Shown: positions 1 through 64,000 of the stretch, piece by piece
Position numbering within the stretch: the stretch's first letter is position 1
Layout of the letters: the number at the start of each line of letters is the position of its first letter
Virus record (IMG/VR): IMGVR_UViG_3300033120_000868
Span: 1-64,000 of that record
DNA length: 64,000 nucleotides
Strand: one strand, 5' to 3'
Source of the DNA: a virus
Lineage: Duplodnaviria; Caudoviricetes
Notes under the pieces: model-generated
Told to the model about the DNA's origin: nothing
Databases searched by the model: none
The model's input: the letters and a program-made list of their open reading frames with translations, nothing else
Translations under genes and position numbers: made by a program

Positions 1-139
1 TTATAACATCGGTTTTGCTCTATTTCGGTTTAGTGCTTAACCAATGTTCGGTTTGTATTTGTTAATTTTGTTTTTAAATCTAATTTTTTGGCTTACTTTT
101 CCGCAACAAAGCAAAGCCGAGAACCGTTATGTGTAATGC
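1..139 (+). mobile_element. attC-like hairpin recombination site 1 (left end truncated by window)
   Basis: TATAAC-A-TCGGTTTTGCT ... AGCAAAGCCGA-GAACC-GTTATGT imperfect inverted repeat; GTT core at 126-128. Confidence 0.75.
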
Positions 140-141
140 TA

Positions 142-396
142 TTAACCTTTGCTTTTAGAATTATTACGTGTTAAATTAGACAAGTAATAAGCACAAGTAA
201 CAACTGTTAGCCATAATGCAAAGTTCCACATATCATAAGATATTTTATCAAAAAATATTTCAATTGGATTTATAGCTTTTAAATGCCATCCTTCATATAT
301 TAGAAAGAATATTGTTTCTAATAACCAAACAAAAGTTCCTCCAATCCAAAAAATTTTTGCTAATTTCCAAATAGTTTTCAGTTCTTTATTTTTCAT
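142..396 (-). CDS. cassette-borne small membrane protein (2 TM)
   Basis: ORF between sites 1 and 2 with two hydrophobic helices; start taken at ATG 396. Confidence 0.7.
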   Translation of the reverse strand: MKNKELKTIWKLAKIFWIGGTFVWLLETIFFLIYEGWHLKAINPIEIFFDKISYDMWNFALWLTVVTCAYYLSNLTRNNSKSKG

Positions 397-412
397 TTTA
401 TAATTATTTAAA

Positions 413-556
413 GCACTACACATAACAGCATATTACCGCTATGGCTTTGCTTTGTTTTATCCGAAATGTGTCGGCTCACTTAATTTTTGTTTTTTTTTGT
501 TATCTTTTTGCTTTAATACGCCACATCGTTAATATGCGAAACGTTAGCGGTAATGC
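413..556 (+). mobile_element. attC-like hairpin recombination site 2
   Basis: GCACTACACATAAC-A-GCATATTACCGCTATGGC ... GCCACATCGTTAATATGC-GAAAC-GTTAGCGGTAATGC. Confidence 0.8.
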
Positions 557-750
557 TTTGATAAATACTTTTCGACAATATCTATCATTTGTAATTCGTC
601 ATTGTATATATCGTAAAATCCATCAACATCTTCTAAATGTGGTCTGCTGGTTAATTTTTTAACTATTTCTTTAGCGTGGTAATTAGCACTAACCATAACA
701 CCAGTTTTGCAAGATTGCTTGTTTTGTGATTTTTTGGAAACTTTAGTCAT
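544..750 (-). CDS. cassette-associated hypothetical protein
   Basis: 68-aa ORF that starts inside the loop of site 3 and stops at the G|TTA core of site 2. Confidence 0.6.
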   Translation of the reverse strand: MTKVSKKSQNKQSCKTGVMVSANYHAKEIVKKLTSRPHLEDVDGFYDIYNDELQMIDIVEKYLSKHYR

Positions 751-833
751 AATTTTAAGTGTATTTTGTATTTGTTAATTTTAGGTTTTTAGTTCGCAAC
801 CTCGCAAAGCCAAAAATCGTTATAGCAAATGCT
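686..833 (+). mobile_element. attC-like hairpin recombination site 3
   Basis: GCACTAACCATAAC-ACCAGTTTTGCAAGATTGC ... GCAACCTCGCAAAGCC-AAAAATC-GTTATAGCAAATGCT. Confidence 0.8.
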
Positions 834-1020
834 AGAAATCAATATCCGTTACAATAAATGTTTCATTACAATCTTCGCAAGTAATTTCTATATCAATTCC
901 AATTGCTCTGTGGTCTTCTTCCATGTGGTCTTTAACTTCATCAAAAATGTCTAACCCATATCCGCAATTAGGACATGTACATAATACCTCAATGAATGTT
1001 GATGCTTTTACTTCTTTCAT
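832..1020 (-). CDS. cassette-borne zinc-ribbon protein
   Basis: CPNC ... CEDC motif; start at ATG 1020. Confidence 0.7.
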   Translation of the reverse strand: MKEVKASTFIEVLCTCPNCGYGLDIFDEVKDHMEEDHRAIGIDIEITCEDCNETFIVTDIDF

Positions 1021-1033
1021 TTTGTTTAATTTT

Positions 1034-1210
1034 TTAAGCACTTGCTATAACACCAGTTTGTTGCAATTGCAAGTTTTGGTTATTTTCAGCAATCTTTAGT
1101 GCTTTAATTGTATCGGCAACTAATTTTTTACCTGTTGTGGTAAGTGAATCGGTAAGTTTCCAATCAAATTTGTCGTGTAATATCTTAAGAACTTCTTCGT
1201 AATGTTTCAT
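1034..1210 (-). CDS. hypothetical protein (58 aa, not in ORF track)
   Basis: MKHYEEVLKILHDKFDW...QTGVIASA; C-terminus is encoded by the half site. Confidence 0.65.
   Translation of the reverse strand: MKHYEEVLKILHDKFDWKLTDSLTTTGKKLVADTIKALKIAENNQNLQLQQTGVIASA
1037..1075 (+). mobile_element. attC-like half site (left arm only)
   Basis: AGCACTTGCTATAAC-ACCAGTTTG resembles the left arm of site 3; no matching right arm seen. Confidence 0.6.
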
Positions 1211-1467
1211 AATTTTTGTTATTTTTAGTTAATAATATTTGTTTTTTTAATTTAAACATAGTTTATATATTTTATTTTTAAGAGTTTTTACCTTTCTCAT
1301 CAGGATTGCAAATTATAAAAATAAGTAGTAAGATAATTGGTAGATATGTTATGAACGGCATAATAAATATAGTTGGTTATCTGTTAGTGTTGAGAGTTCT
1401 TCTAATGAATATGTTTTTAATAGTTTTTCTATTAATTCTTTTCTGTTGAATTGTGGGTGTCCCATAA

Positions 1468-1716
1468 TTATTTCTTTTTTCTCTGTTCTTTTCTTCTCTG
1501 TCTTCTTTTTTCTCGCCCTGATAAATACTCTTGAGTGTGGTCTACTTGTTCAATAGTGAAGACTTTATTTAGTGGTGGTGAAGAAGTTACTTCATCTGTT
1601 TCAAAATTTCTATACACTTGCATATCTTCTGTTGTTTGTGCTAAATAATTAGCTGTGTGTGATGCAATACCTAACTTACCTCCTATAAGTGATACTTTTG
1701 GCTTTTCTTCTTTCAT
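1468..1716 (-). CDS. hypothetical protein with basic C-terminus
   Basis: 82-aa ORF on the coding strand. Confidence 0.6.
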   Translation of the reverse strand: MKEEKPKVSLIGGKLGIASHTANYLAQTTEDMQVYRNFETDEVTSSPPLNKVFTIEQVDHTQEYLSGREKRRQRRKEQRKKK

Positions 1717-1734
1717 TGTTTTTCAGCGAAAAAG

Positions 1735-2157
1735 TTAAAAAGACAGCTTTTTTATAGCTTCTTCTATTGTAATTGGTTCTCTATTAAATTTTATATTCTT
1801 CATACCACGTAATCTTTCACTAATTCTTTCAATTAAAATTGGTTTAGCTTCTGTATCGTCCCAATCGTTGTATAATTCGGGCGGTAAAGACTGAAAACAA
1901 GAGGAATAATCTTCAACGTTATAACCACGTCTTAACAATTCTTGATACAAAGCATCACTTCTTTTATGTAGATATTTCAGACGTGGGTAATACCATTTTA
2001 CGTGCCCTTGTCCGAGCGAATATGTTTTTGGTATATCTTTTACAACCGCACGCCCTGACTTAATTGTATTTGGTATGCGAACAAGTTCTCTATATTCTGA
2101 GAACAAATGTGTGTCACAAAGATTACCTACTTTTACCCCTGAATTAATACGTGTCAT
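1735..2157 (-). CDS. denV: pyrimidine-dimer DNA glycosylase / endonuclease V
   Basis: MTRIN...L.D.HL..EYREL.RI and LG.GHV..Y motifs of the T4 endonuclease V family. Confidence 0.92.
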   Translation of the reverse strand: MTRINSGVKVGNLCDTHLFSEYRELVRIPNTIKSGRAVVKDIPKTYSLGQGHVKWYYPRLKYLHKRSDALYQELLRRGYNVEDYSSCFQSLPPELYNDWDDTEAKPILIERISERLRGMKNIKFNREPITIEEAIKKLSF

Positions 2158-2177
2158 AATTTTTAAGTTTTGTTTTG

Positions 2178-2209
2178 CAAATATAGTGATTATTTTTTAA
2201 GTGGACAAA
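2178..2209 (-). promoter_or_regulatory. Bacteroidota sigma-type promoter; representative of ~20 minus-strand copies (near 4508, 6135, 8400, 11583, 13173, 13286, 15017, 19152, 23347, 25081, 26328, 29758, 32232, 33072, 34778, 34904)
   Basis: minus strand TTTG-N20-TATATTTG, matching the -33/-7 consensus TTTG/TAnnTTTG. Confidence 0.8.
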
Positions 2210-3921
2210 TATAATTTGTCTTTTTTACAAAATTATTTTTTGTTTTTATTCTTTTTCGGCGAAATTAGTACAATCCACTCTCTTGTTCAAAGATACATTC
2301 TGCAATTATCCACTCAAAATCTGCTCCATAAATCTGCTTTACTTCATCTATACCGCTATAATAAGCCTGAACATATTTTTCTACCTCATCTGAACTATAA
2401 TCATCTAAATCTATAGTAATTTGAATAAACTCATTTTTACCATAATCTAATAAACCTCTATTCTTTTCTTTAAACTCATAAACGTTTGTTGATATTTGTC
2501 TACCATATTGTTTATTATCTAAATCTGTACATTTCCATTGTTTCATATTGTTTATTTTTTGCGGGAAAAAGATTAAGAACAGACTCTTAATTTTTCCAAT
2601 TGATTATTAACTGATTCTTTTATTTCTTTAATAGCTGATTTAGGTACTCTGAAACTGACTACTTTTGTTTCTTCTTGGTAAATTAAAGGTCTACCAACTG
2701 ATTTATTCTCTGTCATTAGATATCCTTTAAAAATTCCTCAATAAATTGTGCTGTTAACTCGTCTTGTTCTTTTGTTGTCCAATACTCTAATTCACATTTA
2801 ATTACCTTTTCAGAAGTTTTACTAACTATAAAATTATTAACTTCTTCTTTGTTTGGATTATCTGTATAAATATCAATACAAATATCTTTCCTCCAATCCT
2901 CGCTTACACTTAATCTGAATTTTACTCTGTTAGTATATCCTTCAAATTCTTCTTTTGAGTATCTGTATCCGTTGTTTATTAGTATTTTCATAATTGAGGC
3001 TGATTAAAAATTATTAATTCAATATCTTGGTTAGTGTAACATTCTTTGTTAATTTGTTTTGCTCTGTTTTCTATTTCTTGCTGTTTAGCTTTTTGCCCGA
3101 CAAAAATCCCGCCTAAAAGAGATAAAAAACAAATAGATAAAAGAACTGCTATAATAATACCTAAAATATTAATTCTTCTTTCAGCTAAACCAATGTACCT
3201 TAATACAGAAATAGGTGTTGTTAAATAATCTTCTTCTGCGTTTTGTCTATAATATTTTAAATCTTTTTTCATATCTCGTTTTCTGAATTATACATTAGTA
3301 TTAAAAAAATTACTTGTAAGGTTAAGAACATAAGAGGTAAGATTGAACCAAACTTTGCTTGAAATGAAAAATTACCTATGAACATAGTTGTTGCTACTGC
3401 TCCACAACTTGTACTTAAAACTAAAAATAATGTTTTGTATTTCATAAATTCCAAATTAAAAAGTAAATAATAACTACTGCTAAAAATGTTAGGAAATAAT
3501 ATACTCCTACTGATGCTTGTCTTTTCATAATAGATTTCTTTTTATTTTTTGTCGCCGAAAAAAGAATAAAAATGGAAATGAGATTAATTTATTTTAAAAA
3601 GTATAGTGTTATAATAATAATTAAAAACACAATTAAAAATTTAATTCTAATTGATATATCTCTTTTTGTTAAAAATTTTTCACGCTTAATTTCCTCATCT
3701 GTTGGTTTTTTAACCTCTTTTACAACTTTCTCTTTAACAAATTTCTTTTTTGATATAGGCGAATTAATAACAAATAACATAGAAATAATTGGACTAAAAA
3801 ATATAGACAGAAGAAATGAATTAACAAATCCTATTTCCTTCTTTCCTCCTTGTTTACCTACTAAGTAAGATAAACCTAAGTTAATTAATAAAATACTAAG
3901 TAATACCATAATATAAGTTTT

Positions 3922-4203
3922 TTAATTTAAAATTTCTAATTCATAACCAATTTGTTCTAATTCTAAAGCAAGGTCTTTATAGTCGTTATAAGAGGCGTTC
4001 TCTACTTTGTGAACTCCTACTTCATTTTTGTTAAGAAAGTCCTCGTGAATAGCTGTATGTTGTCCTATGTGAGCATAACCTTCATATAATACTTCCCCTC
4101 TTTCATCTGTTTGTGAGTGTTCGGGAAAAATAGCGTTAATTTCTACTATTGGATTTTCTCCGTTGAACCAATAAATCTTTTTGAATACTACTTTTGTTTT
4201 CAT
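3922..4203 (-). CDS. hypothetical phage protein
   Basis: 93-aa ORF; AIFPE...YAHIGQH...ELE.IGY.L pattern recalled from other phage early proteins. Confidence 0.6.
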   Translation of the reverse strand: MKTKVVFKKIYWFNGENPIVEINAIFPEHSQTDERGEVLYEGYAHIGQHTAIHEDFLNKNEVGVHKVENASYNDYKDLALELEQIGYELEILN

Positions 4204-6184
4204 AATTTTAAGAGTAATAAATTTCTAAATCGTTACCTAATTTTAAAGAACTTTCAATTTGTTCTAAAAGAAAATCTTTTTGTTGTTTTAAATCGTTGTA
4301 AACTTCATTAATTGAGAAAGCTACATTTTCAAATCTGAACCAAAGTTCTTTTTTAGTTTGTGTTAAGTCTTGATGATATTTTTCAAGTGTTTTTAATTCT
4401 GTTTTTACTTTTTCTGCGGAAATTTCGCCACGTAAAAAACTGAAAAACAAATGACTAACTTTTGACTGATATTGTGTTAATACTTTCATATCGTTTAATT
4501 TATTTTACAAATGTAATGTTTTTTATTTAGTTTACAAAATTATTTCTGTTAAAATTTCAAAATCGTTTGTCATATCGTATAAAGTATCATTATTATCTCT
4601 ATGAAAAGGAATAAAGTAAATCTTTTTTGATATTAACATAACTAAATCTCCATAAGTCCCAAAGAATTTTGTATATACTATTTCTGATAAATCAAAAACT
4701 TCTTGGCTATTTTTATGTTGTACTTTCATTTTAAAGATACTTTTTAAATTCTTCAATTTGCTTTTTAGTTAACTTCTGTTTCAAAGTGTGGTGTTCTTCA
4801 TACTCATCATTTTTATTATTAATTTGTTTAATGATTGAGTATTTTATTAGTTTTTTGTCGGGCAAAGAAAAACTCATCAAAGCCATTTTAAAACTATATT
4901 TCTTAATATCAAACACAACCTCAATATATTTTTCTATTGGTGTGTCGAGTTCTGTATGTTGTAAGTAGTGTTCCATAATTAAGTTATTTTAAGGTTCTTT
5001 GTTTTTTGGCACAAGAAGAATAAACAAAACTGATTAAATCAAATAAACGAACTAAAACATCATCTTGTTGTTGGTATCTCTCATCGTAAGAGAACTCAAT
5101 AATAACATCATTTCCAATTTGATAAAAACTATTTATATGTTGTTTAGTTTTTAAAACATTTCTTGCGTAAGATTCAATTAATTTTCTGTTCATAATTATT
5201 CTGTTTCTGTCATTGCATAATTTATAAAAGAAAGATAGTTTTGATAGTGTGTTTTACCATTATCATAGTATTCAAGAAAGTCTATAAAATACTCTAAAAC
5301 TTCATTACTTAAATTATATTTTTCTTGTTGCCAATTTTTAAAGTCCTCGATAATATCTTCCGTTTCGATTCCTCTGTTTTCAATAGCTTGTTCAATACGT
5401 TTTTCATCTTCTTTTGTGAAGCGGTCTTTTCTATATAAGTCTAAAATTTTCATAATTAAATATAATTAAAGTTATCAATATCATAATCTAAAGTTTCCAA
5501 AAGAAGTTCTTTATCTTCATAAAACAAAGTAACTGCTCTTAACATTGCAGGTACAACCGTTTCTGCATCTTCTTCCCACTCTGTAAAGTGCCAATAACAA
5601 ATTGGAATAATATCCCTTTCTCCGCCAAAACTGATGTAAATAGAAACACTTTCGTTGTCTTGGTCTAAGTGTAGATTATTTAAAATATATTCTCTTGATA
5701 GTTTCATAACTTGTTGTTTTAAAATGTTTTGTAAAGATAGTAAAATTTCCGCAAAGAAAAAAGAAACAGATTAAAAATTTTCTTCTTGAATTTCTTTATA
5801 TGCTTGTGCGAGTTCTAAAATATACTCTAAATTCTCTTGGTCTAATTCTTCATAAGTTAAACTATAACTATCAATTTCTACTTCATCATCATATACTTCA
5901 ACATCTACATCGTCTTGGTTAAAATATTCAATTAAATGGTGTAGATTACCTTTTTGGTTTGGCACACTTGGACTATAACTTGCTTGCACTTCTCCTGTTC
6001 CAAAACCTCCGTATTCTGAAATAATTTCTTTTATTTGTTCAATTACTTCTTTTTTAGCGGAATTATTAATTAAATTTCCGTCTGTTTCTTCGTGTGTGTA
6101 AATTGCCATAATATTGTGTTTTAAATTGTTAATCAAAGATAAGGATTCTTTTTTAATTTTCCGCAAAAAAGAATAAAAAACAGC

Positions 6185-6207
6185 TAATTTATACTAATTC
6201 TAAATAA
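6185..6207. promoter_or_regulatory. 23-bp palindromic operator (Fur-box-like); further copies at 6927, 10109, 13117, 13213, 13574
   Basis: TAATTTATACTAATTCTAAATAA fits TTATTTAGA-N5-TCTAAATAA and lies just upstream of a promoter. Confidence 0.5.
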
Positions 6208-7507
6208 GAGAGAGAGTGAAAGATTAATCTAATTTTTCTAATAGTTCTTCTACTAATTGTATAGCTCTGTTGATTCCATTGTTATAACCATTTACAAAAG
6301 TATCTCTTGGATAATCATCTTTTTGGTTCTCTAGTCTTTCAATTAGTTTTCTTAAATCTTTTTTAGTTGGCTTCATACTACTAATATTTAAGGTTTTGTT
6401 TTTCTGTTCTTTTTTGCGGAAATTATAAAGATTTTAAATACTCTAAACTTCCCTCTAATACATCGTTAAAACGTAAATTAATTTCTTCTTTTGATATTAG
6501 TACATTATTTCCGCTACTTAAAAACTCAAAAGCCCCATTTTCAAAGTCAATACGAATTACATTACTGCTTATATCATTATCTTCTAAAATCAATTCTATT
6601 CTCGTTAAACCTATTAACTTTTTAAGTTCTTTATCCACTTTTATTTCAGACTTTTTTAGAGAAGTTTTTGATAATTCTTCTTCAAAATATTTCATAACAT
6701 TTGAAGGTTCTAAACTTTTTTTATAAGGTATTGTATAAATTACTTTTTTCATAATAATATTTTTTAATTGTTAATAATTCCGCCGTAAAAAAATAAGACA
6801 GAAAAATAAAAATTGATTAACATTTAAAATAATCCTTAACGGGATTTTCGCCTTAATAATTTAAAGAGGTTAATCAATTTTTTGTAAAGATAATAAATAA
6901 TTCCAACACTACCTACAATAAGATAGTAATTTATAATTAGTCTAAATAAAGGTTAATCTAATTTCTCAAAATATTTATTAATTAACCAATAAGGTACACT
7001 TTGCTCTACATACTCGATAGGATATTCCCTCATAATATGAAAATCTCTGCAAATAATTCCTCCTGTATCTTTTGTAAACTCTTTAACTGACTGAATACAT
7101 CTATAACAAGGCTTATTTTGTTGGTACATTTGATATAAACTCATAATACTTTATTTTAATTGGTTAATTTTCGGCGAGAAAAAGAAAGACAGAAGAAAGA
7201 AAAACTAAAAAATAGAATAACCTAAAAGTTCCGTTACTTCCTTAACTATTAAATCATAATCTTCATTATCTAAATAGAACATATTACTACTATCCAAATA
7301 TTCAACTATACTACTTTGTTTACAATAATCAAAAGCCTTTTCAATATCTGAAATACTTTTAAATTTATCATTTAAACCCTCATTTTGGTAATCTAACCAA
7401 CTTGCAATTCTTCTTAATTTATCTGTGCTTGTTCTCATAGTTTTAGTTTTAGTGGCTCAAAAGCCTTGTTAATAATCTTATAAGTAATATTTTCTTATTG
7501 TGCAAAT

Positions 7508-7535
7508 AAATTCGGCGGAAAAAGAATAAAAACAG
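7508..7535 (+). repeat. representative copy of dispersed ~30-bp motif TTTT-(CG-rich 4-6)-AAAAAGAWTAARAACRG
   Basis: TTCGGCGGAAAAAGAATAAAAACAG; more than 20 similar copies seen by eye across the window. Confidence 0.75.
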
Positions 7536-8780
7536 AAAAAAAGAATTAAACCTTACTATAAATATCCCCACTATCAAACATAATATAATCATTAATAGTG
7601 ATATAACTAAAATCTCCATAAACATCTAAATAGATATGAGGTGTATGTAAACCTTTAAAGACTAATTGTAAGGCTTCTTTAATAGCTTCTTTCTTATTAC
7701 TACACATAAACTTTAATCTGTTATATTCTTTCTGTACTTCTAATATCTTTTCCATTTTTATATGTTTTTATAAGTTACATTATTTCAATTTGTTTACACT
7801 CTTTACCACTTTTTACCACTATTTTACACTATGAAAGAAGTTGGTTGGGGGTTAACCTCACTTAATTGTAAACGTTTGTTGTCGTTTAAATCCCTTTATT
7901 TACAACACTTTCAAAGAGTTCGTCCCAAAATAAATCTCCCTCCTTACTACTTTCCCACTCAAACATTTTAAGTAGAGCGTCTGTAATACTATTACATTTT
8001 AATTCTAATATATCTTCATTAGTTTGTTGTATAGCTTTTGTTTTATATGGTTCTTTTAGTGTGTTTAACCAATCTTTTATAGTTTTTTCTTTCTGTTTCA
8101 TTTCTTTTTGCGGATTTTATTCGACAACTACCTATACTAATCATCGAAAATTGAGTTTATAATAGCCTTTTAAGTCAACATTTTCACATTTATATACTTT
8201 ATACTCACCTTTTTCATAAGGTTCTTTATATGTATTGAAGTGTTTTGATAGGGTTGTTTTTAATATTCCCGTTAAATCTTCTACTTTTGATAAGTATTTA
8301 CGTGCATAAACGTTGTTTTGACTATCAAAGACAATGTAAATTACCTTTGTTTCTACTTTATTTTTCGCCATTTGGTTAGTTAGTTATCGAATTATTTGAC
8401 AAATATACAACTTTTATTTTAATCTTCCAAATAATAATCTAAAATATTTTGAACTCTGCTTGCTAACTGACTATCTGATTCCTTTGCAACTAACCAACTA
8501 TCAGCAAGGTTTTCATACTCGTCCCCGCTATAATCGATAATAATATCAATTAGTTCTTTTCTATCGTAAGGTGTTTTTAATGCTTCCTTAACTCTTGTTT
8601 CTAATTCTGAATACATAACTATTGTGGTTTATAAGGTTTAAAATCTCCTTTAAAAATTGTTGGTACTCTGTTAAATTCTTTTTCTGTGATGATGTTACCT
8701 ACTTTGTACATATCGTTTGAGAAGTAACATCTGAAATAGTTTAAATTATTTTCCATTTTTTCTTTCTGTTTTTAATTGTT

Positions 8781-8900
8781 TTACGCCGATTTTTTAGTTT
8801 CTAATTTTGTTACCTCAACGTAACGTTTTTTACAACTCCAACCACTTCTACAAGAGGTTAGAAGAACTGCTACTGCTAATAAGACTGCTAATTTTTTCAT
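8781..8900 (-). CDS. tiny lipoprotein (39 aa, not in ORF track)
   Basis: MKKLAVLLAVAVLLTSC lipobox followed by RSGWSCKKRYV...; promoter-like TATCTTTA just upstream. Confidence 0.7.
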   Translation of the reverse strand: MKKLAVLLAVAVLLTSCRSGWSCKKRYVEVTKLETKKSA

Positions 8901-9330
8901 TGTGTTATTGTTTTTAGTTATGTAAAGATAATACTTTTATTTTAAGTAGGCAAATAAAATTTGCTTTTTTACAAAATTATTTCTGTTTTTTTTGCGGAAA
9001 TTTTAAAATACTAAATCTTTTAAGTAAGCATAAGGATTTATAGACTTTTTTTGTTGTGGTAAACCTTTTTTAAACCTTTTAAAATTGTATCTTGATACCG
9101 AATTTAAAGAGGATAACGTATCTAAAGTTCCTTTTACTGAAAGTCGTCTTGCTTCGTCTGTTTGTTTTCTATGCGTTATAATAGCGTGATAAAAGAAACT
9201 TTTGCCCTCTTGCCTTGCTCGTCTTTCATTAGTAAACGCCATACCTTTTGCGTTTTTTGTTGGTCTACTTTGTATTTGTGGCTTCACTCCCCAATAAAGT
9301 ATTTTTTGTTTAGATTCTGTTTTCATAATA

Positions 9331-10035
9331 TTATGCTTTTGCGTAAATTGTTTCCCCATTACTGAAAGTACCTAAAACGTTTAAAGGCTCACTTACTTTT
9401 GTAAATACTTCTTCAATTAGATTAATTAATTCTGTTTTAGTTTTTTCCGCCCACTTGATAGCGTTTTTACTTTGAATTTTTAAAAGTCCTTGATTCATTA
9501 AAGAACAATTATTATCAAATAAATCCTCAACTGCATTTTCTACACTACAATAATTATCTATTGTTGCACTTTCCCACCCATTATAAATTTGAACCTCAAA
9601 ATCCAAACTTGCACCCTCGTAATAAGCACTTACAATTTGCCCTATAATAGATACCTCAACTTCAATATCCCCAAACATTTTAGAAGTGTTAAAACTGAAT
9701 AGGTTAGTAGCACAATAGTTTCTATCGTTATCACTTCCATTTTCTTCTTTGAAGCGAATATCTTTTCTGTTTTTAATTTCTTCTTCCGCCGTTTCTCTTA
9801 AATACTCTTTAAATTCATCGTATTCGTAAGATTCACAACTTCTGTATTCTGTTTGTTCTTCTGAAAACGTTGCACCCTCGCAACTATTTTCACATTCTGT
9901 TAAGGTTTCCAAATTGTATTCCCAATCGTAATGCTTATGCCCGCATTCGGTACATTCTTTGAAAGTTTCTTCTGTATTCATTAAAACTGCAAACACTTTA
10001 CTTGTGTTACCTCTTGCAAAATTACTTGTTCCCAT
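9331..10035 (-). CDS. hypothetical protein with Cys-rich insert
   Basis: 234-aa ORF with CTECG and CENSC; own promoter at ~10057. Confidence 0.7.
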   Translation of the reverse strand: MGTSNFARGNTSKVFAVLMNTEETFKECTECGHKHYDWEYNLETLTECENSCEGATFSEEQTEYRSCESYEYDEFKEYLRETAEEEIKNRKDIRFKEENGSDNDRNYCATNLFSFNTSKMFGDIEVEVSIIGQIVSAYYEGASLDFEVQIYNGWESATIDNYCSVENAVEDLFDNNCSLMNQGLLKIQSKNAIKWAEKTKTELINLIEEVFTKVSEPLNVLGTFSNGETIYAKA

Positions 10036-13000
10036 AATTGTTATATTTTGATAGTGTAAAGATAGAAATAAAAATCCAATTACACAAATTAAACTTTGTC
10101 TTTTTTACTAATTTATTTTGATTCTAAATAAGGTTTTATTCTTTTACCCACAATAAACTGAAATACTCAACAAACAAATCAAAATTACTATTTTTAAATT
10201 CTGTTAATTTACAAATCCCCTCAAACTTTTTAAATAACAAACTATTATAAGGAACTCTTTTATAACCATTATCTTTTAATAAATAACCTACTTTTTCGCC
10301 GAAATTTCTATTAAACCAATCTTTTTGAAATTTGTCTTTATCTGCTTGTGTTGTTGGAATTGGTGTTACCCAATGTAAGCCAAAATCATCATAAGCATCA
10401 TAACTATTATTTTGCCCCTCAAAAGTTGCATCTTTTGGTATGTTGTTTTCTTCCATAAACTCCACCAATTGTAAAGGGTTTACGCTTAAAATACTGACAA
10501 AATGTTCTTTACCTTTTTGTGTTGGTGTTATACGTTCCATTTTTTCAAATGTTTCGTTTATTGCTTGTATTATTAAGTCTTTCATAACTTTATATTTTTA
10601 AATTCTTTCCCACTTTAAAACATTATACTTCTTACCATTGTAAAGATAAGTTTTGTTTCCGTATCTTATACGTTTATTAAGGTTTGATTCCCTTGTTATT
10701 TCTTTTCCCGCTGAATTACATACTATATTGACTTCGTGGTAAGTGTTGAAACGTTGGCGTTTTATGATTAAGTTTTCCATTACTCCTCAATTTTTTCAAT
10801 AAATTCTGTAAAACTTCTCCCCGTTGTTTTATAAAACCAATCTCCGCTATACTCTGAACCATTTGCTCCTATAAAAACAACATCTAAAAAAGTTCCTTTT
10901 GGGGTTGTTTGTGGTTCAACATAGTGGCTAACACTTGTAAATTTTTTATCTTTGTTAATTGTTCTAATACTTGTATAAAAACCTTCACTTGTTTTACTCT
11001 CTTTTGAATAAACCTTTGTATATGTTGTTTCAAAACCTAACGGAAAAACCTCTTTTATTCCGTTATGCTCTTTTATTACTCTTGCTTTCATTACATATCT
11101 TTTAAAACGTCTTTACTAAATACCTCAAATTTTAAATCCCACAAGTGCCAAAGGTTTTTAATCATTTGCTTTTTTAATAGCTTCTTTGCGGTTTTTACGT
11201 TGCAAAGTACTAAATCATCATCAAACGTTTTTATTTTAAAAACTCTTTCGTTTGTTTTTATTGTCGTTGGGATTTTTACCCCATTATATAAAGTTTGCAT
11301 AGTTAGTTAAAATTAAAAGTTCTTATTGTTCTTTCTTGTTTGTTTGGTGAAGTGCTTACAAGTTTAGTTATATTATAACCTCTTGAAGTGTGGCTTTTTG
11401 TTGCTGTTTCACTTCCTCCTAAATTTCTAAACCATTTTAAAGTTTCTTTGTTTGTTAATAAATCAAAGGTTTTAAAATCTATTACTTTGTTTTCTGTTTC
11501 AGTAGTGATAAATCGACTACCTACTTTAATTTGTTTTTGCGTTGTTAACTGAATTTCCATAACTTTAATGTTTTTGATTATTCAAAGATAATAATTATTT
11601 TTTAATATACAAACTTTTCTTTTAATTTTTTTCGCCAAAAAAAGAATAAAAAACGGATTTTATAATACGACCTCAATTCGTCCGTTAGTAAAATCTTTAT
11701 GCCTTAATACATAAATAGTTTTGAACCCTCGCTCTACTTTTGTGTAGCTAACTTTCAAGCGTTCCATTTGTTTTTTAAGTTCAGTAGAGCCGCTATATAA
11801 TAAAGCGGTTTTTGTTGCTATTTGCTCTAAAGTGTCATTATCTTCAAAGATGATGTTTTCTATTGACATAACTATATTTTTATAAGTTCTACTTCTTTAA
11901 TGTCTAAATAAACCAAATCTTCATCGCCTGAAATGATAATACAATTTTTACTATGTGATAAAGTAATAGTACAACTATGTATTTCGTTTATATAGTCTGA
12001 GTAATCGTATATATTATCTCTCACATAATCTTTTATATTTGCTACTGATTCCGTTTCAAATATTTGAGGGAATTTATAACCGTTTGTATGTTGTAATTGG
12101 TATAGTGCCATAACTATTAATTTAAAAAGATTTCTATTCCGTTAATGTTTGCCGTTTTGTAGTTGGCTTGTTTTCTTACTTTTTTTGCCCCGCAAAAATA
12201 AATAATGTAGTTAAATATTATCATAAACGTCTAATAAATTGAAAGTAAAACTATTAAGATTATAATCAAATAAGATACTTTTTTCTACTTCAATTTTTAA
12301 ATTAGGGTATTTTCGTATAATTTCACTAGGGCAAGAATTTGCCACTTTAAAACTGATTTGCTGACAACTTCCCTTAAATATAATACCTTCAGGGACTAAC
12401 TTTTTAGCGCTTTTTAAATTTTTAGTTGTCCCTTTCAAAAAAGAAGTTGAACTATTAAAAATTCCTGATTGATTCCTAACTGCAATTGTTTTATAAATTT
12501 TTTCCATCTCTGTTAAAATTAAATTGAATATATTTCAGAAGTTCTACAAAATTGTTTTGTTAACTTATTGTACCAAAAACCTTTGGTTATTTTCTCAAAA
12601 CCTTGTTTTTTTAGCTCTGTAATTGCTTTTATATAGTCTTTTTTAGTATTAAAAATAATACTTTCGTTTTCATCTATTTTATACCCAAACATAACTATTT
12701 ATTTTTAAAATTAAAACCCGTTTTTAATGTTACAATAATTCTCTAAAATCCCGCAAAGGAATAAAAAACCGATAAAAATAACAATACAATAAAATCTATA
12801 TTGTTTAGTATTCAAATAACCATTAGTAGCAAGGTATTCAATAAAGAAAAAACCGCTAACTAAAACCACTAATAAAAAGATGATTAAAGCCATATTAAAA
12901 TCTTTTTATTTTTGCCCCGAAAAAAGATAAAAAACGGAATTAAATTAATACTCTTTGTAAATTAAAACGCTTTCAATTAAGTTAATATTACTTTGTATAA

Positions 13001-13130
13001 TATCGCTTTCAATAGGGTTTTTAATATAATCTATATTACACGCCCAATCTTGAAATTTATACAATTCAGCAATTAAACTTTCTTTTCTTAATTGCTTAAC
13101 TTCTTCTAATGTTAGTTTATTTATAATCAT

Positions 13131-13844
13131 TTTAAATAAGGTTTTAATTGTTATTGTTTCAATTTGTTAAGACAAAGATACAACTTATTTTTTAATAACC
13201 AAACTTTTTCTGAAATTTAGAAACAATCTAAATAAGTATTGTTTTGGCTTACATTAAAAAAGAACGTTGTTTCATTTGAACAGTACAAAGATAGAATAAT
13301 AAATTTAATAAACAATACAAAATAAATTTTTTTATTTAAAAAGATTTTCGTATAATACGTACGCATACACGTACATTATATAAAAACGTCAAAAGAAAAT
13401 AAAATAAGGTTAAAAACTAAAATAAGCCATTTTAAGGCACTTTTATAAGTACAAATGTATCATAACATCAAAAACAAAAGATAATCGAACAGCGACAATA
13501 TTTTGAATATGCAAATAATTTATGTTAAAATTTTCGGCGCAAAAGAAAATAATTAAAAAACAAATAAAAACTGTAATAAATAATAAGTCTAAATAAGAAT
13601 AAAAACCCTATACAAAAAATAAACGAATAAAACAAACATAAACAATAATTTATAATGAAAATAAATAACATAAATAAAATGTTAAAATACTTTGAAAATT
13701 CAATAAGTCATATAAGCTCAGTAAAACGACTTTAATATAAGAGTAGGGGGCTACATCGGAATAGCTTTTGGGGGTATACGGGTTTATAGCTAGTCCACCC
13801 ACTCAGGAGTACGAATAACTAATTTTTAAAAACAAAAAAGGGCA
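13131..13844. promoter_or_regulatory. long non-coding control region (tandem promoters, operators, GC-rich inverted repeat)
   Basis: no ORF; leftward promoters at ~13173 and ~13286; GAGTAGGGGGCTA...TAGTCCACCCACTC at 13741-13804. Confidence 0.6.
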
Positions 13845-14924
13845 TCAAACGACACCCTTAAAAGTTTTGTACTCGATAATATTATTCAGCGTATAATCAG
13901 AACAGTTATATTTTTCTCTGTGTAAATTCCAATCAAAAGAATTACTTCTTATAAATCTAACATCTTCTTCACTTAAATTCAGACTTCTTAAAATATTTTC
14001 CTCCTTAGTAATAAATCTACAATTTTCAGGATAATAACCCTTAGTAGGGTCTATCCTATCTATTTCTAACTTTTCATTTCCTTTTATTCCTTGAGATAAA
14101 ACCCAATCTAAAAATCCTTCTAACGTTTTAAAAGAGCCTTCTGTTTTTATTCCTTTTGCCCCGTAAGTTGGATACGATGAACAGGTTGTGTCAAAACACC
14201 TTTTGTTCATAGCTCTATAAATATTGTAAAACTTATTTTTTATTTTTTGGACATATTGTAAATACAAAGAATTTATATTTAAGTCTCCACAAACTCTAAG
14301 ATAACTGTTATCATACTCTCCTATAAAAGTTAAATACATTTCTGTTCTTATACAAATGTGCTTCTTATCTTTTCTTACTTCGTGCTTATCTTTAGCTTGT
14401 ATATAAACCTGAGATTCATAATGAAATAATCTCCCTAGTGTGCTTATATAATACTTTGGGTAGTTTATAGATTGTTTCCATTGTTCTTCTTCTGTGTCTG
14501 TTGGTATTATCTTTTCTTTTTTAGTTTTTTCTTCGCGGATTTTTCCTTGACAACCACAGCTTTTAGAAGCTCCTGTTTTTAAAGACTGCAAACTAACTTC
14601 TTTATGCTTTCCACAAACGCATTCTACTTCAAAAGCTCTGTCTAATTTTTTACCATCTTTAAAATAACCATCTGTCTCTCTAATAACCTTCCAAAGACCA
14701 AAAGAGTCTCCTGGGCTAACTTCTGTTTTAGTTGGGGCTAAACATCCACAAGATTTTTGATTATTTCTGATAATTTGTCTTAGTAGTATTTCTTTTGTGT
14801 TACCACAATCACATTTACAAACAACAGACCTTCTTTTTTGTTTACCTTCATAAAGACCGTTACCGTCTTCTAATACTGTCAACATTCCAAACTTGACACC
14901 ATCATAATTTACTTTTTCATTCAT
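13845..14924 (-). CDS. HNH-like homing endonuclease with tandem CxCG...KSCGC repeats
   Basis: two CKCDCG/CVCG...KSCGC modules; C-terminal LEIDRID...GY.PENCRF.T HNH-like core; start at MNEKVN. Confidence 0.8.
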   Translation of the reverse strand: MNEKVNYDGVKFGMLTVLEDGNGLYEGKQKRRSVVCKCDCGNTKEILLRQIIRNNQKSCGCLAPTKTEVSPGDSFGLWKVIRETDGYFKDGKKLDRAFEVECVCGKHKEVSLQSLKTGASKSCGCQGKIREEKTKKEKIIPTDTEEEQWKQSINYPKYYISTLGRLFHYESQVYIQAKDKHEVRKDKKHICIRTEMYLTFIGEYDNSYLRVCGDLNINSLYLQYVQKIKNKFYNIYRAMNKRCFDTTCSSYPTYGAKGIKTEGSFKTLEGFLDWVLSQGIKGNEKLEIDRIDPTKGYYPENCRFITKEENILRSLNLSEEDVRFIRSNSFDWNLHREKYNCSDYTLNNIIEYKTFKGVV

Positions 14925-15053
14925 AATTAAAAACAATAATGCCCCCAATACAAGACCGCCAAGTACAAGTAGAGAGGGCAATTATTAAAATTTTCTATCT
15001 TGGCGGATTTAAATACAAAGATACTAAATTATATTCAATCTACAAAATTAGTT

Positions 15054-15080
15054 AAACCCTCCTGTAAATTAGGAGTTTTT
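15054..15080 (-). terminator. probable intrinsic terminator
   Basis: CTCCT-GTAAATT-AGGAG hairpin with A/T flanks. Confidence 0.45.
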
Positions 15081-15336
15081 ATTTATTGTCTTCGAGACAC
15101 ATTCATACTTCACTTACAGGTTGCCAAGTTGCTTCTGATAATCTTTCCGCTTTTTGATAAATGACTTCCTCTGTGTTTATGAGGTTGATAATATAATCCT
15201 GTTGGTACATGTTTTACTTTATATGGTTTCATAATAAATATCTGTTTTAATAAATGGATAAAACTTATATAATCTAATTATAATTTCTTTTTTATCAGTG
15301 TATAGATGAATAGTTTTCCACTTTTTATTTCTTATT

Positions 15337-18300
15337 TTAAATTTTATTCTCATTTAAATAATAATTTTCTACTTCTGACATTTCTTTTAAATATTTTTTC
15401 TCTAATTGTTTTATTCGCCCGACCAAAGAAAAGGTATCTTTATCATCTTCTCTAGGTATGTTTAAGCTATCTAAATACATGTGGACACATTCCACCTCTT
15501 CTTCATAGTAATTTTCCACAATAAAGTTGTTTTTGCATAATAAACTTAATAGGTTTATTGTGTGGTTTTAGGTTTATTGTAACTTTTCTAATATTTCTTG
15601 CCTTTCTTTTTCAAACTCCTCTTTTTCAATCTTTTTGCCCGATTTTCCCAAAATAAAAGCTTCAAATTTGTATGGTAATTCTTCTTGGTCAACTATGAAA
15701 TCTTTTCTCACTCTGATTCCATAAGGACTTGCATAATTTTCAATAGATTCTAAAACATAGTCAAAACCTTCATCCTCTTCTAAAACTATTTTATGATAAC
15801 TGCCTTCATAACATTCAAAATAATATGTTCCTGGAAGTAATTCTATCTCTTCTGTCACTACTTCTTTTTTCTTAGTTATTTTCATATTTCGGTTTCTTTT
15901 TCGGCGATTCCTAAAATAGGATTTATAAATTTATCATATACTAATATCTGTATAATCTCCCAACCTTCAACTTCAGCGTTAGCTCCGCTATCTTTAAATA
16001 CCCATCCAAAAGAGTCCCACCCTGTTTTTGACAACTCAGTTTCATACCACTGCTGTTCTACTATCCTAACTTCTGTTATTTTCATAAACTATTTATTAAT
16101 TCTTCTTTTGTGGAGAAAATATTTAACTCTTCTAATGTATCATCTAACAAATACTGAACATCAAATAATTTTGGAAAAGTATAATACACCTTTTGTTCAC
16201 CTTTTTTAGCATCATAGCTCAATTCTATTTTAAAAGGTTTGTCTTTTCTCGGCTTATTATTATACATAAACCAAACATCTTGATTTAAATTATATTTAGT
16301 TTCTATGTTCATAATTCTTTATAAAGTTTTGTTATTTGTTTTTGAAGGATGTCTATTTCTTTTTTCTTCTGTTTATAGTTTTTTCGCGCGATTTTAAACT
16401 GTTCTATTTCTTCTTTTGTGGCGAAACGAAAAACAATAGAATCTTCCATATCTAAACTGTAAGTTCCATCATAACCTTTGTAATCTTCTAATCTAAAATA
16501 TCCCCACTTATCATTCCACTTTCTAACTTTAAAAACACCTGTTCCTGAAGTGAAGTTAATATAATACTCACACCATCGTTTCCCTTTTACAGCATATTCT
16601 TCTGTATGTTTTACTACGTAACTTCCTTCTTTTACTTTACTGAAGTCTATAGGTTCAGGTTGATTTTCATAAAACTCTTTTGCTTTAGAATAGTCTTGAA
16701 CTTTATAAGGTTTTTCTTTTCGGATTTTTCTAATTAAGAGTGCCACTTGATTCCTCACCCAACTGTTTTTTCTTTTGTAAGTGTTTTTAGTAACTCTTAA
16801 TATTACTTCTGCGTCTGCGTTTTTTGGTATTCCTATTTTATCTCTTTGTCGCCACAGAAAAATGAGGTTTCTAATGTGTGTTGTTAATTTCATAATTTAA
16901 TTAGGGTAGTTTTTCCAAATTTTTTCTAAATGTTTCCAAGTGTTAGGTATTAATGAGTCGTTGTAAAAACAATCAATATTTGTTTCATCATAATAGTGAA
17001 CAGAAGAAAGTCTTTTACACTCTTCTAACCAAACATCTCCAAGGTAATTCATTAAAGCTTGTCCTTCTCTTATAAATTCAGGTTTATTTGGGAGAATGTC
17101 TTCTTCAAAGTTTTTTCTAAATTTTTTATATTTCATATTGCGATATACGTTTTATTTTATACGTAATGTGGTACGTAGTAAAGTTTAATATCTGTTATTT
17201 TTATTTCTGACTCAGGATATAATTTCATAAATTCTGCATAGATTATAGCTTGAGAACGAAAAGTGTTTAATTCAACTTCTTTGATTTCATCTTCATACCA
17301 ATCACCCCTATTACCAAGTTCTATAATCTGACCAAAAAAAGTGTAATTTCCATTCATACCATCCGTTAAAAACATTATCTTTCCGCTGTCTTTTTTGTTA
17401 AAATATTCTGTTTCTTCTCTAAAATCTTTTCCCCAATATTCCTTAGTAAAATCTCCATCAAATTTTAATCCGTAGATTAAATAAGTTTCTTTACTTACAC
17501 TCATAATCTTTCTAATTGTTTATTCAACCTATCTATATCTGCTTTTATTCTTTCTTTCTCGGCGATTTTATCACGCTCAATTCTTTTCAGTTCTTTTTGA
17601 ATTTTTTCCTCTACCCAAACATCAAGCTCTTGGTCAGTCATTGTTAACAACTTTTTAGGCATGTAGAAAATATCATCGTTGTAATCGTTTTCATACGGCA
17701 CAGGGTCATAGTTAAAAACCTCTACGTATTCTTTCTCTACTTTAAAAGAAAAATAATTTAAAAAGTTTTCAAAATCAGATGGAACATAGTAAGAACGAGA
17801 GTTCAATAAGTAAACGTACAAATCTTGCTCGTGCATTTTATCTTGCTCTTCAGATACTTTAGTTATTATCTGCCAAATTCTATGTAAATTTAATTGTTCC
17901 ATTTTTATTTTGAATTTTTAGTTAAAGCTTTTATTAAGTCTTCTATATCAACAACTGTAAAAAATCTAACACCGTAGAAATCATCTAAAATAAACTTATT
18001 TTCTCTAAATCTTATAATTAAATCATCTCCTTTACCTGTTTTTTGATTTATTCTCATAATTGCATAATCAAACCCCCAAAACCTGTCCATTCCTACATTT
18101 TGTGAAGGCTCTTGCCATTTTACAATTTCAAAACCTAACTTAATAAGTTCTTCTTCATTTAACTTTATCATATTACTTTATTTATTTCCCTTTTATACAT
18201 TCCCCACATGTTACTCACAGCTTCTTGCTCTGTACTACCTACTGCTTGTATACCTAAACCATTGCTAAATTTTACGTAAGCTGTAAACATATTTCCTATT

Positions 18301-18968
18301 TTATTTATTTGAATATTCATCTAACGCTTTTTTAAATTCTTTCTCCGCCAACTCAACTCTGTTTTTTAATTCTTCTAAATGTTTTTCTTCCGCTTCTTTT
18401 CTTTCCTGCGGGCTTAAAATATATTTCGCCAAAGAAATATTAACAGATTGATTACTTAAACAGAAGTCATACCAAGAGATTAACTGCTCAAAAGTAATAT
18501 CTAATTTATAACAAGTTAAAATAGTATCAAAACTGAAGAAATAATCCCCATAGTTTAAAACTCCACCAACATCATTTGAAACCCACCAATAGTCAGGATT
18601 TATGTCGTCGAAGTAATCGTATAAAAATTGTTCTGTTAGTTTATTTGTTAAACTTTCCCAATTAAATATATCTTCGCGTATAATATTTATTCTTTCCATT
18701 TTAAAAATTTATTTATCTCTAACCAACCTAAAAGAGTTGAAATTTCATCATTTGTGTGTAATAACTTACCTTCAAATATAGTTGTTTCAAAACCTCTGTT
18801 ATCTTTCCAATATATAATCATAGTCTCTCTTTGATAATCTTGCTCTATGATTAATTTTTTATCGTCTCCTGAAGACACTCCTAACCATTTCTTTTTTGAA
18901 GTGTAGATAGTGTCAAAGGTATCTTTTTCAAAATGCTGTTCAAATACTTTCATTTTATTAGTCCTCAA
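15337..18968 (-). other. operon of ~12 small hypothetical genes
   Basis: coupled ATGA stop/start overlaps (15885/15882, 16085/16082, 16312/16309, 17504/17501). Confidence 0.75.
16309..16893 (-). CDS. hypothetical protein
   Basis: 194-aa ORF containing the R.AT.EEI motif common in phage proteins. Confidence 0.7.
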   Translation of the reverse strand: MKLTTHIRNLIFLWRQRDKIGIPKNADAEVILRVTKNTYKRKNSWVRNQVALLIRKIRKEKPYKVQDYSKAKEFYENQPEPIDFSKVKEGSYVVKHTEEYAVKGKRWCEYYINFTSGTGVFKVRKWNDKWGYFRLEDYKGYDGTYSLDMEDSIVFRFATKEEIEQFKIARKNYKQKKKEIDILQKQITKLYKEL

Positions 18969-19226
18969 AAGTGTAAATTATATTATTTATCTTATAAAGT
19001 TTTTGTCCGCCACTTTCTTGTTCTATAACGGCGTTCGTCTTTATAAACCTACCTACAGAGTCGTCTACTAATAGTTTGATATCTTCTCCGTTTATGTCTT
19101 TAGTTGTAAGTATCATCTGTTCTATATACTATCATTATTATATCTCTTCTGCAAATATACAATTTATTTTTATAATTACAAACTTATTTTTGTTAAAATA
19201 TACTTAAAAACAAAAGCCACCCTAAA

Positions 19227-19457
19227 TTAGGATGGCTCTGAGTATAATAAACTATCTTGTCTTAATAAGTAGAAGATTTTTCCGTCTTCTTTTTTAATTT
19301 CTTCTGCTCCGTTCAATCTGAAGAACATTTCTTTTCCTATTAAGTCTTTTAAGTAAGTGTCGCAATCATCAGCAACAGCTTCTAAAATCGCTTTCTTAGA
19401 TGTGTCTAAAATATCATCCGTTTTAGATACTATAATTAATTTATTGTATGGTTTCAT
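19227..19457 (-). CDS. groES: GroES-like co-chaperonin (short, mobile loop reduced)
   Basis: MKPYNKLIIV...AV......G..MF....A.EI..DG..FYLLRQDSLL pattern; overlaps the groEL stop. Confidence 0.65.
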   Translation of the reverse strand: MKPYNKLIIVSKTDDILDTSKKAILEAVADDCDTYLKDLIGKEMFFRLNGAEEIKKEDGKIFYLLRQDSLLYSEPS

Positions 19458-20980
19458 TTAGGGTCTTCATTTAAAATTAAAACTTCTGTTGTAAAAATAA
19501 CAGTAGAAACTGATATTGCATTCTCTAAAGCACTTTTTGTAACGCGAGCTGAATCTACAACTCCTGCCTTAAATAAATCTACCACTTTTCTTTTTCTAAC
19601 ATCAATTCCTTTACCATAAGATAACTTTTTTGGAGGTTCAATTTTAGCATTAGAAAGAATCTGTAACATTGGGGCTTTAATAGCCTCTAAAAGAATTTTA
19701 CCACCCACTGATTTCACTTTTGATTTTAGTTTGTCAGAGATATAAAACAATGTTGTCCCTCCTCCTGCAATAAAACCTCCACGAATAGCAGACTTAACAG
19801 CTAATACTGAATCGTCAACTCTATCCTTACGTTCTTTAATTTCCATATCTGTTGCTCCACCTACTGTGATTTCAGCAACGGCTGCTTGTAAGTTAGAAAT
19901 ACGTTTTAAAATAAAATCTTTTTCAAATTCATCTGATTCTTCAGCAATAGCTTTTAATTCTAATACTCGCTCTTGAATTTTAGGATTAACTCCTTCAGGA
20001 ATTAAAACTGTTTGGTTTTGGTCTGAGAAAACTTCTTTAACTTCTCCAAACTTATAATCTGAATTAGAAACTCGCAAATCTAAAGCTCTTGCACCTGTAA
20101 CTAAACAGATATCTTCTAAAGCTTCATCTTTTCTACCGTTTCCATAGTCGTTGTTGATTGTGACTGAAACTCTTGCGTTACCTGCTTGACGTGCTTTAAC
20201 AATTACTTTCATAACCCCTTCATCCACATCATCTGCCATAATTAATAAAGCTTTTCCTGAAGCCATACAGTTTGATAAGGGTGCATGGATTTGGTTTACA
20301 TCCTCAATTTTTCCGCGAACAATTAAGATATTAACTCCGCCTAAAAAATTCAAACTGTTTGGTTTATCACTATCAGCAAAATAAGGTAGTGCCATTCCGC
20401 GTTCTACAACAAGTCCTTGAACTTTAGTTGCCACCGTTTTTTTACCAACACCTTCTTTCACTGTAATAGCTACATCATCTCCAAGCTCTTCATACAAGTC
20501 TGCAATTAACTTTCCAAGTTCTTCATCTCCATTAGCGGAAATTGTAGCAATATATTTTTTATTTTGGTAATTTGTTTTTCTTGTTAATTTATCAAGTTCT
20601 TTTAAAATAAGTGAGTGTGTTTCATGTATTTCTTTATTTAAAGCTACGTGAGAATAATCTTCTAAAGCCTTAAAACCTCCGTTAACTAAGGCTTGAGTAA
20701 GCACAGAAACCGAAGTTGTTCCGTCTCCTTCTTTTTTTGCAACATTCCCAGCAGCTTGTTTTACAATTTTAACGCCCATCTCTTCAAAAGAATCTCTTCC
20801 ATAAACTGCATCTACGGCTGTAACACCATCTTTTGTAGCATAAGGCATTAAATCTAAAGCTCTTTCAATAAAAACTGTTTTACCCTCTGCACCCATAGTA
20901 ACTTTAGCAATGTCAGCTACTAAATTTACGCCGTCAATTAGCTTTTTCTTAGCATCTACACCTGTTAAAATTCTACTCAT
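19454..20980 (-). CDS. groEL: phage chaperonin GroEL
   Basis: TKDGVT, GDGTTS, ATISANGD, VGGAT..EIKERKDRV.D and GGG motifs. Confidence 0.96.
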   Translation of the reverse strand: MSRILTGVDAKKKLIDGVNLVADIAKVTMGAEGKTVFIERALDLMPYATKDGVTAVDAVYGRDSFEEMGVKIVKQAAGNVAKKEGDGTTSVSVLTQALVNGGFKALEDYSHVALNKEIHETHSLILKELDKLTRKTNYQNKKYIATISANGDEELGKLIADLYEELGDDVAITVKEGVGKKTVATKVQGLVVERGMALPYFADSDKPNSLNFLGGVNILIVRGKIEDVNQIHAPLSNCMASGKALLIMADDVDEGVMKVIVKARQAGNARVSVTINNDYGNGRKDEALEDICLVTGARALDLRVSNSDYKFGEVKEVFSDQNQTVLIPEGVNPKIQERVLELKAIAEESDEFEKDFILKRISNLQAAVAEITVGGATDMEIKERKDRVDDSVLAVKSAIRGGFIAGGGTTLFYISDKLKSKVKSVGGKILLEAIKAPMLQILSNAKIEPPKKLSYGKGIDVRKRKVVDLFKAGVVDSARVTKSALENAISVSTVIFTTEVLILNEDPK

Positions 20981-21125
20981 TTAATTTATATTTAATTTTT
21001 CTAACAATTCTTTATGTGCTTGATAAGCTTTAATAAATAACTTTTTATCTTTTTCCCACTCACCTGACGCTCCTGGTAATAACATCTCTAAATCCCCTGC
21101 CTCTAAGAATGCGTCATATTGTAAT

Positions 21126-21374
21126 TTAGCTTCTTTGTCCATCTTGTAAATATTGTTTATCTTTTAATATTGCATATAACTGTCCATAATCATCATTATC
21201 TAATTGTGAAATCCCTTTTTCAATTGGAATAACTACTTTGTCTTTACCCATTACGGCGCGAAAACAATCATAAGTAGTCCACTCATTTGTATCGTGATTA
21301 AAAATCTTTTCTTTAGAAAAGGCGAGAAATGAACATTCCCGCCCCAATCCTTTTTTAATTAGCTTTAACATCAA
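21126..21374 (-). CDS. hypothetical protein
   Basis: 82-aa ORF in operon. Confidence 0.55.
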   Translation of the reverse strand: MMLKLIKKGLGRECSFLAFSKEKIFNHDTNEWTTYDCFRAVMGKDKVVIPIEKGISQLDNDDYGQLYAILKDKQYLQDGQRS

Positions 21375-21738
21375 TCAATTCATTAATAGGTTTTGCAACT
21401 CCTTCAGTAATATTTCTCAAATGAATATCTAATAAAAGCTCTTGAGCCATTAGCATTTCCTGAGTAAGTTTTGTAGGGTCGTAGCTTATTTTAAGATTAC
21501 TTGGATTAAAAGTCTCTCCTATGTTTGTAATTTGTCTTACTTTTCCATAAGCAATATCCTCTTTAGAAGGGTTTTCAACAGTATTGCCTTCTGTGTCTAA
21601 CCATTCAGTTCTCTCTTCAAAAACTCTTATAGTTGCATTTTCAATTCCTTGTTCTACCGCAACTTTTAGTAAGTTTAATTCTTTTGCTTTAATTGTTACA
21701 AGCTCTTCGCCTGTGTACGAATATTCGTGTGGATTCAT
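21355..21738 (-). CDS. hypothetical protein
   Basis: 127-aa ORF. Confidence 0.7.
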   Translation of the reverse strand: MNPHEYSYTGEELVTIKAKELNLLKVAVEQGIENATIRVFEERTEWLDTEGNTVENPSKEDIAYGKVRQITNIGETFNPSNLKISYDPTKLTQEMLMAQELLLDIHLRNITEGVAKPINELIDVKAN

Positions 21739-21756
21739 TTTTTTGTTTTTAAGTTA

Positions 21757-21816
21757 ATCTCCCACTCAAAAGAGCTTTAACTCTCGCCAGGGAAATGCCC
21801 TAGCCTTGTGGGAGAT
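21757..21816 (-). other. structured intergenic element (three-way junction or terminator)
   Basis: ATCTCCCAC/GTGGGAGAT 9-bp closing stem enclosing two hairpins. Confidence 0.5.
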
Positions 21817-21839
21817 GTTTTATTTATGTTAAATTTATG

Positions 21840-22547
21840 TTAAAAAGGCAAATCATCGTGAGGAGCTTCTTTTACATTTGTTGCTGGCTGAAATGCTTCA
21901 GCAGGTGTAGCTATAGGAATCTTAGGAGCTTCTGTATTTACTTGTGACTGAGCTGTTTGTCCGTTTTGGAACTTAGCTTGAACCTCTTGTAACTTACCAT
22001 AGAAAAACTCTGTCTGTGGAGACCAATCCCAAGTTTTATCTCCCGCAACAATCTTTTCAATAGGAGCTGGAATTTCATTATAAGGAATAAATCCTGTTGA
22101 AGCTCCTTTACCATTATCTCCTAATCGGTTAACGTAATTAATATAAATATTTAAGTTTTTATACTCTTTTCCATTTTTACCTGTTGTTGTAGTTGTTTTA
22201 GTAGATAAAGTAACTTCTTCATTTAAATCCATTCCTACTAAAGCTGAAAGTAAAGCTCTTGCTTCATCTGTGTACCCCCCTTTAGTGTTTTTTAAAGGAA
22301 CTGAAACTTTATTAGAAACATCTCCATCTACTAAAGATAATTCCATAAATTTTAAAGTTTTTCCGTCGTATTGTACTTCTTTTACATCGAAGTATTTTGG
22401 CATACCTTTGATAGAATCGTGATACTGATGATAAGTTTTTTTACCTTCTGTTCCATAAGATACTTCTTCATATCCTTGTGTTGGTTGTTTTTCTTTAAGG
22501 TATAATTTACCTTTTCCTGAGCTAATGCTAAAATTGTTGTACGTCAT
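21840..22547 (-). CDS. ssb: putative single-stranded DNA-binding protein
   Basis: beta-rich core, Q/A/P-rich linker and C-terminal DDLPF tip. Confidence 0.7.
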   Translation of the reverse strand: MTYNNFSISSGKGKLYLKEKQPTQGYEEVSYGTEGKKTYHQYHDSIKGMPKYFDVKEVQYDGKTLKFMELSLVDGDVSNKVSVPLKNTKGGYTDEARALLSALVGMDLNEEVTLSTKTTTTTGKNGKEYKNLNIYINYVNRLGDNGKGASTGFIPYNEIPAPIEKIVAGDKTWDWSPQTEFFYGKLQEVQAKFQNGQTAQSQVNTEAPKIPIATPAEAFQPATNVKEAPHDDLPF

Positions 22548-22586
22548 AGTGTTTGTTTGTACTTGTTATTAATTAATTGTTTATTT

Positions 22587-22820
22587 TTAAATTTCTATTA
22601 CATTAAAAGGTACTTCCTCATAAGCATAAAATAAATCTTCGTAATTATCAGGATATTGTTCTGAATTTTGAAAATCAATTTCATATTGTTTAGATTCTCC
22701 GTTTTCACAAAAATCTAACATGCCTTGCTTTACCGCTTGATATTTATTTTCTGCCGTAACTTTAAATAATTTTAGGTCATTATCAAATAATGAAAGAATG
22801 CCTACTACGTAATTTTTCAT
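22587..22820 (-). CDS. hypothetical protein
   Basis: 77-aa ORF. Confidence 0.6.
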   Translation of the reverse strand: MKNYVVGILSLFDNDLKLFKVTAENKYQAVKQGMLDFCENGESKQYEIDFQNSEQYPDNYEDLFYAYEEVPFNVIEI

Positions 22821-22828
22821 AATTTTAT

Positions 22829-23311
22829 TTATTTTTTCGCGAAAAAGTTAGAAAAACGGAATTTTAATCTATCCCACCAACTCATAGTTAACATATAAAT
22901 CATAAAATTAATATGTTCAACTGTTTCTTCTACATGTACTGACATTCCATTTTTAAGAATAATAATAGAACCAATCTCTTGAGTATCTGTAACATCTATA
23001 ATATTTTTAAGAGGAACTAAATAATCTAAAAATTCATATTCAAGTTCTTCAGGAGCAAGATTCATGTAACCATTTTCGTCGATTTCTGAACTTGGACTAG
23101 TTTTGTAAAATTCATCTTCCTCTTGCGCAAACCAATCAGGTACTTTTTCATCTCCTAAAATAGTTTCCCAATCAGCTCTACTTCTTCCTTTTTCGTCGCG
23201 AAAAACAGATTGAGAAGAAGGTAAATTTTGCTTCTCTAAAGCTTCATCAATTCTTTTTTGACCTTCCTCAGAAGGAACTGTAACTACAGCGGTTAAATAT
23301 AGTCTCTTCAA
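22829..23311 (-). CDS. hypothetical protein
   Basis: 160-aa ORF downstream of the promoter at 23347. Confidence 0.7.
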   Translation of the reverse strand: MKRLYLTAVVTVPSEEGQKRIDEALEKQNLPSSQSVFRDEKGRSRADWETILGDEKVPDWFAQEEDEFYKTSPSSEIDENGYMNLAPEELEYEFLDYLVPLKNIIDVTDTQEIGSIIILKNGMSVHVEETVEHINFMIYMLTMSWWDRLKFRFSNFFAKK

Positions 23312-23394
23312 AATTTATTAATATTTTATTGTTTTTAATTATAATGCAAATATACTGCTTTTATTTGAATTGTGCAAGTATTTAAGATAATTTT

Positions 23395-23532
23395 AACGTT
23401 TTGTGGCTTTGCTTAGTGGCGAGGAATAAGCACTGCCGTTAATAAATTTTTACTGTTTTTAGTTTCTCGCCGAAACTTTTCTGATAAATCCTGAACTTCG
23501 CCATTGAGCAAAACCGCTGTTGTACCTTCGTT
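23395..23532 (-). mobile_element. attC-like site A
   Basis: minus strand: AGGTACAAC-AGC-GGTTTTGCTCAATGGCGA ... TCGCCACTAAGCAAAGCC-ACAAAAC-GTT. Confidence 0.8.
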
Positions 23533-23597
23533 GTTTTTTCACGCTTCCGCTTTTCAAATTTAGTTTATTTTTTGTAAGTTTGGTAAAAATTTTACTT

Positions 23598-23966
23598 ATG
23601 AAATTTTACACACAAGAAGAGTTTAATACTATAGACAATAACGCTAAAAATTCTTTCAAAGCAGAAAGTAACAAACAATTAAAGCTATTTTCGGATTTTA
23701 TAAAAAATCTTGAAACAGAATCAATAGAACCATTAGAAAAAGTTAACAACGCTTTTTTGGAAAAAGAAAAAATAGAATATGATTTAAAAGATTTTATTTA
23801 TATTAATTATCCAAAAACAGAAGAAGTTTTTATAAATGGTTTTGTTTATTACACAGTAGAAACTGTAATCTTCTTTAATCTTATGGTCGACTCTTTTGGC
23901 GAAACTCGTAAAGAACTTGAACGTCTGTATCAAGGCTTTTTTGAGAAAAATTTTCCGCAAGAATAA
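23598..23966 (+). CDS. cassette A plus-strand hypothetical protein
   Basis: TAAGTTTG promoter element at 23575, then AAAATTTTACTT-ATG. Confidence 0.65.
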   Translation: MKFYTQEEFNTIDNNAKNSFKAESNKQLKLFSDFIKNLETESIEPLEKVNNAFLEKEKIEYDLKDFIYINYPKTEEVFINGFVYYTVETVIFFNLMVDSFGETRKELERLYQGFFEKNFPQE

Positions 23967-24108
23967 GTTCCATAAGTTTTGCTTCTTTCAACATAGTTTC
24001 TAAAAATTGTACATTTCCAAGTGGTTCTTTTACTTTGTCTTTAACTTTTGTATACAAAGCTGTTAAGTAATTCCAATTCATTAAGTCTGACTGTTCTTTG
24101 TCTGTCAT
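23881..24108 (-). CDS. cassette A minus-strand hypothetical protein
   Basis: 75-aa ORF starting just after the crossover of site B. Confidence 0.55.
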   Translation of the reverse strand: MTDKEQSDLMNWNYLTALYTKVKDKVKEPLGNVQFLETMLKEAKLMELILAENFSQKSLDTDVQVLYEFRQKSRP

Positions 24109-24140
24109 TTTTTACGTCGTTTTTTACAACGTTATACTAC

Positions 24141-24290
24141 AATGAGGTACAACGTTTTGTGGCTTGTAAAAGTTGCGTGCAAGTACAAACCGTTATTTTT
24201 AATTTTTTCTCTGCCGAATCCACGCAAGAAACGGACTTTCAATTTAGCCTTTAACAGCAATTTTTACAAACCGCTGTTAGCAGTAGTATT
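24141..24290 (-). mobile_element. attC-like site B
   Basis: minus strand: AATACTACTGCTAAC-AGC-GGTTTGTAAAAATTGC ... GCAACTTTTACAAGCC-ACAAAAC-GTTGTACCTCATT. Confidence 0.82.
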
Positions 24291-24339
24291 TTTGTAAAGT
24301 TAAATATTTTCTACTATCTTTGGTCAAAATTTTTTACTT

Positions 24340-24624
24340 ATGTCTGAAGATAACTTCTTTTCTAATATAATTATACCTGATTTAACTGAAATAACATTAA
24401 GAGATTTTAAAAAAGTTTTAACTCTTATTGACACGTCTTTAATTCTGTATAAAAAAGATGATTTAAGTATGACTAAACAAGAAAAAATAGATTCTTATAA
24501 AGCATATTGTAGAAAATACTTAGAAAAAGAATTTGAAAATTTAGTTTACGATGATAAAGTAATATTGGATAAGTTTTTCAATATGCACGGAACTAAAGCT
24601 ATTCAGGAACATTTAGAAGATTGA
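24340..24624 (+). CDS. cassette B plus-strand hypothetical protein
   Basis: TTTG-N20-TATCTTTG promoter (24291-24322), then AAAATTTTTTACTT-ATG. Confidence 0.65.
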   Translation: MSEDNFFSNIIIPDLTEITLRDFKKVLTLIDTSLILYKKDDLSMTKQEKIDSYKAYCRKYLEKEFENLVYDDKVILDKFFNMHGTKAIQEHLED

Positions 24625-24907
24625 GAAATCTGCTTTTTATATCTCTACCTAAATCTCTTGTCTTAACAGTTAATACAGGAGAAAGCATTTCTCGTATGTT
24701 TTTTTCATTCCCTTCTGCAATATATTGTCTTGCAAAATTAATGTAACTTTCGTCTTTTAAAAGATTGCTATAATTATCATATTCAAATCTTAAATAATTA
24801 GAAATATATTCTAACAACTCTTCTGTTTTTTCTTTTGATTCTTCTGAAAGAGTATGGACTTCACTATTAAATTCATCTAATAGTATTTTTAGATTCTCTG
24901 ATACCAT
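24599..24907 (-). CDS. cassette B minus-strand hypothetical protein
   Basis: 102-aa ORF starting just after the crossover of site C. Confidence 0.65.
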   Translation of the reverse strand: MVSENLKILLDEFNSEVHTLSEESKEKTEELLEYISNYLRFEYDNYSNLLKDESYINFARQYIAEGNEKNIREMLSPVLTVKTRDLGRDIKSRFLNLLNVPE

Positions 24908-24934
24908 AATATTTTTCAGCAGTTTAACGTCTTT

Positions 24935-25074
24935 AATATTACTGCTAACGTTTAGCTTGTAGCAGGTGTTAATATATTTACTGCCTTCAGCTTATTAATA
25001 ATTAATTTAGTTTTTCTTGTAGCTTCCAAACTCTCCCAAGCCTAACACTTGCTATAAATAAGTGTTATAATTTT
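24935..25074 (-). mobile_element. attC-like site C (promoter-proximal)
   Basis: minus strand: AAAATTATAAC-ACTTATTTATAGCAAGTGTTA ... TAACACCTGCTACAAGCTAAAC-GTTAGCAGTAATATT; TACATTTG promoter at 25081-25088. Confidence 0.75.
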
Positions 25075-25127
25075 ATTTTACAAATGTACGAATAATATTT
25101 TAATCATGCAACTTTATTAAGATTTAT

Positions 25128-26096
25128 TTAACTTTTTAATTGGTAGTTTATCATCATCATATTATCCGAGATAGCTTCTAAATGTCCAAATTGTCTTCCA
25201 TCATCTTCATATCTTCCTTCTAATACTTCCAATAAATGTCTTAATGTTGCCTGTTTTAAGTCTTCAATACCTTTAGGAGTCATAGGTTTTTTCCAATTCC
25301 ATAGGTCATACTTACTAACTTTTTTATTAGAAGCCATTCGTTCAGCCATTTGAGTAATAAATCCCCAATCTAACTCATAAAATAATTTTCCTGCTGTCTC
25401 TTTATAAGCTGTTTGTGTTTCTTTTGCATCAATTTTAATTAAATTAGAATCGCTATCAAAGTAAAGGTTTTCTCCTGATTCACTTACTACAGATGCTTGA
25501 AAATGTTCTATGATATCCTTTTCTCCTCTGTTGCTGTTTGTAATTACGTCGTCTTTATATTGTTCTAATTTATTAATGTATTTTTGTAATCCATTATGTG
25601 TTGATGATGGTCTGTTTATTCCTTCTAAATCTCCTGCAATTTCTTTATGTGTTTCTCCTGATTTACTTTTGTGTCGAGTAGAAGTGTAAGTATCTGTTAA
25701 TTTTAACTCTTTTTTACAACTTCCATCGCAAAAACATTGAGTAGAACATTTACCTAACATCTCATCTAAGAAGAAAGGAGTTACTGTTCTTGAATAAGGT
25801 TGAGTTATGTTTTTTAAAGTTTTTTCTACTTTACAACTACCATCACAAAAACATTGTGGAGAACATCTATTTCTTTTTCCTGCTTCTGCAAAAGATTCTG
25901 TAATTCTTTGTTTTTTATTTTCCGCGAAAAAAGAATTAAGAACAGATTTTTCGTTCACCAACAAATCAACCAAAGGAAATATAATCTCATTATTAGGGAC
26001 AGTATTTCTCTTTAATTCTTCAATATGTTTTGCTAATTGTTCTTCTGAATCAATTCTGTACTTTTTTAAGTAATCTTTAATTTGTTCGTGTGTCAT
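25128..26096 (-). CDS. dATP/dGTP diphosphohydrolase-like (DUF5664-like) domain fused to two CxxxCxCDGSC repeats
   Basis: C-terminal K..YEL.W......RM..NK..KY..WNWKK....A.LRHL......D....HL..I..N.M pattern. Confidence 0.7.
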   Translation of the reverse strand: MTHEQIKDYLKKYRIDSEEQLAKHIEELKRNTVPNNEIIFPLVDLLVNEKSVLNSFFAENKKQRITESFAEAGKRNRCSPQCFCDGSCKVEKTLKNITQPYSRTVTPFFLDEMLGKCSTQCFCDGSCKKELKLTDTYTSTRHKSKSGETHKEIAGDLEGINRPSSTHNGLQKYINKLEQYKDDVITNSNRGEKDIIEHFQASVVSESGENLYFDSDSNLIKIDAKETQTAYKETAGKLFYELDWGFITQMAERMASNKKVSKYDLWNWKKPMTPKGIEDLKQATLRHLLEVLEGRYEDDGRQFGHLEAISDNMMMINYQLKS

Positions 26097-26137
26097 AATT
26101 TTATTTTATTTATTTTGCGCAAAAAAGATAAAGAAAC

Positions 26138-26315
26138 AGAGAGGATATTACACAGCAAGTTTTTCACAGCTCTATCGGATACTATTACTTTCCTCACTTC
26201 CTGACACCTCTCAACTCACCGATGACTGAGTTTGTTTCTTTAATGAATTAGATAAAGCGTTTACCTCACTATATAAAAACAAGATTCAGTAAACATATTT
26301 ATAATCTCCTTTTCT
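26138..26315 (-). ncRNA. candidate structured ncRNA (~180 nt)
   Basis: own promoter at 26328; terminal pairing AGGAGATTATA/TGTAATATCCT; internal hairpins and a loop ATCGG/CCGAT pseudoknot; no ORF. Confidence 0.45.
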
Positions 26316-26369
26316 AATTTTCTTTTGCAAATATACAACAAATATTTTAATTGTACAAATTTATTTTAA

Positions 26370-27134
26370 TTAAAGTTCAATATAGTTAAATCTACTTTTA
26401 TCTAATTCAAAAAACTTACCTTGTCTTTTTAATATTTTTAAATAATTATCTGTTATATCATTAATTATTTTTCTACGCATTTGATGAACTCTATCATCTA
26501 ATATAGCAATACCAACACCTTCAACTCCACTCATACTCTCTAAAAAGTCGTTTAACCCTGATTTCATACCTAAATCACTTTGAATTGCATCAGCATTCAC
26601 AAATAATTTAGAAGACTCAGGTAAACGAGTAACATAACTAATAGCTTCATGTGCTGTCATATTTTGAGCCTCGCTTAAAATAATTACTGAATGCTCAGGA
26701 AAAGTATTACCGCGTTGAAAACCTATATGTTCAAAAGTAACTTTAGATTTAATAGTATTTGCGTGTTCTTTACCTACTATTTTATCTATAGCATCATAAA
26801 AACTTTTAAGATAAGGGTCAAATTTTTCATCTAATCCAGGTAGAAATCCAACAGACTTACCTAATTCAACTATTGGCTTAGTAATAACAATCCTTTCAAA
26901 TTCTTTATTTTTAATACCATCAATAGCTCTAAACATTTGAACAAAATCTTTTGAACATCCTGCTTTAGCTAAAACTATAGAAATATCATAAGACCTTAAA
27001 AAATTAGCAACAGGTTTTTGGTGAGGTTTTAGTTCTACTGCCTCTTTTGTTGTTCTACTAGCTGTTAATCCGTGTTCTGCAATTTTTGATTGTTTCTTAA
27101 CTTCTCTTTTTGGTGGTGATTTCTTTTGTGTCAT
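26370..27134 (-). CDS. phoH: PhoH-like protein
   Basis: RIVITKPIVE...GFLPG..EKFDPY, RG.TF, EAQN.T and TR......D..QSDL motifs. Confidence 0.92.
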   Translation of the reverse strand: MTQKKSPPKREVKKQSKIAEHGLTASRTTKEAVELKPHQKPVANFLRSYDISIVLAKAGCSKDFVQMFRAIDGIKNKEFERIVITKPIVELGKSVGFLPGLDEKFDPYLKSFYDAIDKIVGKEHANTIKSKVTFEHIGFQRGNTFPEHSVIILSEAQNMTAHEAISYVTRLPESSKLFVNADAIQSDLGMKSGLNDFLESMSGVEGVGIAILDDRVHQMRRKIINDITDNYLKILKRQGKFFELDKSRFNYIEL

Positions 27135-27140
27135 AAATTT

Positions 27141-27563
27141 TTAGCTGTTCGGTTTTAAGTGCTTACTATAAATTGTAGCTTTTACCCAATAATTAAGGCA
27201 GTTTGGGTCTGTTAAAGCTCCATTTAAAATTTCTTTTGTTTCTTTATAAGTTGTTTCGGCGCGAGAAAAAGTAAAAAACAGGATTTCTTTTTTATATTTT
27301 ATCCCTTCTTTTATAAGCTTCTTCAGTTCAATAGAACTTGATATATAACTTTGCCAAGGATAAACTCCTCTTGGTTTTCCTTTATTCTTACCACTTGTGT
27401 AATTAGGCTTATACATGTACTTTTTACCGACGTAATACCTGCCATCTTCAAGTGTTATTTTATAAATAAATGCAAAAGAATTTTCAGGAGTTTGTTCTAT
27501 TTTATTTATAGTTTGTCCTTTATAAGTCCACTCTACCTTTTCGTTAGTCTTCTTTGGTGGCAT
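27141..27563 (-). CDS. GIY-YIG family endonuclease
   Basis: FIYKIT...YYVGKK ... W..Y.SSS ... KEIL ... E. Confidence 0.8.
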   Translation of the reverse strand: MPPKKTNEKVEWTYKGQTINKIEQTPENSFAFIYKITLEDGRYYVGKKYMYKPNYTSGKNKGKPRGVYPWQSYISSSIELKKLIKEGIKYKKEILFFTFSRAETTYKETKEILNGALTDPNCLNYWVKATIYSKHLKPNS

Positions 27564-27572
27564 AATCTCTAT

Positions 27573-27869
27573 TTAACATAACACTATTTTTTGATTTTTA
27601 ATTCTTCTTATTAACTTTTTTCGCGCGAAATAAAAACTTAAACCGAGAAAAGAAGTTCTATCAAACAATGTAAACTCTTTAATACCGCAATCAGTTTCTG
27701 CAATAAGTAACTCGTGAAAGTCTCCTGCTAATCCGTTAAATGTTCTAAATGTTATTTCCATATTTTTAAAATTAAATTCCCTAACTGCTTCACTACACAA
27801 TCCTAATATATTACTATTAGATTTACTCGTGTTTCGGGTCTTGGAAAGAAGTTCCTTCCTCAGGCTCAC
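27573..27869 (-). CDS. hypothetical protein (start uncertain)
   Basis: GTG-start ORF; true start may be further downstream. Confidence 0.4.
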   Translation of the reverse strand: MSLRKELLSKTRNTSKSNSNILGLCSEAVREFNFKNMEITFRTFNGLAGDFHELLIAETDCGIKEFTLFDRTSFLGLSFYFARKKLIRRIKNQKIVLC

Positions 27870-27910
27870 AGGTTTGGAATTTAGCTACTACAGAGCCTTG
27901 TTCGCTGTTT

Positions 27911-28912
27911 TTAGAATTTCTCTTTACATAAAGTTACAATCTCTAAACATAACTCAGGATTATCTCTTAGTAAGTCTGTAACTGTGTCTATACCTTGTCC
28001 TAATTTTGTAGTGTCATAAGAATACCAACTTCCTGCTACTTTAATGACTCCTAAATCAATAGCATTATTTACAATATCTCTTTCTATATCAAACCCCATT
28101 TTATTATCATAAGGTAAACTAAATTTTACACCTCTGTTTCCTGATAATTTATCTTTTTTAATTTCAACTCTAACATCTTGACCTATAATTTTTTTATCTT
28201 TATCAAAAATATTACCTCTTGTTAAATTTAACATCTGACTTGAAAAGTCTAAAATTGCTCTTCCTCCTGGTGCTTTTAAAGGTTCGTATACGGCATCTTT
28301 ACCAATATTGTCATACAAATGGTTTGTAACAATTAAAGCAGCTTTTGATTTATAAATTTTACCCATAGAACGGCGGAAAAACTTTTTATATGCTCTTGCT
28401 TGAGCTCCCATTTGTTGTTCTTCCATAGTAGATTGATACTCTGCTTTTGGAGCTAATGAGTCAAAACCATCAAAAATAACAATATCGCAAACATTGCAAA
28501 GGTCTTCTACCATTTCTGCTCCTTCTTCTAGATAAGTAGGTTGTAAAATATGAATACGTTCTTTCTCTATTCCAAAGTATTTATCAATCCATAAATAAGA
28601 AGAATCTGTCCAATTAAATTCATTATCACAAAATCCAATAACTTTATCTTCGTTTACACCTGCAATAGCTAAAGCTAAAGAAGTCTTACCACAAGAAGCA
28701 AAAGCATTATATGTAGTTATTTTTCCATAAGCAGGTGCTCCACCTAAATACCTATCTAGAGACAACAATGGACTTTTTAGCCTCTCTACTGTTGTGTCAA
28801 TATCCTCTAATGATTTTGGAGCTTCAAAAATTTGTTCTGTTTTTTTGTATTTAGCATACATCTTATCAATTGCTGATAATTCTCCGTCTTCTGTTTTTTC
28901 TTTTTTTGCCAT
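27911..28912 (-). CDS. recA: RecA/UvsX-like recombinase
   Basis: SLD..LGG...GKI, ASCGKTS Walker A, MG.QAR, PGGRA..FSS and GSWYSY...KLGQG. Confidence 0.95.
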   Translation of the reverse strand: MAKKEKTEDGELSAIDKMYAKYKKTEQIFEAPKSLEDIDTTVERLKSPLLSLDRYLGGAPAYGKITTYNAFASCGKTSLALAIAGVNEDKVIGFCDNEFNWTDSSYLWIDKYFGIEKERIHILQPTYLEEGAEMVEDLCNVCDIVIFDGFDSLAPKAEYQSTMEEQQMGAQARAYKKFFRRSMGKIYKSKAALIVTNHLYDNIGKDAVYEPLKAPGGRAILDFSSQMLNLTRGNIFDKDKKIIGQDVRVEIKKDKLSGNRGVKFSLPYDNKMGFDIERDIVNNAIDLGVIKVAGSWYSYDTTKLGQGIDTVTDLLRDNPELCLEIVTLCKEKF

Positions 28913-28918
28913 TTATTA

Positions 28919-29329
28919 CTATTTATCTTTTATTATATTTAAACGTGAGCTAATTGAATTAAGAATTTGTTGAACTGACATTAATACTATTTCTGCCCTT
29001 TTTTTCTTTCTTAATGATTCTTTACAATTGTCTACCTCTTCATTACATTCTATTCTTGCTCTATTAGCTGCCTCTGCAATCGTCATTGACTTTCCATCAT
29101 CATCTTTTTGAGTTCTCCAAAACTGTTCTCTTTCCGCCATTTTGGATTTTCTTACATGCTCATTTCTATCATAGTCAGAAATATATTCTGAAAAACTGTC
29201 AGATAAAAAAAACAAATTTAAACTTATCTTTTCTCTTAAAGCTTGAAGTTTTTCTAAATCATAACTTTCTCTATTTTCAGAATAATCCTCAATAAGGTGA
29301 TTTAATATTGCCCAAGAATCTTTACTCAT
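28919..29329 (-). CDS. helical protein, possible UvsY-like recombination mediator
   Basis: 136 aa, coiled-coil, directly upstream of recA; inferred from size and position. Confidence 0.4.
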   Translation of the reverse strand: MSKDSWAILNHLIEDYSENRESYDLEKLQALREKISLNLFFLSDSFSEYISDYDRNEHVRKSKMAEREQFWRTQKDDDGKSMTIAEAANRARIECNEEVDNCKESLRKKKRAEIVLMSVQQILNSISSRLNIIKDK

Positions 29330-29753
29330 TATTTCTAAACTTATTTATTACTTCTATATAATCGTCTTTGTAAAATATTTTTATTTCTTTACTTCTCTCT
29401 TTTAAATCTTTAACTATTTGTTTCCCAAGATACTGCTCATAGTCAAAATGATGTAAAGATTTATAACCTTCTTTAGGAACTTGTGCGTCCCACTCATTAG
29501 ATTGTTTACTTACTAAATGACAGTTAGTTAAATCATAACGCGTATTCATTACTCCTCTATCTATATAATGAGCTACTTGCATATTTTCTTTTGGGTAATT
29601 TTTATTTTTTAGCGGGCAAAAAATATAATTAACATCACCTTCTCTTCTTAAAAGATATTGTCTTAATTCATAGTCTGCTATCTTCTTTAAATCTGAATTA
29701 GATAAACTTTCTAAATCTTCAGTGTTTAAATCTAACTTTTTATATTTTTTCAT
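29322..29753 (-). CDS. NinG/Rap-like HNH nuclease
   Basis: AD..L.QYL..R.G....C......MQVAHYI.R....TRYD..NCH....SN; several Zn cysteines lost. Confidence 0.75.
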   Translation of the reverse strand: MKKYKKLDLNTEDLESLSNSDLKKIADYELRQYLLRREGDVNYIFCPLKNKNYPKENMQVAHYIDRGVMNTRYDLTNCHLVSKQSNEWDAQVPKEGYKSLHHFDYEQYLGKQIVKDLKERSKEIKIFYKDDYIEVINKFRNNE

Positions 29754-29815
29754 ATAGCAAAGGTAATGTTTTATTTTTAAATTTACAAAGTGTTTAACTT
29801 TATTTTAACTGTTTT

Positions 29816-30154
29816 TTATTCTTTTTCGCTCGAAAATAAAGATAAAACATCTTCTAATTTAATATACTTACCGTCTTTATTTTTAACCATACATGGATTA
29901 TCATGTAATGAGTAGTTGTTATATCTAGGTAAATCTTCAATAGAAAACTTTAATCCTAATTTAACATTATTAACCACCTCTTCAACAGTTTGTTTAGAAG
30001 CGTGTTCTTTAATAAACTCTTGTACTGTTTGTGGCGGAAGAGTTGTATCAAAAACTACAATTGTACCATTTGAAGGTTTACTCATTCCACATCTATCACA
30101 ATGTCCTGTAAAACTATTTGTGCCTGAATTTAGGCAAGTACATTTAAAATCCAT
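29816..30154 (-). CDS. hypothetical protein with N-terminal Zn finger
   Basis: CTC...CDRCG. Confidence 0.6.
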   Translation of the reverse strand: MDFKCTCLNSGTNSFTGHCDRCGMSKPSNGTIVVFDTTLPPQTVQEFIKEHASKQTVEEVVNNVKLGLKFSIEDLPRYNNYSLHDNPCMVKNKDGKYIKLEDVLSLFSSEKE

Positions 30155-30158
30155 ATTT

Positions 30159-30779
30159 TTACTTTAATAACATTAGACGGCAAACTCCAATAGCAAACCC
30201 AATTCCACCTTCATATTCTCCTCCTCCGCAAACTTGCTTAGAACTTCCTAATTCTTCACAACTTATTTCAAATCCTTTTCCTTCTTTATAATAATCCAAA
30301 CCTCTTGTTACACCACATTGAGTATAGTATTTATCTGTTATAAATTCTATCAAATCTTGTGCTGTTTCTAATAAATCATATTCTTTTGTTGGATTTAATA
30401 CTTCAACACCTAATTGTGTAAATTCGCGATAGCGTCCATTTTGAGGCTTTTCTCCTCGAAAACATTCAGCAATATAAAACAGTTTTACATTTTTTTGATT
30501 CTTAAAATAAGTTGATGCTAATTTTTGAACAACTGCTGTGTACTCAGGAGCTAGTACTAAATTCCTTCCGCCTCTATCAGTTAAGTTATACATCATATTA
30601 TTATTCTCTTCTCCCACTTTTCCTGCGAAAATTTCAGCGTGTTGAATAATAGGAATTTGAATTTCTGTAAAACCTTCTGCTTTTAAATATTCACGGCATT
30701 TTTGTAAATACTCTTGCTTTTCATTTCCTAATAATATTCTTGTACCTTTATAGCAGGTATCTTTTATAATTGTGTCCAT
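30159..30779 (-). CDS. histidyl-tRNA synthetase catalytic-core-only protein
   Basis: KGTR, GF.EI..PI, DRGGR.L.L.PEYT, motif 2 FRGEKPQ.GRYREF.Q.GVE, RGLDYY, GGG.Y, motif 3 G.GFAIG..RL; no anticodon-binding domain. Confidence 0.88.
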   Translation of the reverse strand: MDTIIKDTCYKGTRILLGNEKQEYLQKCREYLKAEGFTEIQIPIIQHAEIFAGKVGEENNNMMYNLTDRGGRNLVLAPEYTAVVQKLASTYFKNQKNVKLFYIAECFRGEKPQNGRYREFTQLGVEVLNPTKEYDLLETAQDLIEFITDKYYTQCGVTRGLDYYKEGKGFEISCEELGSSKQVCGGGEYEGGIGFAIGVCRLMLLK

Positions 30780-30784
30780 ACTTT

Positions 30785-32658
30785 CTAAATTAAATCTTCC
30801 AACTGACTAATAAAAACTCTTCTCAAAGCAAGCTCTTCAGAATACTTATCTACTAATTCTGATATACTATCAAAATCCTTGCCTTCTAATCCATGAAGTT
30901 CATTTAAAAGTTCAGAAACTTCTTCACAAGCTGATTTGTGGTGCTGTATTAATTCTTCAATTTTCTGTTTCATTTTTTATCTGTCTTTTTAATTCTTTTT
31001 CGGCGATTTTCTCACAAATTAAATTTTTAGAAACTCCTGTGCAGTATTCACACCTACATTTATATCGAGCTTCTTTTTTCTTCAAACTTTCTTTGTATTT
31101 TTTGCCGTTTCTATCTTTTCTATACGTGTTTGACATAATCTAAATAATCGTTATAATCATTTATGTGATTTTGTTTTAATCCTTGAACATTTTTATGTAA
31201 AACTAACTTTTCAAAAACAGCTTTTTCTCTTTTATCTTTTACTTCGGAAAATCTCCAATCTTTTGAATCAAAATTATAAAGGTTACCATAATAGTACACC
31301 GTATGTTTTTTCCAAACTTCTTCTTTCTCTTTGATATTTTTAGTAAACTCACTCCAAACTATTTGTTCTTTAAAAGCATTTTTAATATTACTGTTTATTG
31401 TTTTTTGAATTTCATGTTTCGCTAAATCTTCTGCTTTTTTAATTTTTTCGGCAAAAGAAAGAGAAGAACTAAAAATTATTTTATATTTATCCATAATTAC
31501 TTTATCTTTAATAACTCTTTTAACTCCATTTTTATCTTACTATCTGTAACTGAATCATATAACCAACGCGCATATCTTTTATCTTCTTCAACTATTGTTT
31601 GAGTTGTTTTTCCTGACATCTTTCCAAAGGGTATTATAGAGTATTCTTTTTCTTCTATTTCAAGCATACTTGGAGACCTCTTTGCGTAAGACTTTTTATT
31701 TCTTTTTACAAAATCTTGAATAGCTTCTGTTTCTTTTTTATCTTCTATTCCGCCACAAACAAACTGAAGAATATTATTTTCATTTAAACAATAATGCTTA
31801 TAACCCACCCACCAATTCGAGCTCGAATCGCGAAAAGCTTTGATAACTATTTTATCTTCTTCTTTTTTAGTTGCCACTATTCTTCTTCAATATATTTTTT
31901 ACCTGTATCAAAATAGAAACCTACTATCCAAAAACGCCAAATAAACTCTTCATTAGGTAAATCATAATACCTCTGAACATAAAATACTTTATTAAAATAT
32001 CTTGTATTTCCATTTAAATATTTTATCTTTCTGTTTACATAACTTATACTTTCATAAACTATACATCCCGAAAAAAGAAATACAATCATTATTAAAGTCA
32101 TATTTATAGCTACTCTTAAATTATCAATAATTTGTCCAACTACTACAATAACTATAAATATACCACAAGCTGTAAACAACCAATTGGCAAACCTATCTAT
32201 AAATTTTTCCATATTCTATATTTTTATTCTGCAAATATACAAAAAGATTTTGACATTTACAAACTTTTTCTTAATATTTTTTGCCCACCTTCAAAAACAA
32301 AAGTAAAACCGTACTTTTCTAATCTCTGATAAATATCTCTTCTTCTACTATCTGCCCAATGAATACAAGTGTATTGTTTCTTATTGAAAGGATTTCCATA
32401 AAACTCAGGAAAATTAAAAACAGCTTCTTTTACCCACATTAATGCCTTAACCCCTCCTTTAGATTTGTAATCTTTATCTTCAAATATATCTATATGTTTT
32501 CTCTTTTTGCCCGAAGAAACAGCAACCCAAAATCTATCTGCTTTAAGAGTTTTATAAACAGAAATCAATACAACATACGTATCACCATTAAATTCTTTTG
32601 ATGTTGCATATAGTTCATATCCTGATTCTCTGTCTCTTTCTTTTAAGCCCCATTCCAT
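30785..32658 (-). other. cluster of five small hypothetical genes (30785, 31120, 31497, 31877, 32257)
   Basis: 31497..31877 ends in a PFGK..G......D..Y..WL domain; 31877..32212 has 2 TM. Confidence 0.65.
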
Positions 32659-32663
32659 AGTTT

Positions 32664-33053
32664 TTATTTTAGACCAAAATCAGCAGGAATTTCTCCCCAA
32701 CTTTTTGTAATCCATTTTTCAATATTTTCAAACTTATTGTTTTTAAGAAACTCTTCAGCTTTCTTAATTCTTGGTTCAATATATTGATTAGTATAACTCG
32801 AATTAGATTTTTTATTTCTAACCCAAGATATTGCTGTAACAGAGTCTGAATAAATAGGTAAGTTTGAGTTTATAGTATTTCTATAATGAATAGCATTACA
32901 AATAGCTAAAAACTCTGCTATATTATTTGTAGCTTCTCCAATATCATATCTAAATAACTCTTTTCCTGTTTCTATATCAACTCCTCTATAATAAGCTTGC
33001 CCAGGATTTCCTGAACAGCCTCCGTCAACCGATATTCCTTTTGTTGGTCTCAT
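32664..33053 (-). CDS. rnhA: ribonuclease H
   Basis: SVDGGCSGNPG, TNNIAEFLAI, IYSDS..A..WV and WGEIPADFG motifs. Confidence 0.93.
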   Translation of the reverse strand: MRPTKGISVDGGCSGNPGQAYYRGVDIETGKELFRYDIGEATNNIAEFLAICNAIHYRNTINSNLPIYSDSVTAISWVRNKKSNSSYTNQYIEPRIKKAEEFLKNNKFENIEKWITKSWGEIPADFGLK

Positions 33054-33156
33054 TTTATTAGTTTTAAAATGCAAATATAGTAATAAAAATTAAATTATGC
33101 AAGTAAAATAAGCTTTTTATTTCACCATGCCAAAAATTACCACCTACTATAGCATA

Positions 33157-34083
33157 CTAATTGTTTTTTCCGTTAATCCAAAAATCAATCATATCAAATT
33201 CTAAATAAGGCTTTTTCTTATACACCTCTTTAACAGTAGATATTTCATTTAAAATAATAGTATTATCAACAGTTTTTTCTGAAACAACTATCTCCTCTTT
33301 AATAGATAATGTTTCAAAAGAAGAAGTTTGTTCTTCTACTAACCAACCATTCCTGTAAGTTATTTTATTACTTAAAGTAAAGTATTTTTTTAATTGTAAA
33401 TACTCTGAATAAGTTGCTTTTTGAACTTTTTTAAACTCTCTTTTTGTTTTTATAAATCCTTTTTCGCGCAATTTTTTCTTGTAGTAAGCACCACTAGATT
33501 TTATATCGCGTATTTTATTATCTTCACTATGTTTTAAATCTCCAAAACCTTGTAATGACAGAACAATTTTCTCGTTTACCTCTAAGTTATCTCCAAATTT
33601 ATTTTCATAATATTTAGAAAGTCTTTTAGAGCCGTATGCAATTATTTCACTTCGAGTCTGTTTCTTTTCAATTTGAGTTTTTTGAGTTTTTTCCATAGAG
33701 AAAACCCTAACAGCTAAAGAATTATAAGCTGTATCTGTTAAATTTACACCAATTTTTATTGGAAGTAATTTATTATTATATTGTTTTTTTAATTTTTGAT
33801 TTCCAACTAAAACAAAATCTCCATTTTTATCAATAAAACAAAGTCCCATATTAATTAACATAGGAACATATTTTTCAATTGTATGTAAAGTAAGATTTGT
33901 TTTCGCGCGTAATAAAGAATAACCACTAATAAATTTTCTATTCTTAGAGGTATATGCATAGTATTTAACTTCACCATCACGAGAAGTCTTTAAAACAGAA
34001 TAAACAGCAATAAGCTTATCTCCACCCTCTTTAAAGAGAGAAGAGTAAAGTTTTGAACTGATTCTTGCTGTTTTATTACTCAT
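33157..34083 (-). CDS. basic protein with two winged-HTH-like segments (possible replication or transcription factor)
   Basis: L...TNL...TI.KY...L...GL and ...YY..KL..KGFI segments; structured leader. Confidence 0.5.
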   Translation of the reverse strand: MSNKTARISSKLYSSLFKEGGDKLIAVYSVLKTSRDGEVKYYAYTSKNRKFISGYSLLRAKTNLTLHTIEKYVPMLINMGLCFIDKNGDFVLVGNQKLKKQYNNKLLPIKIGVNLTDTAYNSLAVRVFSMEKTQKTQIEKKQTRSEIIAYGSKRLSKYYENKFGDNLEVNEKIVLSLQGFGDLKHSEDNKIRDIKSSGAYYKKKLREKGFIKTKREFKKVQKATYSEYLQLKKYFTLSNKITYRNGWLVEEQTSSFETLSIKEEIVVSEKTVDNTIILNEISTVKEVYKKKPYLEFDMIDFWINGKNN

Positions 34084-34426
34084 AGTATTAAATGCGAAAA
34101 GACCTAAAACACAAAAACCTTTCCTGAAGTAGTGAGGGAAAAGTTCTTTTGATGTGTTTTAAGCCTTTCGTCTTAAAAATATTTTTTAATCGTCAATAGC
34201 TCACTACTTCTATATTAGATTACCGATATGTCTTTTTTAACGTCCACTATAAAAGCTAAATGAATTATAAGGGACGGATTGTTTAAACTACAATTCTAAA
34301 GTTAAAATAACCTTACTCATCCTGAGCGTATTCTTGCACCTGTATATGAGGGGACTCTTTTTAAATTTACACAAAACACATATTGCGATTCGCGATTTCC
34401 TTCCTGCAAATGCGGGATGAACTTAG

Positions 34427-34498
34427 TTGATTTAAAAGGATTTGAACCTCTACTAAATGCGTCAAAGGCATTTGTGCTAACCGTTACACTATAAATCA
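34427..34498 (-). tRNA. tRNA-Gln (anticodon UUG)
   Basis: TGATTTA/TAAATCA acceptor stem, GTGT/GCAC D-stem, AATGC-CTTTGAC-GCATT anticodon arm, AGAGG-TTCAAAT-CCTTT T-arm; CCA not encoded. Confidence 0.9.
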
Positions 34499-34903
34499 AT
34501 AAAACCTAACTCCGTAAGTTAGAAGCGTATCTTTAGGTAATACGTTTGCAAGAATAAATCTTTGACCAAGTTCTTCGCAATTTTCGCGCGAACAAAATAA
34601 AAAAGAATCAGGATTACAGCCTCGGTAGAACAACCAACTCCTGAAAACCAACAGATACTATCTTGTTGAGATGATACCGATTAAATCGTAGTTAAGTCCA
34701 TATTTTTAAACTTCAGTTCCGCCTAAAATAATATCACCAATAATAAAATCGCTTTTCATATCTAATTATTTAAAGCACAAAGATACAAAAAGTATTTTAA
34801 TTGTGCAAATACTTTAATAAAAATTTAACTTTTCTATTCAAGCCCGCTGTCTACGAATTGAAGGTAACTGACCTGCTTAAAACAGAATAATTAAATTATG
34901 ATG

Positions 34904-35012
34904 CAAATATACAACAAATAATCGAGACCACCAAATAAGTTAAATATTTTTTCACATTTAGTTAAATATCTGTTAATTAATTTGCATGTTAAATTTTAAT
35001 TTCGTATATTTG
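34904..35012. promoter_or_regulatory. divergent promoter pair at the strand switch
   Basis: minus-strand TATATTTG at ~34904 and plus-strand TTTG(34981)-N20-TATATTTG(35005). Confidence 0.75.
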
Positions 35013-35029
35013 CAGAATAATAATTAAAG

Positions 35030-35248
35030 ATGCGACTTACATATAATGAATTTTACGAGCAATTGTGGGGAAATATATCAGATAATATAGTGTCTGAAGA
35101 GTTTTTAAATTCTAACCCTGAGTATATTGACGCACTTACTTTTGAGCTGTATCGTATGTATGATATGGATGAAACTTTACAATTTACAACTTTAAGAAGA
35201 TTAACAGAGAGTTTTTTCTTCACTTTATTCAGATTAAAACCAATTTAA
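35030..35248 (+). CDS. hypothetical protein
   Basis: first ORF after the plus-strand promoter. Confidence 0.65.
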   Translation: MRLTYNEFYEQLWGNISDNIVSEEFLNSNPEYIDALTFELYRMYDMDETLQFTTLRRLTESFFFTLFRLKPI

Positions 35249-35251
35249 AAT

Positions 35252-35620
35252 ATGGCGGATAAAAACATTCCAGCAATAAATGGAATACCTTATAAAAGTG
35301 ATTTAGATAAAATAGAAAAGATTCTAACTATTTATTCAATTGTAAAAGAGATTAAATTCCGCGATTTTGAAAAGGATGTTTTAAAGTATTATTTAGTTTA
35401 CGGTTACAATAAAGAAACTCAAGAAATGATAATGGAAGACCTTGGAAAGTCAGACGTTAATATAAGAGTTACGGATACATGGCTTAGAAAGAATGGCTTT
35501 TTAAATCTCGGAGTAAACAATAAACGAAAATCTTCACTTTCAAAAGATATGGAAATGATGAGAAAGGATTTTATCTTAGATAAAAAAGATGTATATGCTT
35601 TAATTTTTAAAAGAGAATGA
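35252..35620 (+). CDS. hypothetical protein, possible HTH
   Basis: EDLGKSDVNIRVTDTWLRKNGFL segment. Confidence 0.6.
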   Translation: MADKNIPAINGIPYKSDLDKIEKILTIYSIVKEIKFRDFEKDVLKYYLVYGYNKETQEMIMEDLGKSDVNIRVTDTWLRKNGFLNLGVNNKRKSSLSKDMEMMRKDFILDKKDVYALIFKRE

Positions 35621-36039
35621 CATTCACAGAAGATATAGTTGATGAGTGGGAAAAGAGAACAGGAAAACCTCGCGAACTTTTAGAGGAAATGTTAAGGATA
35701 CATGCTGACTATATTTATGATAAAGCTGTAAACGACCCCGAAGCATATAGATTAAAACTTCCACACTTAGCATTATTAAATTTTAATTTTTTTGCTTCAG
35801 ATGTTGGAAGGGTAAATTACAAAGACGATGAACCTCTTTTAAAATCAATACAACAAAAAAGAATAAATTTAATAAAAGATTTTACAACAGATGAAGTTAA
35901 TTTTTTACAACCGCAATGTTTAACAGATGAATTGAAGGCGGATAAGAGATACATAAGAAAGATATATTTTAAAATGAAAGAGTTTTATGACAGAATGGCA
36001 GAAAGAAGTAATGAAAAAGCTAAGGAATATTATTCTTAG
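35617..36039 (+). CDS. HU/IHF-like protein
   Basis: N-terminal DIVDE..KRTG.P...LEEM...YI...LKLPHLA.L.F resembles the HU fold. Confidence 0.45.
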   Translation: MTFTEDIVDEWEKRTGKPRELLEEMLRIHADYIYDKAVNDPEAYRLKLPHLALLNFNFFASDVGRVNYKDDEPLLKSIQQKRINLIKDFTTDEVNFLQPQCLTDELKADKRYIRKIYFKMKEFYDRMAERSNEKAKEYYS

Positions 36040-36298
36040 CAGACAGAATTACAAGAAAAATAATATATTAACACTCGAACAGCAACAACGGCTTAAAATT
36101 TGCAAGAGTTGCCCACTGAACTCAGATAACAAAAAAGTTAAGAGTTTTCGAGATAAAATTTTTATAAAACTAAATAAGTTTTTTGATTTTTTATTTGATA
36201 TAAAAGTAACAGAAGAAGCAATATGCACAGAGTGTGGTTGTAATTTAATACATAAAACAAGTCAAACAGAAGAAAATTGCCCAAAGAAAAAATGGTAG
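36011..36298 (+). CDS. Cys-rich zinc-binding protein
   Basis: RL.IC..CP ... C.ECGC.L..KT.....CP..KW. Confidence 0.7.
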   Translation: MKKLRNIILSRQNYKKNNILTLEQQQRLKICKSCPLNSDNKKVKSFRDKIFIKLNKFFDFLFDIKVTEEAICTECGCNLIHKTSQTEENCPKKKW

Positions 36299-36564
36299 AA
36301 AATATTTACATTAAAAAAGGAGAGACCTTTGAGAAGAAAGTGTTTTTTGAAGGATTAGATTATTTACGTTCAAAAACATCTTGTGGCTGTACAGCGACAA
36401 AAGAAGTAGAAGTAAAAAAAGAAGGTTTTGAAGTTACAATATCTTATAAAGGAAGTAAAATAGGAAAAGTAAATCAATGGATTAAGTTTTTAGTCACTAA
36501 AAGAGGAGAAAATAACCCGTATGAAATTATGTTAAACTTAAAAGGAGAGGTAAGTGAATTATAA
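36292..36564 (+). CDS. DUF1573-like Ig-fold protein
   Basis: TSCGCT motif and C-terminal L.LKGEV. Confidence 0.6.
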   Translation: MVENIYIKKGETFEKKVFFEGLDYLRSKTSCGCTATKEVEVKKEGFEVTISYKGSKIGKVNQWIKFLVTKRGENNPYEIMLNLKGEVSEL

Positions 36565-36760
36565 AAATATAGGATTAAGAGACTTTGGAAAATTTGCAGA
36601 AATGTTTTCAAAGGTAGAAAATGGATATTCTTTAGGAGAAACATTTTATGCAGTTTTAAGAGCAACAAAAGTAACAACAATTAACGAATTGATGCAAAAG
36701 TCTGATGAAGAAATTGCCTCATCAATAAATAAAGCTTTATACGAAGAAGATGGACAGTAA
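36554..36760 (+). CDS. hypothetical protein
   Basis: 68-aa ORF in operon. Confidence 0.6.
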   Translation: MNYKNIGLRDFGKFAEMFSKVENGYSLGETFYAVLRATKVTTINELMQKSDEEIASSINKALYEEDGQ

Positions 36761-37169
36761 TCAACTATTATTAGAAAAAATTATAAAAGACTTTAATGAT
36801 TATCAAGCATTTGAAAAAATCGCTGAAGAAAAAATTAAAGCAGGGCAGAATAGAGAACAACTAAAAGACCTAACAGAAGAAGCAATAGAAGAACATTCAA
36901 ATAAAATATTGGATTCTGTTTTAGTATCTTCTGACTCAAGACTACGCTTTGAAAACTTAATGTACTTAATTCAAGTGTATGTAGAAATCGGCGGAGAAAA
37001 AATTCCAAAAGAAATAGAAGAATACTACAACAAAAACCTAAAATTTAAAGCTAAAAAAATATTCGTTTTAGAAAAGAACACCCTCATTCCAACAGATGAA
37101 ACATTATTGCAAGATGCAAGAAACCAATTAAAACAAAGATTTAATTTCAACCAAGCCTCCAAACAATAG
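36750..37169 (+). CDS. hypothetical helical protein upstream of TerL
   Basis: 139-aa ORF; a TerS role is not supported beyond position. Confidence 0.6.
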   Translation: MDSNQLLLEKIIKDFNDYQAFEKIAEEKIKAGQNREQLKDLTEEAIEEHSNKILDSVLVSSDSRLRFENLMYLIQVYVEIGGEKIPKEIEEYYNKNLKFKAKKIFVLEKNTLIPTDETLLQDARNQLKQRFNFNQASKQ

Positions 37170-37180
37170 GAGGCTTTTAC
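37153..37180 (+). terminator. intrinsic terminator-like hairpin
   Basis: AAGCCTCC-AAACAATA-GGAGGCTT followed by TT. Confidence 0.55.
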
Positions 37181-37191
37181 CGTTTTTATAT

Positions 37192-39843
37192 ATGAGTGCA
37201 GAAATAATAAATAGTATTGTAAAGGAAGAGAAAAAACACTTTAAAAAATATAAACAGTATATAGAAACTAATAATTGGGCTTTTTTAGTATGGAATCAAA
37301 AAGGAAAACCTAAGTTAGACACTGATATTAGAAAAGAAGAGTTTAATTTACATAATAATATTATAAACACTATTTTGACACGCCTTAAAGTGGCGGCTAA
37401 AAAAAGTGAAGGAAGTCACCACTTAAAATCTTTTAAAGACTATGTAGGAGAAATAAAAAACCTACTAGAGCTACATAAACAGAGAGCTGAAGAATATATG
37501 TTATCTTCAGACGTGCTTGAGAAATCTAAAGACGATGAATCTTCTGAATTACGTTCAAATGAAATTGATTTCCACAGACATTTACATCAAACTACAGCAA
37601 AAGTTTTAGAGGACTTCAACTCTATGAACTTAAAGCTCGATGACGAGAGGGCTGCTGATGGTATAGAGTTTTATGATAATGTAAAAGCTCCATTATCAAT
37701 GCACAATGTATTAGTTGAGTTATACCCACAGATTCAAAGAACATTAGATGAAATTGGTATTGATTTTACATCTCCGCCTAAAAATGAGATGTTAATTAAT
37801 ATACCTAACCCACCAAAATGGAATACAGATAAACACTACTTTCACCAGGAAAAAGAAACTTTACAGTTTTATGTTGACGAGTTTAAGAAAATTAAAAACG
37901 GGATAAACATAGATGGCGTTTATATTTCAGGGTGGGCTTACTATCATATAAATGTATTTGTAACTCCAATTCCACATAAAGTTTGGAATCCTTTAAAAAG
38001 TGACTATGACTCAGAGGATAAGATTATAAATCCGCCTCTTAGGGACTCAGATTGGATGCTTTTTGAAAATAGAGCTTTACAAGAGAGTACTAAAACTTTG
38101 TTTATGTTTGTTGCTGCTACAAGACGTGCCGCAAAAACAACAGCAGAAGCATCTATGTTAGGTCATGCAGCAACAGTAGGTAAGAAAGAATTACTTTGTG
38201 CAGGCTCTAATGCAAAAGATTTAGGACAGCTCGCAAAAAACTTTAAAACAGACACTCTTTATAAGAATCCTGCTTTTGCAATATATAACGTAGCAAATGA
38301 TTGGAGTAAAAAAATTGAGATAGGTATTAAAACCAAAACTCAAAAAACTATACCTTTATCCACTTTACATATCATTAATACAGATGATGGTAACAATAAA
38401 GAGATATTTGCGGGTTATACTCCTGACCTTGTAGTGATAGATGAGGCTATGAAAAGTAAATTCTTAGAAGCTTTAGAAGGACTTATTCCAGCTATGCAAG
38501 GTAGTGATGGAATGATTAGAGCTTTTGGTATGTTATCAGGAACGGGTGGAACGGAAAAGCTATCTGAAGATGGATATAAATCTTTATCAGACCCAGCTAC
38601 TTATGATATTTTACCTATGCAATGGCAAATACTAGAAAGAGGAGTAGATGAAAAATTTATAACTTGGAGAGAGGATAAAAAGAGACCTTTTGGTACATTT
38701 ATTCCTGGACAGTGTAGAGTAGATATGCCTAAAATAAAAGGTAATTTAGCTGACTACTTAGGAGTAGATTCGCCAACACTTAGAAAGATAAGTATAAATA
38801 TAACTGATTGGGAAAAGTCCGCAGAGATAATTAAAGAGAAAAGAAAAAAGGTAGAAAAAGATAGACTTAAACATCAAAAAGAAGTTGTGTACTGTCCTAC
38901 TAAACCTTCAGAAATATTTATGTCAGGAGCTTTAAACCCATTTCCTGTAGAAGAATTAAAAAGAAGAAGAGAAGAGCTTTTAGAAAAAGGAGATACAGGT
39001 AAAAAAGTAACTCTTATACAAGACAATACAGGTAAGATATCTTATGAACTTTCCAACAAAGAATTAGCAGGATATCCACATCCAGGAGGTTTTATTGATG
39101 CTCCAATAGTTTTGTATGAAGAACTTCCTGAAGTTACCCCTCCAACCCATTTATATGTAGCAGGATTTGACGACTATAAACAAGATGAATCAGATACAGA
39201 TTCTGTTGGTTCTTTTCACATCTATAAAGTAAATATTGGAATGGATGAATGGTGTGGAAGAATAGTAGCTTCTTTAGCTACAAGACCTGACCCTCACGGA
39301 AAACTACATAGACAAATATTCTTATTACAACAGGCTTTTAATGCTAAATGTTTTATGGAGAATGCCGATGATAAGTACAAACAATATTTAGAGACTAAAC
39401 GTGTAGCCGATTTATGGTTATATGAGTCAATTGACTTTAAAGGGGATATTACTCAGAAAGCGACTAATAAAAGAAGGTACGGTTGGACTCCAACTCCTCA
39501 AAACATCAGATTCTTAAAGAACTTAGTTATAAACTACACTAAAGAAGAGTTTACAATTTTAAATGAGGACGGAGATGAGATAACAGTTTTAGGTGCTCAA
39601 AGAATAAATGATTTAACTCTTATTCAAGAGATGATTGATTACAGAGAATCTGCCAATGTGGATAGAATGACCTCCTTCATGTCTTGCCTAGGTATTGAAT
39701 ATTACTTATATACAAATTGGCTATTACCAAAACCTGATTGGGAAAAACAAAGGAAAGTTCAAGAAAAACTTAAACCAAAAACAGAGAAAAATCTAGCTCA
39801 AAGAATGTACGGAGGTAGTGTTGGAAAAAGGCGTATTTTTTAA
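37192..39843 (+). CDS. terL: terminase large subunit
   Basis: RRAAKTT Walker A, VVIDEA Walker B, GTGG coupling motif, YVAGFDDY ... DRMTSF nuclease; followed by a portal-like gene. Confidence 0.88.
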   Translation: MSAEIINSIVKEEKKHFKKYKQYIETNNWAFLVWNQKGKPKLDTDIRKEEFNLHNNIINTILTRLKVAAKKSEGSHHLKSFKDYVGEIKNLLELHKQRAEEYMLSSDVLEKSKDDESSELRSNEIDFHRHLHQTTAKVLEDFNSMNLKLDDERAADGIEFYDNVKAPLSMHNVLVELYPQIQRTLDEIGIDFTSPPKNEMLINIPNPPKWNTDKHYFHQEKETLQFYVDEFKKIKNGINIDGVYISGWAYYHINVFVTPIPHKVWNPLKSDYDSEDKIINPPLRDSDWMLFENRALQESTKTLFMFVAATRRAAKTTAEASMLGHAATVGKKELLCAGSNAKDLGQLAKNFKTDTLYKNPAFAIYNVANDWSKKIEIGIKTKTQKTIPLSTLHIINTDDGNNKEIFAGYTPDLVVIDEAMKSKFLEALEGLIPAMQGSDGMIRAFGMLSGTGGTEKLSEDGYKSLSDPATYDILPMQWQILERGVDEKFITWREDKKRPFGTFIPGQCRVDMPKIKGNLADYLGVDSPTLRKISINITDWEKSAEIIKEKRKKVEKDRLKHQKEVVYCPTKPSEIFMSGALNPFPVEELKRRREELLEKGDTGKKVTLIQDNTGKISYELSNKELAGYPHPGGFIDAPIVLYEELPEVTPPTHLYVAGFDDYKQDESDTDSVGSFHIYKVNIGMDEWCGRIVASLATRPDPHGKLHRQIFLLQQAFNAKCFMENADDKYKQYLETKRVADLWLYESIDFKGDITQKATNKRRYGWTPTPQNIRFLKNLVINYTKEEFTILNEDGDEITVLGAQRINDLTLIQEMIDYRESANVDRMTSFMSCLGIEYYLYTNWLLPKPDWEKQRKVQEKLKPKTEKNLAQRMYGGSVGKRRIF

Positions 39844-39879
39844 CTAATTTGGTAAAGATGTTAAAAATTAGTAATTTTG
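39841..39879 (+). promoter_or_regulatory. late-region promoter with extended TAACTAATTT(T)G element; also at 42749, 45655, 59259
   Basis: TAACTAATTTG-N20-TAATTTTG. Confidence 0.7.
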
Positions 39880-39906
39880 CACTTAATTTATTTTTAAACA
39901 AACGAG

Positions 39907-42684
39907 ATGTCAAACCATACAAAGCATGCTTTTTATAATGGGGTAGGGACTTCCACATCTCCTTCATCTACACTACCAAATCAAGCCGTAACAGAAGCTA
40001 TAAAGAGAACAGAAAAGTGGCAACACCGAGTAATGGATGCTTTAGAATCTATAGGAATCTCTCAACTTGCAGAAAATGTACATTTTAGAGACTATAGAAA
40101 AATGCTTACAGGTAATTTGGTTTATTCAGATTATGGAATAGAAGACCAATCTATTTTAAATCAGATTAGAGAAATAGGAGACAACGTTGGAATACCTACA
40201 TTTGTAAAGCACTATGATTTCATAGGTATAATCATAAGACAATTTATTGGAGAGTGGTTAAATCAAAAAGATAATTTTAAAGTTGATAGTATTGATGAAA
40301 TATCTGACAATGAATTTTTACGCGAATTAAACATTCAAGCAGAGGATTTTGTACTAAGCGAATATGAAAGAGAATTACAGATAAAGCTTTTAAAGAAAGG
40401 TATTGACCCCGCTAAATCTAATTTTCAATCAGACGAAGAAAGACAGCAATACTTACAGATGTTGGAGCAGGAAAAAGCAAAAGCTATTCCTGTAGAAGAA
40501 AGAATAAAAACAACATCTAAAAACTTTAAAACAAAAGCTGCTGAATGGGCTGAACATACTTTAGAGCACGACCAATCTAAGTATAATATGTCCGAATTGG
40601 ACGCAGAAGAAATAGAAGATTATCTTTTAACAGGTAGGTATTTCAGACATTACCACGTAGGATATGACTATTATAAACCTGAGAGATGGCTTCCTGAAGA
40701 AACTTTCTTTTCTAAGGATGTAAACATTAAACACCCACAAGACGGAGAGTATGTAGGCAGAGTATTCTTTTTAGGAGCTTCTGACATAATCCAAAGATAT
40801 GGGGCAAGTCTTACACCAAAGGATATAAAGACGCTTCAAAAAAGATTTGGAGATACTACAAATTTTGGACAAGATAGTAGAAAACCTTTTTCTGTAAACA
40901 ATATGACAAACACCTTCTTTGGTGATGATGTTGTTTTACCATTTGCAGGATATGTAGAATACGATTTAGGATTACAAATACAAGACGCTTTAAACGTGCC
41001 TATGGGAGAGACTTTTATAGACACTCCTGATGGACAACAAGTAGTACCAAGTTGGTTAAGCCCTTTCCAAAATCAAAACTATGTTTCAAACAGTTACGCC
41101 TCAATGAGAAGAGAGGATATTTCTGTAAGAACAGATTTAATGCAAGTTACAGAAGCCTATTGGAGGTCTTGGAAAAGAATGTGGCTTTTAAACTACACTA
41201 CAAAGACAGGATATTCCGCAACAGAAATAGTAACAGATGATTTATCACCTGAATTTATTGAAGAATATAACATTAAAAAATCTTCTAAATATGCCTTAAA
41301 TAATATTGAGGAAAATATGGAAGAAAACACAATGTATGAGTTTTGGATTCCTGAAGTATGGAGAGGAGTAAAAATTAATGCTGGTAATTCTTTATTAGGA
41401 GATAATATTTATTTAGATGTAGAACCTCTTCCATACCAAGTAAAAGGAGACAGTGATACTTTTGAGGTATTACTACCTGTTACAGGAATTATTTCAGATT
41501 CAGTTGCTCATAGATTAAGACCATTTCAAGTAGGATATAACATCTGTATGAATCAGATTTGGAATCTTCTTGAAAAAGAGATTGGGATGTTCTTCTTATT
41601 TGATATTAATTATTTACCTTCAGAGTATAAGGATTACGGAGATATAGAAGAGTCTTTAATGAAACTTAGAGATTTTGCTAAAGACGTAGGAATTGTTCCT
41701 ATGGACACTTCAAAACAAGGTATGCAAGGTAATGTGCCTCAAATGAACACTTTGATGACTCAAGATATCTCATTTGACAAACAAATTAATAGTCGAGTTA
41801 GTTTAGCAACATTTTATTATCAGAAAGCTTTAGAACAAATTGGCATTACACCTGCTAGATTAGGGCAAGCAACTACGTTTGAGACAGCTACAGGAGTACA
41901 ACAAGGAGTAACAGCTTCACACGACCAAACAGCTCAAATATTTCAAAAAATGTCTACGGCAAGAAAGAAATCAACCAATATGCATTTAGCTATTGCACAG
42001 TATTGCCAAAAAGAATTTATAGATAAAGATTTTGTGTTTAGGAGTTCAGATAATGATAAAACTTTTATAAATCTTACAGACCCTGATTTCCCTTTAAGAA
42101 GATTAAATGTATTTGCTATAAACGACCCTAAAAAACGAAGAGATTTGGAGATGATGAAACAAACACTTCTTCAAATGAACACTTTAGGAGATATGCAAGA
42201 TTATGCTGAACTTTACTCTGCTGATACAATCGTAGAACTTGTTTCTATGGGAAGAAGAAGCAGACAAGAGGCTCAACAAAAAGAACAAGAAGCAAGACAG
42301 CATGAGCAAGATATGTTAGATAAAAAACTTCAAGCAGAAGCTCAAGATAAAGAATCTCAAAGACAATTTGAAAAATATAAAGAAGATAAGAGAAACGAAA
42401 CAGATATTAGAGTGGCATCTATTAATGCAAATGCAAAATTATTAGATAAAAACAACACTTCTGAAGATGTTTCTCAAGTTCAAGATTATTCTACTCAAAT
42501 ATTAAACGATTTTAAAGCTCAAGAAATTGGTGTTAAAAAAGATTTAGCAGAGAATAAAAAACAAATTGAACAAGGAAAGCTTCAAAGACTAGACGAGCAG
42601 TTAAAGCTTAAAACAAGAGAGTTAGACCTTAAAGAGAAAGACCAAGAGACTAAAAGGTATATAGCTACAGTTAATAAAAATTAA
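39907..42684 (+). CDS. portal protein (crAss-like type)
   Basis: 925 aa between terL and the capsid block; HYD.I..II..F.GE, GITPARLGQ and long C-terminal coiled coil. Confidence 0.82.
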   Translation: MSNHTKHAFYNGVGTSTSPSSTLPNQAVTEAIKRTEKWQHRVMDALESIGISQLAENVHFRDYRKMLTGNLVYSDYGIEDQSILNQIREIGDNVGIPTFVKHYDFIGIIIRQFIGEWLNQKDNFKVDSIDEISDNEFLRELNIQAEDFVLSEYERELQIKLLKKGIDPAKSNFQSDEERQQYLQMLEQEKAKAIPVEERIKTTSKNFKTKAAEWAEHTLEHDQSKYNMSELDAEEIEDYLLTGRYFRHYHVGYDYYKPERWLPEETFFSKDVNIKHPQDGEYVGRVFFLGASDIIQRYGASLTPKDIKTLQKRFGDTTNFGQDSRKPFSVNNMTNTFFGDDVVLPFAGYVEYDLGLQIQDALNVPMGETFIDTPDGQQVVPSWLSPFQNQNYVSNSYASMRREDISVRTDLMQVTEAYWRSWKRMWLLNYTTKTGYSATEIVTDDLSPEFIEEYNIKKSSKYALNNIEENMEENTMYEFWIPEVWRGVKINAGNSLLGDNIYLDVEPLPYQVKGDSDTFEVLLPVTGIISDSVAHRLRPFQVGYNICMNQIWNLLEKEIGMFFLFDINYLPSEYKDYGDIEESLMKLRDFAKDVGIVPMDTSKQGMQGNVPQMNTLMTQDISFDKQINSRVSLATFYYQKALEQIGITPARLGQATTFETATGVQQGVTASHDQTAQIFQKMSTARKKSTNMHLAIAQYCQKEFIDKDFVFRSSDNDKTFINLTDPDFPLRRLNVFAINDPKKRRDLEMMKQTLLQMNTLGDMQDYAELYSADTIVELVSMGRRSRQEAQQKEQEARQHEQDMLDKKLQAEAQDKESQRQFEKYKEDKRNETDIRVASINANAKLLDKNNTSEDVSQVQDYSTQILNDFKAQEIGVKKDLAENKKQIEQGKLQRLDEQLKLKTRELDLKEKDQETKRYIATVNKN

Positions 42685-42724
42685 GCTAACAAACTTTTAA
42701 CAATAAAAACCTTTAGTTAAATAT

Positions 42725-42750
42725 GCCCGCTAGTAATAGGTGGGCGTTTA
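42725..42750 (+). terminator. terminator-like hairpin
   Basis: GCCCGC-TAGTAATAG-GTGGGC followed by GTTT. Confidence 0.5.
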
Positions 42751-42796
42751 ACTAATTTTGTAAATTCAAACCAAATAACTAATTTTGCAACAGAAA

Positions 42797-43891
42797 ATGG
42801 AACAAACCAATGTGAATTTTGATGACTTATTAAAGAACATGAACTTTGATAATTCAGACCAACCAAAAGAGGAGTTAGAAATTAACTTATCTCTTTCCAA
42901 TGAAGAAGAGGGGGAAGAAGCTCCAAAAGAAGAAAACCCTAAAGAAGAAGAGCTAAAAGCTGAAGAGACTCCTAAAGAAGATGAATTAGTATTTTCTGAA
43001 GAAACCAACTATGACGTACTAATTAAAGAGTTGGTAGACTTAGGTGAATGGGACTCAGATTTTGTAATTCCTGATGATGAAGGTAATGACATATTGATTA
43101 CTGATTTAAAAGGTATAGATAAAGAAAGATTTCAAGAAATAAAAGAGGCTATAAAAGATTTTAAAGATAAAGAGTTTAAATCTAAATATGTTTCAGTAGA
43201 AGGAATGACAGAAACTCAGAAATCTTTAATTAATATTATAAAGTCAGGAGATTTAGAAAAAGCAGAAGAGCTTTTCAAAAACCCTGCACAACTTGAAGAG
43301 CCATTTAAAGGTTATGATTCTTCTAATGATACTCACAATATTAATGTATTAGCTTATCACTATAAACAACAAGGTTTCTCAGATAAGAAAATTCAATCTT
43401 TAATTAAAGTAGCTCAAGAAGATTTAACTTTAGATACTGAAGCTCAAGCTGTAGTTGAACAATATAGAGAGGGGTATAAAAACCATTTAGCAAATATTGA
43501 AAAAGAGACAGAAGAAACTAGAAAACAAGAGGAGGAAAGTAGAAAAACGTATAGAAAAGATTTAACTACTCAGTATAAAGAAGAAGGATTTCCTGAACCT
43601 TTAGTAAAAAAATTAGTTGATGCAACAACAAAACCTGACCAAGACGGAGAACTTCCTGTAGATAAGGTTTACGAGCAATTAATGAAAGACCCAAAAGAAG
43701 CTAAAGAAGTAGCTTTATTTCTTTTAAATAGACAAGAATACCTTAACAGAGTGAAAGCCCCTGTAAAAAAAGAAGCTGATGTAAATTTCTTGAAAAAATT
43801 AAATATTGCAAGAAAAACAACAGCAACTAAAAATTCACAAAAAGAAGAAGACACACCAAATAACTTTTTTGAAACTTTAACATTTAATTAA
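42797..43891 (+). CDS. acidic scaffold-like head protein
   Basis: E/D-rich N-terminus, coiled-coil, between portal and MCP; start set at ATG 42797 because the TTG overlaps the promoter. Confidence 0.6.
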   Translation: MEQTNVNFDDLLKNMNFDNSDQPKEELEINLSLSNEEEGEEAPKEENPKEEELKAEETPKEDELVFSEETNYDVLIKELVDLGEWDSDFVIPDDEGNDILITDLKGIDKERFQEIKEAIKDFKDKEFKSKYVSVEGMTETQKSLINIIKSGDLEKAEELFKNPAQLEEPFKGYDSSNDTHNINVLAYHYKQQGFSDKKIQSLIKVAQEDLTLDTEAQAVVEQYREGYKNHLANIEKETEETRKQEEESRKTYRKDLTTQYKEEGFPEPLVKKLVDATTKPDQDGELPVDKVYEQLMKDPKEAKEVALFLLNRQEYLNRVKAPVKKEADVNFLKKLNIARKTTATKNSQKEEDTPNNFFETLTFN

Positions 43892-43904
43892 TATATAGAC
43901 AATT

Positions 43905-45608
43905 ATGATTCAAAATCAGAACATCCCATACCACATTAATGGAGGCGACCAAGTGATTATGTTCACTGGTAAAAAAGAACTTGCTTCAATCAGTGGTGTA
44001 CAAAACTTACCATCTTTATATAGTTGGTATCAAGAAGACCCTGAAAAAAACCACTTAGGGTTAGTAAAACTATGGTCGCAACAATCTACGGCTAAGTATC
44101 CAAACTTAATGCGTCAATTATTGGCTGACAAGGCTGTAATGAATGTAAACGGTTGGGACGGAGGATTTACTTACGAGCTTCCAATTGAAGAGCACAAAGG
44201 TTGCTACACAACTCGTGATGTATCTTACCAAGAATTTGCAGGTGTAGATGGAGGAACTTTCAAGTTAATTTTAAACAGAGCTTATGCTCCTGGGGATATC
44301 TTAACTTATGATAAATTTCATGGACAACAAGTAGTTGTAGCAGAAGATTATCCTGTTGAACCATCAACTGAAGGATTTGAGCACACAGTAAAAATTGCAA
44401 ATGAGAATGATAAATATGCTTACCTATTACCTGAGTTTTTAAGTAAAGGTGTTGAGTGGTTTAAGATTGGACATGCTGCATTTGGAGAAGAGTTCACAAA
44501 CTACTCTAACTTTGAGTTCCCTAATACAATTGGAACAATGAAATGTGAGTTCCGTTTAGGTTCTGCAACTGCTGTTGAGTCTTACATCTCAGGTGCGGCT
44601 GATGCAAAAGCAATGTCAGGAGCTTCGGCTAAAGCAAAAGCTTATGCTGACAAAGTAATGCAAGAATTTAACGGCGGAGAATATGCTATCTTAGCAGATT
44701 TCAAAGTTGTTAATGGTAAAAAAATGCCTGATATGAAAACGGCTAAATTAGGAGCTACTATGGAGTTCTTAACTATGCGTGAATTAGAAAAATTAACTTC
44801 TGAAAAATTAATGTGGGCTCAAGCAGCTACATTTACAAATTCAAATGGAGTTACTCGTATCAACGAAGGTTTATACAGACAATTAAGACGTGGTAAAATT
44901 ATCACTTATGGTCGTCCAGGCGGTTTAACAAGAGAGCACATTCAAGAGGCTAAAGAGTATATCTTCCGCGGAAATTATATGAAACAAGATGTTGACACAA
45001 GAATCCACTTCAAAGCTGGTAAATTCTTATATGAAAACTTCTTAGCTATCTTTAAAGACGAAATTGCAAGTCAAAGAGACCAGTTAGCTACCTTCTTAGG
45101 TTCTGATAGAATGATTCCAAACCCTGTTTCAGGAAACGACCCATTCAATTTAACTTTCAAACCTATCCGTTTTACAAACGTATTCTTAGCTGGAATTGGT
45201 ATGGTATCTGTAGAAGAGGATTTAGCTTTAAACAACGCTGATGGTAGAGATAGATTAGCTTCAGGAATGCACCCACTTGGATTATCAGAAACTGCTTATT
45301 CAGCTATGATTTGGGATGCAGATTCTCAAGTATACTCAAACAATAAAGAGCTTCCAAAAGGAGTTACTATGATTGAAGGAGGTAATGCAGGAGCAAATAT
45401 CCACTTAGTAAAACCTGAAGGTGAAGGAGTTTATTGGGGTTCTGAGAATGGTCGTTACGACTATAGAAAAGCAGGAGATATCATCTCTTCAGGAAGAAAA
45501 CCAGGTCAAAACTTTTGGGCTTTCTCAATCGCAGCTATTCACGTAATGGATGTTACAAGAACTGTAATTATTGAGTTAGAACCAGCAGCAAGAAAAGGTT
45601 TCAACTAA
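43905..45608 (+). CDS. major capsid protein
   Basis: 567 aa, position after scaffold, highly expressed codon bias (CGT, TTC, AAC, ATC), E..LMW...G.....EGL..QLRRG pattern, strong terminator after. Confidence 0.8.
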   Translation: MIQNQNIPYHINGGDQVIMFTGKKELASISGVQNLPSLYSWYQEDPEKNHLGLVKLWSQQSTAKYPNLMRQLLADKAVMNVNGWDGGFTYELPIEEHKGCYTTRDVSYQEFAGVDGGTFKLILNRAYAPGDILTYDKFHGQQVVVAEDYPVEPSTEGFEHTVKIANENDKYAYLLPEFLSKGVEWFKIGHAAFGEEFTNYSNFEFPNTIGTMKCEFRLGSATAVESYISGAADAKAMSGASAKAKAYADKVMQEFNGGEYAILADFKVVNGKKMPDMKTAKLGATMEFLTMRELEKLTSEKLMWAQAATFTNSNGVTRINEGLYRQLRRGKIITYGRPGGLTREHIQEAKEYIFRGNYMKQDVDTRIHFKAGKFLYENFLAIFKDEIASQRDQLATFLGSDRMIPNPVSGNDPFNLTFKPIRFTNVFLAGIGMVSVEEDLALNNADGRDRLASGMHPLGLSETAYSAMIWDADSQVYSNNKELPKGVTMIEGGNAGANIHLVKPEGEGVYWGSENGRYDYRKAGDIISSGRKPGQNFWAFSIAAIHVMDVTRTVIIELEPAARKGFN

Positions 45609-45624
45609 TATTAAAATAAAAATT

Positions 45625-45655
45625 TCCGCCCTGTTAAATTCGGGGCGGGATTTTT
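45625..45655 (+). terminator. intrinsic terminator
   Basis: TCCGCCCTG-TTAAATT-CGGGGCGGGA followed by TTTTT. Confidence 0.75.
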
Positions 45656-45720
45656 AACTAATTTTGAAGAAAGTATATTATTTACTATCTTTGCACAACA
45701 GAAAAACCAAACAGAAAAAA

Positions 45721-46680
45721 ATGAGTAAAACCAACCAAAAAGAAGTACTGTTTTCCGTGTATGGCATGGAAATCAGAGAAGACTCTCTTTATGAGATACA
45801 AGAGAAAATAGATATGTCAGCACCTGACGGTTTTCAAAAAGAAAATACCACAAAGATTCTTAATGAAAATGTAATTGACAGTTTTCCCGTAGCATCTTGG
45901 GATGAATCTTTAAAGTCTTGGGATACAGGATTAACATTAGATTCAAAACTATTAGCTAAAGCTTTTCCTGACGATATTGAAAGAGGGAGAGTTGTAAAAC
46001 AATTAACTGCAAAAGTAGTTAAACCTTTTGAAGACAGAATTGGAAAAGGAGGATTAAGACCAACAGCAGATAATAACGAATTTTGGGATAGATTCTCAGT
46101 AAGAGTTTCAAGATTTAAAGTGTTTAATACAGCTAAAGTAGAAGAGTTATATCAACTGTATAGCTTATTAGTTAAGAAAACAATTACTCCAAAAGCTCAC
46201 GAAAGACATCCTGAATGGAGAAATTCAGCTTATACAGTTGTAGATAAAGAAGAAGCTGTATCAAGAGCAGAATTAAAAGCTTCTCAAAAAGCAACAGCTT
46301 ATGGATTATATTTCCAATTGAAAAATTCAAAAGAGTTACCAATTATTTTAGATTGGGTAAATGTTAAGATTCAAAAAACTACTCCTGATACTACAAAAGA
46401 TGCTATCTTTGATAGATTTATATCAGACGAAAAGAATGGAAATCAAAATACAAAGGATTTTATCGAAGCTGTTGAAATGTTTAATGACGAAAAACAATCT
46501 GAGATTTTTGGAATCCATACAAGATTAAAAGAAATGCATAGAAAAGGAGAAGGAATTGTTTTAAGAAAACAGGAAATTTATTTAGACGACCAATATGTTG
46601 GAAACAACTTCAAGGTAGCTGCTAAAAAGATTTTAGATACTCCTGAATTATATGAGACTTTTATGTCTTTACAAAAATAA
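45721..46680 (+). CDS. conserved head-block protein after MCP
   Basis: synteny with the crAss-like capsid block; ATG 45721 lies downstream of a promoter. Confidence 0.55.
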   Translation: MSKTNQKEVLFSVYGMEIREDSLYEIQEKIDMSAPDGFQKENTTKILNENVIDSFPVASWDESLKSWDTGLTLDSKLLAKAFPDDIERGRVVKQLTAKVVKPFEDRIGKGGLRPTADNNEFWDRFSVRVSRFKVFNTAKVEELYQLYSLLVKKTITPKAHERHPEWRNSAYTVVDKEEAVSRAELKASQKATAYGLYFQLKNSKELPIILDWVNVKIQKTTPDTTKDAIFDRFISDEKNGNQNTKDFIEAVEMFNDEKQSEIFGIHTRLKEMHRKGEGIVLRKQEIYLDDQYVGNNFKVAAKKILDTPELYETFMSLQK

Positions 46681-46690
46681 CAAATAAAAC

Positions 46691-46717
46691 AGGGAGGTGA
46701 AATTCCTCCCTTATTTT
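46691..46717 (+). terminator. intrinsic terminator
   Basis: AGGGAGG-TGAAATT-CCTCCCT followed by TATTTT. Confidence 0.7.
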
Positions 46718-46722
46718 AAAAA

Positions 46723-47394
46723 ATGCAAGTAGAAAGAGCTTACGAAAAATTTCTGCTTAAAGCTAATGAAAATTTTGAGACATCAAAAATAGCAGTTGAT
46801 AGAGGTAGATTTACACTTTTATTTAATGAGGCTCAAAATAAGATGCTTGAAAATATCTTAGATAGAAAAGCAGATGACGAGTATCGCTACATTCAAAAGC
46901 TACTTGTCAAAAACAAAGAAATACTACGCGAAGAATCGCAAGAAAATTTAGATTTATTTCCCCTACCTAAAAACTATTTTGATTTTTCTTCGGCTTACAC
47001 TAAAGCCACATCAAAAGGAGATAAATGTACAGATGTAAAAATATACTTATATGAGGTCAAAGATGACAATATAGTAGAAGTTTTACAAGATGAATTTCAA
47101 AAACCATCATTCATAGCAAGAGAAGCTCCATTCTCATTTACTTCAGACAAAATAGCGGTTTATAAAGAAGATTTTAAAAACAACGCTTTAATCTTATCTT
47201 ATTATAGATATCCAATACAAATACAACTTATTGACGAAGAAGACCCTGAATCTGCTTTTAACGAAGGTTTTCCAATAGAGTTCGATGATAAATTTACAGA
47301 CCGAATTATATCTATGGCGGTCTCGGAATTTGAAATAAACAATTCAAACGATAAATTTAATATAAATAAACAACAATCAATTAACAAATTTTAA
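46723..47394 (+). CDS. putative head-tail adaptor / ring protein
   Basis: LFNEAQ, LP.NY and L.YYRYP motifs typical of gp15/gp11-like ring proteins. Confidence 0.6.
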   Translation: MQVERAYEKFLLKANENFETSKIAVDRGRFTLLFNEAQNKMLENILDRKADDEYRYIQKLLVKNKEILREESQENLDLFPLPKNYFDFSSAYTKATSKGDKCTDVKIYLYEVKDDNIVEVLQDEFQKPSFIAREAPFSFTSDKIAVYKEDFKNNALILSYYRYPIQIQLIDEEDPESAFNEGFPIEFDDKFTDRIISMAVSEFEINNSNDKFNINKQQSINKF

Positions 47395-47396
47395 TT

Positions 47397-49379
47397 ATGC
47401 TTAACAGACCACAAGAAATTCTTTTTGTTACTAACGAAGGTGCTGTCCAAAAAAATGGATATTCGGCAACTCTTGGTAAAGGACAGTTTGGAATAGTAGA
47501 TAAAGGGGCATCTAAAAGTGCTTTAGGTGAAAGAGTAACCACTACATTACCAACAACTCCAAAAGACAGATTATTTGAGTTAGCTTTAGGAGCTTCAGAT
47601 TTGAAACCTAACCGTTCTCAAACTAACAAATCATGGCGTTCACTTCCATTTAAGTTAAGTGACGTAGTAGAAATCAAAGTAAAAACTCCTCAAGGAAAAG
47701 GAAGTGTTGACGAGGTTCTTATCGGATACGATGGAATTAATGCAGACACAGCTTTAGTATTAGAAAACGGAGATAACGAAACATTAGACATCACTTTAAA
47801 AGGAGATGCTTTAGGGATGTTAGGGTACAAAGACGGAAAAGTAACTGTAAAATTACATTTACGTGCTCCTAACGAAGGTGCTTTCACTATGCAACAAATT
47901 GTTGAAGAGGGAGTAGCAATATTAAAAAACATGACTTTAATAGGAGGTGTTCCAATTACAGAGTATATTGATATCACTCCAATTAATTCAGAACAAGTAG
48001 CTTTAACAGGTTCTAACTACTCATTCTTTTATTTATCAGTTAATGATGAAGGTAGAGAATCTGATAAAGGTTTGATACAAGCTCAGTACCCTTCATATAA
48101 AGTGGAGAGAAAATCTTGGAAAGACGGCTTATCTGTATATTCTATTTTAGCTCCATCAGCTACAGTATTAGCTAATTATGAAGCTACTTTAACAGATATT
48201 ATGAAATATTGTGAAGACTGTCCTAGTGGATTTACAGCTTCAGCAGATGGAAAATTATGTGTTGCTGGTGGAGACCCAGTAGCTATCGCTTGGGAACAAG
48301 GAGAAACAGGAGTAGTAGTTTCTGAAAGCTACGAAATCCAATTAGCAGACGACGATTGTGGAGCTAACAGACTTGCTGAATTACAAGCTGCTTACCCAAG
48401 TTTAGCAATTGCAGTAAAAGGTACATCAAGCAGAACAGTAACTTTATCAGGTACTTCAGGAACAGCTAATATTGCAATTGCTGGAGTTAATTATTTAGCT
48501 ACATTTGCATCTGATTTGACAACTACAGCTAATAACTTTGTAACAGCACATGCAGCTACTATTTTAGCAGCTACAGGAGCTACAGTAACAGCATCATCAG
48601 GAGTAATCACAATAACTGATACAAATTTAGGATTCCCAACAGTTACCATTACAAATGCTACAACTAACTTAGCAGGTACAGTGGGAGCATTAACGGCTGT
48701 TACAACTACAGAAGGTGGATGCCAAACAGTTTATACAACTACAGTTTTATCTAACCCTGTATTTAGTGAGTGTGACCCTATTTTACTAGATTTACATTTT
48801 ACAGAAGCACCTGCACCTTATAATTTCACACATTGGACAAAAGTAGCTAAAGTTTATAACGAAGATGCTTTAATGGGTATTAGAATTAAAGGTAAGATGA
48901 ATATTTTTGCTGGTTCAGAAGATTATAGATTTGATATTCCAAACATATATGATTCAACAAGATTATCTGTTTCAAGTGAAGTTGGTATGGTAAATGAATC
49001 TTACAAACAAGGTAGAGTAGGTAGATTCGCAGTTAAAATGTTATCTGTTGCTTCTAAACCTGATTCATTAGGTATGGATTTAAGAGACTTAGAAAACAGA
49101 GCTCGTATTCATTATACTATGTCACCTGTACACGAAGATAATAATATTGCTCGTTATTTATTAGGTGAAGAGTCTTTACTAAAACCAACTGCACAATATG
49201 TAACTTATACTATTTGGATTAGAACTAGTAAAATTGCTGGAATGTTCTCTAAAGAGGAAGTAACTAACCAAAAATATATTATTGCAGCAGAGGTTGGAAG
49301 ACACTTAGGAGTAGAAGACGTAGTAAATGCATTAGCAACCGCATCAGGAGTACCTGTAGTAGAAGCTTTCAACTATTAA
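47397..49379 (+). CDS. abundant structural protein (possible auxiliary capsid protein)
   Basis: 660 aa, high-expression codon usage, T/A-rich insertion domain, followed by a terminator. Confidence 0.55.
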   Translation: MLNRPQEILFVTNEGAVQKNGYSATLGKGQFGIVDKGASKSALGERVTTTLPTTPKDRLFELALGASDLKPNRSQTNKSWRSLPFKLSDVVEIKVKTPQGKGSVDEVLIGYDGINADTALVLENGDNETLDITLKGDALGMLGYKDGKVTVKLHLRAPNEGAFTMQQIVEEGVAILKNMTLIGGVPITEYIDITPINSEQVALTGSNYSFFYLSVNDEGRESDKGLIQAQYPSYKVERKSWKDGLSVYSILAPSATVLANYEATLTDIMKYCEDCPSGFTASADGKLCVAGGDPVAIAWEQGETGVVVSESYEIQLADDDCGANRLAELQAAYPSLAIAVKGTSSRTVTLSGTSGTANIAIAGVNYLATFASDLTTTANNFVTAHAATILAATGATVTASSGVITITDTNLGFPTVTITNATTNLAGTVGALTAVTTTEGGCQTVYTTTVLSNPVFSECDPILLDLHFTEAPAPYNFTHWTKVAKVYNEDALMGIRIKGKMNIFAGSEDYRFDIPNIYDSTRLSVSSEVGMVNESYKQGRVGRFAVKMLSVASKPDSLGMDLRDLENRARIHYTMSPVHEDNNIARYLLGEESLLKPTAQYVTYTIWIRTSKIAGMFSKEEVTNQKYIIAAEVGRHLGVEDVVNALATASGVPVVEAFNY

Positions 49380-49394
49380 AATCAAATTAACCAT

Positions 49395-49424
49395 AAAGGA
49401 GGAGCAAAACACTCCTCCTTTTTT
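49395..49424 (+). terminator. intrinsic terminator
   Basis: AAAGGAGGAG-CAAAACA-CTCCTCCTTT followed by TTT. Confidence 0.75.
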
Positions 49425-49436
49425 AATATAACATAA

Positions 49437-49556
49437 ATGAAAGTAACAATAGACAGAGAAGCTTCAAAGGAAGAAACCTTAGCTATTTTAAAGGCAGAAG
49501 AGATTTTATTAGAGGCAGGGTTAGAATTAATTGGAACAAGACCAAAAGATAGGTAA
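49437..49556 (+). CDS. small hypothetical protein (39 aa, not in ORF track)
   Basis: MKVTIDREASKEETLAILKAEEIL...GTRPKDR; TAATG coupling to the next gene. Confidence 0.55.
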   Translation: MKVTIDREASKEETLAILKAEEILLEAGLELIGTRPKDR

Positions 49557-49885
49557 TGAAAGCACTTTTATACTTAGCAACCTTAATAAGTATAATTACA
49601 TATTCTTTTTGGCAACAAATAAAAGATATAACTAATATTAGTGTTTTTTATATAGGAAACGCTTTATTTATATTTTTAATATGTTTTTATATTTATTTAC
49701 AAGATAAAAAGAGTTTTATAAAATTCTTATTATTTGAGTTATCCGTTGCGAATTTATTTAAAGAGCTTTTCCTTGACCCAGGAAAATTAACCTTATCAGA
49801 AGCCTTATTAATAGTTATAATACCTTTCATTTGGTATATAAAAGTAAAATATGACAAGTATTATAGAATATTGGAGAGAAATTAG
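49556..49885 (+). CDS. membrane protein (possible holin/antiholin)
   Basis: 3-4 hydrophobic helices. Confidence 0.55.
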   Translation: MKALLYLATLISIITYSFWQQIKDITNISVFYIGNALFIFLICFYIYLQDKKSFIKFLLFELSVANLFKELFLDPGKLTLSEALLIVIIPFIWYIKVKYDKYYRILERN

Positions 49886-50282
49886 TTTAGCAATCGGAGG
49901 TGTAGCCTCTTTTATAATAGGAAGAAAATCAGCTAGATTTTTAGAAAAACAACAACAAGTAGATGCTATAGCAACAATGCAAAAAACGTATGACACGTTT
50001 TTGGGACATTATGATAGTCAATATGTAAAATTAGTGGAACAAGTAAATAAACTTCAGTCTGCTTTTTTGGAGTTACAACTTTCTTATGCAAAGGAAATCG
50101 AGAAGAGCGAGAACTGGGAGAAACTACACAGAGAGTTACAAATACAATATAGAGATTTAGAAAAGAAATATAATATTCTTGAGCATCAATATTTAGAATC
50201 AGAGAAAAAACACGAAGATTTAGAAAAATTATATTCAAAATTAAAATCAGATTTTGATAAACATAAAAAGTTAACTGCATAA
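49851..50282 (+). CDS. single-TM coiled-coil protein (holin- or spanin-like)
   Basis: N-terminal TM followed by a long coiled coil. Confidence 0.55.
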   Translation: MTSIIEYWREISLAIGGVASFIIGRKSARFLEKQQQVDAIATMQKTYDTFLGHYDSQYVKLVEQVNKLQSAFLELQLSYAKEIEKSENWEKLHRELQIQYRDLEKKYNILEHQYLESEKKHEDLEKLYSKLKSDFDKHKKLTA

Positions 50283-50305
50283 CAACTTAAAATAAGTAAA
50301 TAAAT

Positions 50306-50878
50306 ATGACAACATTAGAAAAGATTAAAAAACTTCAATATTTTAACGGATTAAAAAATTTAAGAATAATATTAGAAGAGTTCTTCTCTTCTGTTACAGC
50401 TTTGGAAACCAATTCAGTTATTGTAGCAGAAGTTAGAGTAGATAGTAGTACAACACTAAATTCAGGTACTTTAACCGTAGGTAGAAAATATTATATCGAT
50501 AATACAGATTTACAAGCAGGTGATGATTTTACCAACGTAGGTTTTGTGGTAGAAGGGCAAGTTTTTACAGCAACAGGCACGACACCAACAGATTGGAGTG
50601 GAGAAACACCTGTAACAGAAATTATTGAAGAATACTCTGTAATATATAATGATATTGACAATAGTAATTTAAATATATCTTTAGATTATAATCCTTCTGA
50701 TGAATCTTACTTAAATTTTACAATATTGAATAACGGTTTTACAACATCAAAAAGTGCAGCTTTTACAGGTGTAAGTTCTAACTATTCTTTTACAAGTACA
50801 AACAATTTAGCAATTAATATTTCAGCAAATTTAGGACAAAATAATAAAGGATTTGTTAAAATAGAAGTTTATAACTAA
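50306..50878 (+). CDS. putative virion / fibre-associated protein
   Basis: SGTL.VGRKY.I...GDDFTNVG...FTATGTTP..W module. Confidence 0.55.
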   Translation: MTTLEKIKKLQYFNGLKNLRIILEEFFSSVTALETNSVIVAEVRVDSSTTLNSGTLTVGRKYYIDNTDLQAGDDFTNVGFVVEGQVFTATGTTPTDWSGETPVTEIIEEYSVIYNDIDNSNLNISLDYNPSDESYLNFTILNNGFTTSKSAAFTGVSSNYSFTSTNNLAINISANLGQNNKGFVKIEVYN

Positions 50879-50970
50879 TGGGACAAGTAGGGCAAATAGT
50901 AATTGATTTTGATATAATGTCAACACGACCAAAAAATTTGGTAGTTGCTGACAGCTCGGAGTGGATATAA
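50878..50970 (+). pseudogene. displaced 5' fragment of the 51625..52167 gene
   Basis: MGQVGQIVIDFDIMSTRPKNLVVADSSEWI* versus MEIGNINIDFDVMSTRPSNLVVADSSDWK. Confidence 0.85.
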
Positions 50971-50981
50971 AATTTTTATAA

Positions 50982-51623
50982 ATGAGCATTATAAATAAAA
51001 ATTGCGGAATCTACAAAATCACATCACCAACAGGGAGGATTTACATAGGACAAACTATTAATATTGAAAGAAGGTGGAGTAATTATTATAGCTCAATAGG
51101 GGCTAATAGTCAACCAAGATTAAAGAACTCTTTTAAAAAATATGGTGTAGAAAATCACCAATTCGACGTTATAGAATATTGCTCAGAAGAAAATTTAAAT
51201 TGCTCTGAACGTTTTTGGCAAGACGAATTTAATGCCACAAATAAAGATAATTTAAATTGTTCTCTTACTAAATGTGGTGAAAAAAGATATAAACATTCAG
51301 AAGAAACGTGTAAAAAAATAAGTGAATTAAATAAAGGTAAAAAATTATCAGAGGAAACTAAAGAAAAACTTAGAATAATAAATGCAGGTGTGAACAGCCC
51401 TTGGTTTGGTAAAAATCACACAGATGAGACTAAAAGAAAAATAGGAGATGCACAAGTAGGTTTTAAGAACCACATGGCTAAATTAGTACTTAATATTGAA
51501 ACAGGTATATTTTATGATACTGCAAAAGAGGCTGCTGAATCTTGTGGAATGCATACAGCAACATTTAATACATACTTAACAGGAAAGATAAAGAATAAAT
51601 CAATTGATTACATATACGTATAA
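50982..51623 (+). CDS. GIY-YIG homing endonuclease with NUMOD3-like repeats
   Basis: GIYKIT...IYIGQT...R; HSEET..KIS and HTDETKRKIG repeats; C-terminal HTH-like segment. Confidence 0.92.
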   Translation: MSIINKNCGIYKITSPTGRIYIGQTINIERRWSNYYSSIGANSQPRLKNSFKKYGVENHQFDVIEYCSEENLNCSERFWQDEFNATNKDNLNCSLTKCGEKRYKHSEETCKKISELNKGKKLSEETKEKLRIINAGVNSPWFGKNHTDETKRKIGDAQVGFKNHMAKLVLNIETGIFYDTAKEAAESCGMHTATFNTYLTGKIKNKSIDYIYV

Positions 51624-51624
51624 A

Positions 51625-52167
51625 ATGGAAATAGGAAACATAAATATAGATTTTGACGTTATGTCAACAAGACCTTCTAATTTAGTTGTGGCTGACTCAT
51701 CAGATTGGAAATATTCAATTAACTTACCCTCTTATTTATTAGTAAAAATACCAGGTTCAAAAAAATTTAAAACATTCCCATTTAAAAAGAATGCTTTAAA
51801 TAGACTAAACTCTCACTTATTAGGACTCAGTTGTTTTAAAGATGATTGTGGAGATGAAGTTTTTATTTCAATACCTGATGGTATATACACAATTTGTGTT
51901 AAGTCAGGATATGAAGGAATTGAAAACACTAAATTTTATTTAAAAACAGACCTTTTCAAGCAAGAATTTGCAAAAGTGATGGTAAAGTATGACTTAGAAT
52001 ATAAAGATGAAGGAAAAATTTTCTTAGAAGAAATGATGTTTATAAAAGGAATTGTATCTGTAGCTGAAGCACATGCTCACCAAGGTGATTTTGTAAAAGC
52101 TCAGAGATTCTTTGAACAGGCAAAAAAACTATTAAACAAACGTGTAGAATGTAATAATTGTATATAA
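51625..52167 (+). CDS. structural protein (possible tail-hub component)
   Basis: IPDGIYTI motif; start at ATG 51625. Confidence 0.6.
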   Translation: MEIGNINIDFDVMSTRPSNLVVADSSDWKYSINLPSYLLVKIPGSKKFKTFPFKKNALNRLNSHLLGLSCFKDDCGDEVFISIPDGIYTICVKSGYEGIENTKFYLKTDLFKQEFAKVMVKYDLEYKDEGKIFLEEMMFIKGIVSVAEAHAHQGDFVKAQRFFEQAKKLLNKRVECNNCI

Positions 52168-52502
52168 TGTCACAACAACAAATAAATAGAATTTCAGCGG
52201 AAAAATATTTAGAAAAAGCAAACATCACTTTACTAAGAGAAGCTGACTTATACTACCTTGAAGAGCACTTCATGTTGGAGACAAAATACAATAAAAATAA
52301 ATTCTTACATGCACAATTATATAAGGATATTTTATGTACAGATGATTGTGAAGTTTTAAATTGGGTAGATAGAAAAATAAGAGGAAAATTAGAAGGTAAA
52401 ATAAAACTTTCAAAAAATAAAAAAATTCAACCAAATACACCTGACATTATTATAAATAATTATTATAATTTAGAGGCAAATTACGAGGATGTTCAATGGT
52501 AA
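52158..52502 (+). CDS. hypothetical structural-region protein
   Basis: 114-aa ORF. Confidence 0.6.
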   Translation: MYIMSQQQINRISAEKYLEKANITLLREADLYYLEEHFMLETKYNKNKFLHAQLYKDILCTDDCEVLNWVDRKIRGKLEGKIKLSKNKKIQPNTPDIIINNYYNLEANYEDVQW

Positions 52503-54454
52503 CAGATACACCTATAAAAATACAGATTGTAAAGTCATTATCTAATTTAAAACCTAGTCGAATGATTGCGGTTAAAGCAGATAATGAAAGTAGCTTTTCT
52601 TTATTTGTAACTGATAAAAACGGAGTACCTTACCCTTTAAAAGACTTACAAGGTAGTGGTGGAATAACAGGAATAACAAACACAGATGGAAATTTAGTAA
52701 TTACAGGAGTAAATAATAAAGTAATTAATATTACTCCTACTTTACTATCTGTAATAAACTCTGCTTTACAAAGTGGAGACCTAATTTCTACATTAGTTAA
52801 TGATGCAGGTTATTTAACAACTTTTACAGAAACAGACCCTATTTTTCAGGCTTCTGAAGCAAGTAATTTTGTTGCTGGAGATAAAAATAAATTAGATAAT
52901 CAAAGTGGGGTTAACAGTGGAGACGAAACAACTTCTAGTATACAAACAAAAAGACCTTTAAAAACTGTAAATAATGAAAGTTTAGAGGGAGTTGGAAACT
53001 TACAAATAGATTATAATAGTTTAAGTAACATTCCAAGTAGTTTTACACCAAGTCCTCATTTACACACAATAAGTGAAATTACAAATTTACAAAGTGAGTT
53101 AGATGGAAAAGAAAGTGTTTCTAATAAAGGTATAGCAAATGGTTATGCTCCATTAGATATAAACAATAAAATACCCTTAATACATCTAAATGACGCTATA
53201 TTAGGTCAAGTAAATTATATAGGATTATACGACGCTAGTTTAAATGTTCCAGCGTTACCTTCAGCAACTACAAATAAAGGAGATTATTATATTGTATCTA
53301 CAGCGGGAACTCAATTTTCACTTAATTTAGAAGTAGGAGATTGGATAATATCAAACGGAACAAGTTATAACAAAGTAGATAACACAGATGCAGTATCTTC
53401 CGTAAACGGACAAACAGGTAATGTTTTAATTGATATAGATAGCAGAGTACCTTACACAGGCGCAATTCAAAATGTAGATTTAGGAGAATATCAAATAAAG
53501 ACAGGGCAGTTAGAGTTAGACCAAACACCTACTGGAGCTTTTGGAATAGGTAAAATAAGATGGAATGATTCAGCAGGAACAGCAGAGATAAGATTAAAAG
53601 GAAATAATGTAACATTACAAATAGGTCAAGAGTTAGTAAAGAGAGTTGTAAATAAGACAGCTACAAATATTAATCTTTTAGAAGCTAATTACCAAGCTGT
53701 AAAAATTATAGGAGCTACAGGTCAAAGATTATCTATAGATTTAGCTCAAGCAAACTCACATGTAAACTCAGGAACAACTATAGGTATAGTAACAGAGACT
53801 ATAAATAATAACCAAGAGGGTTTTATAACTTACTCAGGAGAGGTTAATCAAATAAACACAACAGGTAGCTTACAAGGGGAATCTTGGTCTGACGGAGATG
53901 TACTATATTTAAGTGCAACAACACCAGGAGCAATTACAAATATTAAACCATCAGCTCCAAACCACTCTGTAATTATAGGATATGTTGAATACTCTCATTT
54001 AGTAAACGGAAAGATATTTGTCAAAGTAGATAATGGACATGAGTTAGGAGAACTGCACAATGTAGATACTACAATATCAAAAACGACTTTAGTTAATAAT
54101 GATAATTTTTTAGTACAAGATTCACAAGATTTAAATATATGGAAAAAATTCACTTGGGAAAATTTAAAAAGCCAAGTAATTACACAAATAACAGATAATG
54201 AAGTATTTAATTTTAGTTTTGAAGACGATAGTGTCATAAAAACAATTTTAAATTCCCAAATAACAAATAGTAATTTTACAAGTTTTAATTATATACCACA
54301 AGAGACTTCTGAGACAAGTTTAGATGATTTTAAATTAAACGGAGTAAATTTTAATATAGAAAATATAATTGACAACACTTCATTCGATATAAGAGCAACG
54401 GCTATAAATAATGCAAGTGGTAACTACACAATAAAATACATAGTAATAATATGA
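52496..54454 (+). CDS. tail fibre-like protein
   Basis: mosaic of fibre modules (ETDP.F, PS.H.H.I.EIT.LQ..LD.K, KG..NGYAPLD, VSSVNGQTGNV). Confidence 0.75.
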   Translation: MVTDTPIKIQIVKSLSNLKPSRMIAVKADNESSFSLFVTDKNGVPYPLKDLQGSGGITGITNTDGNLVITGVNNKVINITPTLLSVINSALQSGDLISTLVNDAGYLTTFTETDPIFQASEASNFVAGDKNKLDNQSGVNSGDETTSSIQTKRPLKTVNNESLEGVGNLQIDYNSLSNIPSSFTPSPHLHTISEITNLQSELDGKESVSNKGIANGYAPLDINNKIPLIHLNDAILGQVNYIGLYDASLNVPALPSATTNKGDYYIVSTAGTQFSLNLEVGDWIISNGTSYNKVDNTDAVSSVNGQTGNVLIDIDSRVPYTGAIQNVDLGEYQIKTGQLELDQTPTGAFGIGKIRWNDSAGTAEIRLKGNNVTLQIGQELVKRVVNKTATNINLLEANYQAVKIIGATGQRLSIDLAQANSHVNSGTTIGIVTETINNNQEGFITYSGEVNQINTTGSLQGESWSDGDVLYLSATTPGAITNIKPSAPNHSVIIGYVEYSHLVNGKIFVKVDNGHELGELHNVDTTISKTTLVNNDNFLVQDSQDLNIWKKFTWENLKSQVITQITDNEVFNFSFEDDSVIKTILNSQITNSNFTSFNYIPQETSETSLDDFKLNGVNFNIENIIDNTSFDIRATAINNASGNYTIKYIVII

Positions 54455-55908
54455 GTACAATACTAAAAGACGGTGTTGGAGGAGCTAACTTATTAAAAAT
54501 TAATAGTGCAAATCAAGCCGAAGTAAAACTTGCCAACCCAGTAGAAATAAATGGAGACCAAAATACTGATAAAGTAGGTTCTGTCAGACTAATGGGAGAA
54601 TTAGACGCAGGAACAATAACTGGAGAAGCAAAACTAAAAGCATTAGAAGTTACAAGTGATTATAGACTTAGAGTTGGTTTAGACCAAACAGTTTTTAACG
54701 AAGTATTCCCAGGGTCTACTGTAAATTCAACTATTTGGACAGCACCTGCAACAACAGCAACTATAACAGTGGCAGGGGGTTTTGCAAATTTAAATGCAGG
54801 AGCATCAGTAGCAATAAACGCTGTTGCTAGATTACAAACATGGAGACATTTTCCTTGTTATAAATCATACACCACTTATTTTGAGGAAGAGATACAGTTT
54901 ACTCAATTACCTGTAGCTGGAAATGTTTGTGAATGGGGAGCTTTTTTATCTACAGGCACAAACGCTCCAACAGACGGAGTATTTTTCAGGATTAATGCGT
55001 TAGGAGAATTTAGAGCAGTTATTAATTATAGCGGTACAGAAACACAATCAGACTCTCTAGATTTTGCTTCATTAGTTGGAGTAAATACTTCAAGAGCATT
55101 TTTAATATATGTTATATCAAATAAAGCTCTTTTTTGGATTGATAATATTTTAGTTGCAGAAATAGAGATGCCACCAGCACAAGGGTCAGTAACTGCTTCA
55201 ATGAACTTACCAATAGCTTTTAGAAATTACAACGCAACAGCAACATCAGTCGCTCAGATTATGAAGGTAAGTAATGTCAATGTTACCTTAGCTGACCAAA
55301 ATACAAACAAACAATGGTCTCATATTATTACAGGAGCAGGAGGACACGCCTCACAAGGACAAACAGGACAAACTTTAGGAACTACAGCATTATACAGTAA
55401 CAACTTGGCAGTAGGGGCAGGGGTAGCTATGACGAATACAACTGCTGCGCTTGGTTCAGGGTTAGGAGGGCAATTTACAACACAACCTACCTTAGCTGTA
55501 GGAACTGATGGTATAGTTAGTTCATTTCAAGTACCTTTAGGAACTTCTACATTACCTGGTAAATCATTATATATAACAAGAGTGAATATTAGTTCAGCAG
55601 TAACATCAGCTTTAACTGGAGGAGCAGTAGTTTACGCATACTCTTTGGCTTACGGACATACAGCTGTATCACTAGCAACAACTGAGTCTGCCACAACTAA
55701 AGCTCCTAGAAGATTAGCTCTAGGTATACAATCTTTTCCAGCTACATCTGCGGTAGGTACTGCACCTAATATGATAGATATTGATTTAGCTGCACCAATT
55801 GTGGTTCAACCAGGAGAATTTATACAATTAGTAGCTAAAAATATAGGAGTAGTAACAACAGCAGGAACAATCACCTTTATAGTAGGTTTTGGAGGATATT
55901 GGGAATAA
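54451..55908 (+). CDS. virion protein with lectin/ConA-like beta domain
   Basis: DGVFFR...FWIDN.LV pattern; G/T/A-rich. Confidence 0.6.
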   Translation: MSTILKDGVGGANLLKINSANQAEVKLANPVEINGDQNTDKVGSVRLMGELDAGTITGEAKLKALEVTSDYRLRVGLDQTVFNEVFPGSTVNSTIWTAPATTATITVAGGFANLNAGASVAINAVARLQTWRHFPCYKSYTTYFEEEIQFTQLPVAGNVCEWGAFLSTGTNAPTDGVFFRINALGEFRAVINYSGTETQSDSLDFASLVGVNTSRAFLIYVISNKALFWIDNILVAEIEMPPAQGSVTASMNLPIAFRNYNATATSVAQIMKVSNVNVTLADQNTNKQWSHIITGAGGHASQGQTGQTLGTTALYSNNLAVGAGVAMTNTTAALGSGLGGQFTTQPTLAVGTDGIVSSFQVPLGTSTLPGKSLYITRVNISSAVTSALTGGAVVYAYSLAYGHTAVSLATTESATTKAPRRLALGIQSFPATSAVGTAPNMIDIDLAAPIVVQPGEFIQLVAKNIGVVTTAGTITFIVGFGGYWE

Positions 55909-56354
55909 CAAATAAAAAATTTAAAATAATGGGATGCCACAATAAAATATCTCACACATGTGGAGAGAGAACATATTTAATATGTAGCGAATATGAAGGA
56001 ACAGTAAACACAGATTCATCTTTAACAGAAGAATCTTGTTTAAACGGACAAGAAGTAGTACAAGACATCTACAATCAACTTGAAAACTTAGACTTATCTG
56101 CTTTAGGGGAGTTATGCCTCTCTTACGTTCAAGATAATAATAAGAACATCGTCAAAAATGTACTTTTAAAATTTGAAGAAAAAATATGTGAGTATGAAGA
56201 AAGAATTAATTTATTAGAAAACAGACCTTTATGTGAGATGCCTTTAGGAGATTGTGTCGACACAAAATGTTTAGTTGACTCGTGCAATGAGAATATTTCT
56301 ACTGTAGGTCAATTATTACAAGCTTTAGTAGATTTAAATTGTCCAACACCTTAA
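55899..56354 (+). CDS. Cys-rich structural protein
   Basis: many Cys plus a coiled segment; probable start at MGCHNK. Confidence 0.6.
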   Translation: MGITNKKFKIMGCHNKISHTCGERTYLICSEYEGTVNTDSSLTEESCLNGQEVVQDIYNQLENLDLSALGELCLSYVQDNNKNIVKNVLLKFEEKICEYEERINLLENRPLCEMPLGDCVDTKCLVDSCNENISTVGQLLQALVDLNCPTP

Positions 56355-56366
56355 TAAAATATAAAA

Positions 56367-56615
56367 ATGGAATGTACAAATTATATAACAATACCAACAC
56401 TACCCTCAGACCCTTGTAATGGAGAGAGAGGTAACACAAAATGTATTTTCAGTGAAGATGCTTTCACTTTATTAGGAGTTAGTGCTAATTCAAGTTTAGA
56501 TGTGATTCTAAACGCATTTGTAGTAGCTTTGAACGCACAAAATACAAGATTAAACGCACAAGATTTGTTAATAGCAGATTTAGAAGCACGCGTAGAAATT
56601 TTAGAAACACCTTAA
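56367..56615 (+). CDS. small Cys/coiled-coil protein
   Basis: DPCNG...C..I; C-terminal LEARVEILE. Confidence 0.6.
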   Translation: MECTNYITIPTLPSDPCNGERGNTKCIFSEDAFTLLGVSANSSLDVILNAFVVALNAQNTRLNAQDLLIADLEARVEILETP

Positions 56616-56619
56616 TAGT

Positions 56620-56886
56620 ATGAACACAATAAGAAATATAATTAACGATACTTTAAAAAGCAGAGGAAAGTGGAGTATGAAAAGATTAACAGCATTTGTT
56701 GTTATGGTTTTTGTATTAGCTTTAGGAGTTTTTATAGTTATATCTGATAAGATTTTAGACCGCGAGGTTAATAGATATGCGATAGATGTCTTTCAATCTT
56801 TACTTTTTTTTGAAGCAGCATTGATGGGTATTAATGAGTTTGGTAAAAAATTAGAAAATAAAGAACAAAAAACAGAAGAAGAATGA
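56620..56886 (+). CDS. putative holin
   Basis: GKWS.KRL, two TM segments, charged C-terminus; overlaps the endolysin start. Confidence 0.7.
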   Translation: MNTIRNIINDTLKSRGKWSMKRLTAFVVMVFVLALGVFIVISDKILDREVNRYAIDVFQSLLFFEAALMGINEFGKKLENKEQKTEEE

Positions 56887-57428
56887 TATTTATTTCAGCA
56901 GGACATAATACAGGAGGTTTAAAACCTGACCCTGGAGCAGTAGCTAATGGACACACAGAAGCTAAATTAGCCATAGAAATTAGAGACTTAGTAGTTAAGG
57001 AATTAAAGAAAGATAGCAGTATAAAAATTGTAACTGACAATGACGACGAAAGATTAGGAGAATATCTTAGTAGAATTAAGACAGGAAATGGAAGTGTGGT
57101 ATTAGAGTTCCATTTTGACGCTGCATCCCCAACCGCTACTGGAACAACTGTTCTAATTGAAGCCGAAGCAGATAGATTAGATAAAGCTTTTGCCAAAGAA
57201 ATTGTAGACAAAACAGCGGAAGTATTAAAAATTAAAAACAGAGGAGTTAAATCAGAAACTGACAGTCACAGAGGAAAGTTAGGGCTTATGAGAGAAGAGG
57301 GTATTATAGCTCTTTTAGAGGTAGGTTTTATTACTAATGTTTCAGATATAAAAACGTTTAAAGAGAACAAAGAAGTTTTAGCTGTAGAATTGGCGAAAAT
57401 AATTAAAAAATACGAAAACTTAATATAA
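56883..57428 (+). CDS. endolysin, N-acetylmuramoyl-L-alanine amidase (Amidase_3)
   Basis: SAGH...DPGA..NG..E, EFHFDA and LLEVGFI.N..D motifs. Confidence 0.92.
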   Translation: MIFISAGHNTGGLKPDPGAVANGHTEAKLAIEIRDLVVKELKKDSSIKIVTDNDDERLGEYLSRIKTGNGSVVLEFHFDAASPTATGTTVLIEAEADRLDKAFAKEIVDKTAEVLKIKNRGVKSETDSHRGKLGLMREEGIIALLEVGFITNVSDIKTFKENKEVLAVELAKIIKKYENLI

Positions 57429-57430
57429 AA

Positions 57431-57889
57431 ATGAAAATAGACTACACAAATTTATCATTTACAGAATTAATTGATAAAATAGAAGCTAATAGATTCTTTG
57501 ATTTACCAAGAATGATACGAGAGGCTTTCAAAAGACTTATACCTCAAGAGCCAAAATACAAAGTCTACACAGCTTTACTAACCCAATCAGGAACAGACGC
57601 ACCTGTAGCAACGGTTTTAGAAAACACGTTAGGAGAGACAATATCTTTTGGCTATAGTTCACCAGGTTACTACTCCATAAATACAACAGGAGAATTTCCA
57701 CAAAATAAAACAACATTCTCAATTAAAAATGTTATTAATGGTACTACGGTTAGTTCCGAAACATATATAGGTATTTTTTCAGATGCGTTAAACATTAACA
57801 CTATTGATTTTACAACACTTAATGATTTTAGCACAGCGGTTAATAATATATTACTTAACACACCAATAGAAATCAGAGTTTACCACTAA
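57431..57889 (+). CDS. fibre-associated protein
   Basis: YKVYTALL.Q.GT.AP.A.VLENTLG ... IEIRVY domain. Confidence 0.6.
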   Translation: MKIDYTNLSFTELIDKIEANRFFDLPRMIREAFKRLIPQEPKYKVYTALLTQSGTDAPVATVLENTLGETISFGYSSPGYYSINTTGEFPQNKTTFSIKNVINGTTVSSETYIGIFSDALNINTIDFTTLNDFSTAVNNILLNTPIEIRVYH

Positions 57890-57904
57890 ATAAAATAAAA
57901 AGAA

Positions 57905-58873
57905 ATGAGCTGTAATTGCAACAACCAATCAACAAACTATAACATCTGTAATCCATCACCTTGTCAAGAGCCACAGGATTGTTCATGTCCAACTATACTA
58001 TCCACAGATTGTGTAACTTATGGTGGAAATGACTTAGAATGTAGTGGAATAGTAACAGGACAAACGTTAACAGAAACTATAGAACAACTTGATACATTTA
58101 TTTGTGAAAAAGTAGATGATATAACTAATGCTTTAACTTTAAGAAATATAGGTGCAGGAGCTAAAGTTTACAAAGGAGATGATTTACTTGGGCGAAAAGA
58201 ATTAAGAACAGTTACAAAAACAGGAAATTTAGTAACAATAACTGAAAATTCAAATGATATTGCTATAAGTATTAACGAATCTAACTTAACAACTTTTGTA
58301 AACAAATTAATTCCCGAACCTTGTATAACATCTACAGATGAATCTGTAACAATAGTAGAAGCTGGGGGATGTTTTGATTTATCAGTAGCACCAACCCCAA
58401 CATCAATAGAGGCAGGAGACAACGTAATTGTAACAGGTACAGGAACTACAGTAGACCCTTACATAATAAGTTCTATAGACACTATAGCTATATTAGAAAG
58501 TGGAACAACAACAACAGTAACAGGAACAGGTATCACATCAGATGAGTATCAAGTAGAAATAAATAACCTACAAAAAATAATAGATACATTCCCATACACA
58601 TTAACATCAGCAGATGATAAATATACAATATTTGTTAATAACGTAGCATCAGATGTTAGTATAAATGTACCTAACGGATTAGTTGATAATTTTTCTTGTG
58701 TGTTTATACAAGAAGGCTCTGGAGAAGTAACGATACAATCATCAGGAACAGCAACAGTGTTAAAACCTGCAATATTACAAAATATAATCAAAGGTCAAAA
58801 TTATTGGGCTATGATAGAAAAGAAATTAACAACAGACACTTACTTCTTATTAGGAAGTTTAAAAATAATTTAA
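57905..58873 (+). CDS. Cys-rich fibre / hub protein
   Basis: N-terminal Cys cluster, repeated GTGT..DPY.I segments and a C-terminal receptor-like domain. Confidence 0.6.
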   Translation: MSCNCNNQSTNYNICNPSPCQEPQDCSCPTILSTDCVTYGGNDLECSGIVTGQTLTETIEQLDTFICEKVDDITNALTLRNIGAGAKVYKGDDLLGRKELRTVTKTGNLVTITENSNDIAISINESNLTTFVNKLIPEPCITSTDESVTIVEAGGCFDLSVAPTPTSIEAGDNVIVTGTGTTVDPYIISSIDTIAILESGTTTTVTGTGITSDEYQVEINNLQKIIDTFPYTLTSADDKYTIFVNNVASDVSINVPNGLVDNFSCVFIQEGSGEVTIQSSGTATVLKPAILQNIIKGQNYWAMIEKKLTTDTYFLLGSLKII

Positions 58874-58875
58874 TC

Positions 58876-59184
58876 ATGCTTTGGAAATATAAAAAAGTTT
58901 ATCAAGAGACTAACGAAGATGTTACTATTCCTTGTAACAATAGGTATCTGATAAGTGTATTCGCTGCACCTAATGATTTGCAAGGTGGTTGTAATGCAAT
59001 AAGTGTATCTTTTCATTTTGCAGGATGGCAAATTGGGGATGATATTGAAATGTTTTCTTGGGACTACACTAATTGGACACAAGAATACTACATCAATCGT
59101 TGTATTGATTTAGACACACTTACTTATAATTGTGGTAATAGAATAAATTTTATATGGGATGATAATATAAGTTGTTGTGTATAG
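58876..59184 (+). CDS. hypothetical protein (start MLWKYKK)
   Basis: ATG immediately after the stop of the upstream gene. Confidence 0.55.
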   Translation: MLWKYKKVYQETNEDVTIPCNNRYLISVFAAPNDLQGGCNAISVSFHFAGWQIGDDIEMFSWDYTNWTQEYYINRCIDLDTLTYNCGNRINFIWDDNISCCV

Positions 59185-59314
59185 TCTTAACATATAGGTT
59201 TTGGTTTACCTATTTTTCTGTTGGAGTGAGGTGGTGTAATAACCACCTTTCTCTTTTTTAACTAATTTTGATAAATGAAAAAAATTAACTAATTTTGCAA
59301 CTAAATTAATTACA

Positions 59315-59974
59315 ATGGCAACATACGGAGATATAGTAAGTAGAATATCAAATTCACTTAATTCAGTATCAAAAGATAATAGAATACCTAAAAGATTTAT
59401 TTTAAAAGTTGTAAAAGATATTGCAACTTTTTTAATAGCTCAAAAGTTAGGTGATAGAAGTTTATATAAAGAGTCAAATCCTTATATAACAATTTCTTGC
59501 TTTGAATTAGAGCCTATTGAAGTTGTAAAATGCGACATAATAGAATTTAGAAGATGTAAATCTATTATGAAATCAAAGCATAAATTGCCAAGGTTAATAG
59601 ACTCTAAGTACGGAGCATCACTAAAAGAAGTGACAGCTTTAGATGACGAAACAGAATTTAAGTTCACAACTCCTGCACAATATCGCCGAGATAAAAACAG
59701 AGGAGAGAGTGATTACAAATACTATTATATTAAGGATGAATATTTATATTTATTAGATGTTACAGTACCAAGAGTAAACTTATATGTATTGACCTTAGAT
59801 GAAGAAAGCGTAGAATCCTGCGACAGGTGTAATGATTGCAAAAGTTTATGGGAATATGATTTAAATATACCTGATAAACTTTTAGAGGCAGTAATACAAG
59901 AAACTTTAAAAACAGTATCAATTAGAAAACAGATTCCAAGGGATGAAAATGCCAATACGCAAGAGGGGAATTAG
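59315..59974 (+). CDS. putative tail ring protein
   Basis: YYYIKD.YLYL motif and helical ends like crAss-type ring proteins. Confidence 0.55.
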   Translation: MATYGDIVSRISNSLNSVSKDNRIPKRFILKVVKDIATFLIAQKLGDRSLYKESNPYITISCFELEPIEVVKCDIIEFRRCKSIMKSKHKLPRLIDSKYGASLKEVTALDDETEFKFTTPAQYRRDKNRGESDYKYYYIKDEYLYLLDVTVPRVNLYVLTLDEESVESCDRCNDCKSLWEYDLNIPDKLLEAVIQETLKTVSIRKQIPRDENANTQEGN

Positions 59975-60449
59975 AAAAAGATTTAGAAAGCTAAAGAACA
60001 TAGATAAAACCTCCTTGATTGATTTTAAAGCTTATGTTTTTTATAGAGAAAAATCTAAAATAGCCACAAGAGAGACAGTGCAACACTTTGTTGAATATGG
60101 AAAAATAATTTCTGAGTTTTATAAAATAGTTGGAGAGAAGATAGTTGAAGACCCTGATGGAGTTTATATAGACTTTTTAGGATATTTTGGAGTGATGTGT
60201 TATGAAGATAGAAACTTTAGATATGATTTTGCAAAAAAGAAAAAGGTACTTACAGATAAATATGCATTTAAGTTAATGTTTGTCCCAAATAAAAGACACT
60301 TACTTGCATGGGTAGCAGATAATAACTTCTCACTTAAACTAAGACAAAACTTAAAAAACTCTATAAAAACTACAAATAGAGAGTATACCTTTAACTGCGA
60401 GCTTTTCAAAATAAGCCACAACCATAGAAAATATAATAAAAACAAATGA
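59943..60449 (+). CDS. HU/IHF-like protein between ring genes
   Basis: II..F...V...IVE..DGV.I..LG.F pattern; synteny with crAss-like tail block. Confidence 0.5.
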   Translation: MKMPIRKRGIRKRFRKLKNIDKTSLIDFKAYVFYREKSKIATRETVQHFVEYGKIISEFYKIVGEKIVEDPDGVYIDFLGYFGVMCYEDRNFRYDFAKKKKVLTDKYAFKLMFVPNKRHLLAWVADNNFSLKLRQNLKNSIKTTNREYTFNCELFKISHNHRKYNKNK

Positions 60450-61318
60450 CAAGAAAAGAACTTATAGCTGAAATACTAACAGAAGTTAGACAGTATGATG
60501 AATCTAACTTAGTGGATTACAGAAGTTTATCTCGCTGGATAAAGAATGAGATTAAGAGGTTTGGAGTTAATATTATGACTTTAACGGAATCTTATATTCC
60601 TGTAGAAAATGGTAAGGCAACTTTACCTGAAGCTTTTTATCAACTAAAAAAAGCTATGCAGTGTAAGGCTCAGTCTTATTATGTAGATGAAGGTTGTAGA
60701 CAAGGTATATTAGAGTCAAACACTTGGAGAGTAAGAACAGAGAAGTTGGTTGAGTGGGATAATATGTCCAATCAAAGTGATTTTAAATGTGTAGAAGAAA
60801 AAGTAGTTTTTGGCAACTGTCATGGTATTATTAGATATACACCTCCTGTAATGGTTAAGTTAAAGAACGGTAAGCGAAATATTAGTTGTGCAGGAGATTG
60901 TACTAATTTAGGTGTTCAGAGTTCACCTTATGAAATAAGTATCTCTAAAGACACAATATACACTAATTTTAACGAAGGAACACTTTATTTAGAATATTAC
61001 GCAATACCAACAGACGAGGAAGGAGATTTATTAATTTCTGATAACAGAAACGTGCAAGAGTATTTGATAGCTTATTGTGTTAAAAAAATCATTCAACAAA
61101 TTTGGACAAACGATGATGATACAAATTTAGCTAATAAAATGAGTTTCTACATAGCAGAAGAAAGTAGACTATTTGCTTTAGCTATGACCTCTGTAAAAAT
61201 GGAAGCTTTGGCTAGTTCTGATTGGGACACAAAATTAAAACAGAAAAACGCAAGAGAAACAAACAGATATGAAAAAATGTTTCCTCAAGTAAACCCAAAC
61301 AATAGATGGAGAAGATAA
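60446..61318 (+). CDS. putative tail tubular / ring protein
   Basis: I.V.NGKA.LP..F..L and IYTNF.EG.LYL.YYA.PTD..G..LI motifs. Confidence 0.6.
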   Translation: MTRKELIAEILTEVRQYDESNLVDYRSLSRWIKNEIKRFGVNIMTLTESYIPVENGKATLPEAFYQLKKAMQCKAQSYYVDEGCRQGILESNTWRVRTEKLVEWDNMSNQSDFKCVEEKVVFGNCHGIIRYTPPVMVKLKNGKRNISCAGDCTNLGVQSSPYEISISKDTIYTNFNEGTLYLEYYAIPTDEEGDLLISDNRNVQEYLIAYCVKKIIQQIWTNDDDTNLANKMSFYIAEESRLFALAMTSVKMEALASSDWDTKLKQKNARETNRYEKMFPQVNPNNRWRR

Positions 61319-64000
61319 AAATTACACCTGCCTTTGCTAAAAGTGGAATGGATAAAGACACACATCCTTCACTATTAGATGAAGCTAAATATACCCACGC
61401 AAAAAATGCTAATATAGAGAACGAAAGCGGAGGTCTAATGAACCTTTCAACTGAGCATTCAAATATATTAGCAAGTAAATTTAAAGAAGGTTTTAGAGTA
61501 ATTCACGCTCAAAACGATATTAATTCAAATAATACGTACTTCTTTTTAGTAAACCCTACAACAGGAACAGGAGAGTTTGGAGTAATAGAAAACACTCAAA
61601 ACATTTTAGATTTAGAAGATTTAACAGTTGATTGTAACAATTGTAATTATATAAACGAATTATCTACTCCTTTAGAAAATATTAGTCAAACATCTTTACA
61701 ATCTTATACAACTTTAATATCAGATGCGTGTAAAACAGATAAAACAGAAGGTTTTAACTTTAATATTTTAAACCCTATAAAAACATCTGTAATAAAAAAT
61801 GAAAAGTTAGGTACAACTATATATTTCTCTCAAAAAGGAAATCCTCCAAGATATATAAATATAAGTAGAATAAGTGATTATTTTACTCAAGAAGTTATCT
61901 GTGGAGATGATATAACTTTGACATGTCCTGATTTTGAAAAAATGCTTATTTTTGAACCTCACTCTATACCTAAAATAGAAACCTCTTCTATTGAATTAGG
62001 AGGAAATTTAAAAAGAGGTATTTATGAATTTGCAGTAGCTTTATGTGATTCCGCTGGTAATGTTAGGTCAGAGTACTATAGTAATACAATACCTACACCT
62101 ATATTTGACCAAAATGAAAGAATCTTAGAACAGTCACAATTAGCAGATAGAACAAATTTTAGTATTAAACTAAAAGTATCTAATTTAGATACAAGATTTA
62201 CGCACTATAAAGTAGCTGTAATCCAAACAGCCGATATAGAAGGAGCTGTAAGTTATTATGAAGTAGGGGTGTTTCCAATATCTACAGACACTATAACCTA
62301 CACAACAGAGCAAGGTAAAAAGTCGACTAGTATAGATGAAATAGCAAGACCATATTTATTTATAGAAGAAGCTGAAAATGTAACGACAGCTAACAATATT
62401 TTATATCAATATGGTTTGAAACAAAAAGCTTTCTTAAATTTACAACCAGTAGTTAATTTTATGGGGGAGTTTTTTAAGTGGCAAACACATATAGCTCCTG
62501 AAAATATTTATGAAAATGGAGTACTAGCATCTAAGTTTACTGGATATCAAAGAGATGAAGTTTATCCTTTAGGTATAAGATTTTTATTAGATGGAGGTAT
62601 TGTTACACCAACATACCCTTTAATAGGGAGACAAATAAAAACAGGTGAGAATGCAGTTATTAATAATGCGGATTCACAATCTATTGTAGATAATAAAACA
62701 GCTTGTATAACAAATGGCAGAGATAAAAGATGGCAACTGTATAACACAGCTACAGTTGACGAAGGTTTTTGTGTATCAGATATAGAAACTACAGAAATAA
62801 CAGAAGAAACAGTTAGATTTTGTGAAGTAGACGATGTAGCTACAGTTAGTTCAGGAACTTTCTCTATAACATTAAATCAACCTTTTACTACTTTTGAAGA
62901 TTATATTAATGACCAAAATAATAGAGATAATTGCGTTGACACTTTACCTACAGAAATATGCTCAGTTTTAGCTGATGACTATTCTTCATACACATGCCCT
63001 GATTTATTTATTGATTTAGATTGTACGGAAGGAGTTTTAGTAGAAGGTTCTGAACAAATATTAGCTACAGAGGTTTTAAACGAAGTAGTAACAAGAGTGC
63101 AAAAGGAGTTTCCGTCAGAGTATGTGAAACTAATACCTCCACAGAATTGTAGTATTTATTACAGAGATGAGAGTAATAATAAAGTGTCTGACAATACATT
63201 TGAGAGTCAATATGATTTTAGTAGTATATGGCAAAGAAATTCAGATATTATTAATGAAGATTGCTCTTACGCTAAAGAAATTTTACAAAATAGCAACACT
63301 TCTTCAGCTACTTATGAGGCAAACTATTTTAATTATGAAGGTTCATCTGATATAGATGATTTAATAACAAGTAAAGATTCTTACGTTACAGCAACAAATT
63401 TTAATACTAAAATACATGAAAAATCTTTATGGTTTAGTTTACCTGTTACAGAAGAAGAATTTATTTTAGATATTACAAAGCAAAAAGACGACAGTTCTGC
63501 TAACGACAGTTTTGACTTACTATCACAAGATGTAAGGTTTAATATACTTAAATCTTGTACATCAACAGCTTCTATTTTTTCAACTATTGTTGACATGAAT
63601 AGTGGAAGCCAAATATTATTTAAAAGAAGTGGTTCTGATTTAATAGTACAAGTTGATTCAAACACGCCTGTAACAATAGTAGGAGGATGGAGTTCTTCCC
63701 AATATATAATTGTAGCAGAGTCTAAATTACTGACTAAATCAATAAATATAGGAACAGAAATAGACCCTGTTTTAGTTACAAGATATGTGATAGCTCCCAC
63801 AAAAGGGTGTTTTTCAATAAGCAAAAGACCTGTAGAAGATAAAAGAGTAGATATAACTTGGGATAATATAACATTCAAAAAAATAGCTTCTTACTCAGCA
63901 ACCTGTACTTATGAACAACCTATAGTATCTGCATGTAATGCTATACCTTATAAGAAAGGAGACTTTTCATATTGGGAGAGCGAAGAAGTTTATCCTGATA
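61306..64000 (+). CDS. large tail muzzle / stabilisation-like protein (partial, runs off window; not in ORF track)
   Basis: MEKIKITPAFAKSGMDKDTHPSLL..KYTHAKNANIE; GG.L..G.Y.FAVA and GYQRDEVYPLGI motifs; frame appears open to the window end. Confidence 0.75.
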   Translation, partial: MEKIKITPAFAKSGMDKDTHPSLLDEAKYTHAKNANIENESGGLMNLSTEHSNILASKFKEGFRVIHAQNDINSNNTYFFLVNPTTGTGEFGVIENTQNILDLEDLTVDCNNCNYINELSTPLENISQTSLQSYTTLISDACKTDKTEGFNFNILNPIKTSVIKNEKLGTTIYFSQKGNPPRYINISRISDYFTQEVICGDDITLTCPDFEKMLIFEPHSIPKIETSSIELGGNLKRGIYEFAVALCDSAGNVRSEYYSNTIPTPIFDQNERILEQSQLADRTNFSIKLKVSNLDTRFTHYKVAVIQTADIEGAVSYYEVGVFPISTDTITYTTEQGKKSTSIDEIARPYLFIEEAENVTTANNILYQYGLKQKAFLNLQPVVNFMGEFFKWQTHIAPENIYENGVLASKFTGYQRDEVYPLGIRFLLDGGIVTPTYPLIGRQIKTGENAVINNADSQSIVDNKTACITNGRDKRWQLYNTATVDEGFCVSDIETTEITEETVRFCEVDDVATVSSGTFSITLNQPFTTFEDYINDQNNRDNCVDTLPTEICSVLADDYSSYTCPDLFIDLDCTEGVLVEGSEQILATEVLNEVVTRVQKEFPSEYVKLIPPQNCSIYYRDESNNKVSDNTFESQYDFSSIWQRNSDIINEDCSYAKEILQNSNTSSATYEANYFNYEGSSDIDDLITSKDSYVTATNFNTKIHEKSLWFSLPVTEEEFILDITKQKDDSSANDSFDLLSQDVRFNILKSCTSTASIFSTIVDMNSGSQILFKRSGSDLIVQVDSNTPVTIVGGWSSSQYIIVAESKLLTKSINIGTEIDPVLVTRYVIAPTKGCFSISKRPVEDKRVDITWDNITFKKIASYSATCTYEQPIVSACNAIPYKKGDFSYWESEEVYPD

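Follow-up and report, generated by a model that had tools for sequence, protein, structure and literature searches.

An integron-like array of gene cassettes at the contig ends of a large Flavobacterium-type phage

Introduction

We wanted to know whether a row of small genes in a large phage, each separated from the next by an imperfect hairpin, is made of mobile cassettes of the integron kind, and which enzyme could move them. Integrons are seen as belonging to bacteria and as defined by the IntI insertion. The DNA that raises the question (the window) comprises bases 1-64000 of a 143,493-bp IMG/VR virus record (G000; 29.7% G+C). An original prediction, made from the letters of the window alone, had described its beginning as a phage-borne array of integron-like cassettes, probably served by a host integron-type tyrosine recombinase. 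According to the IntegronFinder 2.0 study, integrons are very rare in Bacteroidetes (PMC9024848).

Organization of the array

The top strand of a site was defined as the one reading TAACA...CGTTA. The following parts were delineated in the first 1,210 bases of the window.

1-7, + strand: TTATAAC, the last bases of the closing arm of a preceding cassette that is out of view, at the contig start
4-129, top strand +: attC-like site 1, 126 nt, from TAAC (4-7) to GTTA (126-129), aligned with 39 other elements
126-140, + strand: opening arm of cassette A, GTTATGTGTAATGCT, matching its closing partner at 14/15, mismatch at position 11
142-396, - strand: gene A, 84 aa with two hydrophobic stretches, no family match
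412-426, + strand: closing arm of cassette A, AGCACTACACATAAC, pairing 14/15 with the opening arm at 126
423-546, + strand: attC-like site 2, 124 nt, inside which the identity to the contig end starts at AAAC/GTTA (539-546)
543-557, + strand: opening arm of cassette B, GTTAGCGGTAATGCT, just 11/15 to the closing arm
544-750, - strand: gene B, 68 aa, no family match
685-699, + strand: closing arm of cassette B, AGCACTAACCATAAC, degenerate and coding, placed by arm comparison
696-822, + strand: attC-like site 3, 127 nt, 81-86% identical to sites of phages tooticki6-1 and 6H
819-833, + strand: opening arm of cassette C, GTTATAGCAAATGCT, 14/15, at the left edge of a 100% identity to another phage contig (L373, see below)
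832-1020, - strand: gene C, 62 aa, zinc-ribbon-like (CxxC...CxxC), matching phrog_6504 (function unknown)
1037-1051, + strand: closing arm of cassette C, AGCACTTGCTATAAC, pairing 14/15 with the arm at 819
1048-1072, + strand: truncated attC-like site, TAAC (1048-1051) and the left arm only, at the far end of the array, recognized by comparison with L373
1034-1210, - strand: 58-aa ORF, the first resident gene beside the array, no family

The three units between these sites contain one small minus-strand ORF apiece. The product of gene A looks like a small membrane protein. The start codon and first ~18 residues of gene B fall within site 3, with an alternative ATG at 696, and the last ~15 codons of the ORF at 1034-1210 traverse the truncated site and the closing arm of cassette C. 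Neither Pfam nor PHROGs gave a function for the cassette genes, and Rfam found no RNA family in the region.

The arms that the original prediction had quoted were all in place. So were the three full sites and one half site that it had seen between single small genes, the half being a truncated cassette C site, and the partial match of its middle unit, which amounts to 11/15. Measured from TAAC to GTTA, the full sites have 126, 124 and 127 nt, or about 150 nt with the arms counted, which makes the predicted hairpin size of 130-145 bp approximate.

The supposition that the array may extend left of the window also held. G000 is rated complete by CheckV, and end repeats are absent. The contig closes with 356 bases (143138-143493) that are the same as window 539-894, and this identity opens at AAAC followed directly by GTTAGCGG, which is the cassette junction AAAC/GTTA at window 539-546. 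This indicates that the contig wraps, window 1-538 being a tip whose left neighbour is unknown. We suspect a junction polymorphism at 539, for which there are no read data. About 18 further cassettes lie outside window 1-1082, at 134.8-143.5 kb of G000. Window 1-1082 is thus the far end of a single array that wraps round the contig ends and counts ~21 cassettes over ~10.8 kb (134,953-143,493 of G000 plus window 1-1082). The cassettes occupy ~7% of this large 143-kb Flavobacterium-type phage genome.

Paired arms of the cassettes

If these units are cassettes of the integron kind, each should begin with bases complementary to the inverse core of the site it carries. To look at this, we compared the 15-nt arm that opens a unit with the reverse complement of the arm that closes it. 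In the window, the arms matched at 14/15 positions in cassettes A and C and at 11/15 in cassette B. Over the ~21 units of the array, the arms pair at 11-15 of 15 positions, most at 14/15, and the pairing partner of a unit's end is the other end of the same unit and not the neighbouring site. Within the 10.8-kb array zone there are 18 arm pairs matching at 13/15 or better; the remaining 133 kb has 3, and a shuffled genome ~3.

In the units that pair at 14/15 (13 of 21), the sole mismatch falls at position 11, with the count starting at the G of GTTA; the opening arm reads A there, and the complement of the closing arm reads G. Cassettes of the Flavobacterium phages tooticki6-1 and 6H and of the viral contigs L373-L375 keep this mismatch as well. 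Only TAAC and GTTA are invariant in the arms. The adjoining bases form a variable barcode (for instance ACATAAC / GTTATGT or CGCTAAC / GTTAGCG), to be compared with the attC consensus RYYYAAC / GTTRRRY for R'' and R'. Homologues of gene C are found in the protein database and in three other viral contigs. In two of these (L374 and L375, 71% aa identity), the cassette arms are GTTACCAGTAATGTT and AACACTACTGGTAAC; their barcode differs from that of cassette C, yet they are complementary to each other and retain the position-11 mismatch. The opening arm of cassette B, GTTAGCGGTAATGCT, recurs on a cassette of Flavobacterium phage 6H. The criterion set out above, which also asks that cassettes be joined at a GTT core, is satisfied.

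Structure of the attC-like sites

We then looked at whether the sites form hairpins. Single-sequence DNA folding of the three window sites was no better than that of shuffles (z between -1.3 and +1.2). Folding with RNA parameters gave z values of about -1.5 to -5.8 for 22 sites of the phage. The window's three sites are among the weakest of the array. The cognate left and right arms of a site paired at -23.5 kcal/mol on the + strand and -28.0 on the - strand, against about -10 for arms of different sites, and by arm pairing energy the cognate partner ranked first in 17 of 21 sites. For site 1, the arm duplex reached -19.8 on + and -23.3 on -.

To follow the pairing over evolution, we aligned 17 elements of this phage with 23 of other viral contigs (40 in all). 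Their consensus consists of two helices, of 11 and 6 bp, under an AT-rich loop of ~80 nt. Compensatory changes were present in 16 of the 17 pairs. Paired cells made up 86.3% of the alignment, as against 61.9% in shuffles and 38-45% when the partners were slid, and the covariation score was 0.546 versus 0.146, with none of 500 shuffles reaching 0.546. Helix 1 contains a conserved T.G pair, and an asymmetric internal loop (1 nt versus 5-6 nt) separates it from the TAAC/GTTA box. The hairpin is thus shown by the pairing of cognate arms and by covariation, not by single-sequence folding. These results meet the criterion for attC sites, namely an imperfect palindrome R''-L''...L'-R' whose pairing is maintained by covariation. 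The asymmetries present (arm position-11 mismatch, helix-1 T.G, internal loop) differ from the extrahelical G and T bulges that govern the choice of strand in classical attC sites.

A greater stability of the bottom strand was considered as a further argument. It is seen in this phage and is absent over 278 viral elements, and we dropped the argument because it was not upheld across that set. In addition, the same site type is found again with unrelated genes on either side of it. Either exchange also occurs at TAAC or the sites have been homogenised.

Sharing of cassettes between phages

A mobile cassette should be found in different surroundings with its edges at the core. The contig L373 belongs to a 66.7-kb record of an unrelated phage, 96% complete. 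Cassette C is 100% identical to it over ~245 nt (window 818 to ~1062). The identity begins exactly at CGTTA, and the left flanks are unrelated. Past TAAC it persists for 21-25 nt, after which the window diverges into the ORF at 1034-1210. In L373, the counterpart of cassette C is followed by a complete ~107-nt site. Since the window shares only the first 21-25 nt of that site, the half site is the truncated site of cassette C. At least at this end, the array has decayed, as the truncated site marks.

A second cassette, at 139780-140124 of G000 (a gene and a 90-nt site), is 98% identical to L373. Its left boundary is CGTTA and its right boundary CGTTAT, and outside them the sequences are unrelated, which indicates that the shared unit runs from GTTA to GTTA on the + strand, like an integron cassette. 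In total, the two shared cassettes have 97-100% nucleotide identity and boundaries within 1-2 nt of CGTTA. No other DNA common to the L373 genome and 19 kb of the window was found, and the L373 genome contains no tyrosine recombinase. Such identity to cassettes of an unrelated, recombinase-less phage points to recent exchange.

Other comparisons gave the same edges or a change of content. The similarity of site 3 to sites of cultured Flavobacterium phages of other families (tooticki6-1 and 6H) spans exactly TAAC to CGTTA. A 132-kb relative (G007) has syntenic genes with 44-47% aa identity (three tblastn matches, including a DenV-like gene) and patches of collinear nucleotide similarity to G000. 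Its array sits at the syntenic place and holds cassettes unrelated to those of G000. A single-protein search with the DenV-like gene found no relatives. For gene A, a homologue with 60% identity is present in a cassette of the viral contig L012, with a different barcode, and an exact 30-mer of the gene occurs in no other viral contig. The L012 cassette suggested that gene A and its lower-side site are linked, which we consider too weak because that stem type occurs in ~14% of the elements.

Distribution of the sites and associated recombinases

The two-arm site pattern matches more than 240 stretches of IMG/VR viral contigs. The commonest right arm is present in more than 120 genome contigs, nearly all of Bacteroidota, versus ~17 expected by chance, and many of these loci contain arrays of ~126-nt elements. 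In all five isolate genomes examined (Schleiferia thermophila, Kaistella palustris with two loci, Kaistella jeonii, Chryseobacterium sp. Leaf180 and Flavobacterium calami), the array lies 0.1-3 kb from a tyrosine recombinase gene. For the six recombinases beside these arrays, the best model was NF040815 (XerA/integron integrase) in every case. The array-adjacent recombinases of hosts and phages score 165-215 bits on TIGR02249, below the cut-off of 265. In the five complete proteins, the TIGR02249 match is split (2-179 and 236-315) and skips positions ~180-235, the location of the IntI-specific insertion; the sixth protein is incomplete because its contig ends within it. Among solved structures, archaeal XerA (4A8E, 5HXY) is closest, followed by IntI4 and XerD. 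The bacterial array recombinases carry an extra N-terminal region of 75-125 aa. Judged by these sequence matches, the array-linked recombinase is Xer/IntI-like and lacks the IntI-specific insertion. Smyshlyaev et al. described the IntI insertion as not fully conserved in an integron-like subgroup (PMC8138268).

A shorter homologue (~270 aa) is encoded at 15 of 237 phage loci. At 13-14 of these 15, the recombinase gene and the array diverge and the top strand of the array is directed away from the gene, as in integrons. In G007, the platform consists of a 275-aa recombinase gene at 101470-102297 (-), whose product is 38% identical to the Kaistella enzyme, and six sites at 102649-106695 (+). No such gene is present in G000: the absence of a recombinase that the original prediction had noted for the window extends to the whole 143-kb genome, where PF00589, PF01797 and PF00239 gave no match and tblastn queries with recombinases of hosts and phages detected neither a relative nor a remnant. 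Since this phage has no recombinase, we infer that a host or a co-infecting phage has to provide the enzyme in trans.

These results bear on the rest of the original prediction. The integron-like cassette pattern is supported by the arms of the ~21 units and by the near-identical, CGTTA-bounded cassettes. The proposed host integron-type tyrosine recombinase stands as to its working principle. It does not stand as to family membership, the IntI insertion being absent, nor as to its source: some phages, including a relative, encode the recombinase, so that the host need not supply it. The prediction would have been refuted if related phages carried the identical gene order with no gain or loss at the GTT core and no matching sites occurred near a host recombinase. 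The comparison of cassette content among related phages that it had called for revealed unrelated cassettes at the syntenic place in G007, and matching sites were found near recombinase genes in Bacteroidota chromosomes and some phages. With the CGTTA-bounded sharing, this means that both refuting conditions fail.

Orientation and expression of the cassette genes

The orientation of the genes relative to the sites differs between the two kinds of genome. Genes flanking sites in phages lie on the bottom strand in 260 cases versus 9 on the top strand, and those in bacteria on the top strand in 79 cases versus 19 on the bottom strand. In G000, the top strand is the + strand, which would place the recombinase-proximal end of the array near 134.8 kb and its opposite end in the window. 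Every gene between window 5200 and 1 lies on the minus strand, and the window cassettes would therefore be the first of the array to be transcribed. The TAnnTTTG promoter motif and the full Bacteroidota pattern were not above shuffles in the loops, on either strand. The cassette genes thus point in the direction of leftward transcription in the phage, and no promoter of their own is recognisable. Expression by read-through from upstream phage genes is likely, though inferred.

Comparison with known systems

Clusters of attC sites without an integron integrase (CALINs) were described in phage genomes by Qi et al. 2023, with 2-4 sites each (PMC9892861). Like them, G000 contains an integrase-less row of single-gene units separated by attC-like sites. 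The site P12002L_attC1 of a Polaribacter phage has the same order as the G000 sites: TAAC, stem, stem, CC-GTTA. It was called by HattCI alone, and it was the only one of six phage sites for which no attI1/attC junction was verified after IntI1 recombination; the junction of P12002L attC2 was verified (PMC9892861). Unlike the published CALINs with their 2-4 sites, G000 has ~21, and Qi 2023 (PMC9892861) does not report 15-nt barcoded arms with a fixed mismatch, reversed genes or a link to an Xer/IntI-like enzyme. With ~21 sites in 10.8 kb, G000 satisfies the CALIN criterion (at least two close attC sites with no integrase nearby) only provided that its sites count as attC-like.

Sedentary chromosomal integrons (IntI, attI and long arrays, as in Vibrio) share single promoterless genes, homogeneous ~125-nt sites, a GTT-core crossover, first cassette bases complementary to the cassette's own inverse core and, where a recombinase gene is present, its divergence from the array. 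Unlike in those integrons, the array-linked recombinase lacks the IntI insertion and falls below the integron-integrase cut-off, the complementarity of the G000 type extends to 15 nt with an obligatory mismatch, the phage genes are antisense to the top strand of the sites, and G000 has no recombinase. The strict integron criterion, an IntI with the additional domain beside the array, is not met. The system is integron-like in its working and not a member of the integron family.

The PeSLs of T4-type phages, in which a promoter is joined to a terminator-like stem-loop, are proposed to act via homology (PMC2839356, PMC4122927). They are the nearest phage-specific analogue, with repeated intergenic stem-loops on either side of small accessory genes, a plastic region in a large phage genome and a link to gene shuffling. 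In contrast to PeSLs, the G000 elements lack a promoter motif and have exact GTTA junctions and a dedicated recombinase family, and the PeSL criterion of an early promoter joined to the stem-loop in each repeat is not met. Archaeal XerA and bacterial XerC/D acting at dif resemble the array recombinases in that NF040815 is their best model and XerA structures are the closest. Xer/dif differs by resolving chromosome dimers at one duplex site, as against arrays of folded, cassette-bounding sites, and the bacterial array recombinases differ from it by their extra N-terminal 75-125 aa.

A literature search did not find a description of this site family, its recombinase or reversed phage cassettes. 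Also new here are the finding that cassette C and one other cassette are shared with an unrelated phage in near-identical, GTTA-bounded form, the reading of the half site as one that has been truncated, and the junction at 539.

Proposed mechanism and alternative explanations

From the observed anatomy, covariation, exact boundaries, near-identical sharing between unrelated phages and fixed layout of recombinase and array, we consider it probable that the units are mobile cassettes, exchanged at GTTA by an Xer/IntI-like recombinase supplied in trans, with the far end of their array in the window. A unit runs on the + strand from GTTA to GTTA and comprises an opening arm, a minus-strand gene, a closing arm ending in TAAC and an attC-like site, itself made up of an 11-bp helix with the conserved T.G, a 6-bp helix, an AT-rich loop of ~80 nt and a CGTTA end. 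In the excised circle, the two 15-nt arms may form the outer stem of the cassette's own folded site, which would be why they pair, and strand exchange inside GTTA at integration would split this stem. The exchange would be carried out by the tyrosine recombinase of the Xer/IntI-like kind encoded beside arrays in Bacteroidota chromosomes and some phages, here putatively provided in trans by the host or a co-infecting phage. Catalysis, a folded single-strand substrate, cleavage between G and TT and the action of the enzyme in trans are inferred, with no experiments or read data. Counting against this explanation are the single-sequence folds of the window sites, the junction result for P12002L_attC1, the recurrence of the site type, the 11/15 match of the middle unit and the truncated end.

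Some of these observations could also mean that the array is a fossil, an orphan CALIN-like cluster built in a recombinase-bearing ancestor and no longer recombining in this phage. The lack of a recombinase or remnant in G000, the truncated terminal site, the degenerate arms of the middle unit and the recombinase retained by the relative G007 would all fit. We nevertheless think this unlikely, in view of the two cassettes 97-100% identical to those of an unrelated phage that is also without a recombinase, which speak for recent exchange, and of the arms, most of which are intact at 14/15. Shuffling as proposed for PeSLs, in which general recombination would use the elements merely as portable homology, without a site-specific enzyme, has precedent in published PeSL-mediated shuffling in hyperplastic regions of phages (PMC2839356, PMC4122927), and the site types are indeed very similar between cassettes and between phages. 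Exchange by homology should end at varied points inside the repeat, and the identity edges instead fall within 1-2 nt of CGTTA. It also leaves unexplained the barcoded arms that pair across a gene and covary, no promoter motif is enriched in the loops, and the sites have a tight, oriented association with one recombinase family; we give this reading very little credence.

Two other explanations were weighed. That the sites act as intercistronic hairpins in the processing, stability or translational control of a leftward polycistronic transcript could be argued from their presence on the coding strand, from their somewhat better folding there in this phage (-28.0 versus -23.5) and from start codons that lie within some loops. 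As the site asymmetry is antisense to the genes in phages (260 versus 9) and sense in bacteria (79 versus 19), a single RNA cannot explain both orientations. The difference in strand stability fails across the 278 viral elements, and neither the GTTA-bounded sharing nor the recombinase link is accounted for, which leaves a primary RNA role next to no weight. A secondary RNA role of the sites is not excluded. It is scarcely tenable, too, that selfish MITE-like or REP-like hairpins were inserted between existing genes. The same TAAC/GTTA-delimited hairpin does lie between unrelated genes in unrelated phages, but after insertion into a palindromic target the flanks of the hairpin would pair, and here the flanks of the gene pair instead. 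Moreover, the unit shared between phages is a gene with its site, and G000 contains no HUH (Y1) transposase gene (PF01797).

Beyond the exchange of mobile cassettes that we favour, Bacteroidota and their phages may share one cassette-exchange network, run by an IntI-like recombinase without a domain supposed to be essential for attC recombination; phages lacking the recombinase, G000 among them, would trade cassettes during infection with an enzyme borrowed from the host or a co-infecting phage, and keep a separate pool of reversed-gene cassettes, readable by phage transcription. We give this wider proposal the same weight as its negation. A large phage keeps cassettes of integron design, recently exchanged with an unrelated phage, at sites tied to a simpler, Xer-like enzyme. 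The system offers a natural test of the need for the IntI insertion in folded-site recombination, and accessory genes of phages become recognisable by their flanks. If active, it would provide a site-specific route for such genes among phages as well as between phage and host. Methyltransferases are among the cassettes of tooticki6-1 and P12002L, and P12002L_attC1 lies between methyltransferase cassettes, as does its counterpart in Flavobacterium phage tooticki6-1.

Possible cassette exchange between phages

Sequence comparison of the contig end revealed that positions 143138-143493 of the full phage record (G000) are an exact copy of window 539-894, whereas the left flanks of this 356-nt repeat, which are window 1-538 at one copy and G000 up to 143137 at the other, have unrelated sequences. 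The breakpoint between the repeat and these flanks is AAAC|GTTA. Either the sampled population is polymorphic at this cassette junction, or a cassette has been duplicated.

We also found that a cassette at 1813-2069 (reverse complement) of L374, a viral contig, has arms, GTTATAAGAAATAGC and GCTACTTCTTATAAC, that are exactly those of the G000 cassette 137223-137503, and it may be a third cassette common to G000 and another phage. Barcoded arms were likewise detected in a Flavobacterium phage:

tooticki6-1 (L006) 1648-4508: three successive cassettes, each carrying one DNA methyltransferase

There, arm pairing reaches 13-14/15 and the position-11 mismatch is present. These cassettes mirror the methyltransferase CALIN, a cluster of attC sites lacking an integron integrase, of Polaribacter phage P12002L.

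Recombinases of a related phage and of bacteria

A complete platform was found in the 132-kb relative G007:

G007 101470-106695 (L376): 275-aa Xer/IntI-like recombinase, divergent from the sites, and six sites

The genes of this platform are reversed, and G000 lacks a counterpart of it. The array recombinases of five bacterial loci (L367, L368, L370-L372) possess an additional N-terminal region of 75-125 aa, which the phage forms (~270 aa) lack.

Site loops and other features of the window

The loops of attC-like sites 1 and 3 share one sequence:

window 52-69 and 765-782: exact 18-nt repeat TTTGTATTTGTTAATTTT

Promoter motifs were not enriched in the site loops. T-rich motifs resembling the 18-nt repeat also recur in site loops from other phages and, together with the repeat itself, indicate that loop sequence is constrained.

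Far from the array, window 24276-24949 holds a further barcoded pair, 14/15 complementary, whose position-11 mismatch has reversed polarity (G/A). Two other genes were identified:

window 1735-2157, (-): endonuclease V (DenV)-type pyrimidine-dimer DNA glycosylase, near the array
window 34426-34498, (-): tRNA-Gln (anticodon TTG)

The DenV-type gene is syntenic in G007, and the tRNA is the sole Rfam or ARAGORN match in the window.

Follow-up and report, generated by a model that had tools for sequence, protein, structure and literature searches.

A likely integrase-less, integron-like cassette platform in an intergenic region of a Flavobacterium-type phage

Integrons are the classic bacterial gene-capture device, and the CALINs reported from phages have until now, as far as the relevant passages of Qi et al. 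go (2023, Front Microbiol, PMC9892861), been short predicted arrays. In those passages the arrays were predicted with canonical attC models, contain at least two predicted attC sites each (three in TJE1) and were tested with IntI1, and a bacterial integrase was proposed to act in trans; one of the cases is a Flavobacteriaceae phage, Polaribacter phage P12002L. Bacteroidota are listed in one paper among the clades previously found without integrons. The locus described here is like the phage CALINs in that arrays of hairpin sites separate small genes in a phage without an integrase. It differs from them in its distinct site family, in an associated recombinase that lacks the IntI insertion and in a conserved resident site with a putative promoter, and its relatives hold different cassettes at the same junctions, a turnover that does not appear in the CALIN passages of Qi et al. 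(PMC9892861).

With the sedentary Vibrio superintegron (VCR-type attC), the locus shares species-typical, mutually similar imperfect hairpins of ~125 nt with AAC...GTT ends, complementary cassette ends and a direct orientation; toxin-antitoxin-type cassettes occur in both, as do cassettes with a promoter of their own, a putative one in the present locus, where better folding of one strand would be a further parallel. Unlike sedentary integrons, it has no integrase in cis, and its acceptor is a hairpin-type site and not attI; flank complementarity extends 11-15 nt past the GTT and includes a fixed mismatch, a one-sided bulge of 4 nt forms the spacer, and the host enzyme is 573-580 aa long, with a ~290-aa N-terminal extension and without the IntI insertion. 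In T4-type phages, PeSLs (promoter-early stem-loops), which are short repeats of a promoter and a stem-loop, reportedly flank small accessory genes in the variable regions of these large lytic phages and have been connected with modular shuffling. They are ~50-70 bp long and act through homology, whereas the present hairpins, at ~125 nt, are common to recombinase-adjacent host arrays, and the cassettes have their own inverted ends at AAC|GTT. The pdif/Xer modules of Acinetobacter plasmids rely on a host-supplied Xer-type recombinase and 28-bp sites in alternating orientation with the same arms; they too are discrete gene modules bounded by recombinase sites, but those of the present locus are long, directly oriented hairpins whose outer arms are specific to the cassette. 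Against this background, we consider it likely that positions 23372-25105 of the window form an integrase-less, integron-like cassette platform in a phage intergenic region.

The locus, its sites and its genes

The window is the whole stretch of DNA analysed, 64,000 nt, and comprises positions 1 to 64,000 of the IMG/VR record IMGVR_UViG_3300033120_000868, a Flavobacterium-type phage record of 143 kb. The cassette locus lies between two conserved genes, f322 and f160. On the minus strand it reads from a TAnnTTTG box through site C, cassette 2 with site B and cassette 1 with site A to a terminal GTTAAAATT stub; the cassette ends are inverted complements, and the junctions read AAC|GTT. The sequences quoted in the preliminary description were all found in place when read on the minus strand, and we agree with it that this array is oriented opposite to array 1 of the same phage. 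A blastn search of 7 kb around the locus against INPHARED returned no match. The features, with related loci given by L numbers, are as follows.

25128..26096, minus strand: f322, upstream backbone gene with a weak match to a dATP/dGTP diphosphohydrolase N-terminal domain
23372..25105, minus strand: whole module (promoter copy, acceptor site C, two cassettes, terminal GTTAAAATT stub), not present in L266
25095..25110, minus strand: TTGCATGATTAAAATA, upstream copy of an imperfect direct repeat that brackets the module, partner of TTGCACAATTCAAATA
25081..25088, minus strand: TACATTTG, candidate promoter, Bacteroidota-type -7 box (TAnnTTTG), 9 nt before AATTATAAC
24935..25072 (core from AAC at 24947 to GTT at 25066), plus strand: site C with flanks, resident acceptor, a divergent family member
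24153..24948, minus strand: cassette 2 unit, 796 bp, running from TTAGCAG... through two genes and site B to the G of the next GTT
24599..24907, minus strand: c2minus, top-strand gene, 102 aa, with homologues P0001-P0004 and 88% identity in L267/L268
24340..24624, plus strand: c2plus, bottom-strand gene, 94 aa, with its own putative TATCTTTG box at 24315-24322
24141..24290 (core 24151-24278), plus strand: site B with flanks, own site of cassette 2, E 8.8e-21 in a family HMM whose training set includes it
23397..24152, minus strand: cassette 1 unit, 756 bp, running from TTGTACC... through two genes and site A to the G of GTTAAAATT
23881..24108, minus strand: c1minus, top-strand gene, 75 aa, 61-92% amino acid identity and an intact frame in 12 loci
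23598..23966, plus strand: c1plus, bottom-strand gene, 122 aa, with its own putative TAAGTTTG box at 23575-23582
23389..23532 (core 23395-23521), plus strand: site A with flanks, own site of cassette 1, E 2.4e-20 in the same HMM, which was trained on it as well
23362..23377, minus strand: TTGCACAATTCAAATA, downstream copy of the bracketing repeat, followed by the f160 promoter box TATATTTG at 23354 to 23347
22829..23311, minus strand: f160, downstream backbone gene without assigned function

The three hairpin sites, each ~125 nt, thus enclose the two cassettes. Sites A and B belong to a family for which the HMM was trained on 12 sites of the phage genome; full-length matches in the 143-kb genome fall on sites A and B and on array 1, and nowhere else. 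The family also makes up a ~24-site array that spans the ends of the phage record, all sites within an array share one orientation, and family members are frequent across IMG/VR viral contigs. The family hairpin is imperfect, with invariant AAC...GTT ends, a one-sided 4-nt bulge and an AT-rich loop, and it has a covarying stem of 17 bp in which a C bulge and a G.T wobble are fixed. Across 70 sites, pairing is seen in 96.3% of the stem cells, compared with 71% after shuffling and 37-48% for slid controls, and compensatory changes occur at 15 of the 17 stem pairs; all 17 pairs form in sites A and B. The wobble, present in 69 of the 70, speaks for the strand that runs antisense to the cassette genes of hosts. 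All 70 sites have AAC(G) and (T)GTT without variation, and A, B and C have them too. Site cores of 120-128 nt lie within the integron attC criterion of ~57-141 bp, with the RYYY/RRRY parts of the boxes matching loosely, while the irregularities (the 4-nt one-sided bulge, the C bulge and a mismatch at position 11 of the flanks) are unlike canonical attC extrahelical bases. The outer stems are divided between cassettes, and the loops are long; we therefore used covariation in place of the folding of linear sites. Folded singly, these scored z of -0.2 to -1.5, no better than shuffles. A search against Rfam returned tRNA only and no site match.

Site C does not match the family HMM and has no more than AACGTTT and TGTT in common with sites A and B. 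Automatic alignment to the family misaligned it, and we used manual pairing and a mini-hairpin fold instead. By this manual reading of the sequence, site C keeps the family layout (C opposite A, the G.T wobble and the AAC/GTT ends), and the fold gives a stem of ~24 bp with an asymmetric internal loop; its plus strand would be the folding (bottom) strand. Homologues that are 89-90% identical sit at the same place in L267, L268 and L269. The acceptor next to the candidate promoter is of the hairpin type and not an attI. Site A is 94.5% identical to a site of the Flavobacterium ichthyis chromosomal array and 96.9% identical to the last site of L268, and at its outer end, AATTTTAAC, it contains the backbone half of the resident site. 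Site B accompanies cassette 2 in L253 and L268, but only its arms do so in L252, where the loop differs.

The TACATTTG box is a candidate promoter that would read into site C and the top-strand cassette genes. The preliminary description had placed a promoter just upstream of site C, and its position is kept in L268 and L269, where a homologous box, TACCTTTG, stands at the same 9-nt gap from ATTATAAC; the TAnnTTTG motif by itself is only ~1.2-1.5x enriched genome-wide. All of the promoter boxes lie outside the hairpin sites. A point absent from the preliminary description is that each cassette carries a second gene on the opposite strand with its own putative promoter. In our model, c2minus and c1minus would be read from the upstream promoter, and c2plus and c1plus from the cassette-internal ones.

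Within each cassette the two genes converge, with an overlap of 26 nt between c2plus and c2minus and of 86 nt between c1plus and c1minus. No cassette protein has a confident Pfam or PHROG match or a match in the Atlas, and comparison of c1plus with c2plus and of c1minus with c2minus revealed no homology. c2minus weakly matches a PHROG without known function, and its fold model is of low confidence; c2plus has 98.9% amino acid identity in L267/L268 and is called as a gene in L252. For c1plus there are 13 homologues besides the window sequence (57-93% identity), one of them named from a Flavobacterium MAG, and its promoter box is kept in L254, L256, L260 and L264. The c1plus model depicts a three-helix bundle with a small hairpin (pLDDT 92, confident in only one of five models), for which no PDB fold match was found.

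Cassette ends and turnover among related phages

It had been proposed that the cassette ends pair within each unit, and the flanks bear this out. GTTAGCAGTAATATT (24949 to 24935) is complementary to AATACTACTGCTAAC (24290 to 24276), GTTGTACCTCATT (24153 to 24141) is complementary to AACGAAGGTACAAC (23532 to 23519) with one additional base, and AATTATAAC (25072 to 25064) is complementary to GTTAAAATT (23397 to 23389) at 8 of 9 positions. The three cognate flank pairs score 7, 10 and 8 matches out of 11, versus 2-5 for the six non-cognate pairs. The same pattern holds family-wide, with a mean of 7.4 out of 11 in 129 adjacent site pairs from 96 records and 3.7 when family flanks are paired at random. 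A G/A mismatch stands at position 11 in 49 well-matched adjacent site pairs of the family, and a 14-nt flank test gave 10/11 in 40 pairs and 11/11 in none. The B/C pair likewise has the G/A mismatch at position 11, and the A/B pair has it too, shifted by its extra base. When the circle-junction sites are rebuilt, they fold at -40 and -52 kcal/mol, compared with -28 and -34 in the linear context.

Both cassettes also turn up in other places, again flanked by members of this site family. Cassette 2 is found with the same ends and other neighbours in L252 and L268, and its right-hand part in L251, with homology stopping at AAC|GTT; in the two metagenome contigs, L252 and L251, its neighbours are other than those in the window. 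It abuts site C in the window and in L268 and canonical sites in L252 and L251, and it is 95.7% identical to its L268 counterpart, against ~81% for the backbone. We had considered a polarity model in which a cassette's own site lies on the high-coordinate side, with the crossover at ...CT|GTT; this was rejected because ...CTGCTAAC is followed by a different site in each of the window, L252 and L251 and because site B stays with cassette 2. The cassette 1 gene pair occurs in 12 loci (L254-L265). In L254-L259 and L264, at least, it is flanked on either side by family sites, and in L260-L263 and L265 a full site is seen on one side only; its contexts differ in L256 and L260-L265, and in L254 and L256 the site interior is a different one.

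f322 has syntenic homologues in L266, L267, L268, L269 and L007. The f160 homologue follows directly in L007 and L266, and it comes after a cassette array in L268, L269 and L254-L259. L268 shares the candidate promoter, site C, cassette 2 and GTTAAAATT with the window and carries two other cassettes, L269 shares the candidate promoter, site C and GTTAAAATT and carries a single, different cassette, and the arrays of L254-L259 sit at the same backbone junction with varying content, including SocA_Panacea toxin-antitoxin-type cassettes in L254, L257 and L258. L266, the closest relative, has ~98% identical flanks and lacks all 1,734 bp of the module, with its promoter copy and site C: in a global alignment, 25189 to 25106 (83/84) runs straight into 23371 to 23325 (45/47). 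The search for empty or alternative alleles suggested earlier thus yielded other cassettes in L268 and L269, while the exact empty allele, with site C joined to 23397, was not found in the relatives examined. Homology switches at AAC|GTT in L251 and L252, between L254 and L256, and among L268, L269 and the window, at a resolution set by the shared AACGTT bases; the breakpoints predicted at G|TT were thereby recovered, at C|GTT. The cassettes are discrete units bounded at AAC|GTT, and the content of the locus differs between related phages. Since these phages hold different cassettes at the same spot, they appear to trade small genes in an integron-like manner without an integrase of their own. 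The interior of site A sits with a different cassette in L268. Cassettes and site interiors are thus not always linked, which suggests that exchange at both site ends, or general recombination via the conserved arms, takes place as well; another reading is that a few widespread subtypes of site each come with many cassettes.

Recombinase and competing explanations

The preliminary description had the phage lacking its own integrase, and searches of the 143-kb genome for tyrosine (PF00589) and serine (PF00239) recombinases and by tblastn with the host enzyme were all empty. In three Flavobacterium genomes, chromosomal arrays of the family lie 0.01-2 kb downstream of a gene for an IntI/Xer-like tyrosine recombinase of 573-580 aa with the ~290-aa N-terminal extension, and their folding strand is antisense to the cassette genes. 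The best NCBIfam match of this enzyme is the integron integrase model (TIGR02249), at 207-209 bits and so below the cut-off of 265, and its best PDB match is VchIntIA (2a3v). That alignment falls into two stretches, with VchIntIA 178-246 represented by only 27 residues of the host enzyme, which is without ~40 aa of the IntI-specific insertion. One gene for such an enzyme lies at L248:3585-5327, and homologous recombinases adjoin arrays in L056, L098, L102, L139 and L144. Of the 151 Flavobacteriaceae genomes sampled, only 2 contained the N-terminal domain, and the enzyme may therefore be missing from many hosts.

A host recombinase probably serves the platform in trans. In the mechanism we propose, cassettes would enter and leave as circles via site-specific recombination of the folded strand, which is the plus strand of the window, and the infected Flavobacterium would provide the recombinase. 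The cassette 2 circle would be expected to carry the junction of ...CTGCTAAC with the site B interior, and the cassette 1 circle that of ...GGTACAAC with the site A interior. The idea of a promoter plus landing pad through which the phage samples cassettes without its own integrase is supported by these comparisons; the host-enzyme step and transcription from the box are our inferences.

An unlikely but more serious alternative is that the locus is a captured host-type array, now inert, and that its differences between phages reflect general or short-homology recombination via the site arms and further short repeats, PeSL-like as in T4-type phages. The phage is without a recombinase but has a RecA-like ORF (27911-28912) that matches the RecA_N gene of L266; imperfect direct repeats bracket the module, with L266 carrying a hybrid version, TTGCATAATTCAAATA; and the loose linkage of site interiors to cassettes would fit as well. 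However, cassette 2 switches from site C to canonical sites exactly at AAC|GTT, where there is too little homology for such a process, and the own inverted ends and G/A mismatch on every cassette are the footprint expected of recombination between circles and hairpin sites. That the phage itself recombines, via an unrecognised enzyme neither of the Pfam tyrosine nor of the serine type, seems to us distinctly improbable. Sites of the family abound in viral contigs of IMG/VR, the N-terminal domain of the host enzyme is rare in our sample and most genes of the phage are without known function, all of which would suit a phage enzyme, but the PF00589, PF00239 and tblastn searches gave no candidate in the 143-kb genome, and the array-adjacent enzyme, where present, is always an IntI-like tyrosine recombinase.

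The strong covariation of the stems and the intergenic position of the sites could also be read as those of RNA elements with a regulatory or structural role, for instance terminators or processing sites, that lie among ordinary phage genes and take no part in recombination. We give this reading very little credence, because the flanks pair across cassettes and not inside one site, the folding strand in host arrays is antisense to the cassette genes, the sites lack an Rfam match and adjoin a recombinase in hosts, and the content of the locus varies in relatives with breaks at AAC|GTT. Terminal-inverted-repeat transposons or MITEs were rejected because the ends differ per cassette and the sites are common to recombinase-linked arrays; IS200/IS605-type hairpin elements were considered and set aside.

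Meaning for phages and hosts

The locus ties a phage platform to a non-canonical host recombinase and its site family. Both the family and its recombinase, which is without the IntI insertion, appear to be undescribed so far. Related phages with different cassettes at the same junctions are direct comparative evidence of turnover, and the site family could serve the metagenome mining of small phage accessory genes. On balance we are evenly divided about a broader proposal, in which Flavobacteriales and their phages share an undescribed integron-like system of ~125-nt hairpin sites and a long IntI/Xer-like recombinase without the IntI insertion, and lytic phages keep integrase-less landing pads, each a promoter with a resident site, at fixed positions of the genome and swap cassettes with other phages and with hosts via the enzyme of the infected cell. 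The small accessory genes swapped in this way would probably be of the counter-defence or toxin-antitoxin-like kind. Should exchange be driven by the host enzyme, phages and hosts would draw on one cassette pool, and such a shared pool would move defence and counter-defence genes both ways.

Array 2 and its cassettes

The source record, an IMG/VR virus genome whose initial 64 kb make up the window (143,493 bp, complete by CheckV, G+C ∼29%), uses the minus strand as the coding strand for genes at 1-34 kb of the window, where a gene-poor 1.8-kb gap separates two backbone genes, f322 and f160. The gap holds three elements of 120-128 nt, sites A, B, and C, with cassette 1 between A and B and cassette 2 between B and C. 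All of the sequences quoted for this region in the preliminary description were found, read on the minus strand.

Features of array 2, with array 1 for orientation (window coordinates unless stated)
25128-26096, minus: f322, backbone gene upstream of array 2
24947-25066, plus: site C, AACG start, TGTT end
24948 to 24153, minus: cassette 2, 796 bp, crossover at G|TT
24151-24278, plus: site B, AACG start, TGTT end
24152 to 23397, minus: cassette 1, 756 bp, crossover at G|TT
23395-23521, plus: site A, AACG start, TGTT end
22829-23311, minus: f160, backbone gene downstream of array 2
Cassette 2, top strand: c2minus, 102 aa; bottom strand: c2plus, 94 aa
Cassette 1, top strand: c1minus, 75 aa; bottom strand: c1plus, 122 aa
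Genome 134,828-143,420 into window 5-1,101, minus: array 1, ∼24 sites by HMM

Both cassettes contain two convergent genes with overlapping 3' ends, a layout common in the cassettes of related arrays. Homologues exist for all four genes, and family and fold searches gave no assignable function for any of the four proteins. A TAnnTTTG box lies 15-17 nt upstream of c2plus and of c1plus, the latter kept even in a homologue with 57% identity; no such box was found within ∼100 nt upstream of c2minus or c1minus on their own strands. We note that related phage arrays include SocA_Panacea (antitoxin-type) genes (L254:7096-7491, L257:7096-7665, L258:6946-7413), each adjoined by a second small gene, which look like toxin-antitoxin cassettes.

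A structured site family

The outer flanks of sites A, B, and C pair across the intervening DNA and not inside one site. Cognate flanks (A right with B left, B right with C left, C right with A left) match at 7, 10, and 8 of 11 positions, compared with 2-5 of 11 for the six non-cognate combinations and a mean of 3.7 for random flank pairs across the family, which bears out the earlier proposal that the ends pair within each cassette. A G/A mismatch sits at position 11 from GTT in 49 adjacent site pairs with well-matched flanks, and a 14-nt flank test gave 40 pairs at 10/11 and none at 11/11. In array 2, this mismatch is at position 11 in the B/C pair and offset by one base in the A/B pair. When the junction sites of putative cassette circles are rebuilt, they form long continuous hairpins (-40 and -52 kcal/mol, versus -28 and -34 kcal/mol for the linear arrangement).

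The site fold appears to be selected on one strand. A 17-nt pattern scan followed by an HMM trained on 12 sites of the phage genome recovered 234 full-length family sites from 96 records, comprising many IMG/VR contigs together with Flavobacterium, Kaistella, Chryseobacterium, and Cloacibacterium genomes. Across 70 aligned sites, 96.3% of the cells of a 17-bp stem are paired, versus 71% after column shuffling and 37-48% for slid controls, and 15 of the 17 stem pairs show compensatory changes. An unpaired C opposite A is constant, and a G.T wobble occupies one stem position in 69/70 sites; because this wobble is fixed, probably only one strand folds well, which for array 2 would be the window plus strand. 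All 17 pairs form in sites A and B. Site C gives no match with the family HMM; by manual pairing it keeps the family layout (AAC, stem, C opposite A, G.T wobble, TGTT), with a 5' spacer shorter by 3-4 nt, and folds into a hairpin of ∼24 bp.

Full-length HMM matches in the phage genome are confined to sites A and B and to array 1, and the minus-strand matches of the latter confirm that the two arrays are oppositely oriented. Array 1 spans both record ends. The final ∼340 bp (143154-143493) recur at window ∼554-893, and since the copies part immediately past ...CCGCTAACGTTT, at a site boundary, cassette-level heterogeneity or duplication is suggested to have broken the assembly here. The array 1 genes run opposite to those of host arrays relative to their sites, and several ORFs start in the AT-rich site loop and read through the right arm (window 697-821 and genome 136157-136284, 135609-135735, and 137099-137225), so that unrelated proteins carry similar N-terminal peptides.

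Cassette turnover among related phages

Comparison of relatives shows that the cassettes are discrete units with breakpoints at AAC|GTT and that their contents vary at a conserved acceptor. Close relatives were retrieved via f322 homologues. In contigs L268 and L267 (f322 63% identical to that of the window), a TACCTTTG box is followed after 9 nt by ATTATAAC and a site C with 90% identity; then come cassette 2, site B, two different cassettes, a site sharing 97% identity with site A, GTTAAAATT, and f160. Contig L269 has the box and site C as in L268, followed by one different cassette (GTTGTATGTCATT ... CCATACAAC) that has a divergent site of its own; GTTAAAATT and f160 come next. Homology among the three alleles switches exactly at C|GTT; both the alternative cassettes and the G|TT breakpoints anticipated in the preliminary description were found. 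Between the window and L268, nucleotide identity is 95.7% in the cassette 2 body, 92.6% and 96.7% in the interiors of sites B and A, 89.6% in site C, and about 80-82% in the f160 gene and both backbone spacers. The excess of cassette over backbone identity indicates that cassette 2 arrived recently and horizontally next to the acceptor site in the window and L268 lineages.

The anticipated empty allele, with site C joined directly to 23397, was not found; one cassette-free relative lacks site C as well. Contig L266 (GroEL 97% identical, flanks ∼98% at the nucleotide level) is without all of window 23372-25105, and its junction reads TTGCAT|AATTCAAATA. In the window, the module is bracketed by imperfect direct repeats, TTGCATGATTAAAATA and TTGCACAATTCAAATA, each followed at equal spacing by a TAnnTTTG box. 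Both promoter regions (window 25064-25110 ahead of site C, 23325-23377 ahead of f160) start with TTGCAY at an equal distance from the box, and the module-free relative has one copy; by sequence, the one preceding site C resembles a diverged duplicate of the f160 one. Whether L266 lost the module or other lineages gained it, the event lies at a TTGCA microhomology in this duplicated region, not at a site. In the distant relative L007, f322 and f160 homologues stand 2 bp apart, site-free.

The cassettes also occur in other contexts. Contig L252 has cassette 2 with unchanged ends and two different neighbors; L251 has the right-hand portion (window 24730-24952, terminating in ...CTGCTAAC) followed by three more family sites, and the left-hand part of the cassette differs. 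Because ...CTGCTAAC is succeeded by three different sites in the window, L252, and L251, and site B moves with cassette 2, crossover is placed at the AACG end (G|TT, minus strand). The convergent gene pair of cassette 1 recurs in 12 further loci (57-93% amino acid identity); family sites flank it on either side in L254-L259 and L264 at least. The L254-L259 arrays have a matching backbone junction (GATTTTAAC|GTTTTG) beside an f160 homologue only 43% identical; among contigs that share left-flank gene order and coordinates, cassettes past the first vary, and the cassette 1 homologue is sixth in L256. Site interiors do not always keep to one cassette. Many cassettes may carry the same common site subtypes, in the manner of Vibrio VCRs; alternatively, exchange may proceed at the opposite end of the site too, or through the arms by general recombination.

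Other local differences were observed. L269 carries a solitary family site (L269:8548-8674, 92% identity with site A) immediately downstream of GroEL, and the equivalent position in the window yielded no site. Downstream of the module, the second gene (235 aa, 21840-22547) appears to have been replaced locally, because it is 34% identical to L266:7469-8194 and its neighbors are 91-100% identical to theirs. The window PhoH (26370-27134, 254 aa) is without the intein or homing-endonuclease domains present in the PhoH and helicase genes of relatives (L267:3986-5761 and L267:1-1387).

Recombinase, host, and known systems

Searches of the phage genome for PF00589, for PF00239, and by tblastn with the host enzyme all came back empty. 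This enzyme is a tyrosine recombinase whose gene lies 0.01-2 kb upstream of site arrays in F. celericrescens, F. piscinae, and F. ichthyis, on one strand with the cassette genes in all three genomes. Its length (L248:3585-5327, L249:3077-4798) is 573-580 aa in the first two species; a stop codon interrupts the F. ichthyis gene. It contains PF13495 and PF00589 domains and a ∼290-aa N-terminal extension with no Pfam match. A search with this extension found it in only 2 of the 151 Flavobacteriaceae genomes sampled (the query's own and one weak partial match). Homologous recombinases adjoin arrays in five additional loci. Three of these, the IMG/VR contigs L056, L098, and L102, are classed as viral and combine site arrays with an IntI-like recombinase homologue; they could be phages equipped with a full system or misclassified host fragments. 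Over its whole length, site A shares 94.5% identity with one site of the F. ichthyis chromosomal array, and Flavobacterium with recombinase-linked sites are the likely hosts.

The attC bottom strand folds in canonical integrons. Host arrays resemble them in that the folding strand is antisense to the cassette gene, and they run gene then site; applied to array 2, this rule makes the window minus strand its top strand, in agreement with the earlier reading. For the host recombinase, integron integrase scores best among NCBIfam models (207-209 bits, cut-off 265), and VchIntIA is the best PDB match, in an alignment that skips ∼40 aa at the IntI-specific insertion. Classification as a canonical integron/attC array was rejected, since this defining insertion is absent from the associated recombinase.

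Integron-like arrays in phages are already known as a general idea: PMC9892861 describes CALINs in virulent phages, including a Polaribacter phage, with some attC sites that recombine with IntI1. A recent paper (10.1101/2024.07.02.601686) names Bacteroidota as one of the clades in which integrons had previously not been found. Compared with the published phage CALINs, the site family here is distinct in its flank complementarity (11-15 nt with a fixed mismatch), one-sided bulge, and fixed wobble; the recombinase linked to it has a long N-terminal domain and no IntI insertion; acceptor site and promoter box are kept at one constant position in the phages; and cassette turnover is backed by direct comparison of relatives.

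We propose that cassette circles would recombine via the folded plus strand with site C or another site, that the host enzyme would catalyze this during infection, and that the box at 25088 to 25081 would drive c2minus and c1minus transcription through sites B and A. By analogy, array 2 may work like a canonical integron, with putative cassette exchange.
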